Source of the DNA: a virus
Taxonomy: Duplodnaviria > Heunggongvirae > Uroviricota > Caudoviricetes
Reading direction: 5' to 3' (one strand)
IMG/VR virus record: IMGVR_UViG_3300029234_000155
DNA: 4,459 nucleotides
Made by a program: the position numbers and the translations under genes
Notes under the pieces: generated by a model
What the model was told of the DNA's origin: nothing
The model's database searches: none
The model's input: only the letters and a program-made list of their open reading frames with translations
In this document: piece by piece, positions 1 to 4,459 of the stretch
How the letters are laid out: every line of letters starts with the position of its first letter
How positions within the stretch are numbered: the first letter of the stretch is position 1

Positions 1-20
1 GCTTCCATCGGAAACGATGA

Positions 21-386
21 TCTGGCAGCCTGAGTTCACAGATAAAACACTCTCCAGGAAACCCGGGGCGGTTCAGTCAGCATTGCCATGGTAAGGGCGA
101 AGCCAGCACAGCGTGCAGAGGGTGTAAGGGTAAAGGGATTGTTCTGGATGAAAAAAGAACCCGGTTTCATGGCGTACCGGTATATAAGATTTGTGGGCGT
201 TGTAATGGAAACCGGTTTAGTCGTTTACCGACCACGCTGGCACGACGTCATGTCCAGAAGCTGGTACCAGACCTGACCGATTATCAGTGGTATAAGGGGT
301 ATGCGGACGTCATTGGTAAACTGGTAACAAAGTGCTGGCAGGAAGAAGCATACGCGGAAGCGCAATTGAGGAAGGTGACGAGATAA
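21..386 (+). CDS. quuQ: Phage late-gene antiterminator Q, C-terminal portion (lambda-Q-like zinc-finger domain); 5' part outside the window and reading frame interrupted near the window start
   Basis: The frame with codons starting at positions divisible by 3 is open from 21 to the TAA at 384-386. It translates to ...TACRGCKGKGIVLDEKRTRFHGVPVYKICGRCNGNRFSRLP...LVPDLT...AQLRKVTR, which matches the CxxC...CxxC zinc-binding domain and ...VTR terminus of lambda Q as I remember it. There is no ATG/GTG/TTG start in this frame inside the window, and an in-frame TGA sits at 18-20. The provided ORF track misses it because there is no start codon. Symbol by synteny with Qin, from memory. Confidence 0.65.
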   Translation, partial: SGSLSSQIKHSPGNPGRFSQHCHGKGEASTACRGCKGKGIVLDEKRTRFHGVPVYKICGRCNGNRFSRLPTTLARRHVQKLVPDLTDYQWYKGYADVIGKLVTKCWQEEAYAEAQLRKVTR

Positions 387-417
387 ATGATTTTTGCTGA
401 AGATGGCGACATGATGT

Positions 418-453
418 TTGCATTTTTCAAAAAATATGGATAAAATTTTTTCA
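418..453 (+). promoter_or_regulatory. pR'-like sigma70 late promoter with promoter-proximal pause element
   Basis: -35 TTGCAT (418-423), 17-bp spacer, -10 TAAAAT (441-446), then 6 nt to an A at 453 that begins AACGATGGG. Lambda pR' has the same geometry and the same initial transcribed sequence AACGATGGG, whose -10-like AACGAT induces the sigma70-dependent pause where Q loads (recalled from memory). It lies immediately downstream of the Q stop codon. Confidence 0.6.
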
Positions 454-491
454 ACGATGGGCTTTGTATACCCGACGTTAAGAAAAAGTAG

Positions 492-522
492 AAAACCCGC
501 TGATGAGCGGGTTTTGTGCTTT
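492..522 (+). terminator. tR'-like intrinsic terminator closing a short (about 65 nt) leader transcript from the late promoter
   Basis: Perfect 10-bp stem AAAACCCGCT (492-501) / AGCGGGTTTT (506-515) with 4-nt loop GATG, followed by GTGCTTT. Its position about 40 nt downstream of the predicted start is as expected for the terminator that Q-modified RNA polymerase reads through. Confidence 0.7.
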
Positions 523-807
523 AAATGGGGCAATGGTAATGTTGAATCTCATCCCGGGACTCATGTCTGTTAACTTATTATTTAGCTGGTGACTTGGTTA
601 TTTGCCTGATGTTTAAAATGTTTTCTTCCAGTACAATGTCCCTAAACACAATGAGTCTGCTTATTATATTATTAGCAGAGCTATTACGGCCAAAGTACAG
701 CATAAGCTTTTAAAGCCAATCAACCAGTCATCAAGACAGACGGGGTTATTCATAAAAACTCTCCATGTGTGATCCGATGGGGCCTGAAATTAAAGCTTTA
801 ATATAGC

Positions 808-1020
808 TCATGAAAGGTAAACATTGGCAGCTGAAGGGCCACGCAGACCATTTATCCGGCAAAATTCCACGCGTAATCCGGTGGTAATTTCTTCTGCATC
901 GCGGAGATTGAGCGCTGAAACATGAAGCTGGACATCGATACGACCATCGGATGGGGTGATAAGACCCTTGCCGCTTTTGCCGTCAAAGGTTTTGACAATT
1001 CCTGTCATTTTACGGGACAA
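808..1020 (-). CDS. cspF: Cold-shock-domain protein, CspF/CspH-type (70 aa)
   Basis: ORF translates to [70 protein letters not shown], with the conserved MSxKMTGxVK N-terminus and GPxAANV C-terminus of the CspA family. The start is TTG (plus-strand CAA at 1018-1020) with AAGGA 6 nt upstream; the first ATG is at codon 5. Symbol by synteny (divergent from cspB in the prophage). Confidence 0.85.
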
Positions 1021-1124
1021 AAAAATTCCTTAATACTGATAACTTGGCGCACTATACACACGTTCCTGAAGAAAGCTATAGTTTTTTGATGGGGTTGAAG
1101 ATGGCTGGATGTCTAAAATAAACA

Positions 1125-1161
1125 TTGCTTCATATGTTCAACTATGCGTTAATGATTGCGT
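1125..1161 (+). promoter_or_regulatory. cspB promoter (sigma70) with upstream AT-rich UP-like tract
   Basis: -35 TTGCTT (1125-1130), 17-bp spacer, -10 GTTAAT (1148-1153), predicted start about 1160-1161 just before CGGTTTGAAGAACAGAC. The arrangement parallels the cspA promoter (TTGCAT / CTTAAT / ACGGTTTGACGTACAGAC) as I recall it. AT-rich tract TCTAAAATAAACA lies upstream. Confidence 0.55.
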
Positions 1162-1320
1162 CGGTTTGAAGAACAGACGATATACGAAGTAGTTTACTAA
1201 AGCAGTTCTCATTTCAGGTGTTATTCACTTATTCCTTCTTTGAGTCTCTCCAATTAAGTACGAAGTCGTTTCTGTTATGCAAACCATTTATGCCGAAAGG
1301 CTCAAGTTAAGGAATGTAGA
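1161..1320 (+). promoter_or_regulatory. cspB 5' untranslated leader (about 160 nt) with cold-box-like element at its 5' end
   Basis: GGTTTGAAGAACAGAC (1163-1178) resembles the cspA cold box. The leader length of about 160 nt from the predicted start agrees with the roughly 161-nt cspB leader I recall from the literature. SD AAGGA at 1308-1312, 8 nt before the ATG. Confidence 0.5.
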
Positions 1321-1536
1321 ATGTCAAATAAAATGACTGGTTTAGTAAAATGGTTTAACGCTGATAAAGGTTTCGGCTTTATTTCTCCTGTTGATGGTAG
1401 TAAAGATGTGTTTGTGCATTTTTCTGCGATTCAGAATGATAATTATCGAACCTTATTTGAAGGTCAAAAGGTTACCTTCTCTATAGAGAGTGGTGCTAAA
1501 GGTCCTGCAGCAGCAAATGTCATCATTACTGATTAA
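1321..1536 (+). CDS. cspB: Cold-shock protein CspB (71 aa), CspA-family cold-shock-domain protein
   Basis: ORF translates to [71 protein letters not shown], with canonical RNP1-like KGFGFI and RNP2-like VFVHF motifs. ATG start with SD and long cold-shock-type leader upstream. Confidence 0.95.
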
Positions 1537-1817
1537 AATTCATCGCTCGTCTGTATACGATAACGAAGAAGGCTGATGCCTGAGTAGAGATACGGACAGA
1601 GTAGTGAATATTGGATCTCTTTAATAAAAAGTAAGGAGGTCCAATACATGAAACAATGGCTAGCATATTTGGCAAAATCTTAATCAGGAAAAGTATGCTA
1701 ACCATTGTGGTGAAGTGCAGGTTTGCTGCATGAATAGTTTTACAGCAGAAGCTAACTGCTGGCATGGCAAAACAAAGTGCGTAAGTGGATGACTCCCACA
1801 AAAAGCACCACAATCTC

Positions 1818-1843
1818 AAACCCGCTCAGGCGGGTTTTTTATT
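1818..1843 (+). terminator. Rho-independent terminator downstream of cspB (possibly also serving convergent ynfU)
   Basis: Stem AAACCCGC (1818-1825) / GCGGGTTT (1830-1837) with loop TCAG, followed by TTTATTAT, about 280 nt after the cspB stop. On the minus strand the same hairpin is preceded by an A-run and followed by only TTTGAG, so it is a weaker terminator in that direction. Confidence 0.75.
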
Positions 1844-1899
1844 ATCTGCTTTAAATATATTATTAAAATATAAAAAATACTTGTTACTAATAAAATCAA

Positions 1900-2070
1900 T
1901 CAGGCTACAGCTTTAAGATTTGTCTGGAATACTTTGTTGCAATGAGGGCAGATCAAAAGGGCACCTTTTTGTACTCTTGAAAAACTGTGTTCTGACTCTT
2001 GGGTGCAGTTTGGGCAGGAACATTTAACGAGATAATTACGGCGTGATTTTGAGTTTTTACGTTCTGACAT
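1900..2070 (-). CDS. ynfU: Small zinc-ribbon protein (56 aa), two CPxC motifs
   Basis: Minus-strand ORF MSERKNSKSRRNYLVKCSCPNCTQESEHSFSRVQKGALLICPHCNKVFQTNLKAVA. ATG is the plus-strand CAT at 2068-2070, with AGGA 7 nt upstream on the minus strand. The 73-aa form in the ORF track has an unsupported N-terminal extension. CSCPNC...CPHC is a zinc-ribbon signature. The 56-aa length matches the Qin small protein YnfU as I recall it. Confidence 0.7.
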   Translation of the reverse strand: MSERKNSKSRRNYLVKCSCPNCTQESEHSFSRVQKGALLICPHCNKVFQTNLKAVA

Positions 2071-2289
2071 AGGCTTTTCCTGTATAAATGGCCGTATACA
2101 GTACACTAAATATGAAAACATTTCTCGTATTATTATTTTATATATGACTTTCTTTCAAAATAATTACCCACATTTTTAATGTGTATGTTTTTTTAGCGCC
2201 GTTGAGAACAACGTGTGCTGTCAAAACTACCCCGTAGACTCCGATCTTTTCAAACATATTGCACCATCCGTGTACATCGGGGTGAGGAT

Positions 2290-2505
2290 ATGAAATCAAT
2301 GGATAAGTTAACAACAGGTGTTGCCTATGGCACATCGGCGGGTAATGCTGGTTTCTGGGCATTGCAGTTACTCGATAAAGTAACTCCGTCACAGTGGGCT
2401 GCAATCGGTGTGCTGGGTAGCCTGGTTTTTGGCCTGCTGACGTATCTGACAAATCTTTATTTCAAGATTAAAGAAGACAGGCGTAAGGCTGCGAGAGGAG
2501 AGTAA
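2290..2505 (+). CDS. essQ: Phage-21-type class II holin (pinholin), 71 aa, with dual-start motif (alternative start at 2299 gives the 68-aa form)
   Basis: [71 protein letters not shown]. Two TM segments, the first Gly/Ala-rich (SAR-like), and near-identity to phage 21 S21 as recalled. ATG at 2290 and 2299 (M-K-S-M) parallel the S21-71 antiholin / S21-68 holin pair. GAGGA at 2284-2288 is 10 nt before the second ATG. The GTG-initiated 96-aa extension in the ORF track is not supported. Confidence 0.9.
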
Positions 2506-2509
2506 TCCA

Positions 2510-2817
2510 ATGACTCAAGACTATGAACTGGTTGTGAAAGGAGTCCGTAATTTTGAGAATAAAGTTACGGTAACTGTAGCCTTACAGGACAAAGAACGCT
2601 TTGACGGTGAAATTTTTGACCTGGATGTCGCCATGGACCGTGTTGAAGGAGCTGCGCTGGAGTTTTATGAGGCAGCAGCCAGAAGGAGCGTCCGGCAAGT
2701 CTTCCTGGAAGTAGCAGAAAAATTGTCAGAAAAAGTTGAGTCTTATCTGCAGCATCAGTACTCCTTTAAGATTGAAAATCCTGCCAATAAGCACGAGCGT
2801 CCTCATCATAAATATCT

Positions 2818-2821
<4 letters not shown>
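2510..2821 (+). CDS. ydfR: Hypothetical protein of unknown function (DUF1327-type as I recall), 103 aa, soluble and acidic, embedded in the lysis cassette
   Basis: ORF MTQDYELVVKGVRNFENKVTVTVALQDKERFDGEIFDLDVAMDRVEGAALEFYEAAARRSVRQVFLEVAEKLSEKVESYLQHQYSFKIENPANKHERPHHKYL. AGGAG at 2496-2500 is 9 nt before the ATG. It starts 4 nt after the essQ stop, and its TGA stop overlaps the rrrQ ATG (ATGA at 2818-2821). No hydrophobic segment. Confidence 0.85.
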
Positions 2822-3845
<1,024 letters not shown>

Positions 3846-4027
3846 GGTAATATTAAATCGGAACATTTACATCGCGGAATGTAAAATTTAAATAAAAAGG
3901 ACTCTTCCATGAGCCAAAATTCCTGAAATCTTAAGGGTAAGATAAAAGGTCTTAATCAGAATGACACGTTTTATTAATAAATAAAGCTATTCTTTCATTG
4001 CTGTGTTTTTCTTTACAAAAGTAATCC

Positions 4028-4207
4028 TTGCTATGGGTGGTTAATCATGCGTTAATGGTGTTCTGGTTTGTTACAAATTTATCTGAAGCAGTCATTGTTA
4101 TAATTTTATTATTTGTACCTCTTGAGATTTCCTTGTTGGTTTTTCTCTCTGATATTTTTTTTCGGACCATTCTGCCCAAGGGCTAATTTCTTCAAAAGGT
4201 AATAATT
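4028..4207 (+). promoter_or_regulatory. cspI promoter and about 145-nt cold-shock-type 5' leader
   Basis: -35 TTGCTA (4028-4033), 17-bp spacer, -10 GTTAAT (4051-4056), predicted start about 4063 before TGGTTTG. This is the same GCGTTAATG...GGTTTG architecture as upstream of cspB in this window. The leader length of about 145 nt agrees with what I recall for cspI. AT-rich UP-like tract upstream; SD AAGG 8 nt before the ATG. Confidence 0.5.
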
Positions 4208-4399
4208 ATGTCTAACAAAATGACTGGTTTAGTGAAATGGTTTAACCCTGAAAAAGGTTTTGGTTTCATCACGCCGAAAGATGGCAGCAAAGATGTGTTT
4301 GTCCATTTCTCAGCAATTCAGAGCAACGATTTCAAAACATTAACTGAGAATCAGGAAGTTGAATTTGGTATTGAGAACGGACCTAAAGGTCCTGCCTAG
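4208..4399 (+). pseudogene. cspI: Cold-shock protein CspI gene, 3'-truncated (63 codons; last strand of the cold-shock domain missing) by IS2 insertion
   Basis: [63 protein letters not shown] stops at a TAG (4397-4399) directly after KGPA. The in-window paralog CspB continues AANVIITD after the equivalent KGPA, and CspI is about 70 aa as I recall. The TAG is the first three bases of the IS2-like terminal repeat. Confidence 0.85.
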
Positions 4400-4459
4400 A
4401 CTGGCCCCCTGAATCTCCAGACAACCAATATCACTTAAATAAGTGATAGTCTTAATACT
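4397..4459 (+). mobile_element. IS2 (IS3 family) left end: terminal inverted repeat and first about 63 bp, element continues beyond the window
   Basis: TAGACTGGCCCCCTGAATCTCCAGACAACCAATATCACTTAAATAAGTGATAGTCTTAATACT matches the IS2 left terminus as I remember it (TAGACTGGCCCCCTGAATCTCCAGACAACC...). It contains an internal 9-bp inverted repeat TATCACTTA / TAAGTGATA (4429-4448). It begins exactly where cspI loses homology to its paralog. Confidence 0.75.

What the first reader, a model, noticed from the sequence alone, without database searches (positions are those of the whole stretch)
1..386. Q antiterminator gene appears interrupted: zinc-finger C-terminal domain present but no continuous ORF from upstream
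The Q-like frame has an in-frame TGA at 18-20 and no start codon between it and the zinc finger (CRGC begins at 114). The other two plus frames are closed at 31-33 and 92-94. A lambda-type Q needs roughly 100 or more residues N-terminal to the zinc finger, so the gene must enter from upstream yet cannot reach this frame without a nonsense or frameshift event within the first 95 nt. This suggests an inactivated Q (consistent with a cryptic prophage), a sequencing error, or, less likely, recoding.
Basis: partly seen in the sequence, partly recalled or inferred. Interest (0 to 1): 0.55.

Follow-up and report, generated by a model that had tools for sequence, protein, structure and literature searches.

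The report
IS629 insertion splitting prophage Q gene
The Q antiterminator gene of the cryptic Qin prophage really is broken here, because a common jumping gene (insertion sequence IS629) landed in the middle of it; this is ordinary decay of a defective prophage.

Summary
They are the last 75 nt of insertion sequence IS629 (IS3 family, 1310 bp), 100% identical to an annotated copy and ending exactly at that element's annotated terminus. TGA 31-33 is the stop codon of the IS629 orfB transposase gene. TGA 18-20 lies inside IS629, so it is not a nonsense mutation of Q.

From base 76 the window is 100% identical to the E. coli K-12 Qin prophage. Bases 76-386 are nt 443-753 of quuQ (ydfT), which encodes a 250-aa homologue of lambda Q. 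The break falls in the Cys148 codon. The remnant keeps the whole Pfam Antiterm/zinc-finger domain but has no ATG, GTG or TTG before position 366.

quuQ is uninterrupted in almost all of the 2471 complete E. coli genomes that carry it. The exact IS629|quuQ junction is absent from 5426 complete genomes. It does recur, base for base, in independent metagenome contigs, so it is a real allele.

The verdict is an insertionally inactivated Q. Nonsense mutation, frameshift, sequencing error and recoding are not supported. The left junction was not recovered, so simple insertion versus IS-mediated rearrangement stays open. The window's other end is an IS2 insertion in cspI. Low interest; already known kind.

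The parts
1..75 (+). Right-hand terminal 75 nt of insertion sequence IS629 (IS3 family), in the same orientation as quuQ
   Evidence: It is 75/75 identical to L005 1536-1610, where the depositor's mobile_element 'IS3 family IS629' spans 301-1610. It is 98.7% identical to the end of the 1310-bp IS in strain LC-1302-2020. The window:1-220 query, which also includes 145 nt of quuQ, matches tens of thousands of places on E. coli chromosomes and plasmids.
1..33 (+). Last 10 codons plus the stop (TGA 31-33) of the IS629 transposase gene orfB
   Evidence: The orfB CDS ends at L005 1568, which corresponds to window 33. The frame-1 translation is ASIGNDDLAA*.
51..75 (+). IS629 right terminal inverted repeat, ending ...GGTTCA
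   Evidence: It matches the left end of the same IS in L001 in inverted orientation (1790-1766, 23/25). Its reverse complement, TGAACCGCCCCGGGTTTCCTGGAGA, compares with the left repeat TGAACCGCCCCGGGAATCCTGGAGA.
76..386 (+). 3' remnant of quuQ (ydfT), the Qin prophage Q antiterminator: nt 443-753 of 753, i.e. two bases of codon 148, codons 149-250 and the stop TAA 384-386
   Evidence: It is 100% identical to K-12 (L002 3001-3311), where ydfT is annotated at 2559-3311.
76..79 (+). Presumed right-hand copy of the target-site duplication, GTC or GTCA (inferred, not shown)
   Evidence: IS629 makes 3-4 bp duplications (PMC3271280). CCA is duplicated at the L001 insertion and CTGG at the L005 insertion. 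The left junction lies outside the window and was not recovered.
96..359 (+). Complete Pfam PF03589 'Antiterm' domain of the remnant (QuuQ residues 155-242). The lambda-equivalent zinc-finger cysteines are at 114-116, 123-125, 192-194 and 201-203. Cys151 of an extra CxxCxGxG motif is at 84-86.
   Evidence: hmmscan of the remnant gives E=1.1e-31 over profile positions 1-87 of 87.
417..461 (+). Context: lambda PR'-like late promoter and Q-utilisation region that the missing Q would act on. It has TTTGCA, an 18-nt spacer, then TAAAAT at 441-446, and a conserved TCAACGATGGG at 451-461.
   Evidence: Promoter scan and alignment with lambda 44499-44759. The role of AACGAT as the sigma-dependent pause element comes from my own knowledge of lambda PR'.
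485..522 (+). Context: a strong hairpin followed by a T-run, the likely tR'-like terminator that Q would override
   Evidence: The fold of 453-525 gives -30.4 kcal/mol with z=-6.1.

Best explanation
A copy of IS629 (IS3 family, 1310 bp) transposed into quuQ, the lambda-type Q antiterminator gene of the cryptic Qin prophage. It lies in the same orientation as the gene, between nt 442 and 443, inside the Cys148 codon (TGT). The window starts 75 nt before the right end of that IS. It therefore shows the tail of the transposase gene, the terminal inverted repeat, and then the orphaned last 102 codons of quuQ. The orphan has no start codon and is out of frame with orfB, so no Q protein with the roughly 110-residue N-terminal region can be made. 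Shown here: the identity of both pieces, the exact breakpoint, and the fact that the allele recurs. Inferred: RNA polymerase starting at the intact PR'-like promoter just downstream now stops at the hairpin at 485-522, so the Qin lysis cassette (essQ-ydfR-rrrQ-rzpQ) cannot be switched on by its own Q.
For: Window 76-4300 is 100% identical to K-12 Qin, with ydfT/quuQ annotated as one 753-nt gene. Window 1-75 is 75/75 identical to the end of an annotated IS629 and stops exactly at the annotated IS terminus. Its last 25 nt are the inverted copy of the IS left end. K-12 reads ...GAACTAT|GTCAGCATTGCC across the site, while the window reads ...GGGGCGGTTCA|GTCAGCATTGCC. QuuQ is a true lambda Q homologue (7UBM E=4.6e-36; PF03589 E=3.6e-54). 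quuQ covers at least 80% of the query in one place in 2419 of the 2471 complete E. coli genomes that carry it. The same junction is present in JGI contig Ga0250068_08739 (L007). The whole window is present at 100% identity in ENA contigs L015 and L016, which run 64 and 49 nt further into IS629. L017 begins exactly at base 76. IS629 has hit the same gene independently at nt 136 (with a CCA duplication), and a 95.7% isoform sits at nt 29. IS629 commonly interrupts prophage genes (PMC4587872; PMC3271280).
Against: The left junction, and therefore the target-site duplication, was not seen. It lies outside the window. The predicted N-terminal hybrid proteins for a 3- or 4-bp duplication are not in the 15-billion-protein collection, either with the K-12 sequence or with the A74T variant of a related lineage. 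No complete E. coli genome holds either junction. Loss of function and the effect on late transcription are inferred and were not measured.
Confidence: 0.95

Rival explanations
1. IS629-mediated rearrangement rather than a simple insertion. The IS629 copy abuts quuQ nt 443 on its right, but its left side is joined to other DNA through an adjacent deletion, an inversion or recombination between IS629 copies. In that case the 5' 442 nt of quuQ are lost or moved. This is a variant of the best explanation and gives the same functional outcome.
For: The predicted simple left-junction products are absent from the protein collection, although right-junction contigs from several samples are indexed there. 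In strain E105 an IS629 isoform sits at quuQ nt 29 with flxA on its other side, which suggests the intervening prophage genes were deleted. In O157:H7 only 21 of 47 IS629 sites had matching duplications (PMC3271280). The source is IS-rich, with IS2 in cspI 4.3 kb away.
Against: There is no direct evidence. The look-ups need an exact protein match, so a single extra substitution or a different start call would hide a simple junction.
Confidence: 0.25
2. Point nonsense or frameshift mutation inside Q within the first 95 nt.
For: An in-frame TGA at 18-20 and the closure of all three frames.
Against: Bases 1-75 share nothing with quuQ and are 100% IS629. From base 76 onward identity to intact quuQ is 100%, with no indel or substitution.
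Confidence: 0.01
3. Sequencing or assembly artefact: a chimeric join of an IS629 end to quuQ.
For: The junction is absent from 5426 complete E. coli genomes, from the GTDB species representatives and from IMG/VR. The window looks like a short-read contig bounded by repeats.
Against: The join is exactly at the IS terminus, as transposition produces. The same junction was assembled independently in JGI and several ENA metagenomes with different assemblers and k values.
Confidence: 0.03
4. Programmed recoding (readthrough or frameshifting) yields a functional Q from the interrupted frame.
For: None beyond the interrupted frame.
Against: Intact homologues do not share the arrangement. The upstream sequence is the transposase gene's 3' end and the IS terminal repeat. 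The IS orfB frame differs from the Q frame and ends at 31-33.
Confidence: 0.005

Closest known systems
QuuQ / YdfT, the Q antiterminator homologue of the Qin cryptic prophage of E. coli K-12
   Same: Window 76-386 is 100% identical to the last 311 nt of the K-12 gene. The downstream gene order (cspF, cspB, ynfU, essQ/essD, ydfR, rrrQ, rzpQ, cspI) is also identical.
   Different: In K-12 the gene is one 250-codon ORF. Here the first 442 nt are replaced by an IS629 end.
Bacteriophage lambda Q (PDB 4MO1, 7UBM; Pfam PF03589)
   Same: There is clear homology over both the N-terminal region and the C-terminal zinc-finger region (39% identity overall). The gene lies directly upstream of a PR'-like promoter with the conserved TCAACGATGGG and a terminator.
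   Different: Intact QuuQ carries an insertion of about 47 residues with two extra CxxCxGxG motifs. The copy in this window lacks everything N-terminal to residue 149.
IS629 (IS3 family; isoforms IS1203 and IS3411) insertions in lambdoid prophage genes of E. coli O157:H7 and Shigella
   Same: It is the same element (75/75 identical at the end). It has the same habit of splitting prophage genes, and the 3-4 bp target duplication is documented.
   Different: This particular site (quuQ nt 442/443) is not in the 5426 complete E. coli genomes searched. Other strains carry IS629 at nt 136 and an isoform at nt 29 of the same gene.
Other decayed quuQ alleles
   Same: All show loss of an intact Q in Qin. 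One is an IS1 insertion allele (163-aa product ending VMLPTY*, seen on 210 contigs). Another is an A-run frameshift allele of 213 aa. A third is an in-frame ydfU'-'quuQ deletion in CP029057.1.
   Different: They arise from different lesions at different positions.

Membership tests
IS629 (IS3 family insertion sequence) | Nucleotide identity to a reference IS629, ending at the element's terminus | tested here: met
   75/75 identical to L005 1536-1610. The annotated mobile_element ends at 1610.
IS629 (IS3 family insertion sequence) | Imperfect terminal inverted repeats of the 5'-TG...CA-3' type | tested here: met
   Window 51-75 is the inverted copy of the left end (23/25) and ends in CA.
IS629 (IS3 family insertion sequence) | orfA/orfB transposase made by programmed -1 frameshifting | not testable with these tools
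   Only the last 33 nt of orfB are in the window. Full copies elsewhere are annotated with the frameshift.
IS629 (IS3 family insertion sequence) | 3-4 bp target-site duplication flanking the element | tested here: inconclusive
   The left junction is outside the window. It was not found by the IMG/VR scan, by the E. coli genome search or by exact look-up of the predicted hybrid proteins.
IS629 (IS3 family insertion sequence) | Multi-copy, dispersed distribution | tested here: met
   Queries made of an IS629 end plus adjoining quuQ sequence give about 26,000 places in about 4600-4800 E. coli genomes, and thousands of these are on plasmids.
Lambda-type Q antiterminator (Pfam PF03589 Antiterm) | Significant sequence similarity to lambda Q, including the Cys4 zinc finger | tested here: met
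   The remnant scores PF03589 E=1.1e-31 over the full profile. C161, C164, C187 and C190 align with the lambda Q cysteines.
Lambda-type Q antiterminator (Pfam PF03589 Antiterm) | N-terminal region of about 110 residues, continuous with the zinc-finger domain in one ORF with a start codon | tested here: not met
   The ORF is cut at codon 148, IS629 lies upstream, and there is no ATG/GTG/TTG before 366. It is the remnant of a family member and is not a functional member.
Lambda-type Q antiterminator (Pfam PF03589 Antiterm) | Position immediately upstream of a late promoter/qut site and a terminator | tested here: met
   Promoter-like site at 417-446, TCAACGATGGG conserved with lambda PR', and a hairpin at 485-522.
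Lambda-type Q antiterminator (Pfam PF03589 Antiterm) | Antitermination activity | not testable with these tools
   This needs a reporter or transcription assay.
Programmed recoding site | The interrupted arrangement is conserved in homologues that make a functional product | tested here: not met
   Homologues are continuous ORFs with different upstream sequence.

The most novel reading that the evidence does not exclude
quuQ could be a preferred or selected target. It is hit by IS629 at two sites and by an isoform at a third (nt 443, 136, 29). It is also hit by IS1 in an allele seen on 210 contigs, by a frameshift and by a deletion. This could reflect selection to silence the Qin late/lysis operon, or a local insertion hot spot, instead of neutral decay. 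The evidence here does not exclude this, but it does not require it either.
Probability: 0.1. Interest if true: 0.3.

Novelty: already known. Interest (0 to 1): 0.07.

Why it matters
It matters little beyond correct annotation. The feature should be annotated as an IS629-disrupted quuQ pseudogene, not as a nonsense mutant, a sequencing error or a recoding candidate. The two IS junctions (IS629|quuQ and cspI|IS2) are lineage-specific markers. They recur in several gut or environmental metagenome assemblies but not in 5426 complete E. coli genomes, so they could serve for strain tracking. The case also shows that three closed frames at the edge of a contig often mean the contig ends inside a repeat element.

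Tried and rejected
1. Exact scans for the junction in the GTDB species representatives found nothing with a 45-mer or a 22-mer.

2. The single metagenome-contig hit for the 22-mer (L003, Ga0247843_1000039) is a chance match in unrelated coding DNA and has no other similarity to the window.

3. IMG/VR scans for the right junction and for a predicted left junction with 3-5 bases of quuQ duplicated both returned nothing.

4. A synthetic left-junction query (quuQ nt 296-445 plus the first 150 nt of IS629) against complete E. coli genomes found no contiguous match.

5. I ran an exact look-up of predicted N-terminal hybrid proteins for duplications of 2-5 bp, with both K-12 and A74T backgrounds. The 157-aa and 164-aa products are absent. 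It could equally be a CAG-to-TAG nonsense allele.

6. I considered an outward promoter in the IS end driving the remnant. No forward promoter-like site lies before 417, and the remnant has no start codon.

7. I considered an orfB-Q fusion. The frames differ, and orfB stops at 31-33.

8. A literature search for 'quuQ' gave nothing useful on function.

Full report
**Observation.** The window was read and translated in all three forward frames.
- The frame that carries the Q-like zinc finger has TGA at 18-20.
- The other two frames close at TGA 31-33 and TAA 92-94.
- CRGC begins at 114, and the frame ends at TAA 384-386.
- After the TGA, the first ATG/GTG/TTG in that frame is TTG at 366.

The description is therefore accurate. 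Closure of three frames within 95 nt is unremarkable in itself: 38% of 95-nt stretches sampled from this same window are closed in all three forward frames.

**What the two sides of the break are.** A megablast of window 1-1300 against 5426 complete E. coli genomes gave 100% identity from base 76 onward. The hits are annotated ydfT (antitermination protein Q), cspF and cspB. Bases 1-75 matched only next to 'IS3 family transposase' genes.

Against K-12, window 76-4300 has no mismatch in 4225 nt, and ydfT (quuQ) is one 753-nt ORF there. So window 76-386 is nt 443-753 of quuQ.
- K-12 reads GAA CTA T|GT CAG CAT TGC across the site.
- The window reads ...GGGGCGGTTCA|GTCAGCATTGC.
- The break is inside the Cys148 codon.

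Bases 1-75 are 75/75 identical to the last 75 nt of an IS629 copy in Stx2 phage Stx2_499. The depositors annotated that copy as 'insertion sequence: IS3 family IS629', and it ends exactly where the window match ends. Its OrfB CDS stops at the position equivalent to window 33. Window 51-75 is the inverted copy of the IS left end.

- 31-33 is the IS629 orfB stop.
- 18-20 is an out-of-frame TGA inside orfB.
- 92-94 is an out-of-frame TAA inside quuQ.

**What Q is here.** Intact K-12 QuuQ (250 aa) matches lambda Q in the PDB (7UBM, E=4.6e-36), over lambda residues 1-125 and 117-207. It also matches Pfam PF03589 Antiterm (E=3.6e-54). Relative to lambda Q it has an insertion of about 47 residues.

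The remnant in the window still contains the whole 87-position Pfam domain and the four cysteines that align with the lambda zinc finger (window 114, 123, 192, 201). It lacks the N-terminal 148 residues and any start codon. It is out of frame with orfB, so no fusion is expected.

**Is the allele real?** No complete E. coli genome, GTDB representative or IMG/VR contig has the junction. The out-of-frame 62-aa ORF at 88-276 was used as a handle, because gene callers only call it when quuQ is broken. That led to JGI contig Ga0250068_08739 (L007), which is 100% identical to window 5-1869.

The truncated CspI at the other end of the window led to more contigs:
- ENA contigs L015 and L016 are 100% identical to the entire window and continue 64 and 49 nt further into IS629.
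- L017 starts exactly at base 76.
- L014 has the downstream IS2 junction but an intact quuQ, so the IS629 event is the younger of the two.

Independent assemblies with different k values argue strongly against an artefact.

**Mechanism.** The IS629 identity, the breakpoint and the missing start codon are shown. It is inferred that no Q activity is made.

The Q target just downstream is intact:
- There is a promoter-like site at 417-446.
- The TCAACGATGGG block is conserved with lambda PR'. In lambda, AACGAT is the sigma-dependent pause element; that statement rests on my own knowledge.
- A strong hairpin terminator lies at 485-522 (-30.4 kcal/mol, z=-6.1).

Without Q, transcripts from this promoter should stop after about 65 nt. 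The lysis cassette (essQ-ydfR-rrrQ-rzpQ) would then stay uninduced by its own antiterminator.

**What remains open.** The left junction is outside the window and could not be recovered. A simple insertion with a GTC or GTCA duplication is the default, because IS629 duplicates 3-4 bp (PMC3271280; CCA and CTGG). An IS-mediated deletion or inversion is not excluded. The E105 allele, where an IS629 isoform sits between flxA and quuQ nt 29, shows that this happens at this locus.

**Comparison and novelty.** IS629 is a well-known, highly active element that frequently splits prophage genes (PMC4587872; PMC3271280).

quuQ is intact in almost all of the 2471 complete genomes that carry it. It is also known in several decayed forms:
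- IS629 at nt 136
- an IS629 isoform at nt 29
- an IS1 allele seen on 210 contigs
- a frameshift
- a deletion

This window adds one more insertion site. It is an ordinary, already understood kind of event, and interest is low.

Noticed in passing
window 4397-4459: The window's right end is the first 63 nt of IS2. It is 100% identical to the copy on plasmid F, where it lies 29 nt upstream of the 'IS3-like element IS2 family transposase' CDS. IS2 cuts cspI after codon 63 of 70, and the TAG that begins IS2 supplies the stop. The window is therefore a segment bounded by two different IS ends, as expected for a short-read contig. This junction is also absent from complete E. coli genomes.
   Followed up: yes
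L014, L015, L016, L017 (ENA metagenome contigs) versus the whole window: L015 and L016 are 100% identical to the entire window and extend further into both IS elements. L017 spans exactly 76-4396. L014 has the cspI|IS2 junction but an intact quuQ carrying A74T. This implies that IS2 inserted first and IS629 later in a sub-lineage.
   Followed up: yes
window 417-522: This is a lambda PR'-like late promoter and qut region. It has TTTGCA, an 18-nt spacer and TAAAAT, and a TCAACGATGGG block conserved with lambda. A strong terminator hairpin lies only about 35 nt downstream of the presumed start. That predicts a terminated leader RNA of about 65 nt, against lambda's 194-nt 6S RNA.
   Followed up: partly
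L002 2559-3311 (intact K-12 quuQ); window 84-203 for the part present here: QuuQ has four CxxCxGxG-type motifs (C113/C116, C148/C151, C161/C164, C187/C190), where lambda Q has one Cys4 finger. The extra roughly 47 residues look like a duplicated zinc knuckle pair. The region passes Pfam's gathering score for the DnaJ central domain (PF00684, 35.4 bits against a cut-off of 32.7) and weakly resembles anti-TRAP. Whether the two zinc sites are tandem or nested as in DnaJ was not resolved. IS629 sits in the first Cys codon of motif 2.
   Followed up: partly
L001 1766-3075; L004 1266-2575; L006 5948-5990; proteins P0004, P0005: quuQ is damaged independently in other strains. IS629 sits at nt 136 with a CCA duplication in LC-1302-2020. 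A 95.7% IS629 isoform sits at nt 29, next to flxA, in E105. An in-frame ydfU'-'quuQ deletion across a short GGTG repeat occurs in CP029057.1. An IS1 insertion allele has a product ending VMLPTY* and is seen on 210 contigs. A frameshift allele of 213 aa also exists.
   Followed up: partly
window 1160-1552 and 4062-4453: Rfam cspA thermoregulator (RF01766) matches cover the leaders and coding regions of cspB (158.8 bits) and cspI (113.6 bits). These cold-shock genes sit between the Q gene and the lysis cassette, and after it.
   Followed up: no
window 17-94: One forward frame stays open out of the IS629 end. An ATG at 17 runs across the junction to TAA 92-94, giving a 25-codon junction ORF. In strain E105 the annotation pipeline placed the ydfT start inside the IS end, so IS629 can donate starts to downstream genes when the frame fits. 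Here the frame does not fit.
   Followed up: no
window 3523-3795: A +1-frame ORF embedded in rzpQ encodes a peptide with a lipoprotein-like LTSC motif. This is consistent with the known embedded o-spanin gene (rzoQ) of lambdoid lysis cassettes. It was seen only in the ORF list.
   Followed up: no

What the first reader, a model, noticed from the sequence alone, without database searches (positions are those of the whole stretch)
418..522. Compact lambda-like Q-utilisation module with pause element and terminator intact
The -35/-10 geometry and the initial transcribed sequence AACGATGGG are preserved relative to lambda pR' as I recall it, followed within about 40 nt by a perfect 10-bp-stem terminator. 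Regulatory DNA this well preserved next to a possibly disrupted Q gene suggests recent inactivation, or that the module is still used, for example by a Q supplied in trans from another prophage.
Basis: partly seen in the sequence, partly recalled or inferred. Interest (0 to 1): 0.4.

Follow-up and report, generated by a model that had tools for sequence, protein, structure and literature searches.

The report
Qin prophage late promoter–pause–terminator cassette
This stretch is the ordinary late-gene switch (promoter, RNA-polymerase pause signal and terminator) of the widespread E. coli cryptic prophage Qin, left intact next to its activator gene Q, which an insertion sequence has recently broken.

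Summary
Window 418-522 has a -35 (TTGCAT), a 17-bp spacer, a -10 (TAAAAT), six bases, then AACGATGGG at 453-461, in the same register as lambda pR' (32/44 identities, the unique best match in the window). A 10-bp hairpin (492-515) with a T-tract follows 39 nt later.

The gene upstream is a lambda-family Q (PF03589; QuuQ/YdfT of prophage Qin). An IS3-family element cuts it at codon 148. Apart from its two IS ends, the window has no mismatches to K-12 MG1655 over 4321 nt, so the inactivation is recent.

The same module ends exactly at the terminator in sequenced phages (SfV, Ayreon, mEp460, Stx2c phages). Its -35, AACGAT and GGG are the best-conserved positions, and the hairpin is kept through compensatory changes.

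Published Term-seq data for K-12 show an RNA 3' end at window 519, which implies a 67-nt RNA if transcription starts at 453. The start site, the pause and the Q response are inferred, not shown.

The short promoter-to-terminator distance is normal for this Q family; lambda's 194 nt is the exception. Use of a Q supplied in trans is plausible only for QuuQ-type Q proteins and is untested.

This is an ordinary new member of a textbook system. A side observation: a conserved 5'-terminal RNA hairpin across lambda-family late leaders.

The parts
1..75 (+). Right end of an IS3-family insertion sequence. The last codons of its transposase end at 33, and the element ends at 75. It interrupts the Q gene.
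   Evidence: 74/75 identical to the end of an annotated IS3-family element in strain LC-1302-2020. K-12 similarity begins at window 76. The identical junction is present in two independent metagenome contigs.
78..386 (+). C-terminal 102 codons plus stop codon of the lambda-family antiterminator gene Q (quuQ/ydfT). The gene is truncated at codon 148 and has no start codon, so it is non-functional.
   Evidence: Frame-3 translation. Pfam PF03589, E = 6.5e-32. 100% identical to K-12 ydfT from nucleotide 443. Full-length QuuQ is 33% identical to lambda Q and matches PDB 7ubm.
418..423 (+). -35 element of the late promoter pR' (TTGCAT).
   Evidence: Same register as lambda TTGACT and identical to the annotated phi80 pR' -35 TTGCAT. 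Majority fraction 0.993 in 51 distinct relatives found through the Q protein alone.
424..440 (+). 17-bp spacer (TTTTCAAAAAATATGGA), the expected position of the Q-binding element.
   Evidence: The lambda QBE is a 13-bp site (PMC9388147), and qut lies partly between the -35 and -10 (PMC6266700). phi80 annotates its Q site immediately after the -35. The spacer is conserved at 0.95 within the QuuQ-type family and is identical in the SfV/Stx2c-type modules. It differs from lambda (ATTGAAT) and phi80 (TCGCGGA) at the corresponding bases. That Q binds here is an inference.
441..446 (+). -10 element (TAAAAT).
   Evidence: Relatives carry TAAGAT, TAGGAT or TATGAT and keep T1, A2 and T6.
453..461 (+). 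Inferred transcription start (A453) and sigma70-dependent pause element: the -10-like AACGAT at +1 to +6 plus the GGG discriminator-like sequence at +7 to +9.
   Evidence: 9/9 identical to lambda. The element is defined in PMC4005639. Conservation is 0.990 and 0.993 in the unbiased set. It is present at the same place after lambda-family Q genes of P22, SI5, Evi and SPN3UB. The start site was not verified experimentally.
453..479 (+). Predicted 5'-terminal RNA hairpin: AACG/CGUU (453-456 with 476-479) and UGGG/CCCG (458-461 with 471-474).
   Evidence: Fold. CGTT at 476-479 is a conserved island. An equivalent hairpin is predicted in 9 of 10 divergent lambda-family leaders, against 1.9 expected in shuffles. 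Its function is unknown.
492..522 (+). Intrinsic terminator tR': hairpin 492-515 (G+C core 496-501 / 506-511, loop GATG) and T-tract 512-522. An RNA 3' end was mapped at 519 in K-12.
   Evidence: Term-seq 3' end at NC_000913.3 1642356 (-) equals window 519 and is listed three times in a file covering three growth conditions (PMC7815308 Supplementary file 1). 54 of 59 distinct related leaders have a hairpin plus T-tract starting at +32 to +46, with compensatory stem variants. Phage similarity ends at 515. A terminator is annotated at the same place in SfV and Ayreon.
2290..3845 (+). Downstream late (lysis) genes that Q-modified polymerase would reach: holin essQ/essD 2290-2505, ydfR 2510-2821, lysozyme rrrQ 2818-3351, rzpQ 3348-3845.
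   Evidence: ORFs; K-12 annotation; all identical to K-12. Between the terminator and these genes lie cspF (808-1020, minus strand) and cspB (1321-1536, plus strand).

Best explanation
Window 418-522 is the late-gene regulatory cassette (pR' promoter with an embedded Q-binding region, a sigma70-dependent pause element, and the terminator tR') of a Qin-type lambdoid prophage. It belongs with the lambda-family antiterminator QuuQ/YdfT encoded immediately upstream.

Mechanism, by homology with lambda:
1. Sigma70 RNA polymerase initiates constitutively at A453.
2. Sigma region 2 re-binds the non-template AACGAT(GGG) of the initial transcribed region and holds the polymerase in a promoter-proximal pause.
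3. Without Q, the polymerase escapes the pause and terminates at the hairpin and U-tract. This releases an RNA of about 67 nt (453-519).
4. With a cognate Q, the protein binds the spacer DNA, loads onto the paused complex and makes it resistant to terminators. Transcription then continues through tR' and later terminators into cspB and the lysis genes essQ-ydfR-rrrQ-rzpQ.

In this window an IS3-family insertion at codon 148 has destroyed Q. The cassette is therefore locked in its terminating state unless a QuuQ-type Q is supplied by another prophage.

Shown here: the sequence elements and their geometry; homology and conservation; the family of the Q gene; the IS disruption and its recency; and an in vivo RNA 3' end at the terminator in K-12.

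Inferred: the start at 453, the pause, Q binding to the spacer, and antitermination.
For: - **Geometry and identity to lambda pR':** 23/35 identities upstream plus 9/9 in the motif, the unique best position in the window.
- **Pause element:** AACGAT at +1 to +6 plus GGG is the published lambda pause element (PMC4005639).
- **Cassette layout:** Q gene, pR', pause element, terminator and late genes, as defined in PMC9388147, all present in this order.
- **Q family:** PF03589, E = 2e-40 to lambda Q, and a match to PDB 7ubm.
- **Presence in sequenced phages:** the same Q-to-terminator module (86-96% identical) occurs in deposited phage genomes. Similarity stops at the terminator, which is annotated in SfV and Ayreon.
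- **Conservation without an imposed DNA pattern:** -35 0.993, AACGAT 0.990, GGG 0.993, leader 0.79, loop 0.60, downstream 0.54.
- **Terminator retained:** present in 54 of 59 distinct leaders, with double changes such as CCCGC/GCGGG to CTCGC/GCGAG or ACCGC/GCGGT.
- **Wider family:** lambda-family Q genes at 33-42% identity (P22, SI5, Evi, SPN3UB, YeP2, phi80) show the same promoter and pause layout, and all of these except SI5 also have a terminator 28-50 nt from the start. phi80's is annotated as pR' with a Q site.
- **In vivo 3' end:** Term-seq places a 3' end at window 519 in K-12.
- **Precedent:** pR' promoters are constitutively active and make short terminated RNAs in lambda, 21, phi80, 82 and P22 (PMC7547250).
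- **Q disruption:**
Against: - No 5'-end data for this site were found, so the start at 453 is unverified. The Term-seq 3' end could belong to a transcript coming from upstream through quuQ.
- Lambda's pause-site consensus T+14 N Y+16 G+17 (bioRxiv 10.1101/2022.01.24.477500) is not matched at that register. The window has GTAT there; TTTG lies at +11 to +14.
- Lambda's TTGACT next to the pause element (the lambda sequence is; its role as a sigma-region-4 site is from my own knowledge) is TTTTTT here.
- The -35 matches the TTGACA consensus at only 3-4 of 6 positions.
- The window and K-12 have only four T after the stem before a G, whereas relatives have 5-8, so termination may be incomplete. 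A second plus-strand 3' end at window 687 in one Term-seq sheet is compatible with some read-through.
- The RNET-seq supplements searched did not list a pause here.
Confidence: 0.85

Rival explanations
1. The hairpin at 492-515 serves mainly as the terminator of other transcripts: the upstream ydfU-quuQ operon reading rightward, and/or the convergent cspF transcript reading leftward (a bidirectional terminator). On this view the RNA 3' end seen in K-12 comes from those transcripts and not from a short pR' RNA. This does not exclude the cassette reading. It questions what the Term-seq signal proves.
For: - The hairpin is flanked by A4 on one side and T4 on the other, and the scan tool called it on the minus strand.
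- The A-tract is best developed in the relatives that carry cspF (Qin, Tritos, 2H10) and poorer in SfV, Ayreon and Stx2c phages, which lack cspF.
- The Term-seq 3' end is only 133 nt past the Q stop codon and is classed as 'orphan'.
- No TSS data were found.
Against: - No opposite-strand 3' end is listed near the hairpin in the curated Term-seq tables.
- The terminator keeps a constant distance from the pause element (start +32 to +46) in 54 of 59 distinct leaders, whatever lies downstream. It is present in phages without cspF.
- A terminator at this position is a defining part of Q cassettes.
Confidence: 0.2
2. The constitutively made 67-nt terminated RNA is itself a functional regulatory RNA, like StxS from Stx-phage pR' or IsrK from Gifsy-1. 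That would be why the module persists in a cryptic prophage even where Q is dead.
For: - The 3' end is listed three times in a Term-seq file covering three growth conditions, with scores comparable to the nearby hokD site.
- An Hfq RIL-seq node 'cspF.ydfT.IGR' exists.
- The RNA has a strong predicted structure, with a 5' hairpin and a terminator hairpin.
- StxS is a precedent, and its authors propose that antiterminated promoters are a source of sRNAs (PMC7547250).
Against: - The unpaired part of the leader (+28 to +39) is among the least conserved stretches.
- The RIL-seq-based predictor gave the intergenic node a very low sRNA score (0.0024), and that node is not strand-resolved.
- No Rfam family matches.
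- Module preservation in this window needs no selection to explain it, because the whole 4.3 kb is identical to K-12.
Confidence: 0.1
3. The resemblance is a decayed relic or chance: the promoter no longer fires and the elements have no present activity.
For: - Qin is a cryptic prophage.
- The -35 is weak (3-4 of 6), and the T-tract is shorter than in relatives.
- No TSS evidence was found.
Against: - The match to lambda is the unique maximum in the window, about 5 sd above the mean.
- The module differs from those of sequenced phages (SfV, Ayreon, mEp460) at only a few positions, and its -10 (TAAAAT) is closer to consensus than theirs.
- A plus-strand RNA 3' end is observed at the terminator in vivo.
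Confidence: 0.05

Closest known systems
Bacteriophage lambda pR' - qut (QBE plus sigma-dependent pause element) - tR', which produces the 194-nt '6S' RNA
   Same: - Q of the same protein family (PF03589) lies immediately upstream.
- -35, 17 bp, -10, 6 bp, then AACGATGGG at +1 to +9 in the same register (32/44 identities).
- An intrinsic terminator precedes the lysis genes.
- The mechanism is presumably the same: constitutive transcription, then pausing and termination in the absence of Q.
   Different: - The terminator lies at +40 to +67 rather than around +194.
- The spacer sequence where Q binds differs (TTTCAAA... against ATTGAAT...).
- There is no TTGACT next to the pause element and no TNYG at +14 to +17.
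- QuuQ carries an insertion of about 45 aa with two extra CxxCxGxG motifs in the zinc-ribbon 'arm'.
- Cold-shock genes, not orf-64, lie between the terminator and the holin.
Phage phi80 pR' (annotated -35, gp17/Q-binding site, -10 and terminator in JX871397)
   Same: - Lambda-family Q (36.5% identical to QuuQ).
- Identical -35 (TTGCAT).
- Similar 3' part of the spacer (AAAAACTGGA TAGATT against AAAATATGGA TAAAAT).
- Short leader, with the terminator about 50 nt from the start.
   Different: - The pause element is AACGCT, not AACGAT.
- The bases at the annotated Q site differ (TCGCGGA against TTTCAAA), which implies a different Q specificity.
Phage P22 gene 23 / late promoter, and the SfV, Ayreon, mEp460 and Stx2c-phage late cassettes
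   Same: - P22 has the lambda-type promoter and AACGATGG, with a terminator starting at +28.
- The SfV/Ayreon/mEp460/Stx2c-phage modules are 86-88% identical to this one from Q to the terminator, with an identical spacer.
   Different: - Those are deposited phage genomes with intact Q genes, whereas here Q is interrupted.
- Their T-tracts are longer (6-8 T).
- Their -10 is TAAGAT, not TAAAAT.
StxS, the Hfq-binding sRNA made from the terminated pR' transcript of Stx1/Stx2a phages (PMC7547250)
   Same: A short RNA produced constitutively between a lambdoid late promoter and its terminator, directly downstream of Q.
   Different: - StxS comes from a 258-nt transcript that is processed to 74 nt.
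- Hfq binding and targets are demonstrated for StxS, whereas no function is shown for the RNA here.
- Sequence similarity to StxS was not tested here.
Q cassettes of phages 21 (PF06530) and 82 (PF06323)
   Same: The same regulatory logic: Q, pR' with a pause element, a terminator and late genes.
   Different: These Q proteins are unrelated, with different QBE architecture and pause positions (PMC9388147). The window's Q fragment matches PF03589, the lambda family.

Membership tests
Lambda-family (PF03589) Q-dependent late regulatory cassette | A Q gene of the lambda family immediately upstream of the promoter | tested here: met
   The window 78-386 fragment hits PF03589 at E = 6.5e-32. Full-length K-12 QuuQ scores E = 3.6e-54, is 33% identical to lambda Q (E = 2e-40), and matches PDB 7ubm. 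In this window the gene is truncated at codon 148 by an IS, so the gene is present but not functional.
Lambda-family (PF03589) Q-dependent late regulatory cassette | A sigma70 promoter shortly downstream of Q with lambda-like geometry (-35, 17 bp, -10) | tested here: met
   TTGCAT, 17 bp, TAAAAT, beginning 31 nt after the Q stop codon. The same register is seen in lambda, P22 and phi80. Activity was not measured.
Lambda-family (PF03589) Q-dependent late regulatory cassette | A sigma-dependent pause element: a -10-like hexamer at +1 to +6 followed by a GGG discriminator-like sequence | tested here: met
   AACGATGGG at 453-461, 9/9 to lambda and at the same distance from the -10. The definition comes from PMC4005639. 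Conservation in relatives is 0.99.
Lambda-family (PF03589) Q-dependent late regulatory cassette | A Q-binding element in the spacer between the -35 and -10 | tested here: inconclusive
   The spacer is conserved within the QuuQ-type family (0.95; 17/17 identical to SfV/Stx2c-type). It differs from lambda and from the annotated phi80 site. The exact lambda QBE bases were not available in the held texts. Binding was not tested.
Lambda-family (PF03589) Q-dependent late regulatory cassette | The lambda pause-site consensus T+14 N+15 Y+16 G+17, which stabilises the scrunched paused complex | tested here: not met
   The window has GTAT at +14 to +17. TTTG occurs at +11 to +14, and SfV-type relatives have TATG at +15 to +18. 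This is an accessory feature of lambda and not a family-defining one. The pause position here may differ.
Lambda-family (PF03589) Q-dependent late regulatory cassette | A -35-like TTGACT immediately upstream of the pause element, for repositioned sigma region 4 | tested here: not met
   Lambda has TTGACT at -7 to -2. The window has TTTTTT, and relatives have TTTTCC or TTCTCC. That sigma region 4 is repositioned to this segment is described in PMC9388147. The role of the TTGACT sequence itself is from my own knowledge.
Lambda-family (PF03589) Q-dependent late regulatory cassette | An intrinsic terminator between the pause element and the late genes | tested here: met
   A hairpin plus T-tract at 492-522. 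An in vivo 3' end maps to window 519 in K-12. The terminator is retained, with compensatory changes, in 54 of 59 leaders.
Lambda-family (PF03589) Q-dependent late regulatory cassette | Late (lysis or structural) genes downstream in the same orientation | tested here: met
   Holin, ydfR, lysozyme rrrQ and rzpQ at 2290-3845 on the plus strand.
Lambda-family (PF03589) Q-dependent late regulatory cassette | Transcription starts at the first A of AACGAT, and Q-dependent read-through of the terminator occurs | not testable with these tools
   No 5'-end dataset that could be searched listed the site. Read-through requires in vitro or reporter experiments.
pR'-derived regulatory sRNA (StxS-like) | A stable short RNA from pR' that binds Hfq and pairs with targets | tested here: inconclusive
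   A 3' end consistent with a 67-nt RNA is observed. An Hfq RIL-seq node exists for the cspF-ydfT intergenic region, but it is not strand-resolved and scored very low as an sRNA. No Rfam family matches.

The most novel reading that the evidence does not exclude
The RNA encoded by the pause element (AACGAUGGG) is always sequestered in a 5'-terminal hairpin with +14 to +27 of the leader. The 3' arm differs in each lineage of lambda-family Q cassettes. This hairpin would be a selected, so far undescribed component of the cassette. [quoted passage not shown] The 67-nt RNA that Qin makes constitutively, even where Q is dead, would then be a stable RNA with a function of its own.
Probability: 0.2. 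Interest if true: 0.5.

Novelty: new member of a known kind. Interest (0 to 1): 0.2.

Why it matters
For phage and E. coli biology this mainly fills an annotation gap. The late promoter, pause site and terminator of the Qin prophage are present in about 30% of complete E. coli genomes, including K-12, but are not annotated in RefSeq. I found no description of them in the literature I could search. They account for an 'orphan' RNA 3' end in published K-12 Term-seq data.

The assignment also predicts which phages could switch on Qin's intact lysis genes in trans: those with a QuuQ-type Q, such as SfV, mEp460 and the Stx2c phages. Lambda is not expected to do so.

In the lineage that carries this window, an IS insertion has removed the resident activator.

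None of this is surprising to a specialist. The cassette is a textbook system and behaves, as far as can be seen, as expected.

Tried and rejected
1. **MAFFT alignment including lambda.** It introduced a spurious 10-nt gap. I replaced it with an ungapped comparison anchored on the motif.

2. **DNA-pattern scan of viral contigs.** It fixes much of the promoter, so conservation there is circular. I used it only for the leader and terminator, and measured promoter conservation on loci found through the Q protein. That unbiased set contains only close relatives (at least 94% protein identity), so I obtained wider diversity by tblastn against deposited phage genomes.

3. **Searches for an experimental 5' end.**
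   - Thomason 2015 is not held.
   - The Cappable-seq, SMRT-Cappable-seq and RNET-seq supplements have no entry near 1642422 or the older-coordinate equivalent. The stored files may be incomplete, so this is not evidence of absence.
   - Two further papers hold no supplements.

4. **Bidirectional-terminator idea.** No opposite-strand Term-seq 3' end is listed, so I kept this only as a sequence-based possibility.

5. **Rfam.** Nothing real at 418-522. The 'throat-1' hit (15.5 bits against a gathering score of 124) is noise.

6. **Source organism.** Neither IS junction is found in the species-representative genomes or contiguously in complete E. coli genomes. Identical contigs were found only in metagenome assemblies.

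7. **An early assumption that strain LC-1302-2020 (H1) carries the same IS/Q junction was wrong.** Its IS sits near codon 46, and its copy differs at 1 of 75 bases.

8. **ORFs overlapping the region** (418-573 plus strand, 51 aa; 225-533 minus strand, 102 aa). I judged these to be by-products of the mechanical ORF listing. They are not annotated in K-12, and the minus-strand one is antisense to Q.
Full report
**What is in the sequence**

The window is a 4.3-kb piece of a lambdoid prophage late region bounded by two insertion-sequence ends. From position 76 to 4396 it has no mismatches to the cryptic prophage Qin of E. coli K-12 MG1655.

The annotated K-12 gene order maps onto the window as follows:

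| Gene | Window coordinates | Strand |
|---|---|---|
| quuQ/ydfT, antiterminator Q (C-terminal part) | 78-386 | + |
| small ORF | 664-753 | - |
| cspF | 808-1020 | - |
| cspB | 1321-1536 | + |
| ynfU | 1900-2070 | - |
| holin | 2290-2505 | + |
| ydfR | 2510-2821 | + |
| lysozyme rrrQ | 2818-3351 | + |
| rzpQ | 3348-3845 | + |
| cspI | from 4208 | + |

Window 1-75 is the last 75 nt of an IS3-family element, 74/75 identical to an annotated copy. It is joined to nucleotide 443 (codon 148) of Q. Window 4397-4459 is the first 63 nt of another IS3-family element that truncates cspI.

**Check of the observation**

- TTGCAT at 418-423.
- A 17-bp spacer.
- TAAAAT at 441-446.
- TTTTTC, then AACGATGGG at 453-461.
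- The hairpin AAAACCCGCT-GATG-AGCGGGTTTT at 492-515, followed by GTGCTTT.

I fetched lambda itself. In the ungapped register, 23 of the 35 bases upstream of the motif and all 9 motif bases are identical. The lambda 35-mer averages 9.4 (sd 2.6) identities against all 8848 positions of the window, and this site is the single maximum. The 9-mer alone is not significant. The register, the flanks and the neighbouring gene carry the weight.

The 453-522 RNA folds at -29.7 kcal/mol, z = -6.6.

**Identity of the neighbouring gene**

The frame-3 product of 78-386 hits Pfam PF03589 (Antitermination protein Q) at E = 6.5e-32. Full-length K-12 QuuQ is 33% identical to lambda Q (E = 2e-40) and matches the lambda Q chains of PDB 7ubm.

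PF03589 is the lambda Q family. It is distinct from the Q21 and Q82 families (PMC9388147).

**What the elements are**

The literature defines the Q cassette as the Q gene, the pR' promoter, a sigma-dependent pause element, a terminator and the late genes (PMC9388147). In lambda the pause element is the -10-like AACGAT at +1 to +6, reinforced by a GGG discriminator-like sequence (PMC4005639). The pause occurs at +16/+17 (bioRxiv 10.1101/2022.01.24.477500). The window reproduces the nine bases and their distance from the -10 exactly.

**Comparative evidence**

The stretch from Q to the hairpin is 86-96% identical in the deposited genomes of phages SfV, Ayreon, mEp460, Tritos, 2H10 and SKA5, Salmonella phage 118970_sal3, and fifteen Stx2c-converting phages. 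In most of them similarity ends at window 515, the last base of the hairpin, so the module is a mosaic unit. SfV and Ayreon annotate a terminator there.

I then took 51 distinct relatives found through the Q protein alone, with no DNA pattern imposed. Majority-base fractions were as follows:

| Region | Majority fraction |
|---|---|
| -35 | 0.993 |
| spacer | 0.95 |
| -10 | 0.94 |
| AACGAT | 0.990 |
| GGG | 0.993 |
| leader | 0.79 |
| hairpin loop | 0.60 |
| DNA beyond the T-tract | 0.54 |

Of 59 distinct leaders, 54 have a hairpin plus T-tract starting at +32 to +46 (median +41). The stem is kept through double changes: CCCGC/GCGGG becomes CTCGC/GCGAG or ACCGC/GCGGT, with G-U intermediates.

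Lambda-family Q genes at only 33-42% identity show the same layout:
- P22 has AACGATGG with a terminator starting at +28.
- Evi, SPN3UB and YeP2 have terminators starting at +32 to +42.
- phi80 has its pR' annotated with a Q-binding site and a terminator starting about 47 nt from the start.

So a short leader is the rule in this family, and lambda's 194 nt is the exception.

**Experimental evidence from K-12**

The module maps to NC_000913.3 1642345-1642488 on the minus strand. Window 453 therefore corresponds to 1642422 (-).

The curated Term-seq table of Adams et al. (PMC7815308, Supplementary file 1) lists an 'orphan' RNA 3' end at 1642356 (-), with flanking sequence TACCCGACG...GGGTTTTGTGC|TTTAAATGGG. 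This is window 519, eight bases after the G+C stem. The coordinate occurs three times in a file that covers three growth conditions.

I could not find 5'-end data. The start site, and therefore the assignment of this 3' end to a pR' transcript and not to quuQ mRNA, remains an inference.

Late promoters of lambdoid phages are constitutively active and yield short terminated RNAs in lambda, 21, phi80, 82 and P22 (PMC7547250).

**Differences from lambda**

- Lambda's T+14 N Y+16 G+17 consensus for the scrunched paused complex is not matched in that register. The window has GTAT there, with TTTG at +11 to +14. The exact pause position may therefore differ.
- Lambda's TTGACT next to the pause element is TTTTTT here.
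- The bases just after the -35, where phi80 annotates its Q site (TCGCGGA) and lambda has ATTGAAT, are TTTCAAA here. This implies a Q specificity of its own.
- QuuQ also has an insertion of about 45 residues carrying two extra CxxCxGxG motifs inside the zinc-ribbon arm that contacts DNA in lambda Q.
- The window and K-12 have four T after the stem, where relatives have five to eight.

Q is broken by the IS at codon 148. The window is identical over all 4459 nt to two independent metagenome contigs, including the junction. A sibling contig shares the cspI::IS junction but has an intact Q. Together with zero substitutions relative to K-12 over 4321 nt, this shows the inactivation is real and recent. 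No selection is needed to explain why the module is intact.

On a Q supplied in trans:
- QuuQ-type modules occur in 2460 of 5426 complete E. coli genomes at 2913 places, so a minority of genomes carry two or more.
- The spacer is 17/17 identical between Qin-type and SfV/mEp460/Stx2c-type modules.
- Those phages' Q proteins are 93-94% identical to QuuQ.

Trans-activation by such a phage is therefore plausible and would drive the intact lysis genes. It is untested, and the rest of the source genome is unknown.

**Rival readings**

- The hairpin may also terminate the upstream operon or the convergent cspF transcript, since it has an A-tract and a T-tract. No opposite-strand 3' end is listed in the Term-seq tables.
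- The 67-nt RNA might be a regulatory RNA like StxS. An Hfq RIL-seq node for the cspF-ydfT intergenic region exists, but it scored very low as an sRNA and is not strand-resolved. The single-stranded part of the leader is poorly conserved.
- Chance or decay is excluded by the comparative data.

**Side observation**

The RNA fold of +1 to +32 pairs the 5'-terminal AACG(A)UGGG with +14 to +27. CGTT at 476-479 is a conserved island.

In 10 divergent lambda-family leader clusters:
- The reverse complement of +1 to +4 occurs at +14 to +25 in 9 (0.78 expected; never reached in 2000 shuffles).
- The minimum-free-energy fold pairs the 5' end in 9 of 10, against 1.9 (sd 1.2) expected when +10 to +32 is shuffled.
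- YeP2, whose element is AAGGAT, pairs it with UUCUU. It also retains CGTT, so a DNA-level explanation is not excluded.

The lineages share ancestry, so the shuffle test overstates independence. I found no description of this hairpin in the held literature.

**Verdict**

The finding is correct and well observed, but it describes a textbook regulatory cassette in its expected place. It is a new, unannotated member of a known kind, with low interest.

Noticed in passing
window 453-479; also L003 788-815 (lambda) and the P22, Evi, SPN3UB, YeP2 and SI5 loci (L221, L215, L219, L222, L212): The RNA encoded by the pause element (AACGAUGGG) is predicted to pair with +14 to +27 and form a 5'-terminal hairpin in 9 of 10 divergent lambda-family late leaders. 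Shuffles give 1.9 (sd 1.2). The 3' arms differ between lineages. CGTT at +20 to +27 is a conserved island. I did not find this described in the held literature.
   Followed up: partly
window 1-75 and 4397-4459: Both ends of the window are ends of IS3-family insertion sequences. One interrupts Q at codon 148. The other truncates cspI to a 63-aa product (...GPKGPA*). The whole window, including both junctions, is identical to the metagenome contigs L395 and L396. L394 has the cspI::IS junction but an intact Q, which suggests that cspI was hit first.
   Followed up: yes
window 657-687: The K-12 Term-seq data list a second plus-strand RNA 3' end at NC_000913.3 1642188 (-), which is window 687. It lies just after the A+T-rich hairpin ctgcttattatattattagcag (657-678) and is antisense to the 29-aa small ORF at 664-753. 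It could reflect read-through of tR' or a separate start.
   Followed up: no
L002 4559-5311 (K-12 quuQ); window 78-200 holds the distal part: QuuQ-type Q proteins carry an insertion of about 45 residues relative to lambda Q, with two extra CxxCxGxG motifs. That makes four in all, and the region gives a DnaJ central-domain Pfam hit. The insertion lies inside the zinc-ribbon 'arm' that in lambda Q contacts the QBE and sigma region 4.
   Followed up: partly
window 1160-1552 and 4062-4453: Two matches to the Rfam cspA thermoregulator (RF01766; 158.8 and 113.6 bits) cover the 5' UTRs and coding regions of cspB and cspI. These cold-shock genes sit as 'morons' in the late operon.
   Followed up: no
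window 1241 and 1649-1651: The Term-seq data list further plus-strand 3' ends in K-12. One lies in the cspB 5' UTR (1641634 (-), window 1241). A very strong one lies about 113 nt past the cspB stop codon (1641226/1641224 (-), window 1649/1651), at a site with no obvious hairpin plus T-tract. The canonical-looking terminator is further on, at 1818-1837.
   Followed up: no
window 492-515 versus L004/L005/L006 2918-2950: The A-tract on the 5' side of the hairpin (GAAAACCCGC) is well developed only in relatives that carry the convergent cspF gene (Qin, Tritos, 2H10). This suggests a bidirectional terminator there. No opposite-strand 3' end is listed in the K-12 Term-seq tables.
   Followed up: partly
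L006 (Stx2c-converting phage Stx2c_PV98-693) 2059-2950, and 14 sibling records: Fifteen Stx2c-converting phages carry this same QuuQ-type Q-pR'-tR' module (87% DNA identity, 94% protein identity). The short terminated RNA of this type may therefore lie upstream of stx2c, as StxS lies upstream of stx1/stx2a in its phages. I did not examine what lies downstream in those records.
   Followed up: no
L392 and L393 (NCBI assemblies GCA_014599855.1, GCA_025608755.1): Related Qin-like prophages with the same lysis cassette and the same truncated cspI carry a different Q (PF06530, Q21 family, 125 aa). They also have different cargo genes (lipocalin, DUF1722, an AraC-type regulator) in place of quuQ-cspF-cspB. 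This looks like an exchange of the whole Q-plus-regulatory module.
   Followed up: no

What the first reader, a model, noticed from the sequence alone, without database searches (positions are those of the whole stretch)
1900..2070. Zinc-ribbon small protein gene (ynfU) on the opposite strand inside the late operon
The 56-aa ORF has a strongly basic N-terminus, two CPxC-type motifs (CSCPNC...CPHC) and its own SD. It lies convergent to cspB and antisense to any Q-antiterminated late transcript heading to the holin. Its function is unknown to me. Either the protein is a small nucleic-acid-binding regulator, or convergent transcription across this region modulates lysis gene expression.
Basis: partly seen in the sequence, partly recalled or inferred. 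Interest (0 to 1): 0.5.

Follow-up and report, generated by a model that had tools for sequence, protein, structure and literature searches.

The report
Known zinc-ribbon small protein gene ynfU
The 56-codon reverse-strand ORF is the already annotated and experimentally translated E. coli gene ynfU, a small zinc-ribbon protein of unknown function that travels with cold-shock genes as prophage cargo rather than being part of the phage lysis machinery.

Summary
Window 1900-2070 (-) encodes the 56-aa YnfU, and bases 76-4396 are 100% identical to E. coli K-12 MG1655. It matches Pfam PF23499 (3.5e-31) and NCBIfam NF038384, and RefSeq annotates it. Its translation was shown by ribosome profiling with tagging (Weaver 2019) and by PIRT-Seq (2025). 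The four CPxC cysteines are invariant in 80 species-level loci, all ORFs are intact, and median dN/dS is 0.10.

The lysis-control interpretation is not supported. Only 10 of 80 loci have Q or lysis homologs nearby, and seven Pfam-annotated neighbourhoods are non-phage or, in Kosakonia, ambiguous. In phage PHB10 the gene lies next to the integrase. In this window Q itself is truncated by an IS3-family insertion.

The gene is instead linked to cold-shock genes. 58 of 80 loci have a csp gene within 1.5 kb (38-fold enrichment), usually as ynfU> <cspB cspF>, across 46 different flank contexts. It has a conserved sigma-70-like promoter and a conserved SD. Fold and profile searches return only generic zinc ribbons.

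Best reading: an autonomous cargo (moron) gene that encodes a basic Cys4 zinc-ribbon binder. The molecular target is unknown, and RNA or the ribosome is a guess.

Separately, a conserved structured RNA-like element lies in the cspB 3' region (1691-1813).

The parts
1900..2070 (-). ynfU coding sequence, 56 codons plus TGA. Cys4 zinc ribbon with knuckles C19/C22 and C41/C44 and an invariant SEHSF-R-Q-K core.
2078..2082 (-). Shine-Dalgarno CAGGA, 7 nt upstream of the ATG.
   Evidence: Read from the sequence. Nearly invariant in 48 orthologous upstream regions.
2098..2103 (-). Predicted -10 hexamer TACTGT. The family pattern is TAnnGT, with T, A, G, T invariant.
   Evidence: alignment A2, invariant columns 43, 44, 47, 48. 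This is an inference; no TSS data.
2121..2126 (-). Predicted weak -35 (GAGAAA) with an invariant G at hexamer position 3, 17 nt from the -10.
   Evidence: invariant column 22. Inference.
2129..2158 (-). Alternative upstream promoter-like site, TTGAAA-18-AATAAT. Only the AAT of the -10 is partly conserved.
   Evidence: the best consensus match in the window..
1818..1837 (.). GC-rich hairpin between the convergent cspB and ynfU. It is a strong intrinsic terminator for the + strand (T-run follows). It is weaker for ynfU, where only TTT follows.
   Evidence: sequence.
1691..1813 (+). Conserved structured RNA-like element in the cspB 3' region. Helices: 1707-1712/1806-1811, 1715-1720/1726-1731, 1744-1748/1756-1760, 1785-1788/1796-1799. 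It is part of the same cassette and antisense to ynfU read-through.
   Evidence: no Rfam match
1321..1536 (+). cspB (CSD), convergent partner of ynfU. A cspA-type 5' UTR thermoregulator covers 1160-1552.
808..1020 (-). cspF (CSD), divergent from cspB. Third member of the conserved ynfU> <cspB cspF> cassette.
76..386 (+). C-terminal remnant (103 codons) of the Q antiterminator gene quuQ/ydfT, truncated by the insertion at 1-75.
2290..2505 (+). Holin essQ/essD (Phage_holin_2_1), first gene of the lysis cassette, divergent from ynfU. Context only.

Best explanation
Shown: this is ynfU, a real, independently expressed gene that encodes a 56-aa basic protein whose core is a four-cysteine zinc ribbon. 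Shown: the family is a chromosomal small-protein family of Enterobacterales (Escherichia to Yersinia, Hafnia and Erwinia), not a phage family. Shown: it is monocistronic and under strong purifying selection. Shown: in most Enterobacteriaceae it lies within 1.5 kb of cold-shock-domain genes, typically as ynfU> <cspB cspF>, and this block occurs in many unrelated neighbourhoods. Inferred: Qin-type lambdoid phages picked up this block as cargo (a moron) in the usual slot between Q and the holin. There ynfU is transcribed from its own sigma-70-type promoter, against the direction of late transcription, so it is a lysogen-expressed accessory gene and not part of lysis control. Inferred: the zinc-held beta-ribbon presents the invariant S-E-H-S-F / R-x-Q-K face to one specific macromolecular partner. 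Guess: given the net charge of about +6.6, the basic N-terminal tail and the genetic linkage to Csp RNA chaperones, the partner is RNA or a ribosome/RNA-chaperone complex.
For: Identity: RefSeq annotation, Pfam PF23499 at 107 bits against a cut-off of 27, and NCBIfam NF038384. Window 76-4396 is identical to MG1655, so published K-12 data apply directly. Translation: Ribo-RET with SPA tagging found YnfU to be the most abundant of the newly found small proteins; PIRT-Seq confirmed it independently. Selection: all 80 ORFs are intact at 51-60 codons, C19/C22/C41/C44 are invariant, and median dN/dS is 0.096 over 554 pairs. Distribution: only 44 hits among 1.84 billion representative proteins, and the named ones are Enterobacterales. 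There is no PHROG family and no PADLOC hit. Context: 58/80 loci have a csp gene within 1.5 kb, at 38.7 versus 1.0 csp per 100 kb. There are 46 distinct flank contexts. Non-phage neighbourhoods were seen in Klebsiella, Enterobacter, Kluyvera, a Raoultella-like set, Yersinia and Hafnia. Only 10/80 loci have Q or lysis homologs. In phage PHB10 the same trio sits by the integrase. Autonomy: promoter-like motif and SD are conserved, and there is no conserved leader structure. Fold: the AF2 core has pLDDT 81-87 with four short strands, and all structural neighbours are zinc ribbons.
Confidence: 0.7

Rival explanations
1. YnfU protein is a regulator of the prophage late/lysis genes, for example a repressor or anti-holin-type factor that acts on essQ.
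For: The gene sits 219 bp upstream of and divergent from the holin in this window. It sits 192 bp from a different holin in Klebsiella phage ST13-OXA48phi12.4, without csp genes. In the prophage-context loci where it flanks the lysis genes it is antisense to them.
Against: 70/80 species-level loci lack Q or lysis homologs within 6 kb. Non-phage neighbourhoods occur in six lineages: Klebsiella, Enterobacter, Kluyvera, a Raoultella-like set, Yersinia and Hafnia. Purifying selection is equally strong there. In PHB10 the gene is far from the lysis genes. There is no PHROG family. The Q-S interval is the generic cargo slot of lambdoid phages (established knowledge).
Confidence: 0.07
2. The act of convergent or antisense transcription across 1840-2290, not the protein, modulates late-gene expression.
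For: The geometry is as described. ynfU is transcribed against the pR'-to-holin direction. Its terminator is weak on the - strand (one search lists it only for +).
Against: The protein sequence itself is under strong constraint (dN/dS 0.10, invariant Cys), so the ORF is not a by-product. The same gene is kept where there is no late operon. In this window Q is truncated by an IS element, so there is no cognate antiterminated transcript to interfere with. Q-modified RNA polymerase from a strong pR' would be expected to override a weak opposing promoter rather than the reverse (inference).
Confidence: 0.05
3. YnfU is a dedicated partner of the adjacent CspB/CspF proteins. Together they would form a split 'cold-shock domain plus zinc knuckle' RNA-binding system acting in cold adaptation.
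For: csp genes are enriched 38-fold next to ynfU across 15 named genera. The trio is conserved through 46 flank contexts. Other small proteins next to csp genes are cold-induced (YnfR). A second family of small CxxC proteins (YmcF-like) also neighbours csp genes. Eukaryotic Lin28 and plant CSPs fuse a CSD to zinc knuckles (recalled knowledge, analogy only).
Against: 22/80 loci have no csp neighbour. There is no shared operon, since the genes are convergent. ynfU lacks a cspA-type leader. It is abundant at 37 C. The eukaryotic knuckles are CCHC, not a Cys4 ribbon. No interaction data exist.
Confidence: 0.2
4. YnfU serves zinc handling, as a small zinc buffer or chaperone or a Zur-regulated protein.
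For: It has four to five cysteines in 56 residues. The E. coli upstream region contains GAAATGTT, a perfect left half of a Zur box as I recall the consensus (sequence at 2116-2123 on the - strand). One preprint groups ynfU with metal-related genes without evidence.
Against: The Zur-like half-site is not conserved in other genera, and the right half is missing. One structural Zn site in a ribbon is typical of a scaffold, not a buffer. The invariant non-Cys surface (SEHSF, K35) points to partner recognition.
Confidence: 0.05

Closest known systems
YnfU family zinc-binding protein (Pfam PF23499, NCBIfam NF038384; E. coli K-12 ynfU in the Qin prophage)
   Same: Identical sequence and locus, a full-length HMM match, the same two CPxC knuckles, and translation shown experimentally in K-12.
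   Different: Nothing. This is the family's founding member. The copy here sits in a Qin segment bounded by IS3-family and IS2 insertions.
N-terminal zinc ribbon of PhnA/YjdM (PA0128, PDB 2AKL)
   Same: Best Foldseek hit and the match reported by Weaver et al.: a Cys4 ribbon with similar knuckle spacing.
   Different: Below threshold: Pfam 22.4 bits against a cut-off of 30.8, Foldseek E 0.85. PhnA has a large C-terminal domain that YnfU lacks, and its own function is unknown.
DNL-type zinc finger (Tim15/Zim17/Hep1, the mitochondrial Hsp70 escort protein)
   Same: The whole ribbon aligns, C-x2-C-x3-S-x-H-x2-S ... KG-x2-LI-x-CP-x-C, with PDB hmmsearch E 0.013.
Small zinc-ribbon ribosomal or ribosome-bound proteins (eL42/L44e, L37Ae, the M. 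acetivorans 56-aa zinc-finger protein in 9O17)
YmcF-like small CxxC proteins (PF23641; related to the ECs_2282 family) encoded next to cspG and cspI
   Same: About 60 aa, CxxC pairs, encoded beside cold-shock genes. In Kluyvera one lies directly next to ynfU.
   Different: A different family with no detectable sequence relationship. They lie on the downstream side of cspG/cspI-type genes.
Lambdoid phage morons in the Q-S interval or near att (for example stx, bor, lom)
   Same: An autonomous transcription unit with its own promoter and terminator, inserted between phage operon genes, variable among related phages, and expressed in the lysogen.
   Different: Those morons have known host-fitness functions. 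No phenotype is known for ynfU, and the family is mainly chromosomal.

Membership tests
YnfU family (PF23499 / NF038384) | Full-length match to the family HMM above the curated cut-off | tested here: met
   Pfam 107.3 bits (cut-off 27), residues 1-49 of 49. NCBIfam 79.4 bits (cut-off 36).
YnfU family (PF23499 / NF038384) | Two CPxC knuckles with four conserved cysteines in a protein of about 51-60 aa | tested here: met
   C19, C22, C41 and C44 are invariant in 80 species-level loci, and the ORFs are 51-60 codons. The same holds in distant members.
YnfU family (PF23499 / NF038384) | The product is actually translated | not testable with these tools
   Literature only: Ribo-RET with SPA-tag immunoblot and PIRT-Seq. 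The window DNA is identical to K-12.
Zinc ribbon fold | Two beta-hairpins, each carrying a CxxC knuckle | tested here: met
Zinc ribbon fold | Binds one Zn(II) through four Cys | not testable with these tools
   Needs metal analysis of purified protein.
DNL-type zinc finger (PF05180) | HMM score above the gathering threshold and a D(N/H)L motif after the second knuckle | tested here: not met
   13.5 bits against a cut-off of 27, and only profile positions 3-36 of 64 matched. The C-terminal tail is variable with no DNL motif.
PhnA/YjdM zinc ribbon (PF08274) | HMM score above the gathering threshold | tested here: not met
   22.4 bits against a cut-off of 30.8. Foldseek E 0.85 to 2AKL.
Lambdoid late/lysis module component | Consistent co-occurrence with Q, holin, endolysin and Rz genes | tested here: not met
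   10/80 loci have such homologs within 6 kb. Six lineages show non-phage neighbourhoods. There is no PHROG family.
Phage moron (cargo transcription unit) | Own promoter and terminator, and presence or absence varying among related phages and positions | tested here: inconclusive
   A conserved promoter-like motif and SD and a hairpin at 1818-1837. The gene is present in 8 of 50,697 phage records, at two different genome positions. Promoter activity was not measured.
Cold-shock (CspA-type) regulon | Long structured cspA-like 5' UTR and cold induction | tested here: not met
   Rfam cspA thermoregulator hits occur only at cspB and the cspI-like gene. No conserved leader structure lies upstream of ynfU. 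Cold induction itself was not testable.
Anti-phage defence systems (PADLOC) | Match to any defence-protein model | tested here: not met
   0 families at E <= 1.

The most novel reading that the evidence does not exclude
YnfU, the cspB/cspF pair and the structured RNA element in the cspB 3' region form one functional mobile module. In this reading the zinc-ribbon protein acts together with, or on, the Csp RNA chaperones or their mRNA. This would be a bacterial 'split' analogue of the eukaryotic CSD-plus-zinc-knuckle RNA binders, spread among Enterobacteriaceae by lambdoid phages.
Probability: 0.15. Interest if true: 0.55.

Novelty: already known. Interest (0 to 1): 0.27.

Why it matters
The finding re-discovers an annotated gene, so it adds little as it stands. 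YnfU is one of the best-expressed recently found small proteins of E. coli, and its function is still unknown. The comparative result here gives a concrete direction for experiments. The family is chromosomal, and it is tightly linked to cspB/cspF in a block that lambdoid phages carry as cargo. That points towards cold, RNA or ribosome phenotypes and away from phage lysis. The conserved RNA-like structure in the cspB 3' region has no Rfam family and may be worth its own study.

Tried and rejected
1. A conserved RNA structure or thermosensor in the ynfU leader. E. coli has a 7-bp hairpin that overlaps the SD, but RNAalifold finds no consensus structure in 48 sequences. The E. coli fold is not better than shuffles (z = -1.0). 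Rejected.
2. The 73-aa upstream start is not conserved.
3. Sigma-32, sigma-54 and sigma-E promoter readings of the conserved upstream motif. Spacing or a conserved -35 is lacking (inspection). The genomic SELEX peaks for RpoH and RpoE holoenzymes in the essQ-cspB spacer are about 100-250 bp from the predicted promoter, by my coordinate conversion, and have low resolution. I kept them only as weak evidence that RNA polymerase binds the region.
4. A Zur box: only an E. coli-specific half-site.
6. A conserved operon partner: none, since the gene is always monocistronic. The 67-75-aa upstream ORFs in Kosakonia, Kluyvera, Hafnia and PHB10 are homologous only between Kluyvera and PHB10.
7. Reading the conserved block at 1691-1813 as a small ORF. 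Start and stop codons are not conserved. Rejected in favour of an RNA structure.

Full report
1. WHAT THE WINDOW IS
The window is the late region of a Qin-type lambdoid prophage. Bases 76-4396 are identical to E. coli K-12 MG1655. The features, in order:
- The 3' 103 codons of the Q antiterminator gene quuQ/ydfT (76-386 +).
- cspF (808-1020 -).
- cspB (1321-1536 +), with its cspA-type 5' UTR (Rfam RF01766, 1160-1552).
- ynfU (1900-2070 -).
- The holin essQ/essD (2290-2505 +).
- ydfR (2510-2821), the lysozyme rrrQ (2818-3351) and rzpQ (3348-3845).
- A cspI-type gene starting at 4208.

The two ends are not Qin. Bases 1-75 are the end of an IS3-family element, which puts an in-frame stop into the Q reading frame. 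Bases 4397-4459 replace the MG1655 sequence and truncate the cspI-type gene. From memory I recognise them as the left end of IS2.

2. THE OBSERVATION
The ORF is exactly as described. It has 56 codons with ATG at 2070 and TGA at 1902-1900. The SD AGGA lies 7 nt upstream. The N-terminus is basic (6 K/R in the first 16 residues), and the whole protein has pI 9.6. The motifs CSCPNC and CPHC are present.

It is not a chance ORF, for four reasons.
- It matches Pfam PF23499 'YnfU' at 3.5e-31 and NCBIfam NF038384.
- RefSeq annotates it as ynfU, and the region is present in 1653 of 5426 complete E. coli genomes.
- In 80 loci from different species the ORF is always intact (51-60 codons; 78 start with ATG and 2 with GTG). 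The four knuckle cysteines are invariant.
- Non-synonymous change is about ten-fold suppressed: median dN/dS is 0.096 over 554 pairs, and synonymous sites are saturated against E. coli.

The fifth cysteine, C17, is dispensable. It is lost in two of the five Atlantibacter loci, in one Citrobacter freundii locus, and in Yersinia, Hafnia, Erwinia and Cronobacter. The invariant core is CPxC-x3-S-E-H-S-x3-R/K-x-x-K-x3-L-x-CPxC-x2-(L/F)-F.

3. WHAT IS ALREADY KNOWN
- Weaver et al. 2019 (bioRxiv 10.1101/511675) found ynfU by ribosome profiling of stalled initiation complexes and tagged it. YnfU was the most abundant of their new small proteins. They noted the two CPXC zinc knuckles and a moderate modelling match to the zinc domain of PA0128.
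- PIRT-Seq confirmed translation independently (PMC12350097).
- No paper found in the held library assigns a function.

The finding is therefore a correct re-identification of a known gene.

4. WHERE THE FAMILY LIVES
The family is small and narrow. A profile search of 1.84 billion representative proteins gave 44 hits. The named ones are all Enterobacterales, reaching Yersinia, Hafnia, Erwinia, Cronobacter, Mangrovibacter and Jejubacter. It has no PHROG family and no PADLOC match.

Of 80 species-level loci, only 10 have homologs of this window's Q, holin, lysozyme or Rz genes within 6 kb. These are Escherichia/Shigella, two Citrobacter, Superficieibacter and one Yokenella. The Pfam-annotated neighbourhoods elsewhere are mostly ordinary chromosome:
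- Klebsiella: between a Cys/Met-metabolism operon and a PTS operon.
- Enterobacter: next to a tautomerase.
- Kluyvera: between thrS-infC-rpmI-rplT-pheST and pfkB.
- A Raoultella-like set: next to the acetoin operon.
- Yersinia: next to dsbB.
- Hafnia: next to DUF2058.
- Kosakonia: beside an HSP20 gene, with a tail-spike-domain gene about 4 kb away, so this one is ambiguous.

The gene is always monocistronic.

5. THE REAL LINKAGE IS TO COLD-SHOCK GENES
58 of 80 loci have a cold-shock-domain gene within 1.5 kb of ynfU. That is 38.7 csp genes per 100 kb there, against 1.0 per 100 kb in the rest of the same loci.
- 40 loci have a cspB-type gene convergent just downstream.
- 26 have the full arrangement of this window, ynfU> <cspB cspF>.

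The block occurs in 46 different pairs of flanking sequence, so it moves as a unit.

Eight of 50,697 phage records carry ynfU.
- 2H10 shows the window's Q-cspF-cspB-ynfU-holin layout. Four further Escherichia phages (Tritos, HannyBb, PhiR42_1, PhiR63_1) carry a near-identical ynfU, but I did not inspect their layout.
- PHB10 has the trio between umuDC and the integrase, far from the lysis genes.
- A Klebsiella phage has ynfU alone, divergent from an unrelated holin.

Established knowledge: both phage positions are the usual cargo slots of lambdoid phages.

6. EXPRESSION SIGNALS
An alignment of 48 upstream regions from many contexts shows sequence conservation but no structural conservation. 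There is an invariant G at position 3 of a -35-like hexamer. Seventeen nt downstream lies an invariant TAnnGT, followed by CC, then CAGGA and ATG. RNAalifold predicts no pairs.

In the window this puts the -35 at 2126-2121, the -10 at 2103-2098 and a leader of about 20 nt. The consensus scan prefers a site further upstream (2158-2129), which is only partly conserved. No TSS data were available.

The hairpin at 1818-1837 is a good terminator for cspB and a weaker one for ynfU.

7. STRUCTURE AND RELATIVES
The second AF2 model has mean pLDDT 75.6, with 81-87 in the core. It is a four-stranded zinc ribbon with a short helix at 30-35.

Every comparison returns generic zinc ribbons at insignificant scores:
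- Foldseek against PDB: PA0128, LysW, the ATCase regulatory chain and eL42, all with E > 0.8.
- BFVD: E > 0.03.
- PDB sequence profile search: Tim15 at 0.013 and L44e at 0.032.

The DNL-finger resemblance covers the ribbon, but the motif that defines that family is missing. No functional transfer is justified.

8. INTERPRETATION
Shown:
- ynfU is a real gene that encodes a Cys4 ribbon and is under purifying selection.
- The family is mainly chromosomal.
- It is tightly linked to csp genes and appears only occasionally in phages.

Inferred:
- In this prophage it is cargo, expressed from its own promoter in the lysogen.
- It is not a lysis regulator.
- Here no cognate Q-dependent late transcript can exist, because Q is disrupted.

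Guessed: the protein recognises a specific RNA, ribosome or protein partner through the invariant SEHSF/R-Q-K face, possibly in connection with Csp function.

The main caveat is that in the prophage contexts where it flanks the lysis genes the gene is antisense to them, and in most prophage and phage contexts it lies near the holin. A local role there is therefore not excluded.

9. SIDE FINDING
A roughly 120-nt block (1691-1813, + strand) lies between the cspB stop codon and the terminator. It is conserved at 70-80% identity across Kluyvera, Kosakonia, Enterobacter, Citrobacter, Superficieibacter, Yokenella, Scandinavium and the phages PHB10 and 2H10.
- It folds into four helices with compensatory changes. 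90.6% of cells are paired, against at most 63% when the partners are slid.
- The covariation score is 0.273, against 0.192 in shuffles, with 0 of 500 shuffles as high.
- Many G-U pairs place it on the cspB strand.
- A covariance model finds it in 22 of the 90 sources searched. In every case where I compared positions it lies downstream of a cspB-type gene in that gene's sense, including one locus where ynfU lies elsewhere.
- Rfam has no match.
- It is not a conserved ORF.

10. VERDICT
Interest is low to moderate.

Noticed in passing
window 1691-1813 (+), followed by the terminator at 1818-1837: A conserved structured RNA-like element of about 120 nt lies in the cspB 3' region, with four helices and compensatory changes. 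It occurs in at least eight genera and two phages, lies downstream of cspB-type genes wherever I compared positions, and has no Rfam family. It could be a 3'-UTR element or a 3'-UTR-derived sRNA.
   Followed up: partly
window 1-75 and 76-386: The Q antiterminator gene (quuQ/ydfT) is truncated by the end of an IS3-family element. Only the last 103 codons remain and the reading frame meets a stop at 18-20. This prophage therefore cannot make its own Q. No complete E. coli genome in the collection had this exact junction as one contiguous match.
   Followed up: partly
window 4397-4459: The cspI-type gene that starts at 4208 is cut after codon 63 by foreign sequence, which I recognise from memory as the left end of IS2 (TAGACTGGCCCCCTGAATCTCCAGACAACC...). 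This was not checked against an IS database.
   Followed up: no
window 1634-1683 (+): A near-perfect SD (AAGGAGGT) lies 7 nt before an 11-codon ORF (MKQWLAYLAKS*) in the cspB 3' region. This stretch is specific to Escherichia; other genera lack it. It is not annotated in MG1655.
   Followed up: partly
L085 5392-5580 (MG1655, just downstream of cspI); L087 5676-5852: A second family of roughly 60-aa CxxC proteins (Pfam YmcF-like, PF23641) is also encoded next to cold-shock genes. In Kluyvera one lies immediately beside ynfU. Small zinc-type proteins seem to be a recurrent companion of csp genes.
   Followed up: partly
window 417-446 and 492-525 (+): Just after the Q stop codon there is a promoter-like site (TTTGCA-18-TAAAAT). 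It is followed by a GC hairpin with a T-run (AAAACCCGCTGATGAGCGGGTTTTGTGCTTT). This is the expected pR'/tR' pair of the late operon. The known small ORF ynfS lies just downstream of it, at about 664-753 on the - strand.
   Followed up: no
window 2116-2123 (- strand; upstream of ynfU): GAAATGTT matches the left half of the E. coli Zur box as I recall the consensus. The right half is absent, and the motif is not conserved in other genera.
   Followed up: yes
L007, L029, L039, L041 (genome contigs): Records titled Veillonella, Vagococcus, Kocuria and Bacillota carry enterobacterial ynfU loci, some on very short contigs. They are probably contaminating or mis-binned contigs in those assemblies.
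   Followed up: no

What the first reader, a model, noticed from the sequence alone, without database searches (positions are those of the whole stretch)
4208..4459. cspI truncated at codon 63 by an IS2 insertion
The ORF ends with a TAG supplied by the first bases of an IS2-like terminal repeat, removing the last 7 or so residues that form the final beta-strand of the cold-shock domain (compare in-window CspB). This is probably a strain-specific insertion that inactivates cspI. The outward-reading IS2 end could also affect expression of neighbouring genes.
Basis: partly seen in the sequence, partly recalled or inferred. Interest (0 to 1): 0.55.

Follow-up and report, generated by a model that had tools for sequence, protein, structure and literature searches.

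The report
IS2 insertion truncating prophage gene cspI
A common E. coli jumping gene (IS2) has landed in the last few codons of the cold-shock gene cspI in the defective Qin prophage, cutting off the protein's final strand; this is ordinary pseudogene formation, not a new kind of system.

Summary
Window 76-4396 is 100% identical (4321 bp) to the E. coli K-12 Qin prophage. Identity stops after cspI codon 63 (base 4396). Bases 4397-4459 are the left end (IRL) of IS2, and its first three bases, TAG, supply the stop codon. Reference CspI has 70 aa (...KGPAAVHVVAL). The window encodes CspI(1-63), which lacks the AVHVVAL segment that forms beta-strand 5 of the cold-shock barrel.

The junction is real. 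It recurs in independent metagenome assemblies, and the 63-aa protein is already in NCBI under E. coli. None of 5,426 complete E. coli genomes carries it. It is therefore a polymorphic, lineage-restricted allele.

This end is IRL, whose promoter reads inward, and no hybrid promoter is present. The more likely neighbour effect is polarity on the cold-induced small genes downstream (ynfQ/ynfR/ynfN).

The window's other end (1-75) is an IS629 end inside quuQ, so the window looks like a short-read contig bounded by two IS copies. The far end of IS2, its 5-bp target duplication and the loss of function could not be tested. This is an ordinary finding of low interest.

The parts
4062..4207 (+). cspI 5' untranslated leader (cspA-type thermoregulator), intact
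   Evidence: Rfam RF01766 (cspA thermoregulator) matches 4062-4453 at 113.6 bits against a gathering score of 78. The leader is 100% identical to K-12.
4208..4396 (+). cspI codons 1-63, identical to K-12 cspI
   Evidence: 189/189 nt identical to MG1655 cspI. NCBIfam alignments cover profile positions 1-63 of 70, and the scores fall below every curated cut-off.
4392..4396 (.). CTGCC, the 5 bp expected to be duplicated at the far IS2 end if this is a simple insertion (prediction)
   Evidence: Two full IS2 copies examined here have 5-bp target duplications, GGTAG and ATTTC. The far end of this copy is outside the window and was not found.
4397..4399 (+). TAG stop codon supplied by IS2 bases 1-3
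   Evidence: the reference has GCT (Ala64) here. PMC3299598 gives the IS2 left end as 5'-TAG...TTAA.
4397..4438 (+). IS2 left inverted repeat (IRL, 42 bp)
   Evidence: One search aligns IRL with IRR. The 42-bp length of IRL comes from PMC3299598.
4439..4459 (+). IS2 interior up to the window end. orfA (insC) would start 29 bp beyond the window, at IS2 position 92, reading in the same direction as cspI.
   Evidence: The L005-L007 extensions show ...GGAGAACAGATGATTGATGTC.... The orfA ATG is at IS2 position 92.
1..75 (+). Right end of an IS629 copy (last codons of its transposase and the terminal repeat ...CCCGGGGCGGTTCA), which interrupts quuQ/ydfT
   Evidence: There is no match to MG1655 before base 76. 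The 139 bp in L006 are 100% identical to places annotated 'IS3-like element IS629 family transposase'.
76..387 (+). 3' fragment (last 103 codons) of the Qin antiterminator gene quuQ/ydfT, cut off by IS629

Best explanation
An IS2 element (IS3 family, copy-out/paste-in) inserted between nucleotides 189 and 190 of cspI, the cold-inducible CspA paralogue carried by the defective lambdoid prophage Qin. Its left end (IRL) abuts the gene, and its transposase genes point the same way as cspI. The first IS2 triplet, TAG, is in frame, so translation stops after Ala63 with no added residues. The product is CspI(1-63). It keeps the RNA-binding motifs on strands 2 and 3 but lacks AVHVVAL, the fifth strand that closes the five-stranded barrel. 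I infer that this small, marginally stable domain no longer folds stably, which would make this a null or strongly hypomorphic allele. I also infer that the 1.3-kb insertion separates the tightly packed downstream small genes (ynfQ, ynfR, ynfN) from the cold-shock promoter. A visible phenotype is unlikely, because E. coli has nine CspA paralogues and four must be deleted before cells become cold-sensitive. The event is ordinary IS-driven decay of a cryptic prophage. The same contig also carries an IS629 insertion in quuQ. Shown here: the junction, the identity and orientation of IS2, the truncation, and recurrence in independent assemblies. Inferred: loss of folding or function, polarity on downstream genes, that the IS2 copy is full length, and that it is a simple insertion with a 5-bp duplication.
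For: Identity to K-12 runs up to base 4396 and stops there. Reference CspI is 70 aa. The IS2 end matches 139/139 bp to annotated IS2 copies, including those of K-12. The orfA ATG is at IS2 position 92 and is co-directional with cspI. The same junction is spelled out in four independent assemblies, L005, L006, L007 and L012; two of these (L006, L007) contain the whole window at 100% identity. Four more contigs stop exactly at base 4396, and L008 is bounded by both IS junctions at bases 76 and 4396. The 63-aa protein is present in NCBI, ENA, Logan and JGI under E. coli. The truncated protein aligns to positions 1-63 of 70 in CspA-family profiles and falls below all curated cut-offs, whereas in-window CspB passes. 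It aligns collinearly to residues 1-63 of the 70-residue CspA structure 2L15. A model of in-window CspB places the fifth strand at residues 65-68. Downstream gene gaps are 10, 2 and 4 bp, and YnfR is cold-shock induced (PMC6001520). Cold sensitivity requires deletion of cspA, cspB, cspE and cspG (PMC4956666, citing Xia et al. 2001).
Against: The far end of IS2 and the cspI 3' remnant were never seen. The predicted right junction is absent from complete E. coli genomes and from JGI metagenomes. Those collections also lack the left junction, so the negative result is uninformative. Nothing here measures the stability or activity of CspI(1-63). The CspB model is of low confidence (mean pLDDT 65.6). 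Co-transcription of the downstream small genes with cspI is inferred from spacing and co-induction only.
Confidence: 0.9

Rival explanations
1. The IS2 end marks a larger IS2-mediated rearrangement (adjacent deletion, inversion, or recombination between IS2 copies) rather than a simple insertion. In that case the cspI tail and the downstream Qin genes are gone or lie elsewhere.
For: No contig in any searched collection shows the predicted right junction, IS2 IRR + 0-12 bp + GCTGTTCATG.... The locus sits in a heavily IS-ridden prophage, with an IS629 copy 4.3 kb away and many other IS types in this segment in other genomes.
Against: The same collections also lack the left junction, so the absence carries no weight. 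The two full IS2 copies checked nearby are simple insertions with 5-bp duplications. Short-read contigs always break inside IS copies.
Confidence: 0.15
2. The junction is an assembly chimera at a contig end, and cspI is intact in the organism.
For: The junction lies 63 bp from the window end, and the window looks like a whole short-read contig bounded by repeats.
Against: The identical junction appears in contigs from different samples, whose record names carry different assembler-style labels (k119_, k141_, k127_, NODE_). The IS2 sequence starts exactly at its known first base, TAG (PMC3299598). Other contigs branch at exactly base 4396. NCBI holds the 63-aa product.
Confidence: 0.02
3. CspI(1-63) is a natural or still-functional short form. 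The allele would then be neutral or even selected, for example because CspI or read-through expression is costly.
For: The RNA-binding motifs KGFGFI and VFVHF are retained. The allele persists on at least three slightly different haplotypes.
Against: Every annotated intact cspI seen here is 70 aa. The lost segment is a core barrel strand. Persistence of a null allele is expected for a redundant gene in a cryptic prophage.
Confidence: 0.1

Closest known systems
IS2 (IS3 family) insertion mutations in E. coli, the classical polar gal/lac insertions
   Same: The element is the same: 139/139 bp identity to K-12 IS2 over the part visible. Insertional truncation of a gene is the same outcome, and polarity on downstream genes is expected.
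   Different: The site is new: no complete genome carries it, and the one paper search for cspI together with IS2 returned nothing describing it. The full element, its IRR and the 5-bp duplication were not observed for this copy.
IS2-generated hybrid promoters (e.g. ampC, Jaurin and Normark 1983, as reviewed in PMC9330008)
   Same: An IS2 end abuts a host gene.
   Different: Those cases use the outward -35 in IRR placed upstream of a gene. Here IRL abuts the 3' end of the gene, and no -35/-10 pair with usable spacing exists at the junction. The predicted far junction also gives no -10.
Intact CspI of E. coli K-12 (b1552, Qin prophage; Wang et al. 1999, cited in PMC4956666)
   Same: Leader and codons 1-63 are identical, and the cspA-type thermoregulator leader is present.
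   Different: It lacks residues 64-70 (AVHVVAL, strand 5) and its native 3' context.
Other IS2 insertions around cspI in complete genomes (LZYWN_4, after ynfR; MSB1_8B, 81 bp upstream of the cspI ATG)
   Same: Same element, same orientation, same neighbourhood.
   Different: They sit at different sites, and cspI stays intact in those genomes.

Membership tests
IS2 (IS3 family insertion sequence) | Left terminal inverted repeat 5'-TAGACTGG...CACTTAA (42 bp) | tested here: met
   Bases 4397-4438 match. The 63-bp end is 62/63 identical to two annotated IS2 copies, and the 139 bp in L006 (window's 63 bp plus 76 more) are 139/139 identical to K-12 IS2. The end sequence is described in PMC3299598.
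IS2 (IS3 family insertion sequence) | orfA starts about 90 bp inside IRL and reads inward | tested here: met
   It lies outside the window but is visible in contigs L005-L007, which extend the same junction. The ATG is at IS2 position 92 and encodes MIDVLGPEKRRRRTTQ....
IS2 (IS3 family insertion sequence) | Full 1331-bp element with a 41-bp IRR and frameshifted orfAB | not testable with these tools
   All contigs that carry the junction stop within 139 bp of the IS2 start.
IS2 (IS3 family insertion sequence) | 5-bp direct duplication of the target (expected CTGCC) | not testable with these tools
   The far junction was not found in complete E. coli genomes or JGI metagenomes. Duplications of 5 bp were verified for two other copies.
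CspA-family cold-shock protein (CspI) | Cold-shock domain with RNP1 (KGFGFI) and RNP2 (VFVHF) motifs | tested here: met
   Translation. E = 1e-27 to CspA structures.
CspA-family cold-shock protein (CspI) | Complete domain of about 70 aa with five strands that reaches the curated family score | tested here: not met
   Only 63 aa, aligned to profile positions 1-63 of 70. Scores are 129 bits against a cut-off of 144 (CspG) and 120.6 against 130 (CspA). Strand 5 is missing. It is a truncated allele of a member, not an intact member.
CspA-family cold-shock protein (CspI) | cspA-type long 5' leader (thermoregulator) | tested here: met
   RF01766, 113.6 bits against 78.
IS629 (IS3 family), at the other end of the window | Terminal sequence identical to annotated IS629 | tested here: met
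   Window 1-75 plus 64 bp in L006 are 100% identical to places annotated 'IS3-like element IS629 family transposase', and 99.3% identical to IS1203.

The most novel reading that the evidence does not exclude
IS2 orfA lies 91 bp downstream of the new stop codon, co-directional with cspI, and no terminator-like site lies between them. Transcription from the strongly cold-induced cspI promoter could therefore read into the IS2 transposase genes and bypass the weak, OrfA-repressed IRL promoter. IS2 transposition in this lineage would then become cold-inducible. Alternatively, the cspI-ynfN stretch could be a true IS2 target hot region. IS2 sits at six or more other sites within about 0.65 kb in complete genomes, roughly 4-6 times my crude random expectation.
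Probability: 0.06. Interest if true: 0.35.

Novelty: already known. Interest (0 to 1): 0.1.

Why it matters
It matters little beyond annotation. It shows that cspI in this E. coli lineage should be called a pseudogene (cspI::IS2). It also shows that the window is an IS-bounded contig from a decaying Qin prophage. The junction (...GGTCCTGCC|TAGACTGGCCCCC...) could serve as a lineage marker in metagenomes. It adds one more example of IS-driven erosion of cryptic prophage genes whose function is covered by paralogues.

Tried and rejected
1. I looked for the same junction in 5,426 complete E. coli genomes. None has it. The nine records with full query coverage have the IS2 end 271-631 bp further downstream.
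2. I built the predicted right junction (IS2 IRR + CTGCC + cspI tail) and searched complete genomes. I also searched JGI metagenomes with a flexible 0-12 bp spacer. Neither search found it.
3. As a control, I searched for the left junction in JGI metagenomes and in GTDB species representatives. Neither holds it, so the negative result for the right junction says nothing.
4. I tested for a hybrid promoter. The scan found no sigma-70-like site in the 700 bp around the junction. By hand, -35 candidates at 16-18 bp from the IRL TAGACT score 0-2 of 6. A TTGAGA at 4371-4376 lies 20 bp away, which is too far. At the predicted far junction, the IRR TGGAAA faces -10 candidates scoring 0-1 of 6. The idea was rejected.
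5. I considered a Shigella origin because IS2 and IS629 occur together. NCBI labels the 63-aa protein Escherichia coli. No Shigella collection was available, so this remains untested.
6. Literature searches for a described cspI::IS2 allele and for experimental deletion of strand 5 in a bacterial cold-shock protein found nothing usable.
7. The single-sequence AlphaFold model of CspB was of low confidence. I used it only for strand positions.

Full report
**What is in the window.** The window carries a lambdoid lysis and cold-shock block:
- the 3' part of an antiterminator gene;
- cspF on the minus strand (808-1020);
- cspB (1321-1536);
- a holin gene (reported ORF 2215-2505; the annotated essD gene corresponds to about 2290-2505);
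- ydfR (2510-2821);
- the lysozyme gene rrrQ (2818-3351);
- rzpQ (3348-3845);
- a cold-shock ORF at 4208-4399.

Against complete E. coli genomes this is the Qin prophage. Window 76-4396 aligns to K-12 MG1655 with 0 mismatches over 4321 bp, and the alignment stops abruptly at both ends.

**The observation.** The cspI ORF starts at 4208 and is identical to K-12 cspI for 189 nt (63 codons). The reference then continues GCT GTT CAT GTA GTG GCG CTT TGA, giving ...KGPAAVHVVAL (70 aa). The window instead reads TAG ACT GGC CCC.... The stop codon at 4397-4399 therefore belongs to the foreign DNA. Seven residues are lost and none is added.

**What the foreign DNA is.** Bases 4397-4459 are 62/63 identical to the first 63 bp of two full-length elements whose CDS is annotated 'IS3-like element IS2 family transposase' (L002 and L014). 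Both elements are 1331 bp and both are flanked by 5-bp direct repeats, GGTAG and ATTTC. Metagenome contigs that contain the same junction extend it by up to 76 bp. That 139-bp stretch is 100% identical to IS2 copies in many genomes, including the six copies of K-12 MG1655.

The published description of IS2 gives a left end beginning 5'-TAG and a right end beginning 5'-TGG, with IRL 42 bp and IRR 41 bp (PMC3299598). The end in the window is therefore IRL. The orfA start codon lies at IS2 position 92, 29 bp beyond the window, and reads in the same direction as cspI.

**Whether the junction is real.** An exact-sequence look-up of the 63-aa product found it in 69 index blocks, never on a contig longer than 10 kb.
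- Four independent contigs spell out the same cspI-IS2 junction: L005, L006, L007 and L012.
- L006 and L007 contain the whole 4459-bp window at 100% identity, including both ends.
- Four further contigs stop at exactly base 4396. L008 begins at exactly base 76 and ends at exactly 4396, so it is bounded by both IS junctions.
- NCBI holds the same 63-aa sequence as 'cold shock protein CspI [Escherichia coli]'.

Chimeric assembly is therefore very unlikely.

**How widespread the allele is.** None of the 5,426 complete E. coli genomes has this junction or the predicted far junction. The allele occurs on at least three haplotypes that differ by a few SNPs. L005 has cspI::IS2 with an uninterrupted quuQ, which suggests that the IS2 insertion came first and the IS629 insertion later in the lineage of the window. 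'Strain-specific' is better replaced by 'lineage-restricted, polymorphic'.

**Effect on the protein.** The truncated product aligns to positions 1-63 of the 70-position CspA/CspG profiles. It falls below all curated cut-offs (129 bits against 144, and 120.6 against 130). In-window CspB covers positions 1-68 and passes. The truncated product also aligns collinearly with residues 1-63 of the 70-residue CspA structure 2L15. A single-sequence model of in-window CspB has mean pLDDT 65.6, so I used it only for topology. It gives strands at 2-13, 18-23, 30-33, 50-56 and 65-68.

By alignment, CspI strand 5 lies within residues 64-70, all of which are removed. From general knowledge of cold-shock domains, which are small five-stranded barrels of low stability, I infer that CspI(1-63) does not fold stably and is non-functional. 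This was not tested.

Any phenotype is expected to be slight. E. coli has nine CspA paralogues, and cspA, cspB, cspE and cspG must all be deleted before cold sensitivity appears (PMC4956666).

**Effect on neighbouring genes.** According to PMC3299598, IRL holds only the weak, OrfA-repressed promoter that reads into the element. The strong junction promoter forms only when IRR and IRL abut with a 17-bp spacer. PMC9330008 places the outward -35 hexamer of such elements in IRR.

Reconstructing the abutted ends gives TGGAAA, a 17-bp spacer, then TAGACT. IRL therefore contributes a -10-like hexamer pointing inward. For a hybrid promoter, cspI would have to supply a -35 at 16-18 bp. The candidates score 0-2 of 6, and the consensus scan finds no promoter in the region. 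At the predicted far junction the IRR -35 would face -10 candidates scoring 0-1 of 6. The outward-promoter idea is therefore not supported.

A more likely effect is polarity. In the reference the next three genes follow cspI with gaps of 10, 2 and 4 bp. YnfR is strongly induced by cold shock (PMC6001520), which suggests co-transcription with cspI. A 1.3-kb IS2 would uncouple these genes from the cold-shock promoter. This is an inference. The cspA-type leader upstream of cspI is intact (RF01766, 113.6 bits), so cold-induced transcripts should still start and would run into IS2.

**The other end of the window.** Bases 1-75 do not match K-12. Together with 64 more bases in L006, they are 100% identical to the right end of elements annotated IS629. 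They interrupt the antiterminator gene quuQ/ydfT and leave only its last 103 codons. The window is thus a 4321-bp Qin fragment bounded by two different IS ends. That is the typical shape of a short-read contig from an IS-rich E. coli.

**What could not be settled.** Four points remain open:
- whether the IS2 copy is full length;
- whether a CTGCC duplication and the cspI tail lie at its far end;
- which E. coli lineage carries it;
- whether the truncated protein is inactive.

Searches for the far junction were negative. The same collections also lack the near junction, so they carry no weight.

**Verdict.** The finding is correct and its main interpretation is supported. It is an ordinary IS2 pseudogenisation of a redundant gene in a decaying cryptic prophage, made of fully known components. 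The only mildly unusual readings are cold-driven read-through into the IS2 transposase and a local IS2 target preference. Both are speculative.

Noticed in passing
window 1-75 (and 76-387): The left end of the window is the right terminus of an IS629 copy inserted in the Qin antiterminator gene quuQ/ydfT, leaving only its last 103 codons. The window is therefore a 4321-bp K-12-identical fragment bounded by two different IS ends and probably a whole short-read contig. Contig L008 starts at exactly base 76 and ends at exactly 4396.
   Followed up: yes
L005:1-430 against window 1-90: Contig L005 carries the same cspI::IS2 junction but an uninterrupted quuQ. This suggests that the IS2 insertion predates the IS629 insertion in the lineage of the window.
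   Followed up: partly
window 1160-1552 and 4062-4453: Both cspB and cspI carry the Rfam cspA thermoregulator (158.8 and 113.6 bits). The cspI match runs across the IS2 junction, because the model covers the whole mRNA.
   Followed up: no
L002:5588-6918; L014:1220-2550; hits H2-H9 and H44: Complete E. coli genomes have IS2 in the same orientation at six or more other sites 271-631 bp downstream of cspI codon 63 (in ynfR, in ynfN and beyond). Two genomes have it upstream of the cspI 3' end; in one of them it lies 81 bp upstream of the cspI ATG. With about 21,800 IS2 left ends in 5,426 genomes, a random expectation for such a stretch is about 1-2, so the region may be a mildly preferred IS2 target. 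The estimate is crude and not corrected for shared ancestry.
   Followed up: partly
window 76-4396 against the complete genomes listed: The top-ranked complete genomes listed carry this 4.3-kb Qin segment at 100% identity but interrupted by other IS elements (IS1, IS3, IS5, IS100, ISVsa5). The segment is a general sink for IS insertions.
   Followed up: no
L010:1-28: The public metagenome contig ERZ783819 NODE_1967 begins with what I recognise from memory (not checked with a tool) as an Illumina adapter sequence (CTTTCCCTACACGACGCTCTTCCGATCT) fused to Qin DNA. This would be an untrimmed-adapter artefact in the deposited assembly.
   Followed up: no
L003:8881-9068; L004:8235-8422: Two NCBI draft contigs carry a cspI-like gene about 94% identical, in a different lambdoid prophage that has lipocalin, YbgA-like and AraC-type genes between Q and the holin. 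L003 ends at the position equivalent to window 4395, one base before the junction position here, and L004 appears to end at the same place (its tail reads ...AAAGGCCCCGC). I did not determine whether an IS2 copy lies there too.
   Followed up: no
protein cluster of P0001: The 90%-identity cluster that holds the 63-aa CspI fragment has a 113-aa 'host specificity protein J, partial' as its representative and mixes tail-protein fragments with cold-shock proteins. This looks like a clustering artefact of the protein collection.
   Followed up: no
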